Of a DNA stretch of 51,114 nt, positions 1 through 51,114 are shown in pieces. Within the stretch, counting starts at the first letter, position 1, and each line of letters starts with the position of its first letter. A program made the translations under genes and the position numbers. Origin of the DNA: an uncultured Clostridia bacterium. Lineage in GTDB: Bacteria; Bacillota; Clostridia; TANB77; CAG-465. The DNA lies in contig CALXBV010000067.1 in NCBI GenBank assembly GCA_944386635.1, positions 1-51,114 of the forward strand. The letters are read 5' to 3'. The notes below the pieces were generated by a model. It saw only the letters and a program-made list of their open reading frames with translations, ran no database searches and was not told where the DNA came from.

Positions 1-1
1 A

Positions 2-754
2 TGTGCACATTATGATATAGGAAAAAGAAAAAATAAAAAGTGTATATTTGTAGATAATATATTAGATGTACCGGAAAATAAAGGCTTATCAATGATGTCA
101 TTAAGAGATCTTATGGATCAGCTAAATGATGTAGGATATTATGAGAGCACGTATAATATAACTGATGCATTTAAAGCTATAGGTAATTATTGTAAATGTA
201 TGAAGTTAGATAAAAAAATTCAAGTAAATGTTATGAAAGAGTTTAGCAAAATGCAAGTTTTAGACTGCTTTTTAAGCTCATCTGATAGACATGCTGAAAA
301 TATTTCATTTGTGTATGGTAAGGATTATGAAACAGGAGAAAATATTTTTAAATTGGCACCTTTATATGATAATGAATTATCTTGTGGTGCAGACGAGCCA
401 GTACAAAAAATGGAAGAATGTACAAATGATTTTATGCAGGCAAGAATTACAGCTACACTTCAAAATGTATTTGCAACAGTTCCTAAAAGTGAAATGTCAT
501 ATAATTCGCAAAAAAGAAATAAAAATAATCCAACAGGTGCATTATTAGAATTTTGTATGGATTTAGATGAAGATGTAGAAGATTTTGCTCAGGATTGCTA
601 TGATAACTTAAATGTATCACTTGCTATTAAATCTGTTGAAAAAAGAATAGGTGCACCGCTCCCAGATTTATATAAAGATTTTTTAGTTGGAAATTATATG
701 GAAAGAAAAAATATGATTGGAAAAACAATAGATGAATATTATAAAGAAATATAG
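2..754 (+). CDS. HipA/CtkA-like kinase, 5'-truncated by the window edge
   Basis: Frame is open from base 2 (CAHYDIGKRK...); catalytic-loop motif SDRHAEN and LAPLYDN typical of HipA-family kinases. Confidence 0.75.
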   Translation, partial: CAHYDIGKRKNKKCIFVDNILDVPENKGLSMMSLRDLMDQLNDVGYYESTYNITDAFKAIGNYCKCMKLDKKIQVNVMKEFSKMQVLDCFLSSSDRHAENISFVYGKDYETGENIFKLAPLYDNELSCGADEPVQKMEECTNDFMQARITATLQNVFATVPKSEMSYNSQKRNKNNPTGALLEFCMDLDEDVEDFAQDCYDNLNVSLAIKSVEKRIGAPLPDLYKDFLVGNYMERKNMIGKTIDEYYKEI

Positions 755-1081
755 TTGGAGGTGCGTATGAAATTTAAAGTTTTTTGGAAAGATATAGAGT
801 TTTTAGAGGTAGAAAAGATTAACGATATGTATTATTCTAGATTAATTGGTGAAAATGTAGATAAAGTCATAGATGAAGGATATCCAGTTACATTTTTAAC
901 AAATATAAAAGTAATGGATAATGAGCTTCCAAGACTTATTCAAAGTAGACTTCCTAGTATAGAGTATATGGAAGAAAAAATAAGTGAGACAGATGATATA
1001 GAAAAAGCTATAATAAAATATATAAATAAAACAAAATGCAGACGTGTAACGGATTATTTAAGTATGGAAATAGAGGAGTAA
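755..1081 (+). CDS. Small HipS/HipA N-terminal-like partner protein, copy 1 (likely start ATG 767)
   Basis: GGAGG RBS; pattern W...EN....G.P...ELP..I..RLP...YINKT.CRR.TD shared with 1215 and 2601 ORFs. Confidence 0.6.
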   Translation: MEVRMKFKVFWKDIEFLEVEKINDMYYSRLIGENVDKVIDEGYPVTFLTNIKVMDNELPRLIQSRLPSIEYMEEKISETDDIEKAIIKYINKTKCRRVTDYLSMEIEE

Positions 1082-1214
1082 TTATTTATTTTTTAAATAT
1101 GGATAATAATTAATAAATTAAAAAAAGTTGACATAAGTGTGAAAAAATGATATAATTATATGTACATATATTTTAAATAACTTTAAAATTAATATTTAAA
1201 AGAGAGGTGATAAT

Positions 1215-1475
1215 ATGAAGACTAAAATGTTATACACTATTAAGTGGAAAGATACAGAAGTTGGAAATGTTATTACTAATGATAAAGAAGAATATAGATA
1301 TATACCTAATATAGAAAATATAAAGAAACTAGCAAGACAAGGAATGCCATGTACTTTAGTAATTAATCCGCAAAGAGAGTGGAAAAAAACGTTACCAAAG
1401 TATATAGCAAATAGATTAAAGTTAAATACACCACAAAAAAGACTAATTACTGACTATTTTTCTATAGAAGAGTAG
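1215..1475 (+). CDS. Stand-alone HipS-like paralog, copy 2
   Basis: Own TTGACA/TATAAT promoter, GAGGTG RBS and terminator; WKDTEVG...ENI...GMP...LPKYIANRL...RLITDYFSIEE aligns with copies 1 and 3. Confidence 0.6.
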   Translation: MKTKMLYTIKWKDTEVGNVITNDKEEYRYIPNIENIKKLARQGMPCTLVINPQREWKKTLPKYIANRLKLNTPQKRLITDYFSIEE

Positions 1476-1504
1476 GTATAATTTAAGTTATATTTTAAGA
1501 TCGC

Positions 1505-1534
1505 AAAAACTGCTATGAAAATAGCAGTTTTTTT
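1505..1534 (+). terminator. Intrinsic terminator
   Basis: AAAAACTGCTAT-GAAA-ATAGCAGTTTTT hairpin plus T-run. Confidence 0.85.
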
Positions 1535-1575
1535 ATTACCCTGTTATTTAAAATCTGTGTTATATATATAGCGGG

Positions 1576-2601
1576 GTGAGACAAATGAAAGAAAATATAG
1601 AAGATTATAGAAAAAATGGATTTATTGATTTAGACGAATATCTTTTAAATAATCCAGACAATTTTACCTATCCATATTATATAGATGGATATGATGAGAA
1701 AAACTTTTGGACTAAAGTTGGAAAGGATGATAAGGAAAAATTTATATATGTAAAGCCAAGGGTAAGTGCCGAAGATGATAATATTTATAATGTGTATTCA
1801 GAGCTTTTATATCAAGAGATGATGAATCAAGTTGGAATAAAAACAGTAAATTTTGATGCTGCATATTATGATGGAAATGTAGCTACATTATCAGATAATA
1901 TGCTAGATAATTATGATAAGAATGAATTTATTATTAATTCGTCAGAATTGCTTTGTAGTAATAGATACAATAGTGACAGTAGTATAGAAGATCTTTTTAA
2001 TACAATACATGATTATTGTGAATATGAAAATATAGATAAAGAAGCAGAAGATAAATGCTGTAAAGATATACAAAAAGCATGTATAGCTGATATATTTTTG
2101 CTATCTACAGATAGGGATATAAATGATTTAGATTTTATAGCAGGAGTAAATGAGAGTGGAAATAATGTTTTAGAGCTTGCACCATTATGCCATAATACAT
2201 ATGCACTTGGCTCTAATTTTTTATTATTTTAAATAATAGAAATGTTAGATGATTCAGATGATATGGAACAAAGACTAGATTTGTGTTATACAGATTTAGG
2301 AGTTCCAGAAGATAAAATAGAAGATAATTATTTATACTGGGAAGATAGTCTATATTATTTTATAGATAGTGATGAAGAATTGATGGATTTTGCAGAGCTT
2401 TGTGCACAAAGGTTTAATATAGACGAGGCAATTTCAAGTGTAGAAAAGAGAATAAAAAGTAAGATACCACAAGAATATAAAGAGTTTGTAAGAGCAAGTT
2501 TTGATCAAAGATTTAGAGCTTTATGTGATTGTTTGGAATTAGATTATTATAAGCTAATGGATGATAAATATTATAATTATGAAATGGAGGAGAAATATTA
2601 A
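1576..2601 (+). pseudogene. HipA-like kinase homolog with degenerate catalytic motifs, split by one in-frame TAA (2230-2232)
   Basis: 1576..2232 and 2242..2601 share a frame (ttt TAA ata ata gaa ATG); STDRDIND and LAPLCHN replace DRHxxN and LAPxYDN; C-terminal AISSVEKRIKSKIPQEYKEF matches AIKSVEKRIGAPLPDLYKDF of the first kinase. Confidence 0.7.
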
Positions 2602-2927
2602 TGACAATAGATGTTTTATGGGACAATATAAGTATATTAAAAATACAAAAGCAAAATAACTTGTATATATCAAGTATATATAAAGAAAATATAAATAAAG
2701 TAAAATCTAGTGGATTTCCGTTATATTTTTTAAAAGATGTATCCATTGTATCAGATGAATTACCAGAAATAATAAAACACAGAATATCTAATATAAATAA
2801 TATAAAAGGGAAATTAAAATTTAAAAGTGATAATAGAAACAATATGGAAGATCAAATATATGAATATATAAATAAAACTGAATGTAGAAGACCAACAGAT
2901 AAATTTAGCATAAAAATACAAATATAA
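2601..2927 (+). CDS. HipS-like partner protein, copy 3
   Basis: TAATG stop/start overlap with the kinase homolog; clear paralog of 755..1081 (YINKTECRRPTD vs YINKTKCRRVTD). Confidence 0.6.
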   Translation: MTIDVLWDNISILKIQKQNNLYISSIYKENINKVKSSGFPLYFLKDVSIVSDELPEIIKHRISNINNIKGKLKFKSDNRNNMEDQIYEYINKTECRRPTDKFSIKIQI

Positions 2928-2972
2928 GTAACAATATATAACTTATTTAATATAATATTAAGTAAGTTAATA

Positions 2973-3320
2973 TTGGAGGTAATAATAGTGGATATAATAG
3001 ATATGTCAGATAATTCAATTGAAGAATTGAGAAGTAAGATTAATGATAATGAGAAATTAGTACTTATAGATTTTTATGCGTTTTGGTGTGAGCCTTGTAT
3101 AATGTTAAATCCAGTAATAGCAAGAATTGCAGATGATTATAAAGATAATGTAGAGGTATATAGAGTTGATGTAGATAAAAATCCAGAAGTTGCAGATGAA
3201 TATAAAATAACCAATATTCCTACATTAGTATTTCAAAAACAAGATGAAATAAAAAATAATATTATTGGATATAGATCATATGAGCAGCTAGAAAAAGAAG
3301 TAAAAAATTCAATAGAATAA
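2973..3320 (+). CDS. trxA: Thioredoxin
   Basis: LIDFYAFWCEPC CxxC motif, VDVD and cis-Pro IPT; true start possibly GTG at 2988 after GGAGG. Confidence 0.9.
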   Translation: MEVIIVDIIDMSDNSIEELRSKINDNEKLVLIDFYAFWCEPCIMLNPVIARIADDYKDNVEVYRVDVDKNPEVADEYKITNIPTLVFQKQDEIKNNIIGYRSYEQLEKEVKNSIE

Positions 3321-3380
3321 AAATAAGTACTTGAAAAGTAAAAAATATTATGTTATACTAATTACATATTTAGAGTAAAA

Positions 3381-3625
3381 GCAATGAACAAGAGGAGTAG
3401 GATATAGGTTATCTGTAGAGAGAAAGACTCGTCGGCTGAAAGGTCTTTTAGAAAAACATATCTGAAGGTAGCTTGGGAGCTGGTATGCTGAAGTATTTTA
3501 TGTGTAAGTATACTCCGTTACAGTCGGTAAATCTGGAATTAAGTGCACATTTTTATGTGAATTAAGGTGGTACCGCGAATCACAGTCATTCGTCCTTAAG
3601 TTTAAGGATAAATGGCTGTTTTTTT
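3381..3625 (+). ncRNA. T-box riboswitch, Val (GTA) specifier
   Basis: AGTA, GGCTGAAAG and GAAG-GTA motifs; T-box AAGGTGGTACCGCG at ~3564-3577; terminator ACAGTCATT...AATGGCTGT plus T-run; TTGAAA-17-TATACT promoter at 3331-3359. Confidence 0.92.
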
Positions 3626-3651
3626 ATATATTGAAGAAAGGAGATAATTAT

Positions 3652-3849
3652 ATGCTTAGAGATTTTGGGATATTTGTAGCACTCGTCTGCTTATTAATTT
3701 CAGTAATAGTGGTACTAAATGCACGTTGGATAATACGTTGTATAGATAATAGTAAGGATTTAGAAAATAAAATGGTTGGAAAAATAAAGGTTGTCTCAAC
3801 ACTCGTGAGCATTGTATCTTTATATATATTAACTATTTTAATGAGATAG
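3652..3849 (+). CDS. Small two-helix membrane protein between the T-box and valS
   Basis: AAGGAG RBS before ATG 3652; 65 aa with two hydrophobic segments. Confidence 0.6.
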   Translation: MLRDFGIFVALVCLLISVIVVLNARWIIRCIDNSKDLENKMVGKIKVVSTLVSIVSLYILTILMR

Positions 3850-3864
3850 AAAAGGAGAGATATT

Positions 3865-6474
3865 ATGGATAATAATTTTAATTATCAAAAAAGAGAAGAA
3901 GAAATATATAAAAATTGGGAAGAAAAAGGATATTTTAAGTGTGAGATAAGAGAAGGAGAAAAGCCTTTCGTTATATCTATGCCACCACCAAATGTAACAG
4001 CAAAGCTTCATATAGGACATGCACTTGTTAATACAATTCAGGACGTATTTATTAGATATCATAGATTAAAAGGTGAACCTACTTTATGGATTCCTGGAAC
4101 AGATCATGCAAGTATTGCAACAGAAGTTAAAGTTGTTGAAAAACTTAAAAAGGAAGGTAAAACTAAGGCAGAACTTGGTAGAGAAGGATTCTTAAAAGAA
4201 GCTTGGGCTTGGAAGGAAAAATATGGTGGGGAAATTACAAGCCAAATCAGAAAACTTGGATGCTCTTGTGATTGGTCTAGAGAAAGATTTACTATGGATG
4301 AAGGATGTTCTGATGCAGTACTTGAAGTATTTGAAAGACTATATAATAAAGGTTTAATATATAAGGGAAAAAGAATTGTTAACTGGTGTCCTTCTTGTAA
4401 GACTCCAATTTCAGATACAGAAGTTGAGTATGAAGAAGTACCATCATATTTATGGTATATTAAGTATCCAATTGAAAATAGTGATGAATATTTAACAGTT
4501 GCTACAACAAGACCCGAGACAATGCTTGGAGATACAGCAGTAGCTGTTGCACCAGATGATGAAAGATATACAAAATATATAGGAAAAAGAGTATATCTAC
4601 CAATTGTTGGTAAATATATACCTGTTATTGCAGATAGATATGTTGAAAAAGAGTTTGGTACAGGTGTAGTTAAAATCACACCAGCTCATGATCCAAATGA
4701 TTATAAGGTTGGAGAAAGGCATAATCTTGAGATAATAAATATATTAAATGATGATGCTACATTAAATGAGAATGCAGGAAAGTATCAGGGAATGACAACA
4801 ATTGAAGCTAGAGAAAAAATAGTAGAAGACTTAAAGGAGCAAGGATATTTAGTAAAAATTGAACCTTATACTCATAATGTTGGAAGTTGCTATAGATGTC
4901 ATACAACAATTGAGCCATATATTTCAAATCAATGGTTTGTACATATGCCAGAACTTGTAAAGCCGGCAATAGAAGCTGTTAAAAATGGTGAGACAGTATT
5001 TGTACCAAAAAGATTTGAAAAAATGTATTTTAACTGGATGGAAAATATAGAAGATTGGTGTATATCTAGACAACTTTGGTGGGGACATAGAATACCAGCA
5101 TATTATTGTGATAGATGTGATAAAATTACTGTATCAAAAACTCCAGTTACTACATGCGAATGTGGTGGGCATCTAACTCAAGATGAAGATACTTTAGATA
5201 CATGGTTTTCATCTGCTTTATGGCCATTTTCTATACTTGGCTGGCCGAAGAAAACAAAAGATTTAGAATATTTCTATCCAAACTCAATGTTAGTTACTGG
5301 CTATGATATTATAACATTCTGGGTAAGTAAAATGATTTTTTCGGGAATTGAATACACAGGACAAGTACCATTCAAGTATGTATTTATTAATGGTCTTGTA
5401 AGAGATGCTAAGGGAAGAAAAATGTCTAAGTCATTAGGTAATGGTGTTGATCCGTTAGATGTAATTAGAGATTATGGAACTGATGCTCTAAGACTTTCTT
5501 TAATACAAAATATAACACCTGGAAATGATGTAAGATATATACCAGAAAAAGTTGAAGCTTCTAGAAACTTTGTAAATAAGTTATGGAATGCAGCAAAATT
5601 TGCAAATAATTATATTAAGGATCTAGATATAGACAAGCCAGAAATGTTAATGCCTGAGGACAAATGGATACTTACTAAACTATCTAATACAATAAGAGAT
5701 GTTGAGCAGAATATGGATAATTTTGAAATTGGTATAGCAGTCCAAATTATTTATGATTTTATTTGGAATGATATTTGTGATTGGTACATTGAAATGATAA
5801 AGCCAAGACTATATAATAAAGAAAATAAGTCATATAAAACAGCTATATGGACTCTAAATCATACTTTAATAGCTGCAGTTAAAATGCTACATCCATTTAT
5901 GCCTTTTGTGACAGAAGAAGTATATTTAAATTTAAAATCAGATAAGGAATCTATTATGCTAGCTTTATGGCCAAAAGCAGAATATAATTTTGAGCAGGAA
6001 GAAAAAGCTGTAGATACTATAAACAATATGATTAGGCAAATACGTAATGCTAGATCCAATATGAATATTACAGGCTCTAAAAAGACGTCTGCTCAAATAG
6101 TACTTGAAAAAGGTGAGTTTGAAAATATATTTAAAGAGGCAATAGAATATATCAAAAGACTTGCATATATAGATAACATTGAATATATAGATAAAACAGA
6201 AGATGCTAATACTAAGTATGTAGCATTACATGATGAAAAGATAAATGTATTTTTAAATATGTCTGATGCTATAGATTTGGATGCAGAAATTGAAAAATTA
6301 GAAAAAGAAAAACAAACAGCTACATCTGAATTAAAAAGAGCACAAGGAATGTTAAAAAATGAAAACTTTGTAAATAAAGCACCAGAAAAATTAATACAAG
6401 CAGAAAAAGAAAAAGTTCAAAAGTATACGGATTTGCTAGAAAAAATCGAATCAAGACTTAGCGAATTAAAATAG
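3865..6474 (+). CDS. valS: Valine--tRNA ligase
   Basis: PPPNVT, HIGH, WCISRQLWWGH and KMSKS motifs; C-terminal coiled coil; Val T-box upstream. Confidence 0.98.
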   Translation: MDNNFNYQKREEEIYKNWEEKGYFKCEIREGEKPFVISMPPPNVTAKLHIGHALVNTIQDVFIRYHRLKGEPTLWIPGTDHASIATEVKVVEKLKKEGKTKAELGREGFLKEAWAWKEKYGGEITSQIRKLGCSCDWSRERFTMDEGCSDAVLEVFERLYNKGLIYKGKRIVNWCPSCKTPISDTEVEYEEVPSYLWYIKYPIENSDEYLTVATTRPETMLGDTAVAVAPDDERYTKYIGKRVYLPIVGKYIPVIADRYVEKEFGTGVVKITPAHDPNDYKVGERHNLEIINILNDDATLNENAGKYQGMTTIEAREKIVEDLKEQGYLVKIEPYTHNVGSCYRCHTTIEPYISNQWFVHMPELVKPAIEAVKNGETVFVPKRFEKMYFNWMENIEDWCISRQLWWGHRIPAYYCDRCDKITVSKTPVTTCECGGHLTQDEDTLDTWFSSALWPFSILGWPKKTKDLEYFYPNSMLVTGYDIITFWVSKMIFSGIEYTGQVPFKYVFINGLVRDAKGRKMSKSLGNGVDPLDVIRDYGTDALRLSLIQNITPGNDVRYIPEKVEASRNFVNKLWNAAKFANNYIKDLDIDKPEMLMPEDKWILTKLSNTIRDVEQNMDNFEIGIAVQIIYDFIWNDICDWYIEMIKPRLYNKENKSYKTAIWTLNHTLIAAVKMLHPFMPFVTEEVYLNLKSDKESIMLALWPKAEYNFEQEEKAVDTINNMIRQIRNARSNMNITGSKKTSAQIVLEKGEFENIFKEAIEYIKRLAYIDNIEYIDKTEDANTKYVALHDEKINVFLNMSDAIDLDAEIEKLEKEKQTATSELKRAQGMLKNENFVNKAPEKLIQAEKEKVQKYTDLLEKIESRLSELK

Positions 6475-6571
6475 TAAAAAGAAGATAGTAGAACAAAAAC
6501 TACTATCTTTTTTCATTGACTGAAAAGTATGCATGTGATATAATTTTAAATATACTAAGGAGAAAATAAAT

Positions 6572-7474
6572 ATGAAAAAATTACTATATATTTTTATGAT
6601 TTTTATATTAATCTTAACATGTACATGTAATAATATTTTAGTTGCTGCGGTAATTCCAAGGCTTGGTATTACTCCGCCAAGTTCTGGAACAGTAGAAGTA
6701 GGTGGGACAATTAGATATACAGTTAATATATATAACAATGCTACAAATGTAACACTTAGTCCATCAGATATTAGAATCTCTGGAGTTAATGCAAATATAA
6801 GTGTAGAAGGATCAGGTAATTCACAAAGAGTAATAGTATTAAGTAATATACAGGGAAGCGTTGGAGCAGTAGGATATATATCATATATAGCCGCAAATGT
6901 TGCAACAAATGAAGCAGGTGGAAATAGAGAAATGAATTTGACATCTACATCATTTACTATTGTTGCTACACAAAGTACTGTACCAGAACAACCACAAGAA
7001 AATAATAATACAAGCAACAATAATAACAATAATTATTTACCACCAAATGAAACGAATGAACCAACACAAGAAACACCACAAGAAGAAACAACAGATACAC
7101 AAGAACCAACAATGACAATAGGTAGCTTTTCAAATACTGTTATTCAAAAAGGAGAAACAATTTCCTTTGATATAACATATAATGATGAAACAGAAATGGG
7201 AGAAATTACTATAAATAATAATGATATAACATTATATGGATTTACAGCGGATGTACAGATATCTGGAGATGGAAATACAAGAAAAGTTACTCTTTCAAAT
7301 GTACAAGGTAATTTAGGGGGACTTAAATATATTAAAATAGCAGCTAACACAGCAAAAGATAAAGCTGGAAATTCAGTATCAAAAAGTAGTCAAACATCTA
7401 ACTTTAAGTTAGTTGATTCTGATACAAGAAATAATCCAGACGATTGGATAGAAAATCCAAATACAGGAAAATAA
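6572..7474 (+). CDS. Secreted protein with two homologous Ig-like domains and a C-terminal NPNTGK
   Basis: Signal peptide; internal repeat LSNIQG..IAANVATNEAG vs LSNVQG..IAANTAKDKAG around a Q/E/N/T/P linker. Confidence 0.75.
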   Translation: MKKLLYIFMIFILILTCTCNNILVAAVIPRLGITPPSSGTVEVGGTIRYTVNIYNNATNVTLSPSDIRISGVNANISVEGSGNSQRVIVLSNIQGSVGAVGYISYIAANVATNEAGGNREMNLTSTSFTIVATQSTVPEQPQENNNTSNNNNNNYLPPNETNEPTQETPQEETTDTQEPTMTIGSFSNTVIQKGETISFDITYNDETEMGEITINNNDITLYGFTADVQISGDGNTRKVTLSNVQGNLGGLKYIKIAANTAKDKAGNSVSKSSQTSNFKLVDSDTRNNPDDWIENPNTGK

Positions 7475-7597
7475 GCCTTAGCAGGTTTATTTTTTTTGTG
7501 TAGTTTTACATAACTTGAAAATTATACAAAAAAGTGGTATAATATAAATATAAATTATTATATTATCAAATAAAAAAATTTTTAAGGAGGAAAATTT

Positions 7598-8153
7598 ATG
7601 AAGAATTTCAAAAAAGTTTTAGGAGTAGCAGCAATAGCTGCATTATTAATTATTGGTGGAGTTATCGTTATTAAACGGTAGTTCAACCAAAAGTGAGGTT
7701 TTTACTTCACTTGATACTAATGAGATAGTTGAAACTGTAGAAAATACAATTGAAACTATAAAAGAAAATGTTCCAGAAGCAACATATGAAGAAGTAGAGA
7801 AATCTACTACTCCAAAAAAATCTTCAGAGCCTGTAAAATGTCCTGAAGAGCAAAAAATGACTGCTACTTATGGTGGTAGTAAAAACTCTGAGAAGACAAT
7901 GTCTTCTAAAGAGGAAAAGGTTGTAGGTAACACTACAACTGAAGTGAAGGCTGAACCTTCACAAGAAACTACTACTTACCAAAATGAAGTAGAAGAAGCT
8001 AAACAAGATAACAATGTAGAAGTGCAACAATGTAATGACAATGAAACTGTTGTTATCGAGGAAAAAGTTACTGAAGAAGAAAAAGAAGAAACAAACAATA
8101 GCAACGGTTCAACCGATGCCGATTGGGAAGCTCTTCTTAAAAATGCTCAGTAA
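7598..8153 (+). pseudogene. Frameshifted exported acidic protein, paralog of 8583..9710
   Basis: AAGGAGG plus ATG 7598 gives signal-like MKNFKKVLGVAAIAALLIIGGVIV ending at TAG 7679-7681; the body continues in the +1 frame (7653..8153). Confidence 0.7.
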
Positions 8154-8582
8154 AAATAGCAAAATGAACCTTACAATTGGAAGGTTTATTTTTTTGCCTT
8201 TTTTATAATATATAGTATGTAAACTTATTGATTTTTATGTAAATCAATGGTATAATATAGGTATAGAACTTATATTTATATCTAAAAGATATTATTTTAA
8301 TTATGTCCTATAATTAGCATGCATATGCCTAATATAGATTACATAATTTGAAAAAATATCAAAAATGTGATATAATATAAGTATAAAAGATTATGTATAT
8401 TTAATACTAATGTATTAAATGTTTTAAAGTAAGAAATATGAGAAATCTGGCTATGAAAGGAAGCTAGGTTATTTACTTTTGCATTTGATGTGTATTGAAT
8501 TACTAGGTTGATCTTTTTACAAAGCTATAGTATTAGTACCAGACACTAAAATTTAAAACTATGGCGAAAGAAAGGAAAAAAT

Positions 8583-9710
8583 ATGGAAAAATTATTAAAA
8601 AGAAAAGACTTACAATTAGTAGGTGCAACATTGGTAGGAGCATTAGCATCAAAAGTGATGCATTTAGAATTTGTAATTGCAATCTTAGTTGCAGTTATAA
8701 TAATAGTACTTTTAAGTGGTACTAAATTAAAAAGATGGTTCAAAAGAGCTATCGGAATCATAGCAATAATACTAGTAATGGTATGTGCTATACTATTTCA
8801 TAGTAACTTCTGCAATGAAAAAGAAGAAGCATCTAATGAAATAGCCCAAGAAGTAATTGTAGAAGAAGAACCAGAGGTTGAAGATCAACCAGAAGAGAAA
8901 GCAGAGACAACAGAGGTAGAATCACAATCTTCTTCTAGAAGACCATATATTACAGATGCTGAAAGAAAAGCTGCAATAGATATGGAAGTAACATATGGTG
9001 GAGAGAAAAATACTGAAGATGAAGCTGTTAAAGAACAAGTAAATGAAGTTGTTGTAGGAAATACAACTACAGAATTTACTGCTGAAAGCAGCGAAGAACA
9101 AGAAGACTACAAAGAAGAGATTGAAGAAGCTATAGAAGAAGGAAAAGACGTAAATGTAGAAAACGATGGAGAAACTACTTCTATAGTAGATACAGCAACT
9201 GAAGAGGAAAAAGAAGAAATTAACAATAGCAACGGTTCAACCGATGCAAATTGGGAAGATCTTTTAAATTCTTCAAATGTTACTGTACAAAAACCAGCAG
9301 AAGACAACAAAGTTGAGGCACCAGTTGCAGAAGACAATAAAGTAGAAGACAACAAAGTTGAAATGCCAGTTAAAGAAGACAACAAAGTAGAAGACAACAA
9401 AGCTGAAATGCCAGTTGAAGAAGACAACAAAGTTGAGACACCAGTTGAAGACGAGACAGAAGTTGTTGAACAAATAAAAGTTAATGCAATAGATGGTTAC
9501 GAGACAGTTGTTGGATCAACAATACAATTTGATATAGAAGGTGCAACAGAAGATCTTACAATAGAAGGTTTAGATGGAATAGACTATACATTAAATGGCA
9601 ACATATTAAACATTTCTGTTGGAAATGAAGCTACTGTTTTAACTGTTAATATTTCAGATTCAAATAGCAATGTAATGTTCGACATCACAGTAAATGGCAT
9701 CATAGGATAA
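8583..9710 (+). CDS. Membrane-anchored acidic surface protein with EDNKVE repeats
   Basis: N-terminal hydrophobic segments; ~100-aa domain shared with 7653..8153; beta-rich C-terminal domain. Confidence 0.75.
   Translation: MEKLLKRKDLQLVGATLVGALASKVMHLEFVIAILVAVIIIVLLSGTKLKRWFKRAIGIIAIILVMVCAILFHSNFCNEKEEASNEIAQEVIVEEEPEVEDQPEEKAETTEVESQSSSRRPYITDAERKAAIDMEVTYGGEKNTEDEAVKEQVNEVVVGNTTTEFTAESSEEQEDYKEEIEEAIEEGKDVNVENDGETTSIVDTATEEEKEEINNSNGSTDANWEDLLNSSNVTVQKPAEDNKVEAPVAEDNKVEDNKVEMPVKEDNKVEDNKAEMPVEEDNKVETPVEDETEVVEQIKVNAIDGYETVVGSTIQFDIEGATEDLTIEGLDGIDYTLNGNILNISVGNEATVLTVNISDSNSNVMFDITVNGIIG
9294..9452 (+). repeat. Coding tandem repeat (gaagacaacaaagt.ga...; EDNKVE[x]PV[x])
   Basis: Six EDNK units visible in DNA and protein. 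Confidence 0.85.
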
Positions 9711-9761
9711 ACGTTAAATTGTTAGAAATGTTGTATTAGAATTTATTAGAAAAAAATAAAA

Positions 9762-10041
9762 TACACATTGAATCACGATATATATAATTTTGGTTATATA
9801 TTAAGTGATAATGTAAAAAGTAATTAGTAAAATAAAGTGGTTTGATTATATAGTCTAAAGTTATACGATTTAGTATTACAAAGGATTATATAAAGTATTA
9901 CTGATTATTTGAATCTTAGAACTTATCGAAGGTACCAGAAAAATATTACAATTTGCTTAAATTGTTTTATGATAAGTTCAAGACATTAGTATGCTAGAAA
10001 TGTATTACTGGAATGAAAAAATGTCAAAGGTTCAATGTGTA
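9762..10041 (+). ncRNA. Candidate multi-helix structured RNA
   Basis: Closing helix 9762-9772/10031-10041 and at least five internal helices found by eye, G-U pairs favour the + strand; terminator follows. Confidence 0.45.
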
Positions 10042-10076
10042 AATTAATTATAAGATTTTATAATTAATTTTTTTTT
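10042..10076 (+). terminator. Intrinsic terminator
   Basis: AAATTAATTATAA-GATT-TTATAATTAATTT hairpin plus long T-run. Confidence 0.7.
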
Positions 10077-10091
10077 GCCTTTTTTGGGTGT

Positions 10092-10232
10092 AAAAAGACC
10101 ACTCCCGAAGGAGTGGCTGAAAAAAAATTATTAAAAAGGATTACTCCAAATGTATTGCTACATTGAAGTAAGCAGACCGGATTCGAACCGATTCACCGTG
10201 TAAAACGAGCTCTTCCTTTGAGCTTACTGCAC
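10092..10232 (-). ncRNA. tRNA-like RNA (degenerate tRNA with 3' GNRA hairpins and terminator)
   Basis: D-arm AGCTC-AAAGGAA-GAGCT, T-arm ATCGG-TTCGAAT-CCGGT, GCAG/CTGC acceptor remnant, shortened anticodon arm, no CCA. Confidence 0.65.
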
Positions 10233-10236
10233 TTAT

Positions 10237-10265
10237 ATTATAGCATGTATTTTTTTAGATTTCAA
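10237..10265 (-). promoter_or_regulatory. sigmaA promoter for the tRNA-like RNA
   Basis: TTGAAA (10265-10260), 17 bp, TGn-TATAAT (10242-10237). Confidence 0.8.
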
Positions 10266-10305
10266 GTCTATTGATTAATATGATATAATATTTTTGGTGT
10301 TTTTT

Positions 10306-11193
10306 ATGTATAAAAATTGCAGATTATGTCCACGTGATTGTGGAATAGATAGAACTAAAAATATAGGTGTGTGTGGTGCATCAGACAAAGTAAAGGTAGC
10401 ACTTGTATCAATACATAATTTTGAAGAGCCATGCATAAGTGGGAAAAATGGCTCTGGAACAGTATTTTTTTCAAATTGTAATTTAAGATGTGTGTATTGT
10501 CAAAATTTTAAAATATCTAGAAATGGATTTGGTAAAGAAATAAGTATCAAAAGGCTTGCTGAAATATTTTTAGAACAACAAAAAAGGGGTGTAAATAACA
10601 TTAATCTAGTCACACCAACTATGTATGTTGATAGTATAATTGAAGCTCTAAAAATGGCAAAATCAAAAGGACTTGTAATTCCAATAGTATATAATTCTAG
10701 TGGATATGAAAAAGTTGAAACTATTAAAAAGCTAGATGGATTAATTGATGTGTATTTGCCAGATTTTAAATATGCAACAAATAGATTGTCTAAAAAATAT
10801 TCTGGTGTAAATAACTATGTGGAGTCAGCTATAAGTTCAATATCTGAAATGATAAAACAAGTTGGAAAGCCTGTATTTAATGATGATGGTATTATTACTA
10901 AAGGAGTAATAATTCGTCATATGATATTACCAAATAATGTATTAAATAGTAAAATGGTATTAAAAAAAATAAAAGAAAAGTTTAGTGATAATGTATTAGT
11001 AAGTATTATGGCACAATATTTTCCTTCAGGAGATGCAAATAAATATCCTGAGATAAATAGGAAAATAACTAAAGATGAACTAAAAGAAATAGAAGAATAT
11101 TTAATAAAACTAAATATTACTAATGGATATATACAAGAGCTTGGAGAACATGAAGAGGAATATGTACCAAATTTTGATTTATCTAATACTTAG
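10306..11193 (+). CDS. Radical SAM protein (PflX-like)
   Basis: CRLCPRDC, HNFEEPCISG..GSGTVFFS, CNLRCVYC CxxxCxxC, YLPDFKY. Confidence 0.85.
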   Translation: MYKNCRLCPRDCGIDRTKNIGVCGASDKVKVALVSIHNFEEPCISGKNGSGTVFFSNCNLRCVYCQNFKISRNGFGKEISIKRLAEIFLEQQKRGVNNINLVTPTMYVDSIIEALKMAKSKGLVIPIVYNSSGYEKVETIKKLDGLIDVYLPDFKYATNRLSKKYSGVNNYVESAISSISEMIKQVGKPVFNDDGIITKGVIIRHMILPNNVLNSKMVLKKIKEKFSDNVLVSIMAQYFPSGDANKYPEINRKITKDELKEIEEYLIKLNITNGYIQELGEHEEEYVPNFDLSNT

Positions 11194-11240
11194 TATAAAT
11201 TTTAAGTCATCTCATATAGTGTATTATGAGGTGATGTATT

Positions 11241-12095
11241 TTGGTACTTTTTACAAAGATGCAAGGTTGTGGTAATGATTATGTATATATAAATAATGAC
11301 GTTGAAAATATAAAAGATATGTCCGGATTTACTAGATTTGTATCTAATAGAAATTTTGGCGTGGGTTCTGATGGATGTATATTTATTTCTAAATGTAATA
11401 ATGCAGATATTGAGTTTAGAATATTTAATCCAGATGGTAGTGAAGCTTCTATGTGTGGAAATGGTATAAGATGTGTTGCAAAATATGTGTATGAAAAAGA
11501 AATAGTAAAAAAAAGAAGAATGAAGATACAAACAAAATCTGGAATTAAAGATGTCGAAATTTATGTAGAAAATAATATAGTAAAAAATATAAAAGTAAAT
11601 ATGGGTGTACCAATTTTTGACACTAAAAAACTTGAGATAGATTATCCAAAAGATGTATTAATAAATGAAAGATTTTTAGTAGAAGATAAAGAGCTATATT
11701 TAACTTGCTTATCTGTTGGAAATATACATACAGTTGTATTTGTTGAAGATGTGGATAATATAGATATAGAAAAGTATGGAAGAGCAATAGAGAACATGGA
11801 TATATTTAAAGATAGAACAAATGTAGAATTTGTTCAAGTAATAGATAGAGAAAATATAAAAGTAAGAGTTTGGGAAAGAGGTGTAGGTGAGACATTAGCA
11901 TGTGGAACTGGTGCAACTGCTTCAGTAATAGCAGGATATTTAAATGGAGTTACAGAGAATATTTGTAATGTTAAATTAAAAGGAGGAATGTTAGAGATAG
12001 TATATAATGAATTAAATAATGAGTTAAATATGATAGGTACAGCAGAATTTGTATATGAGGGAAAATTATGTGGTGATTTTTTTAAATATTATTAG
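11241..12095 (+). CDS. dapF: Diaminopimelate epimerase
   Basis: FTKMQGCGNDY, MCGNGIRC and ERGVGETLACGTGA; preceded by sigmaE-like ATA-N15-CATATAGT (11195-11220). Confidence 0.95.
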   Translation: MVLFTKMQGCGNDYVYINNDVENIKDMSGFTRFVSNRNFGVGSDGCIFISKCNNADIEFRIFNPDGSEASMCGNGIRCVAKYVYEKEIVKKRRMKIQTKSGIKDVEIYVENNIVKNIKVNMGVPIFDTKKLEIDYPKDVLINERFLVEDKELYLTCLSVGNIHTVVFVEDVDNIDIEKYGRAIENMDIFKDRTNVEFVQVIDRENIKVRVWERGVGETLACGTGATASVIAGYLNGVTENICNVKLKGGMLEIVYNELNNELNMIGTAEFVYEGKLCGDFFKYY

Positions 12096-12173
12096 AGTAG
12101 ATTTTATCTGCTCTTTTTGTTGTGTTGAGAAAATATATAATATATTGTATAATAAAAATTGGAGAGTGATTAA

Positions 12174-12737
12174 ATGAGTTTTAAAGAAGATATAGAAAAA
12201 TATTCTCCTGTAAATGGGCAGGAAGAAAAGGACAAGCAGTTTATTTTAAAAGCAATAGATGATTTTGATGATGTTTTAACAAGAAATAATGAATATATGC
12301 ATTTTACATCATCAGCATTTATTGTAAATAAAAAAAGAGATAAAGTATTAATGATATACCATAATATATATAACTCCTGGGGATGGACAGGTGGACATGT
12401 TGATGGAGAAGATAATTTTTTATCTGTTGCAAAAAGAGAAGTAAAAGAAGAAACTGGATTAGATAACATTAAAGTGTTGAATGCTGGAAAAATTGTATCA
12501 TTAGATACATTACCAGTTTTAGGTCATTTTAAAAGAGGAAAGTATGTAAGTGCACATACGCATTTGTCTGTTGCATATTTATTTGAAGCTGATGAAAATG
12601 AAAAAATAAGGATAAAACCAGATGAAAATAGCAGGATTGGATGGCAGGATATAGATAAAGTAGTGGACTTATCTACTGAGCCACATATGAAAGTAGTGTA
12701 TTCTAAAATAATAGACAAAGTAAGTCAAATAAAATAA
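12174..12737 (+). CDS. NUDIX hydrolase
   Basis: Nudix box GGHVDGEDNFLSVAKREVKEETGL. Confidence 0.9.
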   Translation: MSFKEDIEKYSPVNGQEEKDKQFILKAIDDFDDVLTRNNEYMHFTSSAFIVNKKRDKVLMIYHNIYNSWGWTGGHVDGEDNFLSVAKREVKEETGLDNIKVLNAGKIVSLDTLPVLGHFKRGKYVSAHTHLSVAYLFEADENEKIRIKPDENSRIGWQDIDKVVDLSTEPHMKVVYSKIIDKVSQIK

Positions 12738-12807
12738 AAAGAGTTGTTTTTTAAATAAAAAGATTATATAATAGTTATATTAATAATTATTAATTTGGAG
12801 GGAGCAT

Positions 12808-13395
12808 ATGGAAATAAGAGAAATCTTTGATACGATTGAAAGTGACCCTAACATGGATAAAGATCTTCAAAAAGATATATTAGAGAAGATAAATAATATT
12901 GCTAAGGCTGATCAGTTAGTAGATGGCTTAGAGGAGAAAATAGAAGAACATAAAGATGAATTAACTGAAAAAGAACTTAAATACATAATTAATAAATGTA
13001 TTTCATATAAAAGTGTATTTTATAGGTTTAGAAATGGCGGAATTGTAGATTATGATCAGTTAAATGAGATAACTAATAGAATTTTTGAACTTGAAGATAG
13101 TATTAGAAAAAATGATTTCCATGTGTGGAAGGAAGAGCTACTTGCATATAAAGGTTCTAAACAAGATAAAGAAGAAGATAAGATGCTTAAAAATATGCTT
13201 ATGGTAGTTCCAGAAGAAACTAATGTTGTAGAAAAAATAACACGTATGTTTAAAAGAGCCCTATGGAAAATGCAGCAAAAATCTAGACAAAATGTGGCAA
13301 CAGATGAAGTAATAGAGTTACCACAAAATAGTTCAAATATAGATATAGAATTACATTATGATGAGGAAAAAAATGAAGTTAAACAGGAGCAGTAG
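12808..13395 (+). CDS. Hypothetical protein (helical, charged)
   Basis: GGAGG RBS, own promoter, 195-aa ORF, no recognised motif. Confidence 0.7.
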   Translation: MEIREIFDTIESDPNMDKDLQKDILEKINNIAKADQLVDGLEEKIEEHKDELTEKELKYIINKCISYKSVFYRFRNGGIVDYDQLNEITNRIFELEDSIRKNDFHVWKEELLAYKGSKQDKEEDKMLKNMLMVVPEETNVVEKITRMFKRALWKMQQKSRQNVATDEVIELPQNSSNIDIELHYDEEKNEVKQEQ

Positions 13396-13535
13396 CTTCT
13401 GTTCTTTTTTATATATTTGACATATTATGTAAATAATGATATAATAATTATGCATTTTATAGAGAATGTTCGGAATAACTATACTGGATGAAATAGTATT
13501 CTTTGTATTATGTATATTTTTTATAAGGAGGATAA

Positions 13536-13889
13536 ATGATGAAAAAATTATTTATGTTAAAAAGGGAAAAAAACAAATTTGCATCACAATATGTGCTAAA
13601 AGGTGAGGATTGTTTTTCTTATGACGATGAATATCCACTAATAGTAAACAATCAAATAAAAATCAAAAAAATATATGTAATAAAAGATGGAGAAGAAGAA
13701 AAAGAGATGACATCATTTAAGAGTCTTATGCCAAGAATGGTAAGAATTGAATTTGTGGAAAATGATGAATCAATGAAAAATCAGCCATTTATTATGGACT
13801 TATATACAAATTTAAATTTAGAAGAATTAGAAAAAAGATTAAAAAGATGTAAAACAGAAAGAGATATAGAAGACATAGAAAAAGAATAA
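13536..13889 (+). CDS. Hypothetical protein
   Basis: AAGGAGG RBS, TTGACA/TATAAT promoter, downstream hairpin. Confidence 0.7.
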   Translation: MMKKLFMLKREKNKFASQYVLKGEDCFSYDDEYPLIVNNQIKIKKIYVIKDGEEEKEMTSFKSLMPRMVRIEFVENDESMKNQPFIMDLYTNLNLEELEKRLKRCKTERDIEDIEKE

Positions 13890-14120
13890 TTAAAACTAGT
13901 AATCCGAGTGAATAACTCGGATTTAATTTTACATAATTTGAAAACGATGCTAAAATATGGTATAATATAATTGTATATTATATATATAAAAAGCTTAAAG
14001 CTTTGGTTAATGCTAAGAAGATTTTTGAAGCATATGATGCTACATTTATCTCCTAGATTTTCTGAAGGTTGTTTATTATATATAAATTTAAAAATATACA
14101 AAAGAAATGGAGGAAAACAT

Positions 14121-14357
14121 ATGAAGACATTTAATAAGGAAAACTTGGTATACTTTTTACAAAAGGAGGAAAACTGGGGATATAGCAAATTCAGAAAGTG
14201 TGTGCAAAGAGCATACATGGATGAGTCAATTGAAAAATACATTATTGGAGACGATGTTGTATTTTGTCAAGGAGCTAATAGAAAGGCAGTAGTTCCTAAA
14301 GATATAGTAGTGGATATCTTGGGAATAAGATTAGATCTTCTAGTATATGTAGCATAA
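14121..14357 (+). CDS. Hypothetical protein (78 aa; start revised from 13971)
   Basis: GGAGG at 14109-14113 before ATG 14121; terminator downstream. Confidence 0.65.
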   Translation: MKTFNKENLVYFLQKEENWGYSKFRKCVQRAYMDESIEKYIIGDDVVFCQGANRKAVVPKDIVVDILGIRLDLLVYVA

Positions 14358-14537
14358 AAAAATTATATCAAGTAGTTAATTCTACTTGATTTTTTTTTAT
14401 TACTATTATAACAGCAAAATCTGTATATTTTCTGAATGTTAATTGACATAATATTAAAAATGTAGTATAATATTTATGTAAAATTCAATATATAAAATCC
14501 ACATTTTTAATAAAATTAATTAAAGGAGGTATGTGTT

Positions 14538-14930
14538 ATGTGTAATAACGTAGCAGCAAATATTTTAAAAGGAGATGAAAGGGAAAGTAGAGTTAAGGAT
14601 CAAATTGATGATTGGATTGAGAATAGGCCTACTTTAAAAAAGAATGTATATGCAAAAGAATTACGAAAAATTGAAAATGGTGATATTATATATTCTAAAG
14701 GACATCCATTAAAACTTCATGATAAGACAAGAGTATATGAAATACATATTGAAAATAGAGACAGAATATTCGAAACTGTATGTATTGTATATGCTTTTTC
14801 TGATGGCTCAAAAAAAGAAGTTAGACGTATAAAAAGATATGCAAAAGATACAGTAGAAGATATTGAGAGATTTCTTGAAAATTCATTTTCTATATATCAA
14901 TTATATAATATTGATTTAAATAGGCTTTAA
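14538..14930 (+). CDS. Hypothetical protein
   Basis: AAGGAGGT RBS, TTGACA/TATAAT promoter, terminator AAAACAGG..CCTGTTTT. Confidence 0.7.
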   Translation: MCNNVAANILKGDERESRVKDQIDDWIENRPTLKKNVYAKELRKIENGDIIYSKGHPLKLHDKTRVYEIHIENRDRIFETVCIVYAFSDGSKKEVRRIKRYAKDTVEDIERFLENSFSIYQLYNIDLNRL

Positions 14931-15025
14931 AATAATATGTATAAAACAGGATTAATTTCCTGTTTTTTCTTTTTGCTTTTATATGGTATAATATATCTAT
15001 TGTTATATAAGAGAAAGGTAAAGAA

Positions 15026-15859
15026 ATGGAAAGATATCAAGAAATAGAGAATAGCATTATTACTAAATACAGAAAAAGTATATATAAAAATTTTAGAGAA
15101 GCTGTTGATAGATATAAATTAATTGAAAATGAAGATAAAATATGTGTATGTATCTCGGGTGGTAAAGATTCGATGTTGCTTGCTAAGTGCATGCAAGAGT
15201 ATCAAAAGCATGGAGATAAGAAATTTGAACTTGAGTTTGTTGCTATGGATCCTGGGTATAGTATAAAAAATAGAGAGAAAATAGAGGAAAATGCTAAAAT
15301 ATTAAATATACCATTAAAAATAATAAATAAAAATATTTTTGAAGTCTTAAATAAGCAGACATGGGGATCTGCATGTTTTTTGTGTGCAAAAATGAGAAGA
15401 GGTTGTTTATATAATATTGCAGAGAGTCTACATTGTAATAAGATAGCACTAGGACATCATTATGATGATGTATTGGAGACAATGTTACTTAACATTTTTT
15501 ATGCGGGTGAAGTCAAAACAATGATGCCTAAAATTCATAGTGATAATTTTAATCTTGAATTAATAAGACCATTATATTTAGTAAAAGAACCAGATATTAT
15601 TTCATGGAAAGAGTATAATAAGCTAGAATTTTTAGATTGCGCATGTAAAGTAACAGAAAGTATAAAGCAACATGATGAAAAAGTATCAAAGAGAAAAGCC
15701 ATGAAAAATTTAATAGCAAAATTTAGAAAAGAAAGTGAATATATAGATAAAAGTATTTTTCATAGTATGTCTAATGTAAATCTTAATTCTATGCTTGGAT
15801 GGAAAAAAGATGGAAAAGAATATAATTTTATGGACGAATATGATGATAAAAGTAATTGA
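15026..15859 (+). CDS. TtcA-family tRNA thiolation PP-loop ATPase
   Basis: SGGKDS PP-loop, CFLC..MRRG, GHHYDD, LIRPL. Confidence 0.9.
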   Translation: MERYQEIENSIITKYRKSIYKNFREAVDRYKLIENEDKICVCISGGKDSMLLAKCMQEYQKHGDKKFELEFVAMDPGYSIKNREKIEENAKILNIPLKIINKNIFEVLNKQTWGSACFLCAKMRRGCLYNIAESLHCNKIALGHHYDDVLETMLLNIFYAGEVKTMMPKIHSDNFNLELIRPLYLVKEPDIISWKEYNKLEFLDCACKVTESIKQHDEKVSKRKAMKNLIAKFRKESEYIDKSIFHSMSNVNLNSMLGWKKDGKEYNFMDEYDDKSN

Positions 15860-15971
15860 TAGTAATAAATTGTACTTTTTTTTATATTTATATAAAAAAG
15901 TAATGTAAAAACTTGTAAAAATAATATATTTATGATATAATAATTTCCTTTTTGATGGGAGGCAACAGAGG

Positions 15972-16835
15972 GTGAAATTAGAGATAATAACTAGTCCTAT
16001 AGGAGCTGAACTTACTAGTATAAAATTTAATTCTAAAGAGATGTTGCATCAGGGTAGTAGCGTACTAGATAAAGAAGGAAAAGTATACTGGAAAAGACAT
16101 GCTCCAATATTGTTTCCAATTGTTGGCAGCCTTAAGAATAATATTACTTATATTGATGGAAAAAAGTATGAAATGTCACAACATGGGTTTGCGCGCGACA
16201 TGGTGTTTGACATTGTAAAAATATCAGAAAGGGAACACATATATGTTTTAAAATATAATGAAGATACTTTAAAAATGTATCCATATAAATTTGAACTTTA
16301 TATTAGTTATTTAATAGATGATAATAAACTTATAATAACATATAAAGTAAAGAATGTAGATGTAAGACCTATATTTTTTGGAATTGGCGGTCATCCGGCA
16401 TTTATTATTGATTTAAAAAATAATAAATATAAGGTTGAATTTGAAAACGAAGAAAATAATATAAAGTTTTATCAATTAGATGCAGGTCTTATATCATATA
16501 AAAATACTTATATTAACGATAGTTTGCTATCTAATAAAAAATGTATTGAAATAAGAAAAGATACATTTTCGCATGATGCGATCATAATGAGTGGGTTGAG
16601 TTCAAGGAAATTAAGATTATATGAAAATAATATAGAAAAACTAGAATTTGACTTTAGTGGCTTTAAGTATTTGTCTTTATGGTCTAAAAAAAATGCTCCA
16701 TTTTTATGCATAGAACCGTGGCAGACAACTGCAGATTATACGGATTCTAATCAAAATTTTATTGACAAAAAAGATAATATAAAACTAGATGTGGGAAAAG
16801 ACTTTGAATGCAGTTATTCTATAATATTTAAGTGA
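15972..16835 (+). CDS. Aldose 1-epimerase family protein (LacX-like)
   Basis: APILFPIVG, QHGFAR, GGHPAF, FLCIEPW. Confidence 0.9.
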   Translation: MKLEIITSPIGAELTSIKFNSKEMLHQGSSVLDKEGKVYWKRHAPILFPIVGSLKNNITYIDGKKYEMSQHGFARDMVFDIVKISEREHIYVLKYNEDTLKMYPYKFELYISYLIDDNKLIITYKVKNVDVRPIFFGIGGHPAFIIDLKNNKYKVEFENEENNIKFYQLDAGLISYKNTYINDSLLSNKKCIEIRKDTFSHDAIIMSGLSSRKLRLYENNIEKLEFDFSGFKYLSLWSKKNAPFLCIEPWQTTADYTDSNQNFIDKKDNIKLDVGKDFECSYSIIFK

Positions 16836-17101
16836 GAAAATAGGTCTTTATTATTAAAATAAAGATCTATTTTAAGATGTATTTATATATAATAATCTTA
16901 ATTTAAATATAATTTTTTATGAGATTATTATATAAAGAAAGTATTGTCATTAAATTATTATATATTAATAAAATTAAAGTAATTAATTAAGTATAATATA
17001 TAAAAAATAGGTACTATACTGAGTATAGCACCTATTTTTTATATAAACGAGGGTTGTTTATAACTTAATTGATGAAAAAAGCCACATCTAGTGGCTCTTT
17101 T

Positions 17102-17527
17102 CTATTCAATAGGGATATATTTCTTTTCTTCAATTTCTTCTTTTTTCTCTTTTGGAAATTCAAGAGTTAAAATACCATTTTTAAATGATGCTTTAACGTC
17201 TGAATCTTTTACATTATCTCCTACATAGAAACTTCTAGAACATTGTCCAGAATATCTTTCTTTACGAATATATCTTCCTTCTTCTTTATCTTCTTCTGAA
17301 TTTGATTTTTCAGCAGTTACAGTTAAGTAACCATTGTTAATTTCAATCTTGATATCATCTTTGTCATATCCAGGTAAATCTACGTCTACAACGTATTTAT
17401 CCTTTTTCTCTTTAATATCTGTCTTCATAAGTCTTGTATCGACTCTTGTAAAGAATGGATCATCAAAGATCTCATCAAATAAATCAAAATCATTTCTTTT
17501 TCTAGGTACCATCATCATAAAAATCAC
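17102..17527 (-). CDS. Hsp20/alpha-crystallin small heat-shock protein
   Basis: MKTDIKE, DLPG, RKERYSG..SRSF, ASFKNGILTL. Confidence 0.93.
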   Translation of the reverse strand: MIFMMMVPRKRNDFDLFDEIFDDPFFTRVDTRLMKTDIKEKKDKYVVDVDLPGYDKDDIKIEINNGYLTVTAEKSNSEEDKEEGRYIRKERYSGQCSRSFYVGDNVKDSDVKASFKNGILTLEFPKEKKEEIEEKKYIPIE

Positions 17528-17608
17528 TCCTTTTTAAATTATGTGTTGATAACCTAAGCACATTAGTAAGTATCTTTTCTCACTTACACTTATATTATAT
17601 CACTAATT

Positions 17609-17635
17609 TTGGCACTGTCAATAGTTGAGTGCTAA
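17609..17635 (-). promoter_or_regulatory. CIRCE (HrcA operator) overlapping the hsp20 -35 box
   Basis: TTGGCACTG-N9-GAGTGCTAA vs consensus TTAGCACTC-N9-GAGTGCTAA; minus-strand TTGACA 17621-17616 and TATAAT 17599-17594. Confidence 0.85.
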
Positions 17636-17709
17636 AAAACACAAAATTTTCACAATTTTTTTATGTGCTTCTAATAGATATTATATCTATAATATAAGAA
17701 AATATACAT

Positions 17710-18870
17710 CTATTTAAGATAATTTAATAGTTCTTCTACTTTATCTGTTTTTTCAAATGAAGGATTAAGTTCTTCTCTACCAAAATGTCCGTAATGTGAT
17801 AGTTCTTTATACATTGGTGTCTGAAGATTTAATGTATTTATTATACCTTGTGGTGTAAAGTCAAATGTATTATTAATTGCATTTAGTATTAGATCTTCAC
17901 TTACTGTACTAGTATTAAATGTATTAAGATATATAGATACAGGCTTTGATACACCAATAGCATAAGATAATTGAATTTCACACTTTTTAGCAAGTTTTGC
18001 TTTTACTATATTTTTAGCAACATATCTTGCCATGTATGCAGCACTTCTATCTACTTTTGTAGGATCTTTTCCACTAAAAGCACCACCTCCATGTCTTGCA
18101 TATCCACCATATGTGTCTACAATTATTTTTCTTCCCGTAAGACCACTATCACTTTCAGGTCCACCTATCACAAATCTTCCAGTAGGATTGATAAATATTT
18201 TAGTATTTTTATCTAGTAGATTTTTAGGTATAACAGGAATGATTATCTTGTTATATACGTCTTCTCTTAATGTATTTATATCTATACTATCTTTGTGTTG
18301 AGTAGAAACAACTATAGTATCAATTCTTTTTGGTATATCATTTTCATATTCTACGGTAACTTGTGTTTTTCCGTCTGGCATTAGATAATTTAATATATTA
18401 TTTTTTCTTACAAATTCAAGTCTTTTTGCAAGTTTATGGGCAAGAGAGATTGCAAGTGGCATTAGTTCTTCAGTTTCATCACAAGCAAATCCAAACATAA
18501 TTCCTTGATCTCCAGCACCAAGTGTGTCATTATTGTCTAATGATGAGTTTACTCCTATAGCAATATCATTAGATTGTTCTTGTATTCCTATTATTACTTT
18601 ACAATTATCTACGTCGAAACCACTTCCTTTAGTTGAATATCCAATTTCTCTTAATGCATCTTTTGCTATTTGCTCATAATTTAGTATTGCTTTTGTTGTT
18701 ATTTCACCAAATATAAATAATGTATCTTTTGAGATAGATACTTCACATGCCACTCTAGAATTTTTATCTTGTTCAAGTGCAGCATCTAAAATTGAATCTG
18801 AAATGTAGTCACAAACTTTATCTGGATGACCACTTGTAACTGATTCAGATGTAAATAAATATTTAGACAT
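17710..18870 (-). CDS. metK: S-adenosylmethionine synthetase
   Basis: [35 protein letters not shown]. Confidence 0.98.
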
Positions 18871-18910
18871 AATAAAATCCTCCTTATATTATAATTATTA
18901 TGATTTATAT

Positions 18911-18939
18911 AAAAAAAGACTAGCAACGGCATGCTAGTC
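18911..18939 (-). terminator. Riboswitch-controlled terminator
   Basis: GACTAGCA...TGCTAGTC hairpin followed by T-run on the minus strand. Confidence 0.8.
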
Positions 18940-18946
18940 AAAAAAA

Positions 18947-19037
18947 CTTATCTTTCGGCTATACCGCAGGAATTAGCACCTTGCTAATGCAGGTTGCTGG
19001 ACTTCATAGGGCCTGTCCCTCAGTCTCTCTTGATAAG
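18947..19037 (-). ncRNA. SAM-I (S-box) riboswitch
   Basis: CTTATCAAGAGAGACTGAGGGACAGGCCC...CAGCAACC...GGTGCTAATTCC...GAAAGATAAG upstream of metK. Confidence 0.95.
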
Positions 19038-19148
19038 ATATATAATTTGCAGACTAATTCTAACATAATATTTAACATAAGTCAATATATCTTGAAAAAA
19101 TATGACAAATAATGTATAATCATACGTGTTAAAAAAGAGGTAAATATT

Positions 19149-19667
19149 ATGTTTGATGATAATTTTGTAATAGTGGATCTAGAAACTACAGGCCTTAGTC
19201 CACAAAATGGTGAAATAATAGAAATTGGTGCAATAAAAGTAAAAAATAATAAAGTTGTGGATAAAATGGATGTATTTGTAAGACCATCAAGACCACTTTC
19301 ATATTTTACAACAAAACTTACTGGAATAACTAATGAAATGGTAGACGAGGGACTTTCTTTAAAAGAAGCTTTAAAAGTATTTATTGAATTTACTGATGGA
19401 ATGAGGCTTATGGCACATAATGCTAAATTTGATATGGGATTTTTAGATACGTATATGAAAAAAGTTTTGGGTGTTGGACTACCAGATAATGCTTTAGATA
19501 CTTTAGTATTATCTAGAAAATTAGTAAAAGATATTCCAAATCATAAATTAGGTACACTTGCAAACTATTTTAATATAGATTATAGTGGTGCTCATAGATC
19601 ACTTAGGGATTGTGAGATAACTCTTGGTGTATATAATGAAATGAGAAAAATATATGAGGAAAAATAG
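19149..19667 (+). CDS. DEDDh 3'-5' exonuclease (DnaQ/PolC epsilon-like)
   Basis: DLETTG, AHNAKFD, HRSLRD. Confidence 0.9.
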   Translation: MFDDNFVIVDLETTGLSPQNGEIIEIGAIKVKNNKVVDKMDVFVRPSRPLSYFTTKLTGITNEMVDEGLSLKEALKVFIEFTDGMRLMAHNAKFDMGFLDTYMKKVLGVGLPDNALDTLVLSRKLVKDIPNHKLGTLANYFNIDYSGAHRSLRDCEITLGVYNEMRKIYEEK

Positions 19668-19676
19668 GTGTAAAGT

Positions 19677-20208
19677 GTGGATAATTTGGGACTTAAAAGA
19701 GGCAAATTAGAGTTTATTCCTTATGACAATAATTATGAAAGAATATATAATGAAGAAAAGAAAAATCTAGAAAAAAATTTTAAAAGGAATGTATATAAAA
19801 ATAGAGCATGTAGGTAGTACAGCTATAAAAATATAGTATCCAAACCAATAATAGACATATTAGTTATATGTGAAGACTTAGATAATCTTATTAAAATTGC
19901 AAAAGAAAAAATAAAGAATGATACTTATACAATAAGAAAAGAAATTGTAAGAAAAGATGACTTCTTAATTAGAAAAGAAGAGGATGGAAAAGTAAAAACA
20001 TTTATACATGTTGTACCAGAAACATCTAAAAGAGCAAGAGACTGCACTTTATTTAGAGATTATCTAAATGAAAATGTTAAAGAAGCTAAAAAATTCTTTA
20101 TATAAAAAATATAAAGAGTATAGAAGAAAATATACTTTAGAAAAAGTAGAATTTATATCTAAAGTTATAAGAAAAGTGGAAAAATATTATAATGATAAAA
20201 GAATATAG
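19677..20208 (+). pseudogene. GrpB-family nucleotidyltransferase-like pseudogene
   Basis: Fragments in different frames: MDNLGLKRG..., IEHVGSTAI, SKPIIDIL, LFRDYLNEN, YTLEKVEFI; shifts in A-runs near 19770 and 19830 and a break near 20100. Confidence 0.75.
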
Positions 20209-20226
20209 ATAAGCTCTATATTCTTT

Positions 20227-20355
20227 TTAATTACAGCAGAAACAGAAAAATAGTAATACTAAAAGTAGTATTAGTATAAAATTACCATTACAAAATAAGT
20301 TACTTATACAATTATTTGAGTTGTTGTTCTGCTCATTACAGCAACAATTATTCAT
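20227..20355 (-). CDS. Unannotated 42-aa Cys/Asn-rich protein with hydrophobic C-terminus (spore-protein-like)
   Basis: MNNCCCNEQNNNSNNCISNLFCNGNFILILLLVLLFFCFCCN; AAGGAG RBS within the end of the peroxiredoxin gene; starts 3 nt after its stop. Confidence 0.7.
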   Translation of the reverse strand: MNNCCCNEQNNNSNNCISNLFCNGNFILILLLVLLFFCFCCN

Positions 20356-20358
20356 ATA

Positions 20359-20892
20359 CTACCATCTCCTTAAATCATCATTTTCTTTGCTAAAGCAAAG
20401 GTACCAGTCCATACAATTTTTTGCATTATTTTTTTTCATATTATTCATTAAATCTATGTAATTATTAGGGGAAGGGATAATAGTAGATAATCCAGGCATC
20501 CAGTTTGCTGGTGTAGCAACATTATCTGAATCAGATATTTGAAGTGCATCTATCATTCTTAATATTTCTGATATATTTCTACCATTTTGAGCTGGATATA
20601 TAAGGATACACCTTACTGTCTGAGACGGGTCTATAAAAAATACATTTCTAACGGTTGATGTATTATTATTAATGTCTGACATCATTCCATACATATTAGC
20701 TATATCTTTATTTGTATCAGAAATTATTGGAAAAGGAATAGAAATACCAGTATTTTCTTCAATATCTTTTATCCAAGCTAAATGTGATGGACAACTATCT
20801 ACAGATAATCCTAATAAACTACAATTTCTTTTTTCAAACTCCTCATTATGCTTAGCAAAAGAGATTAACTCAGTTGTACATACGGGGGTAAA
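20359..20892 (-). CDS. Peroxiredoxin (Prx6/1-Cys type), 3' segment lacking its own start
   Basis: Open from 20892: FTPVCTTELISFAK...GLSVDS..SHLAW...FPIISD...TVRNVFFIDP...YP..NGRN..EILR...TPANW. Confidence 0.93.
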   Translation of the reverse strand, partial: FTPVCTTELISFAKHNEEFEKRNCSLLGLSVDSCPSHLAWIKDIEENTGISIPFPIISDTNKDIANMYGMMSDINNNTSTVRNVFFIDPSQTVRCILIYPAQNGRNISEILRMIDALQISDSDNVATPANWMPGLSTIIPSPNNYIDLMNNMKKNNAKNCMDWYLCFSKENDDLRRW

Positions 20893-20919
20893 TGTTAAGG
20901 ATATAATAGATAAAAGCTA

Positions 20920-21054
20920 TTATTCTTTTTTTATATATTTCAAATATATATCTTTACAAAAAATTGAAAATTGAGTATATACTATATATTTTTTTTGAGT
21001 TGATACATTTTTTGAATGTATTTTTTTTATTATATAATTTTTATTATTAGACAA
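20920..21054 (-). CDS. Unannotated 44-aa basic protein; candidate recombination directionality factor
   Basis: TTG start after AGGTG (21065-21061); MSNNKNYIIKKIHSKNVSTQKKYIVYTQFSIFCKDIYLKYIKKE; CATATATT -10-like box at 21078-21071; function is inference. Confidence 0.5.
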   Translation of the reverse strand: MSNNKNYIIKKIHSKNVSTQKKYIVYTQFSIFCKDIYLKYIKKE

Positions 21055-21194
21055 TATTTTCACCTAATTTAATATATGTCTTTATACTACAATAATTGAC
21101 ATTAATAATTTGTATTTTTTTATTTATAGATATCTAAAAGTTTATTATAATGTATATATTATAATAAAAGTTTTATAATTTGAAAGGAGTATAT

Positions 21195-22706
21195 ATGGTA
21201 GCAATATATGCAAGACAAAGTATAGATAAAAAAGATAGTATTAGTATACAGACACAATTAGAATATGGTAAAAATATTTGTAAAACAGAAGGTTTAATGT
21301 ATAAAGAGTATTATGATAAAGGATTTTCTGGATCTAACTTAAATAGGCCAAAGTTTAAAGAGTTAATATTTGATATAGAAAATGGAATAATTAATAAAGT
21401 TATATGTTATAGATTAGATAGAATAAGTAGAAGTTTAGTTGATTTTTCTAATTTATTAGTTTTTTTTGAAAAGTATAACGTTGAATTTATATCTGCTACA
21501 GAACAATTTGATACATCAACTCCTATTGGAAGAGCTATGATTAATATAATAATGGTTTTTGCTCAATTAGAAAGAGAAACTATACAGCAACGTGTAAGAG
21601 ATAACTATTATGCCAGAGCTAAAAAAGGCTTATTTACCGGAGGAAATATTGCATTTGGATATAAAAATGAAACTATAAAGATGGATGGGAAAAAAAGTCC
21701 AGTGTTCAAGCAAGAAAATGAAGAAATTAAAATAGTAAAATATATATTCAAAGAATATTTGAAAAATAGGACTATACATTCAATAGCTAAAGACTTAACT
21801 AATTTATATAGCAAGTTGTATACGGATAAATTTGTAAAAAGAGTATTAACAAATACAATATATGTAAAGTGCGATACAAAAATATATACATATTATAAAG
21901 AAAAAGGATATATTATGTATAATGATTTAAATGATTTTAACGGAAAATGCGGAGCTGTAATATATGGTAAAGAAAAAGGAAAGAAGAATAGAATAAGAAC
22001 AGAAATTGATGAACAATTATTCGTATTAGTAAAGAATATACCTGTAATTGAATCTAAGAATTTTATAATTGTGCAGGAAAAGATTAATAGTAACAAGAAA
22101 GAAATTACTGCAAAAAAGCGAGGAAAATATAGCTGGCTTACAGGGTTAGTCAAATGTAAGTTATGTAACTCATCAGTTGGAGTAAAAGTTACAAGAGGAT
22201 ACAAATATATGATTTGTTCTAAGCATAGGCTGTATAATGCTTGTGATAATAAAAGAAATTATAAACTTGAAGAGATAGAAGATATTATTTATAAAGAAGT
22301 TGTAGATTATATAAAAGATATAGATGTGAATAATTTAATACAAGACGATGAAAAAAATGCATATAAAAGTAAGGAAAATGAATTATTAATAAAGAAAACA
22401 CAATATCAAGAAAAATTAAATAATCTTATAAGCATTGCATCTAATAATAAAGAAATAGAAGATATACTAAAAGAAAATATTATTAAATTGGGTGAAAGTA
22501 TACAAAAAATAGAAGAAAATATAGAAAATATAAAAATGGATGCTTTAAATAGAGAAATTGATGTTGATATGTATATAAAAGCAATAGATATTATTACTAA
22601 TAGGTTTTCAGAGTTAGATTTGTATGAAAAAAATAGATTAGTAAAGATTTTTGTGAAATGTATATACTTAAATGAAAAAGAAATAGAGATACTTTTTTAT
22701 ATATGA
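21195..22706 (+). CDS. Large serine recombinase (SpoIVCA/CisA-like)
   Basis: AAAGGAG RBS; YARQS catalytic Ser, DKGFSG, RLDRISR, FAQLERE, Zn ribbon CKLC...C...C and coiled coil. Confidence 0.95.
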   Translation: MVAIYARQSIDKKDSISIQTQLEYGKNICKTEGLMYKEYYDKGFSGSNLNRPKFKELIFDIENGIINKVICYRLDRISRSLVDFSNLLVFFEKYNVEFISATEQFDTSTPIGRAMINIIMVFAQLERETIQQRVRDNYYARAKKGLFTGGNIAFGYKNETIKMDGKKSPVFKQENEEIKIVKYIFKEYLKNRTIHSIAKDLTNLYSKLYTDKFVKRVLTNTIYVKCDTKIYTYYKEKGYIMYNDLNDFNGKCGAVIYGKEKGKKNRIRTEIDEQLFVLVKNIPVIESKNFIIVQEKINSNKKEITAKKRGKYSWLTGLVKCKLCNSSVGVKVTRGYKYMICSKHRLYNACDNKRNYKLEEIEDIIYKEVVDYIKDIDVNNLIQDDEKNAYKSKENELLIKKTQYQEKLNNLISIASNNKEIEDILKENIIKLGESIQKIEENIENIKMDALNREIDVDMYIKAIDIITNRFSELDLYEKNRLVKIFVKCIYLNEKEIEILFYI

Positions 22707-22728
22707 TATATCTATCTATATTGGCAGT

Positions 22729-22869
22729 GGTAAAATCACCTGGATGAGAGAAAAATACTAACCATTTTCCCATATAATCTGTAAGTTTTAAAGGTCCAAA
22801 CGTTGAATTCGCTATAAATCTAGGAGCTCTTTGACCTAACATAATCATATTATTTCTTTGTTCTTCCAT
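22729..22869 (-). CDS. Peroxiredoxin 5' segment (codons 1-47)
   Basis: AAGGAGG RBS; MLGQRAPRFIANSTFGPLKLTDYMGKWLVFFSHPGDFT, then runs into element sequence. Confidence 0.93.
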
Positions 22870-22888
22870 TTTTACTCCTCCTTGCTAT

Positions 22889-22915
22889 ATGGTATGAAAA
22901 ATGTGATTATTTGTG
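22889..22915 (-). promoter_or_regulatory. Putative sigmaK-type promoter of the split peroxiredoxin operon
   Basis: CACA (22915-22912), 15 nt, CATACCAT (22896-22889), i.e. AC-N16-CATAnnnT. Confidence 0.6.
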
Positions 22916-23052
22916 ATAGTAAAAGAAAAAAATGTAATAAAATTTAACTAAATATAAAAATAAGAATTATTAATTAAATACATGTAATAGTTATTAATAC
23001 ATTTTTTATATAATTAAAAGTTGCTGAAATTTCTTCAGCAACTTAATTCTTT

Positions 23053-23586
23053 TTATATTATATATTCCCATCCTGGCTTCCATGCTTTAGATTTTCTCCA
23101 ATCATTTTTAATTGCTTCTTCCCAAGATATATTTTTAGTTAAAACTTCAAAAGCTAGTTGTGGTGCTCTATGAGCAACTATTCCAATTGTTTTTCCTTTA
23201 TAATTTCCTTTTAAAAATTGTATAAAGTTTGAAATTCTTTTTTCTACATCTTTTAGAGATTCACCATTTGGAAAAGGTGTATCAATATGTCCTTCATAAA
23301 TTACTTGATTTTTATCTTTACCATCTAAATCACCATAATTACATTCTCTCAATCTTTTATCTTGAATATGTTTAATATTTGGAAAAGCAAGATCAGCAGA
23401 CTCTATTGCTCTTATTAAATCAGATGTAAATATAATATCAAAATGTGTATCTTTTCTTATTTGGCCAAGTTTAATAGCTCTTTCTTTTCCTAGCTCTGTT
23501 AATTCTACTTGTTTCCAGCCACTACATTTTCCTTTAATATTATCAGATGTTGTTCCATGAACGAAATATATAATTTTAGTTTCCAT
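23053..23586 (-). CDS. Histidine phosphatase family protein
   Basis: FVHG (variant of RHG), TSDLIRA, LRECNYG, PNGES, IVAH. Confidence 0.85.
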   Translation of the reverse strand: METKIIYFVHGTTSDNIKGKCSGWKQVELTELGKERAIKLGQIRKDTHFDIIFTSDLIRAIESADLAFPNIKHIQDKRLRECNYGDLDGKDKNQVIYEGHIDTPFPNGESLKDVEKRISNFIQFLKGNYKGKTIGIVAHRAPQLAFEVLTKNISWEEAIKNDWRKSKAWKPGWEYII

Positions 23587-24000
23587 TTCTATTCTCCTTT
23601 TATAAGACTATTATATCATTTACATATTTTTTATGGAAGTATTATTTATTAAATTTTTGTATATCAAAAAAATGTGGTAAAAGTTCAAAAAATCGTGGTG
23701 AATTGTAAAATTTAATAAAATAAAGATGAAAATTAACTAATTACATCGATTATGAAAAAAATAAATAAATTAGATGTATAATAAACTCAACAGTTAACGA
23801 GGATCTAAAAATAGTAATATGAAAACTAATATAAAAGTCTATTCTATAAAGCGAGTTTCATTTTTAGATCTGTTGATATATTATAACTGCTTTAAAGTGG
23901 AGGGAGGTAATAATTAAGAATATTAATCGTTAATATAAGAAAAAAGAATATAGTACTACTATATTCTTTTTATAGTCAATTAAATAAAAATAATGTCAAT

Positions 24001-24693
24001 TTAATTTATAACGGTAATGTTATGATAAAAATGTTTTAAAACTTCATCGTTAAAATAAGTGTCGTAAAATACATCAATTGAATTTTTAGGAGGAATATTG
24101 TTCCTTCTATTTTTTTGCCTTAATGAAGCACCAGCTGAAAATAATATATCAAAACTTACTATAAATACAAATACCCATGTAAGAATTTTACCAGTTTTAT
24201 TTGGTATTCCTTCTATTACTCTAGATAAGAAAGGATATATAATTCTAACCCAAATAACGCCTAGAAATCCCCAAAAGAAACAATATATTAAACTTGTTCT
24301 GTTACCTAATATTCCAAGTGTACTTGGAGTATAGTTCCAAGATATTGTACCAAATATTAATTCTTGAAATAGACTACATAAGGTTTCAAAAAGTCCTCCT
24401 ACTATAAAAGAGCCTATATATATAAATATATTTTTCCATCCCGTCATTCTTACAAAGCATAGAGATATTAAAACTGCACCTATACCATATACTGGATTTA
24501 AAGGCTCTAATATTAATGCTGTTCTATACTCAAAGAATCCATTTTTAAATACACACCAGACACATTCAACTACAACACCAGCGAAACAACCTATATAAAA
24601 TATCCAAAATAGTTTATAAAAATTAAGGCCCTTTGCAAATGACTCGTTTTTAGTATCTAGATTTTTTTCTGATTTTTTTTTCATAATTAACAC
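24001..24693 (-). CDS. Putative ABC transporter permease-like membrane protein (CmpB/TMEM229 type)
   Basis: G.VVE, P..PVYGIG, WNY, FWG pattern with several TM helices. Confidence 0.75.
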   Translation of the reverse strand: MLIMKKKSEKNLDTKNESFAKGLNFYKLFWIFYIGCFAGVVVECVWCVFKNGFFEYRTALILEPLNPVYGIGAVLISLCFVRMTGWKNIFIYIGSFIVGGLFETLCSLFQELIFGTISWNYTPSTLGILGNRTSLIYCFFWGFLGVIWVRIIYPFLSRVIEGIPNKTGKILTWVFVFIVSFDILFSAGASLRQKNRRNNIPPKNSIDVFYDTYFNDEVLKHFYHNITVIN

Positions 24694-24882
24694 CTATAAA
24701 TATATTGTATTGTATATTTAAAAAAAGTGCAACAATTTGTCTGCTAAAAAATAATATATGAACATATTGTATAGTATATTCATTTTAATGATAGTAAATA
24801 AATTATCTAAATTTATTTTATTTATTGATAAACTAAAATGTTCATGTTAAAATCTAAATTGAATACAGAATGGAGGGTTCTT

Positions 24883-27474
24883 ATGGAAGAAAATAATGTA
24901 TCTAATATGATTGACCAATTAGTTAAAAGAGCAAAAGAAGCTGAAAAAGAGTATATGCTACTTGATCAATCTACAATTGATAATATTGTAAAGCAAATGT
25001 CAATTGCTGCAAATTCAAAGCATATGGAGCTAGCTTGTCTTGCAGTAGAAGAAACAAAAAGAGGAGTAGTAGAGGATAAAGTAACTAAAAATATATTTGC
25101 TTCGGAATATATTTATCATAATATAAAATATGATAAAACGGTTGGGGTAATAGAGGATAATGAGTTGGAAGACTATGAACTTGTTGCAGAGCCTGTTGGA
25201 ATAATAGCAGGCGTTACACCAGTTACTAATCCTACAGCGACAACAATATTTAAGTCATTAATTGCTGTAAAAACAAGAAATCCTATAATATTTGGATTTC
25301 ATCCATCAGCTCAAAAGTGTAGTGTAGAAGCAGCTAAAGTGGTACTAGAAGCAGCTATAAAGGCTGGAGCACCAAAGCATTGCATACAATGGATTGAGAC
25401 GCCTTCTATTGAGGCAACTACTGCACTAATGAATCATAAGGATGTAAAAATAATTCTTGCTACTGGTGGCTCTGGAATGGTAAAATCTGCATATTCTTGT
25501 GGAAAACCTGCTTTAGGAGTAGGACCGGGAAATGTTCCATGCTATATACATAAAAGTGCAAAGCTTAGAACTTCTGTTACAGACTTAATTATGTCTAAGA
25601 CTTTTGATAATGGAATGATTTGTGCATCTGAACAGTCTGTAATTGTAGATAAGGATATTAAAAATGAATTTGAAAGTTTAATGAAAGAATATGGATGTTA
25701 TTTCTTAAATGAAAAGGAGAAGCAAAAATTGCAAGATTATATAATTGTTAATAAAAAAGGTTCCCTTGCAATTAATTCTGCTATAGTAGGTCAAAGCGCA
25801 TATAAAATTGCTAGTGATGCTGGATTAAAGGTAGATCCTAAAACTAAAATTTTAATTGCAAAAATTGATGGAGTGGGAGATGATTATCCTTTATCTAAAG
25901 AAAAACTTAGTCCTATACTTGCATATTATGTTGTAAAAGATTATGAAGAAGCTTTTTCTATTGCATCTAAACTATTAGAGTATGGTGGACTTGGACATTC
26001 AGCTGTAATACATGCAGAAGATAAAGATATTATACAAGAGTTTGGAAATACAATGAAGGCCGGTAGAATTATTGTAAATTCTCCTTCTACGCATGGAGCA
26101 ATAGGTGATATATATAATACAAATTTACCATCTCTTACTCTTGGCTGTGGAACTTTTGGTGGCAACTCAACAACATCTAATGTTACAGCAGTTAATTTAA
26201 TTAATATAAAAAGAATGGCAAGAAGGAGGGTTAATATGCAGTGGTTTAAAATTCCTAATAAGATTTTCTTTGAAAAAGGCTCAATAAAATATTTACAAGT
26301 TATGAGGGATATATCTAGGGTATTTATTGTAACAGATCCTTCAATGGTAAAACTTGGCTATGTAGATAAAATATTATATTATTTAAGGGATAGAAGAAAT
26401 AAAGTACACTCTTACATATATAGTCAAGTAGAACCTGATCCATCTTTTGATACTGTAAGAAATGGCGTTGCAATGATGAATGAATTTAAGCCTGATTGTA
26501 TTATAGCTTTAGGTGGCGGTAGTGCAATAGATGCTGCAAAGGGAATGTGGCTTTTATATGAGCAACCAGATGTAGATTTGGATGCTATGAAAAATAAATT
26601 TATGGATATAAGAAAAAGAGTATATAAAATAGAAGATTTGGGTAAGAAAGCAAAATTAGTTGCCATTCCAACAACTAGTGGAACAGGATCAGAAACTACT
26701 TCTTTTGCTGTTATATCAGACAAAAAGAATAATATGAAGTACCCACTTGCAGATTATGCATTAGTTCCTACTGTTGCAATAGTTGATCCAGAATTGGTAT
26801 ATACATTACCTGCAAAAAGTGTAGCAGATACTGGAATGGATGTATTAACTCATGCACTTGAAGCTTATGTTTCTAACATGGCAAGTGATTATACTGATGG
26901 GCTTGCAGAAAAAGCAACAGAGCTAGTATTTAAATATTTAGTAAGATCATATAAAGATGCATCAGATAAAGAGGCAAGAGAAAAAATGCATAACGCAAGT
27001 ACTATAGCTGGTATGGCATTTTCAAATGCATTTTTAGGAATAAATCATTCACTTGCACATAAAATAGGAGCGGAATATCATGTACCTCATGGAAGAGCAA
27101 ATGCAATATTACTTCCATATGTTATAAAGTATAATTCAAAAATGCCAGATAAATTTGTATCTTTTCCTAAATATGAATATTTTGTTGCAGATAAAAGATA
27201 CGCAGATATTGCTAGACGTCAAGGACTTCCAGCATCTACTACAAAAGAGGGAGTAGATTCTTTAGTTAAAGCAATACGCGATTTGATGAAAGACTTGGAT
27301 ATGTCAAGATCATTTAAAGAAGAAGGAATAGATGAAGAAGAGTATATGAAAAAAGTAGATGAGTTGGCATATAAAGCTTTTGAAGATCAATGTACGACCG
27401 CTAATCCAAAATTACCATTGATTGAAGATCTAAAGCAAATATTAATAGATGCATATTATGGAGAAGAAAAATAA
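24883..27474 (+). CDS. adhE: Bifunctional acetaldehyde-CoA/alcohol dehydrogenase
   Basis: [49 protein letters not shown]; GGAGG RBS before ATG 24883. Confidence 0.97.
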
Positions 27475-27636
27475 TATAAATAGAAAGGATAATTAGATTT
27501 CTTATTATCCTTTTTTAATTTTGAAATTGCAATTTTTTATAATTGATAAAATATAATTTATATTATTATAGTATAGTTAATGCAATTTTTAAAACGATAA
27601 AATAAAAAATCGACTATTAAAAGCCGATTTTAATTG

Positions 27637-27725
27637 TGGTGGGAATGACCGGAATCGAACCGGTATGAGGTTTGACCCTCGCAGGATTTTAAGTCCTGTG
27701 CGTCTGCCAGTTCCGCCACACTCCC
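27637..27725 (-). tRNA. tRNA-Leu (TAA)
   Basis: Full cloverleaf, CAGGA-CTTAAAA-TCCTG arm, long variable arm, encoded CCA. Confidence 0.95.
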
Positions 27726-27780
27726 GATATTTGTTATTTTATCACTTTATAAATATAGTGTCAATACGTTTATATAAAAT

Positions 27781-27808
27781 CACATAAAATTAAAAATACT
27801 CATAGTAT
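27781..27808 (+). promoter_or_regulatory. Putative sigmaK-type promoter
   Basis: CACA-N16-CATAGTAT upstream of the GH25/LysM gene. Confidence 0.55.
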
Positions 27809-27841
27809 ATAGAGATAGTATAACTATCAGGGAGGTAAAAT

Positions 27842-29068
27842 TTGAAAAAATATAAAGTAAGTATGCTATTAATTTTTACATTAATTATGCAATTTGTATT
27901 TAGTTTTTGCTATGCAATATCTCCGTCTAGTGATGTTATATACAATGGTATTGATGTGAGTGAATATCAGGGAAATATTAATTTTCAAAGTGTAAAAGAT
28001 GCTGGAATAGATATTGTATATATTAGAAGTAGTGAAGGAACAAATTTTATAGATCCATATTTTAGACAAAACTATAATAATGCAAAAGCAGCAGGACTTA
28101 AGGTAGGTTTTTATCATTATGTTACAGCAAGAAGTACAGAAAGTGCTATTCAAGAGGCAGATTTCTTTGCTTCGGTTATAAATGGTACATCTCCAGATTG
28201 TCTACTCGCTATGGATTTTGAATATTTTGATGGACTAAGTAATAGTGAAGTAAATAGTATTTCAAGAGCCTTTTTAGAAAGACTTGCAGATGTTACTGGC
28301 AAAAGAGTAATGGTATATAGCGATGCATACAATGCAGGAAATGTATTTGATTCTTCTTTATCTTCATATCCTTTATGGATTGCTGAATATGGGGTATCTG
28401 AGCCACAACTTTATAGAAATTGGAGTACTTGGGTGGGATTTCAATATTCAGATACAGGAAGAGTTAGTGGTATTAACGATCAGGTTGACCTAGACAGATT
28501 TACTGATGGAGTTTTGCTAGATAATACTGATGCAATAAACAATACAGGAAATACAGTTGTTCCACAAAATGATAATACAGAAATTACTATAACTGTTCAA
28601 TCAGGTGATACCTTAGCTGCTATTGCAAATAAATATGGTACTACTGTAGATAGTATAGTAAATATTAATAATATACAGAATCCTAATCTAATTTATGTAG
28701 GGCAGATTTTAAGAATACCAACTACTCAAAATGCAGTGCAAAATTCAGAAAATAGTACTATATTTTATACTGTAAAAGCTGGTGACACATTATCTGAAAT
28801 AGCGGACGAATATAATGTCACAGTTGAAAGTATAGCAAGAGAAAATAGTATACGAAATCCTAATGAGATATATGTAGGTCAGGTATTAAAAATTGAAACT
28901 GTTAGATATAATGTACATGCAACTGGAAAGGTTATATATTTAGTAAAACCAGGCGATACATTATCTGAAATAGCACAAACGTATGGCACAACTGTAGATG
29001 AATTAGTTAGAATAAATGATATACAAAATCCAAATCTAATTTATGTTGGAGAAAAAATAAGAATATAG
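27842..29068 (+). CDS. GH25 muramidase with three LysM domains
   Basis: [28 protein letters not shown]; three GDTL..IA...I.NPN.IYVG repeats. Confidence 0.93.
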
Positions 29069-29286
29069 TAAAATTAAAAAGATAATAGTTAGTATTTTCT
29101 AGTTATTATCTTTTTATATTTTAATGGAAATAAAATATATTAAAAGTTGTGTTGAAAGGTATAATCTTTATTTTATTAATTCAAGTATAATTATATTATT
29201 TGCTATTTTTCCTTTTTACGAGTATTGTACTTTAAAAATAAATATGATATACTAAATATCATATTTAGAGTAAAGGTGGGAGATAA

Positions 29287-30531
29287 ATGGGAAAAGAAAT
29301 GACTTTATATGAAGATTTACAATGGAGAGGTTTAATAAAAGATATTAGTAGTGAGGATTTAATAGAAAAATTAAATAATGAAAAACTAACTTTTTATCTT
29401 GGAACTGATCCTACAGCAGATAGTTTGCATATTGGCCATTACTCTACATTTCTTGTAGCAAAGAGATTGCAAAAAGCAGGACATAAGCCTATACTTCTTG
29501 TTGGCGGTGCAACAGGACTTGTTGGAGATCCAAGAGGAACAGGTGAAAGAGAAAAGGCTGATGCAAAAGTAATCGAGAGTAATTTTGGAAAATTAAAAGC
29601 ACAGGTAGAGAAATTATTTGGTATCAAGTGCGTTAACAATTATGATTGGTTTAAAGATGTTAATTATATAGATTTTTTAAGAGACTATGGAAAATATATT
29701 AATGTAAATTATATGATAAATAAAGATTTAGTAAAAAGACAACTTGAGATAGGTATTTCGTATGCCGAGTTTTCATACATGCTAATTCAGGGTGTAGATT
29801 TTAAGCATTTACATGATGAGTATGGTGTTACATTACAAATAGGTGGTTCAGATCAGTGGGGAAATTTGACTACAGGCATAGAAATAATACGTAAATTGAC
29901 TGGAGAAGAAGTATATGCCTTCTCAATACCACTAGCTGTTGATTCTCAAGGAAAGAAAATGGGAAAATCTGAAGGAAATGCTGTATGGTTAGATATAAAT
30001 AAGACATCTGCATATGAATTGTATCAGTATTTATATAATCTAGAAGATAGTATGATGGAAATTTATCTAAAAAGATTTACATTTCTTAGTAAAGATGAAA
30101 TAGAAGATATAATGAAAAGACATTTGGAAGCTCCTGAAAAGAGAATTGCACAAGAGGCTCTTGCTCATGAGGTAGTACGTGATATTCATGGTGAAGAGGA
30201 ATACCAAAAGGCTTTAGAGATAAGTAGAGCTTTATTTAGTGGCGATATAAAAAAAATACCAACTGATCAGATAGGCAAAATATTTTCAAAAGTTGATCAT
30301 ATCAATATAAAAGATTCTGAAAATATAGTAGATTTTCTTGCAAATAGCAAAATTTGTTCAAGTAAAAGGGAAGCAAGAGAATTTATATCATCAGGAAGTA
30401 TATATGTCAATGGTGATAAAATTGATAGTTTGGAGTTTGCTATAAATAAAGAGTCTGCTTTAAATGGTAGATATGTAGTAGTACGTAAAGGAAAGAAAAA
30501 ATATTTCTTAGGTGAATTTATAGATGAGTAG
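29287..30531 (+). CDS. tyrS: Tyrosine--tRNA ligase
   Basis: DPTADSLHIGH, QIGGSDQWGN, KMGKS, S4-like tail RKGKKKY. Confidence 0.97.
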   Translation: MGKEMTLYEDLQWRGLIKDISSEDLIEKLNNEKLTFYLGTDPTADSLHIGHYSTFLVAKRLQKAGHKPILLVGGATGLVGDPRGTGEREKADAKVIESNFGKLKAQVEKLFGIKCVNNYDWFKDVNYIDFLRDYGKYINVNYMINKDLVKRQLEIGISYAEFSYMLIQGVDFKHLHDEYGVTLQIGGSDQWGNLTTGIEIIRKLTGEEVYAFSIPLAVDSQGKKMGKSEGNAVWLDINKTSAYELYQYLYNLEDSMMEIYLKRFTFLSKDEIEDIMKRHLEAPEKRIAQEALAHEVVRDIHGEEEYQKALEISRALFSGDIKKIPTDQIGKIFSKVDHINIKDSENIVDFLANSKICSSKREAREFISSGSIYVNGDKIDSLEFAINKESALNGRYVVVRKGKKKYFLGEFIDE

Positions 30532-31189
30532 TAAAAAATTATATACTCTAGGAGAAGAAATTTCTAATTCTATTACGCATGGTATAGGATCGTTACTTTC
30601 TATAGCAGCACTTGTTATAATGGTTGTTGTAGCTGCAATACATCATAATACAATGGGTGTAGTTACATCTGCTATATTTGGTGCAAGTCTAATAATATTA
30701 TATACAATGTCTACATTGTATCATGCTATTAGTAATGAAAAGGCAAAAAAAGTACTAAAGGTGTTTGATCATTGCACAATATATTTGCTTATCGCAGGTT
30801 CTTATACACCTTTTACACTTGTAGCTTTAAGAAGTGTTGATCCAATTAAAGCTTGGGTTATATTTTCAATAGTATGGGGGATTGCTATTTTAGGTACAAT
30901 ACTATATGCTTTTTTTAAAAACAAATTTAAGGTGTTAAATATAGTATCTTATATAGTTATGGGATGGGTAGTTGTAATAGCAATTCCAGAAATAATAGAA
31001 TTTTTTAAGATAAACAATGCAATGGCTGGTTTTTATTTGCTTTTAGCTGGTGGATTATCTTACACATTAGGTGTTATATTTTATGCTTTACAAAAAAAGA
31101 ATTTAAGGTATTTTCATACTATTTGGCATCTATTTGTGTTAGGTGGTTCAATATGTCACTTTTTATCCGTAACATTGTTTGTACTTTAA
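30524..31189 (+). CDS. Hemolysin III/PAQR (TrhA-like) membrane protein
   Basis: EEISNSITHG, STLYH, DHCTIYLLIAGSYTP, HTIWHLFV. Confidence 0.92.
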   Translation: MSSKKLYTLGEEISNSITHGIGSLLSIAALVIMVVVAAIHHNTMGVVTSAIFGASLIILYTMSTLYHAISNEKAKKVLKVFDHCTIYLLIAGSYTPFTLVALRSVDPIKAWVIFSIVWGIAILGTILYAFFKNKFKVLNIVSYIVMGWVVVIAIPEIIEFFKINNAMAGFYLLLAGGLSYTLGVIFYALQKKNLRYFHTIWHLFVLGGSICHFLSVTLFVL

Positions 31190-31270
31190 AGTAGTTTATA
31201 GTATAAATTTGAATTTTTTTTATAAAAAACTTTACTAGAAAAATAATTTATGCTATAATACTACTGTAAT

Positions 31271-31345
31271 GGCCCCTTGGTCAAGCGGTTAAGACGCGAC
31301 CCTCTCAAGGTCGAATCATGGGTTCGATTCCCGTAGGGGTCACCA
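31271..31345 (+). tRNA. tRNA-Glu (CTC)
   Basis: GGCCCCT/AGGGGTC acceptor stem, CGACC-CTCTCAA-GGTCG arm, TTCGA loop, CCA. Confidence 0.95.
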
Positions 31346-31420
31346 AAACATAATACGTAAAAGCCTTATAATACTTTATAGTATTATGAGGCTTTTTAAG
31401 TAAAAGAGGAGAAATATATC

Positions 31421-32149
31421 ATGAGTGGAATATTTGAGTGTAACGAAAAAGTTACTGTACTTGATGTTGGAATAGATTATATGATAACAGATAAAGGATT
31501 TATACGTATACTTCAAGAAGCTGCAAATCTTGCTAGTAGCCAAGTAGGTCATGGAATTGCAGATATTGAGAGGACTGGAACTACATGGGTAATATTATAT
31601 TGGAGACTTAAGGTAAATAAAAGAGTGGGATATAATGATACTCTTACTGTAAAAACTTGGGCTAATTTTTTTAATAAAATATATTCTTTAAGAGAATTTG
31701 AAGTATATTGTAATGGAGAACTAATAGCAAAAGCATCGTCTAAGTGGGTATTTGTGGATGCTAAAAGCCATACCATTCGCAAAATAACAGATGATATAAT
31801 AAAAATATATGAGCCTTTAGAAAGAAGAGTATTTGACACTGAACTAAATGAGAGAGTAAAATTGCCAACTAATTTAAATGAGGTATATAAATATACAATA
31901 ATGAAAAGAGATTTAGATGCTAATCACCATGTAAACAATTTATGCTTCTTAGATATAGCAATTGAAGCTTTGCCAGACAATATTATGGCTGAAGATTTTA
32001 ATAATATATCTATTATTTATAAAAAAGAGATGTTATATAAAGATATAATATCTTGTTATTATGAATTTAAGGATAATGAACATATAATATATATGTATAA
32101 TAAAGAAAAAAATATATTAAATGGTGTTGTAATATTTAAAAAAGAGTAA
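31421..32149 (+). CDS. Acyl-ACP thioesterase
   Basis: LQEAA, WV, VKTW, DLDANHHVNN. Confidence 0.88.
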   Translation: MSGIFECNEKVTVLDVGIDYMITDKGFIRILQEAANLASSQVGHGIADIERTGTTWVILYWRLKVNKRVGYNDTLTVKTWANFFNKIYSLREFEVYCNGELIAKASSKWVFVDAKSHTIRKITDDIIKIYEPLERRVFDTELNERVKLPTNLNEVYKYTIMKRDLDANHHVNNLCFLDIAIEALPDNIMAEDFNNISIIYKKEMLYKDIISCYYEFKDNEHIIYMYNKEKNILNGVVIFKKE

Positions 32150-32168
32150 AATTAAATCAGCAAGTATT

Positions 32169-33392
32169 TTATTTTCTTGCTGATTTTTTTATTTTATGTC
32201 TTATATAAAAAATAGTTATTAATATAATAATACTGGCTAATATAATAAATATTGGATATCTATTAGTACTAATCCATTTGGTTATACTAAAATCTAATTT
32301 TTCATTTAATATTATATCACTAGTTTCTAGTAATTCGTTATCATAGTATATACTTATTTCACCAAGTTTTTCTCCTTTTTTTATATTTGAGTTTAAGGTT
32401 TCAATTCCACTGTATTCTATATTTATTTTACTTTTGTCTAATATATTAATATACTTAGTTACATCTTTTTCACTATAAAATTTAACATTATCTTGCTTGC
32501 AATTTATAGTGTCTAACTGTAATATTTCTTCGCCTTGAGATATTATATTTTGAACAGAATATGTATCTGATATATATTCATATAATGTTTCAGAATCTAT
32601 TATATTGTATGGCCTAGTTGAATACATATTTGCACCTGTTACTATAGCAATTAGTTCTACACCTTCATCTTCGGAGTAGCTTGCTAAACATATTCCAGCA
32701 TCTTCTGTCGTACCAGTTTTTCCGCCCATGATATAATTTATATTTATTCCATATCTTTGAGGAGCTCTAAATATTGTACTTGATACAGTAAGTAGTTTGT
32801 CTGTTGTTGTATATGTTGGAGTACTGATTATTTCTTTTAATGTTTTATTTTCAAGAACATATTTTAAGAGTTTAGCTACATCTTCAATAGTCGAGTAATT
32901 GTCCTCATCATCTAAACCTGTAACATTACTAAAATGTGTATTATTCATTTGAAGTTGTTTAGCTTTATCATTCATTTTGGATATAAATTCTGTGCTATTA
33001 TTAAATATTATTTCTGAAAGGTAAATAGCACTATCAGCACCAGACGGAATTAGCATTGTGGCAAGTAAGTCATAATATGTAAGTCGCTCACCATCAAAAA
33101 TACCTGCAACAGCTAAGTCGGTATCTAAATTTTGAGATATTATTGAATAGTCTACGGTAAGAGTAGCATTTAAGTCATCAATATTTTCTATAGCAACTAC
33201 AGCAGTCATAAGCTTAGTTATACTAGCTATAGAAATTTCTTCTTGTTCATTTTTACTGCATAGTAGTTTTAGATTATCAGCTTCATATATGCCATAGTTT
33301 GTAGATTGTATATTTTCTAAATTTTCCATCCCAAATATACAATTTAAATATAAATAAAAAAATAAAAATATAATTAAAAACTTGCTTTTCAT
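32169..33392 (-). CDS. D-alanyl-D-alanine carboxypeptidase (S11)
   Basis: ASITK SxxK, SGAD, GKTG, C-terminal TM anchor. Confidence 0.9.
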   Translation of the reverse strand: MKSKFLIIFLFFYLYLNCIFGMENLENIQSTNYGIYEADNLKLLCSKNEQEEISIASITKLMTAVVAIENIDDLNATLTVDYSIISQNLDTDLAVAGIFDGERLTYYDLLATMLIPSGADSAIYLSEIIFNNSTEFISKMNDKAKQLQMNNTHFSNVTGLDDEDNYSTIEDVAKLLKYVLENKTLKEIISTPTYTTTDKLLTVSSTIFRAPQRYGININYIMGGKTGTTEDAGICLASYSEDEGVELIAIVTGANMYSTRPYNIIDSETLYEYISDTYSVQNIISQGEEILQLDTINCKQDNVKFYSEKDVTKYINILDKSKINIEYSGIETLNSNIKKGEKLGEISIYYDNELLETSDIILNEKLDFSITKWISTNRYPIFIILASIIILITIFYIRHKIKKSARK

Positions 33393-33477
33393 AATTTAAA
33401 TTTTATCATATATTATAATTTTTTCAATAAAAAGTATAATATTTATTTATCAACAGAAAATATTTTTAGGTGATATT

Positions 33478-33732
33478 ATGATTCAAATAACACATAGATA
33501 CGAGATGCGTGATGGTATACCACAAATCGTAATATATGCGTACACTCCTGTAGAATATGAGTTTGCTATGGATTTTGATACTATAAAAAAGAATGCAATA
33601 AATACTGTTGGTAAAATACGTGAGTATGTACAAGAAAAATTTTCTAATGTTAATAATTCTACTGTAATGCTAATAGTAAATGGAATTGTTATAGGAAGTG
33701 TTGCACTTACAAATTTAATTGCTCCCAAATAG
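33478..33732 (+). CDS. Hypothetical protein
   Basis: AGGTGA RBS, 84-aa ORF, bidirectional terminator after it. Confidence 0.6.
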   Translation: MIQITHRYEMRDGIPQIVIYAYTPVEYEFAMDFDTIKKNAINTVGKIREYVQEKFSNVNNSTVMLIVNGIVIGSVALTNLIAPK

Positions 33733-33735
33733 GAA

Positions 33736-33772
33736 AAATCACTCTAGTAAAAACTAGAGTGATTTCATTTTT
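33736..33772. terminator. Bidirectional terminator
   Basis: AAATCACTCTAGT-AAAA-ACTAGAGTGATTT between convergent genes. Confidence 0.8.
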
Positions 33773-34765
33773 TTATTGAACTAAATTCTCACATGTTCCT
33801 GTTTCAAAGAATTCTTTTATATTATCCATGCTTACTTTACCTATTTTATCTAAAGCTTCTTTTGTAAAAAATGCTTGGTGTGAAGTTATTACAACATTAG
33901 GCATACTTAATAATACGGATAGTTCAGTGTTTCTGTAATATGAATTAGACATATCATTTAAGAAGAAGTCCTCTTCTTCATCAAATACATCAAGACCTAG
34001 GCCTCCAATTTTTCCTCTTCCTAGTTCTTCAATTAAATCATCACTATTTATTAGTTTTCCTCTACTTGTATTGATGATAACAACACCATCTTTCATTTTA
34101 TTTATTGCTTCTTTATTTATCATGTTTTTGTTTTCATCAGTTAAAGGGCAGTGTAGAGAAATTATATCAGATTTTGCGTATAGTTCATCTAGAGTTGTAT
34201 ATCTAAATCCCATTTCTTGTGCTGCTTTTTCATCAGGATAAACATCGTATGCAAGAACTTCTGTTCCAAATCCTTTCATAATGTTAATGAAAACCTTACC
34301 AATTTTACCAGTTCCAATAACGCCTACTGTTTTTCCATGTATATCAAATCCTAATAATCCATTTAGAGTAAAATTATATTTTTTTGTTCTTTGATATGAT
34401 TTATATATTTTTCTATCAACACTTAACAATAGTGCAACAGCATGTTCTGCAACAGCATAAGGTGAGTATCTAGGAACTCTAACAACCTTTATACCTTCAG
34501 GTAAATTCTTAATATCAACATTGTTATATCCAGCACAACGTAAAACAATTAATTTAACACCACAATCTTTTAATATATTTAGAGTCTCTTTATCTGCAAT
34601 ATCATTTACAAATATACAAACAGCATCATATCCTTTAGCAAGTGGTGCAGTTTCACTGTTTAATTTAGATTCTAGATATTTAATTTCAAATCCATAATCT
34701 TTGTTATACCTTTCAAAAAGTTTTTTATCATATTCTTTTGTGTCATAAAATAAAATCTTTACCAT
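33773..34765 (-). CDS. D-2-hydroxyacid (D-lactate) dehydrogenase
   Basis: LRCAGYNNVD, YSPYAVAEH, GTGKIG, INTSRG, TSHQAF. Confidence 0.9.
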   Translation of the reverse strand: MVKILFYDTKEYDKKLFERYNKDYGFEIKYLESKLNSETAPLAKGYDAVCIFVNDIADKETLNILKDCGVKLIVLRCAGYNNVDIKNLPEGIKVVRVPRYSPYAVAEHAVALLLSVDRKIYKSYQRTKKYNFTLNGLLGFDIHGKTVGVIGTGKIGKVFINIMKGFGTEVLAYDVYPDEKAAQEMGFRYTTLDELYAKSDIISLHCPLTDENKNMINKEAINKMKDGVVIINTSRGKLINSDDLIEELGRGKIGGLGLDVFDEEEDFFLNDMSNSYYRNTELSVLLSMPNVVITSHQAFFTKEALDKIGKVSMDNIKEFFETGTCENLVQ

Positions 34766-34921
34766 AATTATTCCTCCTGTACTATAGCCAAACTATATTA
34801 TATCATTTTTTTTTTGACTGATCAATCTTTTTTATAATTAATATGTCAAATAATAATATTTCTTTATTATAATTTGCATTTTTTATAAATTGTATGATAT
34901 AATTTTTATAGTGAGTGATAT

Positions 34922-35473
34922 ATGAATAAAATACAAAAAATGAAAATAAAAGAGATATTATCTGAAACTATATCTCAAATTAATGATGCTAGATATCAGT
35001 ATTATGTATCTGATTTAATAGAAAATGATGTTGTTTTATCTATGAAGAATTATATACAACATGGAACCACTACAACATTTGATCATTGTTTAAGTGTATC
35101 ATACTATAGTTACAAGATTGCTAAAAAGTTTAATTTAGATGCAAGATCTGTAGCACGAGCAGGACTTTTACATGATTTATTTTTATATGATTGGCATAAG
35201 GTTATGGAAAAAAAGCCACTTTTTCAAAAACATGGATTTACTCATCCTAAAGCAGCTTTAGATAATGCTGTAAAATATTTTAATTTAAATGATATTGAAA
35301 AAGATATTATTGAAAAACATATGTGGCCTTTAACATTAAGAAAAGTTCCAAAATATAGAGAAAGTATTATTGTTACCATGGTGGATAAGTATTGCTCAAC
35401 AAGAGAAACATTTGCACCATTAGTTGAAAAAATAAGAAAGCTAAATTTTATTATAAGAAAACAATATTTATAA
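34922..35473 (+). CDS. HD-domain phosphohydrolase
   Basis: QHG..HC, LLHDLFLYDW, HGFTHP, HMWPLT, VDK. Confidence 0.88.
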   Translation: MNKIQKMKIKEILSETISQINDARYQYYVSDLIENDVVLSMKNYIQHGTTTTFDHCLSVSYYSYKIAKKFNLDARSVARAGLLHDLFLYDWHKVMEKKPLFQKHGFTHPKAALDNAVKYFNLNDIEKDIIEKHMWPLTLRKVPKYRESIIVTMVDKYCSTRETFAPLVEKIRKLNFIIRKQYL

Positions 35474-35525
35474 AAAAAGTATTGACAATTAAATACAAAA
35501 ATGTTAAAATAAAAACTGTTCACAC

Positions 35526-35614
35526 GGGAGTGTGGCGGAACTGGCAGACGCACAGGACTTAAAATCCTGCGAGGGTCAAACCTCGTACCGGTTCGATTCC
35601 GGTCATTCCCACCA
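35526..35614 (+). tRNA. tRNA-Leu (TAA), second copy
   Basis: 88/89 identical to 27637..27725; own TTGACA/TAAAAT promoter. Confidence 0.95.
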
Positions 35615-35797
35615 AATATTTTAAATATTTTGACAAAAGAAGATATTAGAAATATATTTCTAATATCTTTTTTTATGTTATTAATGTAGTTTATACGAAA
35701 TTTTTCTATATTAGTCATTTTTTTTATAAAAATAGTAAATTTATTGCAAAAATAGTATAAATATAGTAATATATACCTATAAAGTGAGGCTTGAAAT

Positions 35798-36370
35798 ATG
35801 GAAAAGGAAGTAATTGTCGGTGAGAAAAAATTGAATGATAGATCTTTGCTAAGAAATTTCTATCCTAAATATGTATTTGAAAAAGTTGAAGATATACCAT
35901 ATGAATTAATTGCAAAAGAAGGAATAAAATTAATATTAATGGATATGGACAATACAATTATAGACTCTAAAGGAAAATATTCTAAAGATATAAAAAAATG
36001 GATAAAGTATATGAAATCTAAGAATATAAAACTATATATTGTAAGTAACTCTTTTTCAGAAAAAGTTGTTAAAAGAATAGCTAAAGAGCTAGGACTTAGA
36101 TATTTTTATAAAGCATCTAAGCCTTCTACTAAGGCATTTAAAAAAGTTAGTATGGAGTTCCCAGAAATAAATAAGAGTGAAATCCTTATGATAGGAGATC
36201 AGCTATTTACAGATATATGGGGAGGAAATAGATTTAATATAAAGACTATACTTGTAAAAAGAATTAATAAGAAGGAAATATTTATTAGTAGATTAAAAAG
36301 ACCAATAGAAAAAGTTATTCTTAGCCATTATTATAAAAAAGAGGAAAATTTATCAAAATGCAAAGTATAA
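35798..36370 (+). CDS. YqeG-family HAD IIIA phosphatase
   Basis: DMDNT, VSN, KP, IGDQLFTDIWGGNR. Confidence 0.9.
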   Translation: MEKEVIVGEKKLNDRSLLRNFYPKYVFEKVEDIPYELIAKEGIKLILMDMDNTIIDSKGKYSKDIKKWIKYMKSKNIKLYIVSNSFSEKVVKRIAKELGLRYFYKASKPSTKAFKKVSMEFPEINKSEILMIGDQLFTDIWGGNRFNIKTILVKRINKKEIFISRLKRPIEKVILSHYYKKEENLSKCKV

Positions 36371-37077
36371 TTATATTTATTTTAATATCAGTATTATGTT
36401 CAACAATATTATCAAATTTTTTAAAGTGTGCTTATGTTTATAACGGAAATGATTTTACATTTTTAAACTTTAAAAAAAATTTCTCTTTTAAGAACCTAGA
36501 CATAAGTTTTATATTTATATTTTTTATTATTTTTGAAGTGATTTCGATGTTTGTTAATGCATATGAACTTATATGGTATATTCCAACAATATTTGCATTA
36601 TTATTAGCTTTTTGTATGGATATTAAATATATGATAATTCCACATACTTCATGTTTTATTATATTGATTATGGCAGTTATTAAAAATATATACTTTTTTT
36701 CTATGGATAATATAGTATCTTCTATTTTAGGTGGAGTAATCGGTGGTATGTTCTTTTACTTAATAAATTTAATTTTCGGATTATTTAGCAAAAAGACGGG
36801 ATTTGGATTTGGAGATATAAAATTACTTGCTTCAATTGGCTTCTTAGTAGGAGTAAAAGATATTATTGTGATAATTGTAATGAGTATTTTTATATCTGCA
36901 ATATTTAGCTTGTTATTTTTATTATATAATTTTATATTAAAAAAGAAAAAAGAATATATTCCATTTGGGCCATTTATTGTAATAAGCGTGCTAATAACAA
37001 TGATTATTCCATCTGCGAAGATAATAGACTTATATTTTAGTATAATAGATAAATTAATAATGCATCTAAATAATTAA
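36358..37077 (+). CDS. A24 prepilin peptidase family protein
   Basis: MDIKYMIIP, GFGDIKL, IPFGPFI, multi-TM. Confidence 0.85.
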   Translation: MQSIIIFILISVLCSTILSNFLKCAYVYNGNDFTFLNFKKNFSFKNLDISFIFIFFIIFEVISMFVNAYELIWYIPTIFALLLAFCMDIKYMIIPHTSCFIILIMAVIKNIYFFSMDNIVSSILGGVIGGMFFYLINLIFGLFSKKTGFGFGDIKLLASIGFLVGVKDIIVIIVMSIFISAIFSLLFLLYNFILKKKKEYIPFGPFIVISVLITMIIPSAKIIDLYFSIIDKLIMHLNN

Positions 37078-37149
37078 GTGTTTTAGATGTATTTTTTTTA
37101 TAACATTTACATTTTAAGTAAACTAGTGTATAATGATATAGGTGAATTT

Positions 37150-38016
37150 ATGATAAAGTTTGGAGTAGCAGGTGGTACAGATGCTTTTTATATAAAAAAT
37201 AAAAATTCATATCAAATGCCACAATATTTAAAAAATATGGAACTAGATGCATATGAATATCAATGCTCTAGAGGTGTAAGAGTATCACAGTGTGTTGCAA
37301 AGCAGATAAAAGAAGAAGCAGAAAAGAATAATATATATTTAAGTGTCCATGCACCATATTACATTTCACTTTCAACGCAAGAAGAAGAGAAAAAGGAAAA
37401 GACAATAAAATATATTATAGATACTATGAAAGTAGCTAAAGCTATGGGAGCAGACAGGATTGTGGTCCATGCTGGATCACTTTTGGGACTTGAAAGAGAT
37501 TATGCTGTAGAAAGTGCATGTAGATTATTAAAGCAAGCAATAGAAAGAGCCGATTTACTAGATCTTGGAGATATAACAATTTGTCCAGAGACTATGGGAA
37601 AAATAAATCAGCTTGGAGATAGTAGAGAGATTATTAAGCTATGTAAAATAGATAAAAGATTAATACCTACTATAGACTTTGGACATTTATATGCAAGAAG
37701 TGTAGGAAAACTTAATACATATGAGTTATGGAAAGAGGAACTTCAAATGTATATAGATGAGCTTGGATTTGATAGGATGAAGAATTTCCATGCGCATTTT
37801 TCACATATGGATTATACTCAAAACGGAGGAGAAAAATGTCATGTAAAATTTGAGGATAAAGGATATGGTCCAAATTTTGAAAATGTTTGTAGAGCACTAA
37901 TTGATTTAAAATTGGAACCGCGAATTATTTGTGAGTCTGCAGGGACACAAGATATTGATGCTAAGCAAATGAAAGAAATATATTTAAAAATGAAAGGAAC
38001 AAAAAGTTATGAGTAA
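37150..38016 (+). CDS. Endonuclease IV-like TIM-barrel protein
   Basis: SVHAPYYISL, VVHAG, PETMGK, IDFGH, HAHFS, ICES. Confidence 0.85.
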   Translation: MIKFGVAGGTDAFYIKNKNSYQMPQYLKNMELDAYEYQCSRGVRVSQCVAKQIKEEAEKNNIYLSVHAPYYISLSTQEEEKKEKTIKYIIDTMKVAKAMGADRIVVHAGSLLGLERDYAVESACRLLKQAIERADLLDLGDITICPETMGKINQLGDSREIIKLCKIDKRLIPTIDFGHLYARSVGKLNTYELWKEELQMYIDELGFDRMKNFHAHFSHMDYTQNGGEKCHVKFEDKGYGPNFENVCRALIDLKLEPRIICESAGTQDIDAKQMKEIYLKMKGTKSYE

Positions 38017-39256
38017 AGTAGAATTATTAGCACCGGCAGGAAGTTTAGAAAAAGCAAAGATTGCTTTTATGTATGGAGCAGATGCGGTATATGCTGGAAC
38101 AGCAAAATTATCATTAAGATCAAGAGCAGAATTAAATGAAGATTCTTTAGAAGAGACAATCAAATATGCACATAGTATTGGTAAAAAAGTATACGTTGCT
38201 TTAAACATATATGCTAATGATAAGGATTATGATGAAATAAAAGATCAGATTTTAAGATTAAGAGAAGTAAAAGCAGATGCTATAATAGCTAGTGATCCAG
38301 GAGTAATTATGCAAATTAGAGAATTAGCACCTGAAATTGATATACATATAAGCACACAGGCTAATACAGTAAGTCTTCATTCTGCCATGTTTTGGAGAGA
38401 TTTTGGCGCAAAAAGGGTAATATTGGCTCGTGAGTTAAGTAAAGAACAAATAGAATATATAATGAAAAATAAACCAAAAGATTTAGAAATTGAAATGTTT
38501 ATACATGGTGCTATATGTTATGCATATTCTGGAAGGTGCTATTTAAGTAAATATCTTGCTAATAGATGTGCAAATCAAGGAGATTGTGCCCAGCCTTGTA
38601 GATGGCAATATAAAATCACTGCTCAAGAGGTAAATAATCCTAATAGTAAAATAAATGTAGATTATGATGAAAAAGGAACATATTTATTCTCATCAAAAGA
38701 TATGTGCTTGATAAAGCAAATACCTACAATAATAGATATGGGTGTAGATAGCTTAAAAATAGAGGGAAGATTAAAGACAGATTATTATCTTGCTACTGTT
38801 GTAAGAGCATATAGAAATGCAATAGATGACTATGAGATTTTAAAAAGTAAAGGTGAACAAGATAAATACGATTATACAAAATATTTAAAAGAGCTAGAAA
38901 AAGTAAAAACTAGAGGATTATCTGAATTTTATTTTTCTGATATTAATAATCAAGATATACATGATTTTGATGGAAAAAGTGAGAATTTAGATTATGAATA
39001 TGGAGCAAGAGTAATTAGTAAGGATAAAGATGATATTTATATTGTTGAAATAAAAAATAAATTATCTATAGGTGATAAGTTGGAAATTTTATTACCAGAC
39101 ACTATAGATGATTGTAGCTTTATAATAGAAAAGTTATATGATGTAAAAAATAACAAGGAAATAGAGACAATAAATCCTGGAATAAAAGGACAACAAGTAA
39201 AGATAAAGATTCCTTATGATTTAGTACCAGGCACTATAATAAGAAGAAAAAGATAA
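38009..39256 (+). CDS. U32 peptidase family protein (TrhP-like)
   Basis: ELLAPAG, GADAVY, HISTQ, SGRCYLS, CAQPCR, SLKIEGR. Confidence 0.9.
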   Translation: MSKVELLAPAGSLEKAKIAFMYGADAVYAGTAKLSLRSRAELNEDSLEETIKYAHSIGKKVYVALNIYANDKDYDEIKDQILRLREVKADAIIASDPGVIMQIRELAPEIDIHISTQANTVSLHSAMFWRDFGAKRVILARELSKEQIEYIMKNKPKDLEIEMFIHGAICYAYSGRCYLSKYLANRCANQGDCAQPCRWQYKITAQEVNNPNSKINVDYDEKGTYLFSSKDMCLIKQIPTIIDMGVDSLKIEGRLKTDYYLATVVRAYRNAIDDYEILKSKGEQDKYDYTKYLKELEKVKTRGLSEFYFSDINNQDIHDFDGKSENLDYEYGARVISKDKDDIYIVEIKNKLSIGDKLEILLPDTIDDCSFIIEKLYDVKNNKEIETINPGIKGQQVKIKIPYDLVPGTIIRRKR

Positions 39257-39289
39257 AAAATAACCCAATTTTTTTTCAATTGGGTTATT

Positions 39290-40312
39290 TTAGTTATATT
39301 CATCAGATATATTACCTAGTATTTCTTCTATTGCATCTTCTAAAGTAATAAGTCCTACTGTTTTATTACCATCTTTTACAATTGCCATAGAGTGTTTTTC
39401 TTTTTGCATAGTTTTGAAAATGTCATCTACTTTGTCATTTGCATTAACAAAGAAAGGTTTACGTATTAGATTATTTATATTAAATTTAGATTCTTTGCTA
39501 TATTGCATTATAAGATCCTTTACAACTAGTATGCCAATAATATTATCTAGTTTTTCCTCATACACAGGTATTCTTGAATATTTGCTATTTTTTATAACAT
39601 TTAATAAAGCTTTTTGACTTGTATAATTATCAACTGCTATCATTTTATCTCTTGGAGTCATAACTTGACTTGCTATTGTATCGTCAAATTTAAATATATT
39701 TAGTAACATATCTCTTTCTGTATTATCAATTATTCCATCATCTCGACCTTTAGATATTATAGCTATTATTTCTTTTTCTGTAAGTCTATCATTATTTTCT
39801 GGCTTTATTTTTAGTAGTTTACATACTGAATTTGTAGAAAAAGTTAAAAATGCTACAAATGGGTATAATACTTTTTCTAGTCCATATATTAAATTAACAA
39901 CCATATAGGATACTTTACTTGGATATGCCAAAGCTATTTTTTTAGGAACTAATTCTCCAAAAATTAGAGTAAAATATGAAAGTATTATTGTTACTAATAT
40001 AATTGTAATAGTCTCTAGTATAGAAACAGAAATATTTAAATGTGGAGATATAACTGCAACTATATCTTCGGCAAAAGTTTCAGCTGCAAATGCACTAGCA
40101 AGGAAACCTGCTAACGTTATACAAATCTGAATTGTTGCTAAAAATCCACTAGAGTTATCTAATAATCTTTTTATCTTCTTAGATTTTTTATTTCCTTTTT
40201 TTATTTGTTCATTTAATTCCATTTTATTTAATGATACAAAAGCCATTTCAGTTGACGCAAATAGTCCATTAAGTAAAATTAAAATTATAAGAATAAAAAT
40301 TTTTAATAACAT
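39290..40312 (-). CDS. CNNM/CBS-domain hemolysin-family protein
   Basis: LNGLFASTEMA, FGELVPK, VMTPR, YSRIPVY, TLED.IEEILGNISDE. Confidence 0.9.
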   Translation of the reverse strand: MLLKIFILIILILLNGLFASTEMAFVSLNKMELNEQIKKGNKKSKKIKRLLDNSSGFLATIQICITLAGFLASAFAAETFAEDIVAVISPHLNISVSILETITIILVTIILSYFTLIFGELVPKKIALAYPSKVSYMVVNLIYGLEKVLYPFVAFLTFSTNSVCKLLKIKPENNDRLTEKEIIAIISKGRDDGIIDNTERDMLLNIFKFDDTIASQVMTPRDKMIAVDNYTSQKALLNVIKNSKYSRIPVYEEKLDNIIGILVVKDLIMQYSKESKFNINNLIRKPFFVNANDKVDDIFKTMQKEKHSMAIVKDGNKTVGLITLEDAIEEILGNISDEYN

Positions 40313-40548
40313 AAAATCAACATCCTTTTATAATTTATATAATAACATATATTAATATAAATAACAATTATAATATAAATATATTAAAAAACAATAAATT
40401 TAGTAAAAAAGTAACTAAATTTTATTTTTTACTTGATTTTTGAGTTAATTTATAGTATAATACGATTGTATATAAGAACGACATAAATTAATAAAAATAA
40501 ACAACCTCTACGAAAAAATGATGCATTAAAAATGCATCATTTTTATTT

Positions 40549-41289
40549 TTAATTAGCTATAAATATATTAGGATTAAGTCCGCTATTGGAGTTTTTGGAT
40601 TTTCTAACCTCAAAATGTAAGTGATGACCATCAGTATCCATTATTCCAGCTCTTTTGTTAGGATTTCCACCTTCTTGAGCAATTACTTGATTTTGATATA
40701 CATAGTCCCCATTTGATACATGTATGATGGAAAGATTGGCATAGTATGTATATAATGTTATTCCATTTATTTTGTGTTCGATCATTATTTCATTACCGTA
40801 TTTTTCACTGTGTCCAACATAACAAACATAACCATTTGCGGCAGCATATATATTACCTTGATAAGTCTCACATGCAATATCAATGCCTTGATGTGTAAGG
40901 TCATATTGACAAGTTATAAGACCATCTGCTGGCATTACCATGGTGTTTCTACAATTTTTATAATAGTCATATCCACTAATATATACTAAAGAGTCAAATA
41001 ATCCAATATTAGATGAGTTAGAAGAATATGATTGAGCATAAAAATCTCTTTTTTGGTTAAGTTTTGTTTGTAGAAATGTTATAGGGTTAAAAAAATATAA
41101 TATAATTAAAGTTAATATAATTGCTAATACTTTTTTATTTAATATGTGTCTTTTAGTTTTAGATATAAATCTAGATAGTGATATACTATGCTTTTTAGTT
41201 TTAAATTTTTCTTTATTTTTTTCTTCATTTGAATTTTTATCTGGATTTATTTCTGGCTCTACTCCTATATAAGTTATATCATTTTCCAT
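40549..41289 (-). CDS. M23 family metallopeptidase, membrane-anchored
   Basis: HQGID, AAANG, YGN, HLHFEVR. Confidence 0.85.
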   Translation of the reverse strand: MENDITYIGVEPEINPDKNSNEEKNKEKFKTKKHSISLSRFISKTKRHILNKKVLAIILTLIILYFFNPITFLQTKLNQKRDFYAQSYSSNSSNIGLFDSLVYISGYDYYKNCRNTMVMPADGLITCQYDLTHQGIDIACETYQGNIYAAANGYVCYVGHSEKYGNEIMIEHKINGITLYTYYANLSIIHVSNGDYVYQNQVIAQEGGNPNKRAGIMDTDGHHLHFEVRKSKNSNSGLNPNIFIAN

Positions 41290-41930
41290 TAATCAACAAT
41301 TGTTATTCCTAAAAGCTTGATGAATGTTAGACTTTGCTCACTTGTTAGAATAACACCTTTTAAATCTTCAATATATGTTATAATACCAGAAATATCACAA
41401 CTCCTTAAATCCAAACCATTCATAGAAGTATGAGAAAAATTAGACTGTGCAAGATCACATTTATTAAATTCTATGTTTTTAAATGTTATATTAGATAATT
41501 GCGCTTCTTTCATATTACAATCTATGAATTCTGCACTAATAAAATTACTATCATTTAATATAACACCTAACATGTATGAATTTTTAAAACTTACATTATC
41601 AAAATATGTACCTGTAAGGACAGTTCCAGTAAACTTACAATTTATAAATACTACTCTTTTGAAAGTTGACTTTTCTAAATTTACTAATGAAAAATCACAA
41701 TTTTCAAATATCACATCATTAAAGTATGCTTTGGGTAGATTGGAGTTTGCAAAAGAAACGTTTTTTACCTTCGAATAGGATATTATTAATTCATCTAAAG
41801 AAAAATCTTTTAGTACATCATCTTGTATGTTACACTCTTTTATAGTATCGTTAAATTCTAAGAACTCTTCCATACCATATAATGTATCTAAAGAATCTGG
41901 AACTTTAGGTTGAGAAATCATTAAAATCAC
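41289..41930 (-). CDS. Pentapeptide-repeat protein
   Basis: Five-residue periodicity (FENCD FSLVN LEKST FKRVV FINCK). Confidence 0.88.
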   Translation of the reverse strand: MILMISQPKVPDSLDTLYGMEEFLEFNDTIKECNIQDDVLKDFSLDELIISYSKVKNVSFANSNLPKAYFNDVIFENCDFSLVNLEKSTFKRVVFINCKFTGTVLTGTYFDNVSFKNSYMLGVILNDSNFISAEFIDCNMKEAQLSNITFKNIEFNKCDLAQSNFSHTSMNGLDLRSCDISGIITYIEDLKGVILTSEQSLTFIKLLGITIVD

Positions 41931-42065
41931 TCCTTTAATAGTATAAGTATATATATTTTTTGACTGTTTGTCAAATTTTATAAAATAATCTTAAAAAATG
42001 TGGAATTTAAATTCTTTTTATAGTATAATCATAAAAAAGTAAACTATATTTTTTGGGGGAGAAAT

Positions 42066-42983
42066 ATGGAGCTTAATGAGATATTGAAAGATAAACTTAC
42101 ATCTGAAGAAAAAATTAAATTTCAGCGAGATAATGGTAGGTTTAAGCTGTTAAAAAATATAATAATCTTACCAATTATTATAGGTATAATAGGAATTTAT
42201 CTTGAATCTATTTTAATAGTTACTGTTTGTATTTTGTTTATTATAGCACTTTTATTATCAAATAAATTCTCTATTAATAAAAAAGGAGCTATATATGAAA
42301 ATGTAATTATACCATATGTTTTGAAGGAGAAATTTCCAAATTTGGAGTATAATAATAAAAATAAATCTTTGCTTGAAGCAGTAGAAAAGTCAAAAATTTT
42401 TCCTGACCATGATAAAATTTTTTGCAGCAATTATTTTAAAGCATTATATGGAAAATATGATATTGAAGTATGTAAAATTATAACTAAAAAAATGGATATC
42501 GAAGAAAATGATGGAGTTATAGATAAAAGTTTAGAGGACAATTTTGGCGGTGTATTTGCCGTTGTTAACATTCCTAGTAAATTTGATAATGAGTTTAGAG
42601 TTGTAAAAAATGTAAAAGGAAGAGAAGAGGTATCTTCTATAAATAGGAATGATACTCAACTTGTAAGAATGAATAATATAGAGTTTGATATGTTATATGA
42701 TGTATATTCTATGAATCAAGTATCTATAAAAAGAATTTTATCTCCAGGTGTAATGGCTAGAATTTTAGAAATAAATAGAAAATTAAATAGTATATTGAGT
42801 TTTTCAGTGTATAATAATGTGTTATATGTAACTATAGAATACAATGATTTTATGGAATTTGAAGGAAAAGGAAATCTCTATGTTAATGAAGAGTTGGCAC
42901 AAGAAAACTTAAATGTATTAGAAAATTTGGATTATTTTGTTAGATATTTTATAAATATTACAGATTCTTCAAGTAATTTGTAG
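42066..42983 (+). CDS. Membrane protein, DUF3137-like
   Basis: Two N-terminal TMs; EF...YDVYS.NQV....ILSP..MARI pattern. Confidence 0.65.
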   Translation: MELNEILKDKLTSEEKIKFQRDNGRFKLLKNIIILPIIIGIIGIYLESILIVTVCILFIIALLLSNKFSINKKGAIYENVIIPYVLKEKFPNLEYNNKNKSLLEAVEKSKIFPDHDKIFCSNYFKALYGKYDIEVCKIITKKMDIEENDGVIDKSLEDNFGGVFAVVNIPSKFDNEFRVVKNVKGREEVSSINRNDTQLVRMNNIEFDMLYDVYSMNQVSIKRILSPGVMARILEINRKLNSILSFSVYNNVLYVTIEYNDFMEFEGKGNLYVNEELAQENLNVLENLDYFVRYFINITDSSSNL

Positions 42984-43095
42984 TACTATATACTAAAATT
43001 TATGTTTTAGTATATGGTACTTTTATTTTTTTAGACAAAAAGTGATTGTTATTTTTAAATTTATGATATAATTGTAGTATATTAGAGGTGATTAT

Positions 43096-44073
43096 ATGGC
43101 AAGAAGAAAAAAGATTAAAAATAATCCAGGTGTACAAGTGCTAGTAGGAGTAATAATTTTATGCGTTATAGTATTCTTAGGTAATTTGCATGATGTAAAC
43201 TTACTAGACTCTTTGGGAGAAGTTACACAGACAGATTCACTGGAAAAAGTTGATGAAGGCGAAAATAATACAACAACTGTAACTAATGTAGATGGTGAAT
43301 TAATAATAGATTATATTGATGTAGGTCAAGGTGATAGTATTTTAATTCGTCAAGGAGATGCTACAATGCTAATAGATGGTGGAACAAGTGAATGTAAAGA
43401 TGAACTACTTGAATTTTTGGATGAAAAAAATATAGATAAGTTTGAATATATAGTTGGAACTCATACTCATGAAGATCATATAGGTAGTTTAGATGATGTT
43501 GTTAATACTTATGATTTTGATACTTTTTTATTTCCAAATACACAGGCTACTACTAAAACATTTGAAAATTTAGTTTTGGCTTTACAGCAAAAAAATAAAA
43601 AATTTACTGCGCCTGAGATAGGAAAAGAATATAGTTTGGGTGAGGCTAGATTTCAGATATTAGCGCCTAATAATAGTGAATATTCGTCAGCAAATAATTA
43701 TTCAATAGTAATTAAACTTACATATGGAAGTAATACATTCTTATTTACAGGTGATGCAGAATCTTTATCTGAAGAAGAAATGCTAGATAAGGGATTTGAT
43801 TTAAGTGCAGATGTTTTAAAGATAGGGCATCATGGATCAACAACATCTACATCAAAAGATTTCTTAGATGCAGTATCACCAAAATATGCAGTTATTTCTG
43901 TTGGAAAAGATAATATATATAATTTACCAACAAAAACTACTATGGAAAAATTAGAGCAAAAAAATATTCCAGTATATAGAACAGATGAGCAAGGAACAAT
44001 AGAATGTATAAGTGATGGTACAAATATAACATTTAATGTAGAACCAGGAAGCTATGCATATATGGAGGATTAA
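43096..44073 (+). CDS. ComEC/Rec2-like MBL-fold hydrolase
   Basis: IDVGQGDS, THTHEDHIG, NNYS, FTGDAE, KIGHHGS, RTD. Confidence 0.9.
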   Translation: MARRKKIKNNPGVQVLVGVIILCVIVFLGNLHDVNLLDSLGEVTQTDSLEKVDEGENNTTTVTNVDGELIIDYIDVGQGDSILIRQGDATMLIDGGTSECKDELLEFLDEKNIDKFEYIVGTHTHEDHIGSLDDVVNTYDFDTFLFPNTQATTKTFENLVLALQQKNKKFTAPEIGKEYSLGEARFQILAPNNSEYSSANNYSIVIKLTYGSNTFLFTGDAESLSEEEMLDKGFDLSADVLKIGHHGSTTSTSKDFLDAVSPKYAVISVGKDNIYNLPTKTTMEKLEQKNIPVYRTDEQGTIECISDGTNITFNVEPGSYAYMED

Positions 44074-44074
44074 T

Positions 44075-44299
44075 ATGCAAGGAATTATTGATAGATTTGA
44101 AGGAAAATATATAGTGATTGAAATAGATAGCAAAATGTATAATGTAGATAATAATATTTCTAAAGAAAGCTTTAAAGAAGGCGATGTTGTAGATGTAAAA
44201 ATGGAAAAAAATGTTATTGTAGATATAAAGAAAAATATAAAAGAAACTTTAAAAAGAAAAGAATACATTAAAAATTTGACAAAAGATATGTGGAATTAG
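44075..44299 (+). CDS. DUF3006-like small protein
   Basis: IIDRFEG..IVIE, KEGD; typical neighbour of ComEC-like genes. Confidence 0.75.
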   Translation: MQGIIDRFEGKYIVIEIDSKMYNVDNNISKESFKEGDVVDVKMEKNVIVDIKKNIKETLKRKEYIKNLTKDMWN

Positions 44300-44347
44300 C
44301 AAATAAAACTTAAGAGAAAACATAAATATATACTAGGAGGTATATTT

Positions 44348-45037
44348 ATGTTTTTTTCTTTTATATTAGAATTAATATCTAAATTTTTTGGATTATTTGG
44401 ATATATATCTAATGATAAACTTTATCCAGAGCCTTTAAGTAAGACGGAAGAAGAATATTATTTAAGAAGATATTTTAATGGAGATAAAGAGGCAAGAGAT
44501 AAGCTAATAGAACATAACTTAAGACTAGTAGTACATATAGCTAAAAAATATACTAACAATGAGCAAGAATTAGAAGACTTTACTTCAATAGGAACAATAG
44601 GATTAATAAAAGCCATAGATAGTTTTAAAGATAATAAAGGATTTAAAATAAGTACATATGCATCAAGATGCATAGAAAATGAGATATTAATGTATATTAG
44701 AACTTCTAAAAAACAAAAAGCAGAGATATCAATGAATCAAGTTATAGGCACAGATAAAGATGGAAATGATATGGAGCTTATAGATACATTGGTTTTAAAA
44801 GAAAAAGATGCAGTTGACGATATACATGATAAGACTGTATTAAAGCAAGTTTTAGATTTTATAGAAAAAAAACTTAATAAACGAGAAAAATATATTATGA
44901 ATAAAAGATATGGATTAGATGGCGGGAATTGTATGACTCAACAAGAATTAGCAGATGAACTTGGTATATCACGTTCATATGTATCACGAATTGAGACTAA
45001 AGTGCAAAGACTTTTAAAAAAGAATATAAAGAAGTAA
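44348..45037 (+). CDS. sigK: Sporulation sigma factor pro-sigmaK, uninterrupted
   Basis: Hydrophobic pro-sequence ending GYIS, LIEHNLRLVVHIAKKY, IGTIGLIKAI, CIENEILM, IGTDKDGN, ISRSYVSRIE; sigmaE-like CATAAATA at 44321. Confidence 0.9.
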   Translation: MFFSFILELISKFFGLFGYISNDKLYPEPLSKTEEEYYLRRYFNGDKEARDKLIEHNLRLVVHIAKKYTNNEQELEDFTSIGTIGLIKAIDSFKDNKGFKISTYASRCIENEILMYIRTSKKQKAEISMNQVIGTDKDGNDMELIDTLVLKEKDAVDDIHDKTVLKQVLDFIEKKLNKREKYIMNKRYGLDGGNCMTQQELADELGISRSYVSRIETKVQRLLKKNIKK

Positions 45038-45195
45038 ATAATATAAAATTTACTACTTTTTATCTTAAAATTACAAATTTATGTTTGATAATTTGCCTTA
45101 AAAACTATTTAAATTAAAAATTATGAAAATTTTATAAAAATAATTGTAATATATTTAACTGTATGTTAAAATATACTAGAAAAAGAGGGCAAAAT

Positions 45196-46197
45196 ATGGA
45201 GAAAAAAGTATTAAATTTTATAAGAAATATGCCGAAAGTAGAATTACATCTGCATTTAGATGGTTCGTTAGATGTAGATTATATAAAAAAGAAGTATAAT
45301 TTAACAGATAAAGATATAAAAGATAAAATGATAGCAGATGAAAAATGTCAAAATTTAAATGATTATCTTACGAAGTTTGATTTTCCAATTGAAATTATGC
45401 AGACTAAGGAAGAATTAGAGAGTGCAGTATATAATTTATTAGTTAGATTGAAGAGCCAAAATGTTATATATGTTGAGATCAGATTTGCTCCACAATTTCA
45501 TACTAAAAAAGGTCTTTCTCAAGAAGAGGTTGTAAAGACTGTAATTAATGCTAAAGAAAAAGTAAATATAAAATCTAATTTTATCTTATGCATAATGCGT
45601 GGTAATGATAATGAAAAAGCTAATTATGAGACTGTAGAAGTAGCAAAGAAATATTTAAATAAAGGAGTTTGTGCTTTAGATTTAGCTGGAGCAGAAGCTA
45701 TTTTTAAGACTTATAAGTATGAAAAAATATTTAAATATATAAAAGATAATAATATTCCATTTACTATACATGCTGGTGAAGCAGATGGAGTAGATAGCAT
45801 AAAGTCTGCGATTGAGTTTGGCGCAAAAAGAATAGGACATGGAGTAAGGGCTATTGAAGATAATGAATTGGTTGAGCAAATAAAGAAGAAAAATATAGTG
45901 TTGGAGGTATGTCCGACAAGTAATATACAGACATGCATATGTGGTGACTATGCATCACATCCAATATCCAAGTTATATTTTTCTGGCGTAAAAACTACAA
46001 TTAATACAGACAATATGACTGTTTCTAATACTACTCTTGAAAAAGAATATTTGATGTTAATAGAAAACACAAATTTAACTATTAATGATATAGTAAATAT
46101 GAATTTTAATTCTATAAATGCTGCTTTTATATCTAATGATGAAAAAGATGAATTAACAAAAAAAATACAAGAATACAAAATGGAGGGGGAAAACTAA
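45196..46197 (+). CDS. add: Adenosine deaminase
   Basis: PKVELHLHLDGS, DLAGAE, TIHAGE, RIGHG, CPTSN, NTDN. Confidence 0.92.
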   Translation: MEKKVLNFIRNMPKVELHLHLDGSLDVDYIKKKYNLTDKDIKDKMIADEKCQNLNDYLTKFDFPIEIMQTKEELESAVYNLLVRLKSQNVIYVEIRFAPQFHTKKGLSQEEVVKTVINAKEKVNIKSNFILCIMRGNDNEKANYETVEVAKKYLNKGVCALDLAGAEAIFKTYKYEKIFKYIKDNNIPFTIHAGEADGVDSIKSAIEFGAKRIGHGVRAIEDNELVEQIKKKNIVLEVCPTSNIQTCICGDYASHPISKLYFSGVKTTINTDNMTVSNTTLEKEYLMLIENTNLTINDIVNMNFNSINAAFISNDEKDELTKKIQEYKMEGEN

Positions 46198-46198
46198 C

Positions 46199-46807
46199 TT
46201 GAAAACAAATAATTACTTAGGAAAACAGGATGAAAATAGAGGAATTATATTGTTCTTTTTAGTTTTTGGTGTAATTATTGCTATTATATGCGGTATTATA
46301 TTTGCAAGTAATCATAGTAAAAGACAAGAAGAACAAGGAGTAAAGTCTATTGATCAAATGGCACCTTCTGTTGAAAGACAAATAGGTGATGTTAATAGAT
46401 TTGAGTTAGATAATAATAGATTAATAATAGAAGGAGAATTAAAGGAGAATATAACCGATTCAGTTATTAGTAATTTGCAAAATATTCAAATAGTGTTAAA
46501 GGATAAAGATGGAGATAAATATGAATTTGATACAGATTATCTAATTTCTATGGATGGAATAGAATTTTCTACAATATCTGAAGATGATGGTATTAGCAAT
46601 ATAAATTTAGATGAGTTAGAAAAAGGTGAATATTTTGTTTTTTTAAGAACAAGATCTTCTACTACAACAACAGATACGGGATACAGATATAGATATTATA
46701 CTTTAAGAAGTAATGCCCAATATAATGAGTTAGAGTATAATAATGTTCATGCAAATTTTGATACATCAGACAAAGTGTCAGATTATTTAACAATAATAGT
46801 TAAATAA
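46199..46807 (+). CDS. Hypothetical membrane-anchored protein
   Basis: GGAGG RBS, TTG start, one N-terminal TM. Confidence 0.7.
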   Translation: MKTNNYLGKQDENRGIILFFLVFGVIIAIICGIIFASNHSKRQEEQGVKSIDQMAPSVERQIGDVNRFELDNNRLIIEGELKENITDSVISNLQNIQIVLKDKDGDKYEFDTDYLISMDGIEFSTISEDDGISNINLDELEKGEYFVFLRTRSSTTTTDTGYRYRYYTLRSNAQYNELEYNNVHANFDTSDKVSDYLTIIVK

Positions 46808-46818
46808 AAAACCCAAAA

Positions 46819-47271
46819 CTAAGCTTGTTTTGGGTTTATTTTTTGCTTCTTAAGTTTTAACTCATAGTATTTTTTAGCTCTTCTTGATGCCGAATGTATA
46901 CCAGCTCTATATTTTTTTGTGTAAGAATTATCATCCCATTTTTTATTCTTTAGTGTTGCTACTTTCTTAAAGTATATTTTCTTATTTTTTTCATCAATGC
47001 TTTCTACTTTAAACATTTTTACTGTAGTTCCATCTTCATCTACACTAGCACGTATAAGCATACCTTTTGGAGATATTCTAGCCAATCTTCTTATACCATT
47101 ATAAATCTTAATAGTTCTAATTACTTTTGTTGGATCTCCTGATGCAGCACATACAGTTTCTCCATATCCAAATATATTATTTCTTGAGGCAGACATACCT
47201 GTATTTGTCCAAGTGGTATACTTGCCTTTTTTTGTTAAACTCAAATTTTTTATTAAATTTTCTTCCTCCAT
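46819..47271 (-). CDS. Hypothetical basic protein (start revised to 47271)
   Basis: AAGGAAGG RBS before MEEENL. Confidence 0.65.
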   Translation of the reverse strand: MEEENLIKNLSLTKKGKYTTWTNTGMSASRNNIFGYGETVCAASGDPTKVIRTIKIYNGIRRLARISPKGMLIRASVDEDGTTVKMFKVESIDEKNKKIYFKKVATLKNKKWDDNSYTKKYRAGIHSASRRAKKYYELKLKKQKINPKQA

Positions 47272-47420
47272 AATATTACCTTCCTTGATAACAAAATTAT
47301 AACATATACATATACTAAAGTCAAAAAAAATATTTTTAAAAATTTGTAAAAAAATGTATACATATATTATTTTTTTTGTTATAATCTTATTTGAATTCAT
47401 ATTTTTAGTGGAGGGAGATT

Positions 47421-47861
47421 ATGCAGCTTAATAAAAGCTATACAGAGGATATAGAAAGAATATGCAGAGCTGCCGATGATTTCTTAGAAGAAGGAAATAC
47501 TAAAGATGCTTATAGAAAGTATAAAGAGGCATTAGATATAATTCCAAATCCTAAGACATCGTATGAGACAGCAACATGGATTTTTGTATCTATAGGTGAT
47601 TTATTTTTTAAAAATAAACAGTATGATATGGCTAGAGATTATTTTTTTGAGGCTAAAAATTGTCCGAATGGAGTAAGTAATCCATATGTATTATTTAGAC
47701 TAGGGCAGTCATTAGTAGAGACAAATGATAATAATCAAGCAAGAGAGTTTTTACTTAGAGCTTATATGCTAGTAGGTGATGATATTTTTTGGGATGAGGA
47801 TCAAAAATATTATGATGTTATAAAAGACTTAGTAAAAACTGATGATAGTAGTGTATATTGA
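47421..47861 (+). CDS. Tetratricopeptide-repeat protein
   Basis: A...YKEAL, W....IGD, NPYVLFRLGQ, A.EFLLRAY. Confidence 0.75.
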   Translation: MQLNKSYTEDIERICRAADDFLEEGNTKDAYRKYKEALDIIPNPKTSYETATWIFVSIGDLFFKNKQYDMARDYFFEAKNCPNGVSNPYVLFRLGQSLVETNDNNQAREFLLRAYMLVGDDIFWDEDQKYYDVIKDLVKTDDSSVY

Positions 47862-47997
47862 TTTTATTTATCAGATGCACTACTATTTTTATGTAAATAA
47901 TAGAACATATAATATAAAAATATGGATAAATATTAAATTGTATGATATAATATTAATATAATAGTCAATTTTAAAACTTAAAAAAATTTTTTTAGGA

Positions 47998-48309
47998 GTG
48001 GTGTATATGTTAAATTTAATTTTATGCTTAATTTTTATTATTATACTTTTAAAAGTAGCAAGAGAGATAGGTTTTGTAAAATCAGTTCTAATTTATGCCT
48101 GTATTTGTGCAGTGATTAGTTTTTTAGCAAATATGTCTATATTCTCTTTGTTATCTGGCTTTATATCTGGAATTATAACGGGTGCAGTGGGATATGTTAT
48201 AGCTATGATTTTCTTAGCGATAATTAGTGCATTAGGAACAATTGGTTCAGTTATAATTACCATATTAATAGGACTAATGTTTATAGGAATTCTATTTTTT
48301 ATATTTTAA
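47998..48309 (+). CDS. Small integral membrane protein
   Basis: Almost entirely hydrophobic, Gly-rich helices; AGGAG RBS. Confidence 0.7.
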   Translation: MVYMLNLILCLIFIIILLKVAREIGFVKSVLIYACICAVISFLANMSIFSLLSGFISGIITGAVGYVIAMIFLAIISALGTIGSVIITILIGLMFIGILFFIF

Positions 48310-48439
48310 ATAATAAAGATGATAATTTTTTATCATCTTTTAATTTTTTCTTGTCATAATTTTTTGATGAAAAACTTTTGACTTTAAGCATATGAGAATA
48401 TATAATTTAGGTAACCTAATTGTTAGGAGGTGAGAAAGT

Positions 48440-48976
48440 TTGCATCTTAATATATTTCTTTTTATAATAGTCTATATGAGTTTAATATATAAGCCAAAAA
48501 TAAATATTAGAGTTGATTCTAATCTTAATTTTAACAATCTAAATTTATATCAAAATGAAAGTATTTTTATTCATGATAATGTTTGGTCCTTAACAATTCC
48601 CAAAATAAATTTAAATAAAATAGAAATAAAAGAAACTGTAGGTAATGATATATTAGAAAATTATATAGGGCATTTTCCTTCTTCATCTCTTCTTTCAGGA
48701 AATGTATGTTTAGCAGCACATAATAACGGATATAGTAGCAATTATTTTAAAGATATTAATCTTTTAACTAGAGGAGATAAAATATATTATTCGTATAATG
48801 GTAAAAGTAAGACGTATGTGGTAAAAGAAAAATATATTATAAGTTATAATGATTTCTCATATCTAGATTATACAAATGAAGATATATTAACTTTAATAAC
48901 GTGTATAACTTCCTCACCCAACAATAGGCTTTGTGTACAAGCAGTATGTGAGGAGGAAGTAAATGAAAATATATAA
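48440..48976 (+). CDS. Sortase (class D-like)
   Basis: IPKINL, GNVCLAAH, GDKI, LTLITC, catalytic Arg in NNRLCV. Confidence 0.9.
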   Translation: MHLNIFLFIIVYMSLIYKPKINIRVDSNLNFNNLNLYQNESIFIHDNVWSLTIPKINLNKIEIKETVGNDILENYIGHFPSSSLLSGNVCLAAHNNGYSSNYFKDINLLTRGDKIYYSYNGKSKTYVVKEKYIISYNDFSYLDYTNEDILTLITCITSSPNNRLCVQAVCEEEVNENI

Positions 48977-50516
48977 ATATAAAAATTTAATGCTTGAGAA
49001 AATGCAAAAACAGACAAGAAGAATTAATGCTATAATAAGGCAAAGTCAGATTAGAAGAATAAAGGTATACATATTAGTTGCAGTAATTCTTTTAAATTCT
49101 ATAGTACCAATTTTTGCAATTGAAAATAAAGATATTACTTATGGTAACTATAGAATTTTATGTTATAAAGATCCGAATAGATATATAACATATATGGGGA
49201 TATGGCAGACTAATTATGAATACTATTATATAAAAGATGGTGTTGAATATTCAGTCTATTGTTTAGATTTAGGTAAAAAAGGTGCGGAGGAAAATAATAA
49301 TGGATATTTAGTTAATGCACAAGAAAAAATAAATGATAAGACTTTAAATAATATTGTTTTAAACTGTTATCCATATAAGTCTATTGAAGAACTTGGGGTA
49401 GAAAATAAAAGTCAAGCGCGATTTGCGTCTCAATTTGCGGTATGGACGTATCTTAATAATTTGGATTTAAATTCAATAAAAGCCACAGAGGTAAGATATG
49501 AATGTGTAGTTAATGCTATTAAGAATATATATAATTGTGGCATTAAACAAAATAATACTAATGTAGAACTTAATGAAACTATATCTGAGCAGTTTGTAGA
49601 AGAAATAGATGGAAAAAAATATTATGTGAAAAACTTGGACTTAAGTAAAACAACTAATATAACTCAAATAGATATAGATTGTAGTGATAAAAATGTAAAT
49701 ATTATAAAAAATGGTAATGGGTATAATATATGTGTACCTGTAGATTTGGTAAAAGAAGAGTATAATGTAGATTTAAATATATTAATAAATGCTAAAGAAA
49801 ATGCAGCTTTACTTGGAATATCAACACTAGATGGGTATCAAAATACAGTATTAACACTTAAAGATGAGTTTGCTACAAATATTAATAAAAATATAAAGTT
49901 TAAAGATATAGAAACAGAAATTACTATAGTAAAAAAGGATAAAGATACAAATGAGTTTTTAAAAGGTGTAACTTTTTCAATAAGTACTGATGGTAAAAAT
50001 TATAAGGATTATTATACAGATAATAAAGGAGAAATTAAATTAAAAATATATAATAATTCACAGTCAAAAATATTTGTTAAAGAAAAAGAAACTTTAGAAA
50101 ATTATAGATTTGATGAAAGGGTATATGATATAGAAGTAAAGCCAAATGAAGATAAAAAGATAGAATTTTTTAATGAAAAGAAAAAAGGAAAAATAAAAGT
50201 CGTAAAAAAGACAAAAGAATATAATGAAATTACTAAAATAGATGAAAATATGCCACTAGAGAATGTTTCCTTTCATGTTTATGATGAAAATATGAATGTA
50301 ATAGATGAATTGCATACCGATGAAAATGGTATTGCTTATACTAATGATATACCATTGGGAAAATACTATATAAAAGAATATAAAACTAAAGATGGATATA
50401 AACTTTTAGATAAAATAATTGAAATTAATATAGAAAAAGATAATGAAACAGTTTTAGTTGAAATACTAAATGAAAATATAGATATAAACAATACCTTACC
50501 AATTACGGGAAAGTAA
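48963..50516 (+). CDS. Thioester-domain (TED) surface protein with SpaA/prealbumin-like stalk domains, ending LPITGK
   Basis: VYCLD thioester Cys and SQFAVW (TQxA-like) motifs; KKD...LKGVTF...TD..G and GKYYIKE.....GY pilin-like repeats; overlaps the sortase stop. Confidence 0.8.
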   Translation: MKIYKYKNLMLEKMQKQTRRINAIIRQSQIRRIKVYILVAVILLNSIVPIFAIENKDITYGNYRILCYKDPNRYITYMGIWQTNYEYYYIKDGVEYSVYCLDLGKKGAEENNNGYLVNAQEKINDKTLNNIVLNCYPYKSIEELGVENKSQARFASQFAVWTYLNNLDLNSIKATEVRYECVVNAIKNIYNCGIKQNNTNVELNETISEQFVEEIDGKKYYVKNLDLSKTTNITQIDIDCSDKNVNIIKNGNGYNICVPVDLVKEEYNVDLNILINAKENAALLGISTLDGYQNTVLTLKDEFATNINKNIKFKDIETEITIVKKDKDTNEFLKGVTFSISTDGKNYKDYYTDNKGEIKLKIYNNSQSKIFVKEKETLENYRFDERVYDIEVKPNEDKKIEFFNEKKKGKIKVVKKTKEYNEITKIDENMPLENVSFHVYDENMNVIDELHTDENGIAYTNDIPLGKYYIKEYKTKDGYKLLDKIIEINIEKDNETVLVEILNENIDINNTLPITGK

Positions 50517-50592
50517 TTATATTATATAATTTAGTAAAAAAATGTTGTTTTTAGTAGATTTATATTATATAATTTAGTCGGAGGATGATTTT

Positions 50593-51114
50593 ATGCCGAG
50601 AGTATGGTCTAAAGTTTTAATAGGTATAATTATTACAATAGTTGTTATACTTTTAATAGGATTTGCAATTTTAGTATTATCTGAGTATTTTCCAGAAGAA
50701 AGAGAATCTTTACAAATAGATGGAACTGTAACAAAAACTTTAAAAATTGGAGAAACAGCTAATATTATAACATATAATTTAGGGTATTTATCATTAGATA
50801 ATACTCAAGACTTCTTTATGGATGGTGGTAAAGGTGTAAGACCTAAAAGCGCTACAACTGTCACTAAAAATTTAGCTGCAATAAAAAATTTTATACAAAC
50901 ACAGGATGCAGATATATATTTATTTCAAGAGGTTGATACTAAAGCTAAAAGATCATATAATATAAATGAATATAATGGAATAAAAGAAGATTTTAATGGA
51001 ACAGCTAGTTTTGCATATATGTTTAAATCATTATATATACCATATCCTATATTTAATACTGTAGGCCACGTAGAAAGTGGAATAGCAACTCTTAATAAGT
51101 ACGATGTTAAGGAA
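50593..51114 (+). CDS. Endonuclease/exonuclease/phosphatase family protein, 3'-truncated by the window edge
   Basis: GGAGG RBS; MPRVWSKV, TM segment, TYNLGY, DFFMDGG, DIYLFQEVD...RSY. Confidence 0.82.
   Translation, partial: MPRVWSKVLIGIIITIVVILLIGFAILVLSEYFPEERESLQIDGTVTKTLKIGETANIITYNLGYLSLDNTQDFFMDGGKGVRPKSATTVTKNLAAIKNFIQTQDADIYLFQEVDTKAKRSYNINEYNGIKEDFNGTASFAYMFKSLYIPYPIFNTVGHVESGIATLNKYDVKE

Follow-up and report, generated by a model that had tools for sequence, protein, structure and literature searches.

A gene split by a small recombinase-bearing insert may have been lost to that insert, or it may be kept in two pieces until the insert is removed during sporulation. Which of these holds is the question raised by a 51,114-nt stretch of DNA (the window) from a genome, G000, in which a peroxiredoxin gene (prx) on the minus strand is interrupted within its active-site motif. 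The prx 5' segment (22729..22869, 47 codons) ends in PGDFT, contains a TTTACC core (22729-22734, the gene-5' junction) and runs into element sequence directly after PGDFT. The 3' segment (20359..20892, minus strand, 177 codons and a stop) starts with FTPVCTTE and carries the TTTACC core at 20887-20892. The sequence-only reading that first drew attention to the locus had placed the split at this 6-bp repeat, and both core positions were reproduced. As it had proposed, deletion of 1,842 bp between the cores, which we scripted, gave a 222-codon open reading frame (ORF) without an internal stop, and the two junction strings that it predicted, for attB and for the attP of the circle, follow correctly from the sequence. 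Its statement that the peroxidatic Cys lies on the promoter-less 3' half was likewise borne out, and the 1-cysPrx_C domain (E 5e-8) is found on that half too. The two halves match adjoining stretches of NCBIfam PRK13189 (positions 4-49 and 48-223 of 224; 220 bits for the 3' part alone, cut-off 211) and of AhpC-TSA (2-38 and 37-122), and the rebuilt protein aligns end to end (1-222) at 89% identity with the uninterrupted gene of a sister-species genome, G008. Since the halves are consecutive on one profile and collinear with the G008 ortholog, they are the parts of one split gene and not a chance arrangement. Judged by its thioredoxin fold, PVCTTE motif and 1-cysPrx_C tail, the interrupted gene is a 1-Cys (Prx6-type) peroxiredoxin. 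With the 3' half as the query, the gene was present in 26 of 41 related genomes. A gene for a 42-aa Cys-rich membrane peptide (20227..20355, minus strand) begins 4 nt past the prx stop, and a similar ORF follows prx at 15 of 19 orthologous loci. The peptide gene is probably co-transcribed with prx as a two-gene operon, so it would be silenced by the split too.

The intervening element (20893..22734; 1,842 bp counting one core copy) has a GC content of 22%, compared with 27% for the window. It encodes a large serine recombinase (LSR) of 503 aa on the plus strand (21195..22706; ribosome-binding site (RBS) at about 21182), antisense to prx, and ends with a stop codon 22 nt away from the core of the prx-5' junction. 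The LSR contains the Pfam domains Resolvase, Recombinase and Zn_ribbon_recom and matches the integrase family phrog_95 in PHROGs (E 2e-92). Its catalytic R7/S9 and YRLDRxSR block are conserved, the catalytic Ser and Arg columns being invariant in the alignment, and its top NCBIfam match is XisF, far under the cut-off (128 vs 375 bits). The attP sites as reconstructed show imperfect inverted repeats flanking the core. By its three domains, coiled coil and inverted-repeat attP arms, the LSR is classed as a phage-type large serine integrase. The element was described beforehand as holding an intact LSR and one tiny ORF with no phage or conjugation genes, and its anatomy agrees with this description. 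The remaining ORFs are short AT-rich frames, none standing out; an Rfam search of the element gave no match, and a repeat search returned AT-rich noise. A functional prophage was rejected for an element of 1.84 kb without structural, lysis and lysogeny genes. G000 is a metagenome-assembled genome (MAG) of 105 contigs, in which we found a single copy of the element and one other LSR match (28% identical); because this genome is 77% complete, a second copy could be missed. An autonomous serine-recombinase transposon or insertion sequence (TnpX-like or IS607-like) was also rejected, since several copies or varied sites were not found. No sigmaE/K-like box was detected in the region upstream of the recombinase.

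The tiny ORF proved to be a real 44-aa gene with homologs beside related LSRs. It lies on the minus strand (20920..21054), divergent from the LSR, has a TTG start preceded by the RBS AGGTGA (21060-21065), and has its stop codon 27 nt away from the core. The ORF is preceded at 21070-21078 by a CATATATTA box that has no AC at -35. Homologs in genomes G021 and G019 and in another MAG (locus L038) have 28-41% identity, the same AGGTGA-spacer-start layout and an orientation always divergent from the LSR, and a box comparable to CATATATTA was found for one of the three (G021, not G019 or L038). Neither the small ORF nor its homologs matched any PHROGs or Pfam family. Binding of the small protein to the LSR was predicted with a score of 0.78 in each of three runs, compared with 0.29 for the best control; as a benchmark that applies only roughly, since custom alignments were used for this pair, a score of 0.78 or more was obtained for 58 of 80 solved complexes and for 2 of 110 mismatched pairs. 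The runs shared at least 96% of contacts, with a partner pLDDT of 77, and the predicted interface comprises LSR residues 360-381 and 459-503, at the zinc-ribbon/coiled-coil (DBD2/coiled-coil) junction. According to the portion of PMC12286644 available, all known recombination directionality factors (RDFs) dock at this junction of LSRs. The predicted complex makes the small protein a candidate RDF of the LSR. The protein is basic whereas its homologs are acidic, and this shift and the TTG start could represent decay.

The source organism is a Clostridium of the chicken gut known only as a MAG. In profile searches, Spo0A and SpoVAC/SpoVAEB were above cut-off in all five genomes scored, G000 among them, and SpoIVA in four of the five, G000 included; DpaB and a partial YabG are also encoded in G000. 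From this gene content, the host is classed as an endospore former. The two sigE/sigK-type genes of G000 are intact and uninterrupted, and a skin element in sigK was rejected on that ground; an apparent half sigE/K-type gene in another genome, G168, is due to a frameshift and not to an insertion.

The sequence upstream of prx (22888..22918, minus strand) contains a -35 element tATCAC (22913-22918), a 16-nt spacer and a -10 element CATACCATA (22888-22896), followed by the RBS AAGGAGGAG (22875-22883, minus strand). A bidirectional terminator-like hairpin (23018..23044; stem of 11-12 pairs, T run on both strands) stands between this promoter and the upstream histidine-phosphatase gene (His_Phos_1, 23056-23586). 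The layout tCAC-N16-CATAnnATA-RBS was found upstream of prx in at least 12 of the 17 orthologous regions compared. Genome-wide in G000, AC-N16-17-CATAnnnTA followed by an RBS and a start codon precedes 14 ORFs, including prx, DpaB, YabG, two collagen-like proteins, an Amidase_2 protein, a GH25/LysM lysozyme and aspartokinase; the other six encode signal peptidase I, a patatin-like phospholipase, an ArsR-type regulator, a GNAT/ASCH protein and two small ORFs, one of them without a family match. Each of 47 permuted control motifs gave 0-6 matches, except for one overlapping variant with 11. In C. difficile, the sigmaK boxes are AC at -35 and CATATAAT at -10, and the targets include cotE (peroxiredoxin/chitinase), bclA1-3, dpaAB and a yabG-like gene, as given in the part of PMC3789822 consulted. 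We infer from these motifs a sigmaK-type promoter, under which prx would probably be a late mother-cell gene.

Related LSRs split the same prx codons in four other species. Those of G019 and G021 are 58% and 55% identical to the G000 LSR, that of G227 39% by alignment and 45% by search, and that of the Eubacteriaceae MAG at locus L040 40%; in G227 and L040, prx is split at residues ~43-47 and both halves are present. The G021 insert is a prophage of ~40 kb with terminase, portal, major head, tape measure, endolysin and CI-like repressor genes, and LSR relatives were also found on an IMG/VR viral contig. Because related LSRs split the prx active-site motif in four species, in one of them on a complete prophage, this motif is a recurrent phage attB. 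The element had been called domesticated, a term to be qualified: the same site hosts ordinary prophages in relatives, so the element is to be regarded as a phage-derived remnant. Close LSR relatives were present in 3 of 50 genus genomes, every one at prx. No close relatives were found among JGI metagenome contigs with the single LSR protein as the query. With a three-sequence LSR alignment as the query, 80 JGI loci (32-46% identity) and 30 IMG/VR loci were kept, and none of these 110 had a prx fragment near the LSR; fragments of sigE/K-like, DpaB or YabG genes were likewise not found beside the LSR at 190 loci (L036-L225). The module of LSR and small ORF is inverted relative to prx in G000 and G227, compared with the G019 and G021 prophages. 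Alignment scores for the two attP orientations of G000 against relatives (11 vs 9, 13 vs 9, 12 vs 13) are indecisive, since attP is quasi-palindromic.

A second element of the same build was found in L038. It is 2,762 bp long, carries an LSR 50% identical to that of G000 together with the homologous small ORF, and splits a collagen-repeat (BclA-like) gene, of a type that contributes to spore surface layers in other organisms. Joining the two parts of this gene in silico yields a protein of 246 aa in which 58 G-X-Y triplets follow one another without a break. In both mini-elements the small ORF ends 27 nt away from the core, and the distance between the core and the LSR stop is 22 or 24 nt. No lysogeny-gene remnants were found in the L038 spacer. 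The two LSRs are not mutual closest relatives, and by sequence comparison the G000 and L038 elements are two independent reductions to one architecture.

The insert in prx is thus a real stripped-down recombination unit, consisting of an LSR, a candidate RDF and att sites. We consider it most likely, with a probability of roughly 0.55, that this unit is a skin-like developmental element, the smallest on record in spore formers and one whose target is new. The sequence-only reading had proposed such a role, and the sporulation genes of the host, the sigmaK-type promoter, the RDF-like ORF and the L038 element all speak for it; excision itself, on which the proposal turns, was not seen in contigs. 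We infer excision, its triggering by the small protein, its confinement to the mother cell and the presence of Prx in the spore. The insert would be a phage-derived recombination unit cut to its working minimum of an LSR, a 44-aa RDF and two att arms, and in vegetative cells and the forespore the prx/Cys-rich-peptide operon would be split and silent. In the sporulating mother cell, production of the small protein would switch the LSR to recombination of attL with attR, the element would exit as a 1.84-kb circle, and the rebuilt operon would be transcribed from the sigmaK-type late mother-cell promoter to give a spore-surface peroxiredoxin. The element would stay in the germ line because the mother cell dies, and its retention may simply reflect selection on the host against losing excision. 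A broader proposal, to which we would give slightly less than even odds, is that small-genome gut Clostridia harbor ultra-compact two-gene cassettes (LSR plus an RDF of 43-46 aa, 1.8-2.8 kb), stripped independently from phages and kept by the host as mother-cell switches for late sigmaK-dependent spore-surface genes. Such cassettes would have two targets so far, the peroxiredoxin/Cys-rich-peptide operon and the BclA-like collagen gene, and a redox enzyme and an exosporium-type protein would join the known targets. They would rank as the smallest elements of programmed rearrangement in endospore formers and would supply a new RDF family.

The window was found as assembled contigs (Logan) in six runs from three studies, of which four runs were compared; none of the six is on record as RNA. 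Contigs identical to the window, from runs X1 and X2 of one study, showed the integrated form only. One contig skips exactly 1,842 bp, and it differs from the window at 71 of 459 and 18 of 161 positions; with a divergence of ~15%, it represents the intact gene of a relative and not the excised form of this strain. The missing junction contigs do not count against excision, because contigs drop rare variants.

The foremost alternative is that a prx prophage was deleted down to its integrase corner, that no excision takes place, that prx is knocked out, and that the ORFs are intact because the event is recent. The ordinary prophages at the same site in relatives and the lack of an excised junction of this strain among the contigs examined are in keeping with such an inert remnant, as are the TTG start and altered charge of the small ORF. 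The gene is also not indispensable, since prx is damaged without any element in two genus members, G024 having a frameshift and G011 a version truncated by 8 aa. Relaxed selection on the two halves, which the earlier reading had named as a sign of simple inactivation, was looked for and no decay was found: dN/dS of prx against G008 was 0.088 overall (0.20 for the N part, 0.07 for the C part), a one-strain value that mixes time before and after insertion. In addition, prx departs, conservatively, at 2 columns that are invariant in its nine closest orthologs, whereas the range among those nine (one of them, L008, truncated) is 0-7, so that prx shows no excess of change. Derivation from a G021-like prophage would require two separate deletions, one removing the ~3 kb that separate the LSR from the small ORF and the other ~36 kb beyond the small ORF, and both end within about 25 nt of the parts that excision requires. 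The same end-state was reached independently in L038, frames of 503 and 44 codons are still open in DNA of 22-27% GC, and the predicted docking of the small protein on the LSR is preserved. We consider an inert remnant unlikely, although it is the alternative that we take most seriously.

A still less probable alternative is that the element can excise but does so outside development, occasionally or under oxidative or SOS stress in vegetative cells, as a one-way or reversible switch or a still-mobile mini-element. Excision as well as integration is carried out by some LSRs, namely those of the TnpX and Ccr types. The gene interrupted here codes for an oxidative-stress enzyme, prophages with LSRs of this family have clearly moved from one species to another, and the AT-rich region upstream of the recombinase contains sigma-70-like matches, no commoner than in shuffled sequences (25 vs 28.8 expected). 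CcrAB, as described in the available part of PMC5595907, is an instance of an LSR system acting in both directions. On vegetative excision, however, a 1.8-kb circle that has no replication functions would not be maintained, and in contigs from two samples the element is fixed. Further points against this alternative are that one copy was found in the 77%-complete genome, that prx has a promoter of the sigmaK type rather than of a vegetative stress type, and that both mini-elements have targets resembling spore-surface genes. Finally, although G000 is a fragmentary metagenome bin, a chimeric contig with prx not truly split in any cell is very hard to credit, since independent X1 contigs span the two junctions without a single difference (20337-21410 and 22413-22890), four genomes of other projects have the same split with related LSRs, and the junctions share a common core with inverted-repeat arms.

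The developmental reading places the prx element beside several known systems. The skin elements in sigK, with the recombinase SpoIVCA in B. subtilis and CD1231 with the RDF CD1234 in C. difficile, are likewise LSR inserts in a mother-cell gene of an endospore former. They are 48 kb and about 15 kb in size. Their precise excision rebuilds the ORF, whereas the repair of prx was made in silico only; the prx element also differs in its target, a peroxiredoxin operon instead of a sigma factor, and in its extent of 1.84 kb and two genes. In C. difficile skin, the recombinase is constitutive and a small RDF confers cell-type specificity, as reported in the parts of PMC5025042 and PMC5595907 consulted. 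SPbeta in spsM (SprA and SprB) and the defective SPbeta of B. amyloliquefaciens likewise show one site that serves both a complete temperate phage and a reduced form of it, and the accessible portions of PMC4191935 and PMC5499854 describe a late spore-envelope target with the LSR and a small RDF as the retained unit. In comparison, the prx element is reduced much further, to the recombination unit alone; the recombinases are only distantly related, and no named family resembles the candidate RDF in sequence. The gin element in gerE of B. cereus (GirC and GirX) is a non-prophage element whose excision needs an LSR and a small extra factor, with a 9-bp common core within inverted repeats, and at 28.6 kb it contains three recombinase genes and other cargo, as far as described in the part of PMC5595907 consulted. 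With its single recombinase, the prx element is smaller by a factor of about 15. Developmental excision in a terminally differentiated cell is also known from the interruption elements of heterocyst-forming cyanobacteria (nifD, fdxN, hupL and others), but the phylum, cell type and targets differ. Minimal elements like the prx cassette were not found in the spore-former literature searched; a peroxiredoxin attB may stand in the supplementary LSR/att lists used in PMC12286644.

If excision is confirmed, domestication of sporulation intervening elements can go down to a bare recombination unit, recognizable from sequence as a split gene with an LSR and a tiny divergent ORF, and MAG genes split in this way ought not to be annotated as pseudogenes. 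An antioxidant enzyme of the spore and a collagen-like surface protein would join the targets, which so far are regulators and envelope/cortex enzymes. The whole sigmaK regulon would then look like a safe harbor for temperate phages in gut Clostridia. The locus would also provide a compact LSR/RDF/att set of ~1.8 kb, in which attL, attR, attB and attP are defined, and an RDF family that had no name before; both could potentially serve as an orthogonal tool for reversible recombination. The earlier reading had pointed to a peroxiredoxin domain in the C. difficile coat protein CotE, and this agrees with the available part of PMC3789822, which describes CotE as a fusion of a 1-Cys peroxiredoxin with a chitinase that is produced under the control of sigmaK and located in the spore coat. 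Unlike CotE, the rebuilt Prx is a stand-alone protein of 222 aa with no chitinase domain, and its location would presumably be the spore.

The 1-Cys peroxiredoxin gene prx, on the minus strand, reads as two open reading frames. The 5' piece starts at 22869 and runs for 47 codons to ...SHPGDFT before passing into unrelated sequence, and the 3' piece extends from 20892 (FTPVCTTE...) to a stop at 20359-20361. Two copies of the core TTTACC lie at 22729-22734 and 20887-20892 on the same strand, and scripted deletion of the 1,842 bp between them produced a stop-free frame of 222 codons. The pieces match adjoining positions of NCBIfam PRK13189 (peroxiredoxin; 4-49 and 48-223 of 224) and of Pfam AhpC-TSA (2-38 and 37-122), and the 3' piece carries the 1-cysPrx_C tail. 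The rebuilt protein, aligned over 1-222, is 89% identical to the product of the uninterrupted gene in the sister species G008, and 68-73% identical to those of eight more intact genes of the genus. Coordinates, cores, family models and the G008 alignment all agree with the sequence-only reading, which had proposed a split gene yielding a 222-aa ORF on excision; the observation is real and holds more than the first description gave. Against G008, dN/dS was 0.088 overall, 0.20 in the 47-codon 5' part and 0.07 in the 3' part. Columns that do not vary among the nine closest orthologs show two departures in the window's genome bin (G000), both conservative, and 0-7 in each of the comparison orthologs (n = 9, including the truncated L008). 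These values, which bound the length of any relaxed selection and cannot date it, suggest that neither half has decayed. Within the genus prx is dispensable, since it is damaged without an insert in two other genomes, by a frameshift in G024 (locus L025, 4361-4973) and by ending 8 aa short in G011 (locus L008).

The insert encodes on the plus strand a 503-aa large serine recombinase (LSR) with Pfam Resolvase, Recombinase and Zn_ribbon_recom domains, which matches the PHROG 95 integrase at E 2e-92 and keeps the catalytic Arg/Ser columns. The remaining 330 bp leave no room for a phage structural or conjugation gene, so that the domain scan bears out the earlier description of an intact recombinase plus one tiny ORF. 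No Rfam match was found in the element, and no sigmaE/K-like box upstream of the recombinase. The small ORF (44 aa) starts with TTG at 21054 behind an AGGTGA, diverges from the LSR gene and has no family match in Pfam or PHROG. Its homologs in three other elements (43-46 aa, 28-41% identity) share the RBS-to-start layout and are always divergent from the LSR, lying 3.2 kb from it among the early genes of a prophage in G021, 3.4 kb in G019 and 1.06 kb in L038, a locus from another MAG. Complex prediction with self-made alignments for both chains paired the small ORF product with LSR residues 296-503 at 0.78 in 3/3 runs, the best of three controls reaching 0.29; this mark is attained by 58/80 solved complexes and 2/110 mismatched pairs, a calibration that is only rough for self-made alignments. 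The runs shared at least 96% of contacts, with a partner pLDDT of 77, and the predicted interface comprises LSR residues 360-381 and 459-503, the junction of zinc-ribbon domain and coiled coil. The account in PMC12286644 names this junction as the docking place of all known and predicted recombination directionality factors (RDFs), whose folds are unrelated. The model supports binding of the small ORF product to the LSR, and the small ORF is a real gene and a candidate directionality factor. Upstream of it stands CATATATTA, only suggestive as a promoter hint.

Between a terminator-like hairpin (23018-23044), which separates prx from the upstream gene, and the prx start there follow in order tATCAC, 16 nt, CATACCATA, 4 nt and AAGGAGG. 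The same layout recurs in at least 12 of 17 orthologous regions, with varying sequence around it. The B. subtilis sigmaK consensus is AC-16/17-CATAnnnTA. The C. difficile sigmaK boxes, AC at -35 and CATATAAT at -10 (PMC3789822), fit the prx layout, and prx looks like a late mother-cell gene. A search through all of the bin for AC-N16-17-CATAnnnTA with an RBS and a start codon behind it returned 14 ORFs. They encode prx, DpaB, YabG, two collagen-like proteins, Amidase_2, a GH25/LysM lysozyme, aspartokinase, signal peptidase I, a patatin-like phospholipase, a regulator of ArsR type, a GNAT protein and two small ORFs, one of them without a family match. Run through the same steps, 47 permuted motifs yielded 0-6 ORFs each, apart from one motif at 11 that overlaps the real one. 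In the window, a GH25 lysozyme gene with three LysM repeats (27842-29065, plus strand) carries the same sigmaK-type promoter motif. Only 4 nt after the prx stop begins a minus-strand gene (20227-20355) for a 42-aa Cys-rich membrane peptide with a hydrophobic core, so that the element would gate a probable two-gene operon. A similar ORF comes after prx at 15 of the 19 orthologous loci; the peptide, which has no Pfam, NCBIfam or PHROG family match, may act together with the peroxiredoxin at the spore surface.

The bin (1.46 Mb, 77% complete), in which the window is contig C67, has relatives on file as uncultured Clostridium sp. MAGs, and the six public runs located that contain the window stretch are chicken-gut metagenomes, available as contigs; no RNA run was found to contain it. 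Spo0A and SpoVAC/SpoVAEB exceed their family cut-offs in all five genomes tested and SpoIVA in four, G000 being included each time. G000 also has DpaB, the start of YabG and two whole sigE/sigK-type genes, and this gene content makes it very probable that the host forms endospores. At 44366-45019 (plus strand) the window itself contains a whole sigE/sigK-type sigma factor gene. A gene of this type in another genome (G168 contig C6, locus L242, 2819-3506) is read as a 129-aa and a 101-aa ORF that overlap; an inserted element was rejected there, the two-ORF reading being a frameshift.

Close relatives of the LSR occur in 3 of 50 genus genomes (G000, G019 and G021), and all three lie within prx; the latter two LSRs are 58% and 55% identical to that of G000. 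In G021 a single contig carries both prx halves with about 40 kb between them, and the insert codes for terminase, portal, major head protein, tape measure, tail proteins, endolysin and a CI-like repressor, indicating a complete-looking siphovirus-type prophage. The gene is also split at residues ~43-47 in the order-level relative G227 and in L040, a locus from a Eubacteriaceae MAG, both halves being present and the LSR (39-45% and 40% identical, respectively) adjoining one of them; the G227 element is similar to an IMG/VR viral contig. These repeated splits by related LSRs show that no fewer than two phage lineages use the active-site codons of the peroxiredoxin as attB. The attP sites, as reconstructed, form imperfect inverted repeats with CTAT...ATAG arms and TTTAC at the centre. 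In G000 and G227 the LSR runs antisense to prx and adjoins the 5' half, and in G019, G021 and L040 it is co-directional and adjoins the 3' half; because attP is nearly palindromic, a flip of the site and one of the gene module are indistinguishable. On an IMG/VR viral contig (L219, 4965-6578) the LSR with the greatest likeness to that of G227 reads as three separate frames, which could be sequencing error or decay. Beside the LSR of L040 (1-6000), translations judged by eye, with part of the locus masked, included C-5 cytosine methyltransferase-like and ImmA-like genes and no obvious phage genes.

A second minimal element was found in L038, from a Clostridia MAG that shares the family but not the genus of G000. 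Its 2,762-bp insert (4769-7534), bounded by TACA, lies within a collagen-repeat (BclA-like) gene and holds the small-ORF homolog and an LSR 50% identical to that of G000. In-silico removal gave 246 aa with 58 unbroken G-X-Y triplets over the joint; a CATATAAT box lies upstream and a GT2/TPR glycosyltransferase gene comes next. The collagen-like bclA genes of C. difficile are described as exosporium genes under sigmaK (PMC3789822). The small-ORF stop is 27 nt from the core in both mini-elements, and the LSR stop 22 or 24 nt, compared with ~50 nt in the G019 element. Each mini-element LSR is closer to the G019 LSR than to the other, indicating that the same minimal layout was reached twice. This is expected if exactly LSR, small ORF and att arms are under selection, and random decay would not readily produce it. 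It weighs against the main rival explanation, that the element is a recently stranded corner of a prophage that no longer excises, which we regard as less likely. We favor, at a probability of roughly 0.55, a minimal LSR-RDF cassette that would be excised in the mother cell and would thereby rebuild a sigmaK-driven peroxiredoxin operon. In the 1-kb spacer between small ORF and LSR of L038 (~5600-5700), a very hydrophobic 31-aa ORF with a strong RBS could encode a peptide resembling type I toxins or could have no significance.

An assembly artefact was rejected as the cause of the split, since both junctions are spanned by independent contigs of a public run that match the window without differences. 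One contig of run X1 skips exactly from 20887 to 22730; it differs from the window at 71/459 and 18/161 positions and was rejected as the excised form, this divergence pointing to the intact gene of a co-resident relative. In run X4, also from chicken gut, three contigs match 22729-22779 with 5-7 differences and then turn into unrelated sequence exactly at the breakpoint; other strains may carry other inserts at this site.

Intervening elements are described in sigK, spoVFB, spoVR, spsM, gerE, yabG and spoVK (PMC5595907, PMC4191935), the gerE element gin measuring 28.6 kb (PMC5595907). The G000 element would act in the manner of skin, SPbeta and gin; at the level of sequence it matches the class, and it differs in its target and in its reduction to a bare recombination unit. 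The proposal of a skin-like element stood at that level, but no excised form of the window's own strain was found among the assembled contigs of public runs. Among the spore-former rearrangement papers retrieved, whose supplementary tables may list such sites, none mentions a peroxiredoxin, and the search brought up no paper that connects gene-intervening elements with collagen-like or exosporium genes. Heterocyst-forming cyanobacteria are known to have recombinase-only elements of ~1 kb (PMC4874684). In C. botulinum, yabG is reported as an intervening-element target (PMC10747680). Of the G000 yabG, which has a sigmaK-type promoter, 53 codons precede the end of the 5.3-kb contig C57 (5194-5352), and this break could hide another insert.

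Follow-up and report, generated by a model that had tools for sequence, protein, structure and literature searches.

An uncultured Clostridia bacterium carries a 1-Cys peroxiredoxin gene (prx) that is split by a short element with a large serine recombinase gene and one small open reading frame (ORF), and the locus raises the question of whether so small an ORF encodes the directionality factor (RDF) with which the recombinase would excise the element. A sequence-only reading of the 51,114-nucleotide stretch of DNA analysed here (hereafter the window; 26.7% GC) had put the ORF forward as such a candidate. Our answer is tentative: comparison with related elements suggests that the small ORF is a real, strongly diverged gene, most likely the RDF of the neighbouring large serine recombinase, and we put the probability of this reading at about 0.45.

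The element measures 1,842 bp from core to core, and the same 6-bp core is present at both junctions. The parts of the split gene and the two cores, the latter read from the sequence, are as follows.

20359..20892, minus strand: 3' part of the 1-Cys peroxiredoxin gene, running from FT-PVCTTE... to the stop; Pfam AhpC-TSA positions 36-122 plus 1-cysPrx_C
20887..20892: core TTTACC at the junction of the element with the prx 3' part
22729..22734: core TTTACC at the junction of the prx 5' part with the element
22729..22869, minus strand: 5' part of the 1-Cys peroxiredoxin gene, 47 codons ending ...FSHPGDFT; Pfam AhpC-TSA profile positions 2-38

The interruption falls at the FTPVC codons and leaves both halves of prx open. 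Across the insert the AhpC-TSA profile resumes at position 36 after position 38, and joining the flanking sequences indicates that precise excision of the 1,842-bp element would restore one frame, GDFT-PVCTTE. The element itself consists of an intact large serine recombinase gene and a 287-bp spacer of 12.9% GC that holds the small ORF. The dyad symmetry of the reconstructed attP is weak (13/25). The spacer as an RNA element was considered and rejected, since no Rfam family was found in it and its folding was no better than that of shuffled sequences (z -0.09). A Cys-rich small ORF lies directly 3' of prx both in the window (20227-20355, minus strand, 42 aa) and in the related locus L001 described below (6110-6256, plus strand, 48 aa); it is N/C-rich with a hydrophobic tail, and may share a transcript with prx.

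The recombinase and its candidate promoter occupy the plus strand.

21123..21151, plus strand: sigma-70-like promoter candidate of the recombinase gene, TTTATA-17-TATAAT, 10/12, a consensus match only
21195..22706, plus strand: large serine recombinase, 503 aa from the ATG; also open from TTG 21180, giving 508 aa

By its domains, serine and coiled coil, the recombinase is a large serine integrase. The Pfam domains Resolvase, Recombinase and Zn_ribbon_recom all score above cut-off, the protein belongs to PHROG 95 (integrase), and the catalytic R12-Q13-S14 is invariant in the recombinase alignment. Its AlphaFold2 model contains a coiled-coil hairpin at residues 392-456 (helices 392-422 and 424-456), and the best PDB matches of the model are SPbeta-type, Bxb1 and phiC31 integrase complexes. 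The stop codon lies 22 nt from the adjacent core. Coding composition is normal (23.5% GC), and comparison with the integrase of L001 gives a pN/pS of 0.45 (pS 0.62, pN 0.28). Since the composition of the integrase is normal and both prx halves are open, a working excision system seems to have been maintained. In a collection of 15 billion predicted proteins an identical recombinase was found on four contigs; the closest metagenomic relatives of the integrase (P0003, P0006-P0009) are 59-49% identical to it, and the best match among sequenced phages reaches only 36.7% identity, with no annotated phage context.

The small ORF and its putative expression signals lie on the opposite strand.

20920..21054, minus strand: candidate small gene, TTG 21054..21052 to TAA 20922..20920, 44 codons plus stop
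21060..21065, minus strand: Shine-Dalgarno sequence AGGTGA, 5 nt before the TTG
21070..21078, minus strand: -10-like box CATATATTA of sigmaE/sigmaK type, 15 nt before the start, with no matching -35

The minus-strand ORF, its AGGTG and the box, as reported in the sequence-only reading, were all recovered in place, the CATATATT box at 21078..21071. The same holds for the claims that the ORF is divergent from the recombinase gene (TTG 21180 / ATG 21195..22706, plus strand), from whose ATG it is separated by 140 nt, and that it ends beside the att arm, its stop lying 27 nt from the att core TTTACC (20892..20887). That it is the only other ORF in the element proved true in a loose sense, as other ORFs of at least 30 aa exist, all of them inside or overlapping the recombinase gene. 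The frame is also open from GTG 21063, which yields the 47-aa form given by the ORF listing. Among 5,000 shuffled 287-nt spacers 5.2% contained an ORF of at least 44 aa, with mononucleotide and first-order Markov shuffling alike, and the length of the ORF alone is marginal with respect to chance. The box alone is not above chance either: CATANNNTA occurs 86 times in the window, with 91.7 occurrences expected.

Both the 44-aa and the 47-aa peptides are absent as predicted proteins from the 15-billion collection, and the small peptide belongs to no Pfam or PHROGs family. AlphaFold2, run with five aligned sequences, predicts a helix over residues 3-42 (pLDDT 78). Hydrophobic-moment analysis of this helix was uninformative. 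Known RDFs, as described in PMC12286644, bind the junction between DBD2 and the coiled coil; a single long helix, as modelled here, would be compatible with such binding and proves nothing.

The homology of the small ORF was explored with a profile of the 13 closest recombinases, which was scanned over genome contigs; 80 loci were kept. When the peptide was searched against these loci by tblastn, a single outlier appeared, L001, at 33.5 bits, a score that none of 200 shuffled peptides reached (maximum 27.3) and that exceeded the 24.6 bits of the reversed peptide. The homologous ORF of L001 (796..665) encodes 43 aa, with AGGTGA 6 nt before an ATG-TCT start, and pairwise BLASTP of the two peptides gives 14/35 identities and 24/35 positives (E 3e-9). 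Both ORFs have the AGGTGA hexamer and TCT as second codon (TTG-TCT in the window, ATG-TCT in L001), both peptides end in the motif FC-x2-(I/M)Y-x-KYI-x-K, and L001 carries CATATATAT at an equivalent distance from its Shine-Dalgarno sequence. The match supports the TTG start over the longer GTG form. Because the small ORF is homologous to the 43-aa ORF of L001, it stands above chance; it is not a random frame, and its diverged counterpart is a small gene of the closest integrase-bearing prophage.

The relationship is narrow. The sequence-only reading had named conservation beside homologous recombinases as a check, and the searches found it at L001 and not in the flanks of L002 and L034 or in the other 77 loci. 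An HMM of five peptides, run against 19,296 frames of at least 20 aa from the 80 loci and the window, matched only L001 and the window, and HMM and tblastn searches detected no homologue of the ORF in the 4 kb seen on each side of L002 and L034. The second-best tblastn match, just upstream of the L002 integrase, was discarded, since it runs antisense within a 281-aa gene and its score is of the order reached by shuffled peptides. The L001-type ORF has been called as a protein in other public contigs (clusters P0125-P0127, only three matches). One of these clusters is on an 11,362-bp contig, which is also the length of the contig bearing an L001-like integrase fragment, and the two are presumably the same contig. 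Against 1.84 billion representatives, the 47-aa form matched just two proteins, both long (560 and 801 aa) and in our judgement spurious, and none of 86 candidates for longer, fused forms of the peptide was found at E <= 1. The L001 peptide had no tblastn match in 50,697 phage records, the ESM Atlas held no usable match for the peptide, and a PDB sequence search with the five-peptide profile returned two chance matches (E > 0.8). Searches of Pfam, PHROGs, PDB and the Atlas gave no lead to the function of the L001 gene. In all, there is only one independent homologous lineage of the small ORF.

L001 is a prophage in an uncultured Clostridium MAG, and its integrase is the closest genomic relative of the window integrase (55% identity), the two forming sisters with an SH-aLRT of 100. 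The L001 prophage occupies the target site of the window element: its integrase ends ~50 bp from the prx codons VFTPVCSTE. Upstream of this integrase lies a lysogeny module with a PHROG 8036 protein, a CI/LexA-like repressor, a divergent Cro-like HTH and small early genes. The 43-aa ORF is part of the early operon on the Cro side, 3.2 kb from the integrase gene and divergent from it as in the window, and the operon also holds a 50-aa membrane-like peptide and an AbrB/antitoxin-like gene. The window element is without these early-gene neighbours. The two elements are alike in their target codons, the homologous small ORF and the divergent layout of ORF and integrase; they differ in that L001 has a full lysogeny module, a distant ORF encoding an acidic peptide, and the opposite orientation relative to prx (window 20887-22734, L001 3989-5570). 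In the window the integrase 3' end accordingly abuts prx-N, to which it is antisense, and in L001 it abuts prx-C in the sense direction. L001 also has a perfect 10-bp inverted repeat, TACACCTAGA ... TCTAGGTGTA, with a 23-nt loop (5520-5562); it lies after the stop codon of the integrase gene and before the prx junction, and could be a terminator or part of an att arm.

The same prx site is used by L002 and L034, whose integrases are 38-40% identical to that of the window. In L002, prx-N is found just past the integrase 3' end, as in the window, with the junction ~10 bp upstream of the window's; in L034, prx-C lies ~55 bp before the integrase 5' end, and the element runs on into HTH and primase-like genes. 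The FTPVC site of 1-Cys prx is occupied in four elements (window; L001 at ~5560; L002 at 5588-5770; L034 at 3390-3938) with integrases that are 38-55% identical, and all four integrases fall in one 9-member clade (SH-aLRT 96). One of the elements is minimal, two are prophage-like, and one is satellite-like with a primase-like gene. Clostridial serine integrases of one clade have repeatedly used the FTPVC codons of 1-Cys prx as their attachment site, a finding that stands on sequence alone. A limited literature search turned up no account of an element inserted in peroxiredoxin genes. In four further members of the clade (L045, L049, L067 and L072) a minus-strand gene at ~5540-6210 adjoins or overlaps the 3' end of the integrase gene; by eye it is polysaccharide deacetylase-like, and it may be a second recurrent target gene; for L065, of the same clade, no deacetylase-like gene is listed beside the integrase.

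Could the small ORF be expressed in the mother cell? The sequence-only reading had assigned it a mother-cell-type promoter, a claim that was not borne out: only the -10-like box is present, with neither ATA nor AC at a distance of 13-19 nt upstream, and the window shows no enrichment of the motif. In L001, too, ATA and AC are absent 13-19 nt upstream of the box. The sigmaE and sigmaK promoters, as described in PMC3789822, have a common -10 and differ at the -35, where sigmaE promoters have ATA and sigmaK promoters AC. No sigma-70-like site was found before the small ORF, nor a complete promoter for it. Within the window the box lies within 35 nt of the start in 4 of 51 ORFs, namely prx, the small ORF, a SafA-like gene and hsp18. 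For prx itself the match is more extensive.

22888..22914, minus strand: sigmaK-like promoter candidate of prx, AC-N16-CATACCATA, -10 ending 18 nt before the ATG; a consensus match only

The SafA-like gene is preceded by AC-N17-CATAGTATA, upstream of 27842 (plus strand), so that sigmaK-like matches of the form AC-N16/17-CATAnnnTA, with the consensus spacing from B. subtilis, precede both prx and a SafA/LysM spore-coat-like gene. The host is an endospore former, as its SigK match exceeds the subfamily cut-off and SpoIIQ-like and SafA/LysM proteins are also encoded in the window.

44348..45037, plus strand: sigK, intact

This sigK is free of a skin-type interruption. Elsewhere in the window, a pentapeptide-repeat protein (41289-41930, minus strand) gave weak, sub-cut-off matches to Qnr-type and HalA models. 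CotE of C. difficile is reported to be a sigmaK-dependent coat protein with a peroxiredoxin domain (PMC3789822). The small ORF is in the same direction as prx, and a simple scan of that strand revealed no terminator-like site inside the element or anywhere from the prx promoter candidate (22888-22914) to the ORF; read-through from the prx promoter is therefore possible and may offer an alternative timing for the factor.

Three other explanations of the small ORF have to be weighed against an RDF, and the least probable, which we regard as highly improbable, is a chance open frame in an AT-rich spacer that carries only the integrase promoter and an att arm. The 5.2% of shuffled spacers with an ORF of this length, the unenriched CATANNNTA and the spacer's want of an RNA family or unusual fold would all suit a chance frame, but the specific in-frame similarity to L001, beyond all 200 composition-matched shuffles, and the Shine-Dalgarno sequence and start shared with the L001 ORF already disfavour it. 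A more serious competitor, possible if rather doubtful, is a decaying relic: the ORF would be the last recognisable piece of a phage early gene, in neutral drift and without a functional protein, and the element would be fixed, or excised without an RDF, or served by an RDF in trans from another prophage. Much in the sequence of the window copy is of the kind expected from decay. Over the 41 codons compared with L001, pN (0.34) exceeds pS (0.15), and no purifying selection is visible, while the same method gives a pS of 0.60 and a pN of 0.29 for prx-C. The differences are distributed 18/7/13 over the codon positions, and many are directional changes of GAA to AAA (E to K), with the charge of the peptide reversed from a pI of 4.6 in L001 to 9.8 in the window. 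The GC content of the ORF is 11.9%, below the minimum of 14.1% observed among 1,476 coding windows of 135 nt that were drawn from 25 confident genes, and its GC1 is 15.6% vs 39.8% in genes, a composition typical of the most AT-rich intergenic DNA. The ATG of L001 has become a weak TTG, and the collection with the identical recombinase has no predicted protein for the ORF. In simulations of neutral drift from the L001 ORF, with substitutions only and no indels, the frame stayed intact in 1.6-15% of runs, and frames this long arise in 5% of shuffles. A recombinase may also manage alone, as the discussion in PMC5025042 allows that CD1231 may occasionally excise skin without CD1234. Against decay stand the two deletion boundaries that hug the ORF, the preservation of the frame, the Shine-Dalgarno sequence, the start position and the region of the stop, and the protein alignment, in which every gap is a whole number of codons. 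In the same drift model, likewise without indels, frame and Shine-Dalgarno core were kept together in only 0.4-8% of runs, and an intact integrase of normal composition is hard to explain in an integrated, non-replicating element that cannot excise. The charge reversal has a possible counterpart in the integrase: its coiled-coil region (residues 380-470) has 13 K+R and 20 D+E in the window and 15 and 14 in L001, and the pairing of a more acidic coiled coil with a basic peptide, where the L001 peptide is acidic, may be a compensatory change or a coincidence.

Unlikely, in our view, is a functional small protein other than an RDF, such as an early-operon regulator or a host-takeover peptide, kept for example to control integrase expression or for an effect on the host. 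The setting of the L001 ORF would agree with such a protein, as it lies 3.2 kb from the integrase gene, and its neighbours in the early operon include the membrane-like peptide of 50 aa and the AbrB/antitoxin-like gene; so would the absence of a detectable family and of a homologue within 4 kb on each side of L002 and L034. Phage serine-integrase RDFs are commonly encoded far from the integrase gene in early regions, as are phiC31 gp3, Bxb1 gp47 and A118 gp44, and the position in the L001 early region is for this reason no argument against an RDF. What speaks against another function is that, among all early genes, only the small ORF was retained with the integrase.

This retention is the main argument for an RDF. 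Apart from the integrase gene, the small ORF is the sole coding candidate kept in an element reduced to the utmost, and because it is tightly co-retained with the integrase in so minimal an element, it may be something that the integrase needs. Whether the window ORF encodes a working protein is close to an even call, and if it does, an RDF is by far the most economical role. The proposal of a candidate directionality factor is partly supported: it is carried by the non-random sequence, the L001 homologue and the status of the ORF as sole non-integrase candidate kept; the promoter, the non-coding-like composition and the lack of visible purifying selection tell against it.

Anatomy, homology and co-retention with the integrase are the observations from which a model of the element can be drawn; binding, control of directionality and timing by the peptide are the parts that we infer. 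A prophage would have integrated at the FTPVC codons of 1-Cys prx and then lost nearly everything, leaving as a remnant the integrase, two att half-sites, a short divergent control region and the 44-codon gene. The integrase would be made from its own sigma-70-like promoter and, alone, would be unable to recombine attL with attR. The 44-aa helical peptide would bind the zinc-ribbon/coiled-coil region of the integrase, as known RDFs do, and so permit attL x attR recombination, upon which excision of a 1.84-kb circle would rejoin prx in frame (GDFT-PVCTTE). The terminal mother cell would be the likeliest setting of excision, because the host is a spore former and prx has a sigmaK-like promoter.

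A more elaborate version of this model, which we consider a long shot, is that of a minimal switch that times itself, which would be the smallest integrase-RDF cassette to occur naturally in a spore former. Mother-cell transcription from the prx promoter would read through, antisense to the integrase gene, and make the RDF message; excision would follow, after which prx, now repaired, would be transcribed from that promoter. By lying in the opposite orientation to L001, the element would have brought the RDF under the control of its target gene, and the swing of the peptide from acidic to basic would reflect co-evolution with the acidic coiled coil.

If the peptide is an RDF, the 1.84-kb element would be a naturally minimised recombination unit consisting of two att sites, one integrase and a 44-aa factor, and peroxiredoxin would join the mother-cell genes that are controlled by DNA excision. 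The element would then also exemplify the reduction of a prophage to a developmental switch, and would provide an orthogonal integrase/RDF pair of compact size.

Intervening elements of other spore formers provide the closest points of comparison. The skin and SPbeta elements of B. subtilis span 48 kb and 134 kb, compared with 1.84 kb here, and the spore-former elements considered here for comparison are all much larger than the present one. SprB and SprA of SPbeta are reportedly encoded side by side, rdf beside int, in a recombination unit interrupting a sporulation gene. The same arrangement is described for Skr/SpoIVCA of B. subtilis skin, an attL-rdf-int-attR unit in a defective or active prophage that interrupts a sporulation gene (PMC6957869). 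There, however, skr lies on the strand of spoIVCA and overlaps its 5' end, whereas the small ORF of the window is divergent from its integrase gene (PMC6957869). Experimentally demonstrated RDFs of sporulation-linked serine recombinases can be small and resemble no protein family. That an RDF may be tiny, as the sequence-only reading supposed, agrees with the documented sizes of GirX (42 aa; PMC5595907), Skr (64 aa; PMC6957869) and CD1234 (72 aa; PMC5025042), and a 53-aa factor is predicted for the C. botulinum yin element (PMC10747680).

GirX is the nearest in size. It is reported to be an RDF needed for excision and not for integration in vitro, and GirX/GirC belong to the gin element in gerE of Bacillus cereus ATCC 10987, where the very small protein is described as being without a conserved motif and sometimes unannotated (PMC5595907). 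Like the element studied here, gin combines a very small coding sequence with a large serine recombinase gene, and it splits a mother-cell gene; unlike that element, it is 28.6 kb long, carries other genes and has gerE as its target, and the likeness to GirX is one of size and context (PMC5595907). The CD1234/CD1231 pair from skin of Clostridioides difficile offers a clostridial parallel, a large serine recombinase with a small RDF that, by the account in PMC5025042, is without database relatives. CD1234 is reported to have a mapped sigmaE promoter and a SpoIIID box, and to restrict skin excision to the mother cell; its transcription start lies 14 bp before the start codon, a short leader comparable to the box-to-start distance here (PMC5025042). 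The differences are that CD1234 has 72 aa and a pI of 5.5, whereas the peptide studied here has a pI of 9.8 and its ORF a -10-like box only, and that the C. difficile skin targets sigK and contains 19 genes, whereas the target here is prx (PMC5025042).

Comparable reduction is described outside the spore formers, in heterocyst-forming cyanobacteria, where elements down to 1.3 kb, with little beyond a recombinase, interrupt functional genes and are excised in cells that differentiate terminally (PMC4874684). These elements belong to another phylum and another developmental programme, and no small accessory ORF figures in the description given of them there (PMC4874684). Taken together with these systems, the element of the window can be seen as an extension of the known theme of intervening elements with an integrase and an RDF, and what sets it apart is its extreme reduction and its new target gene.
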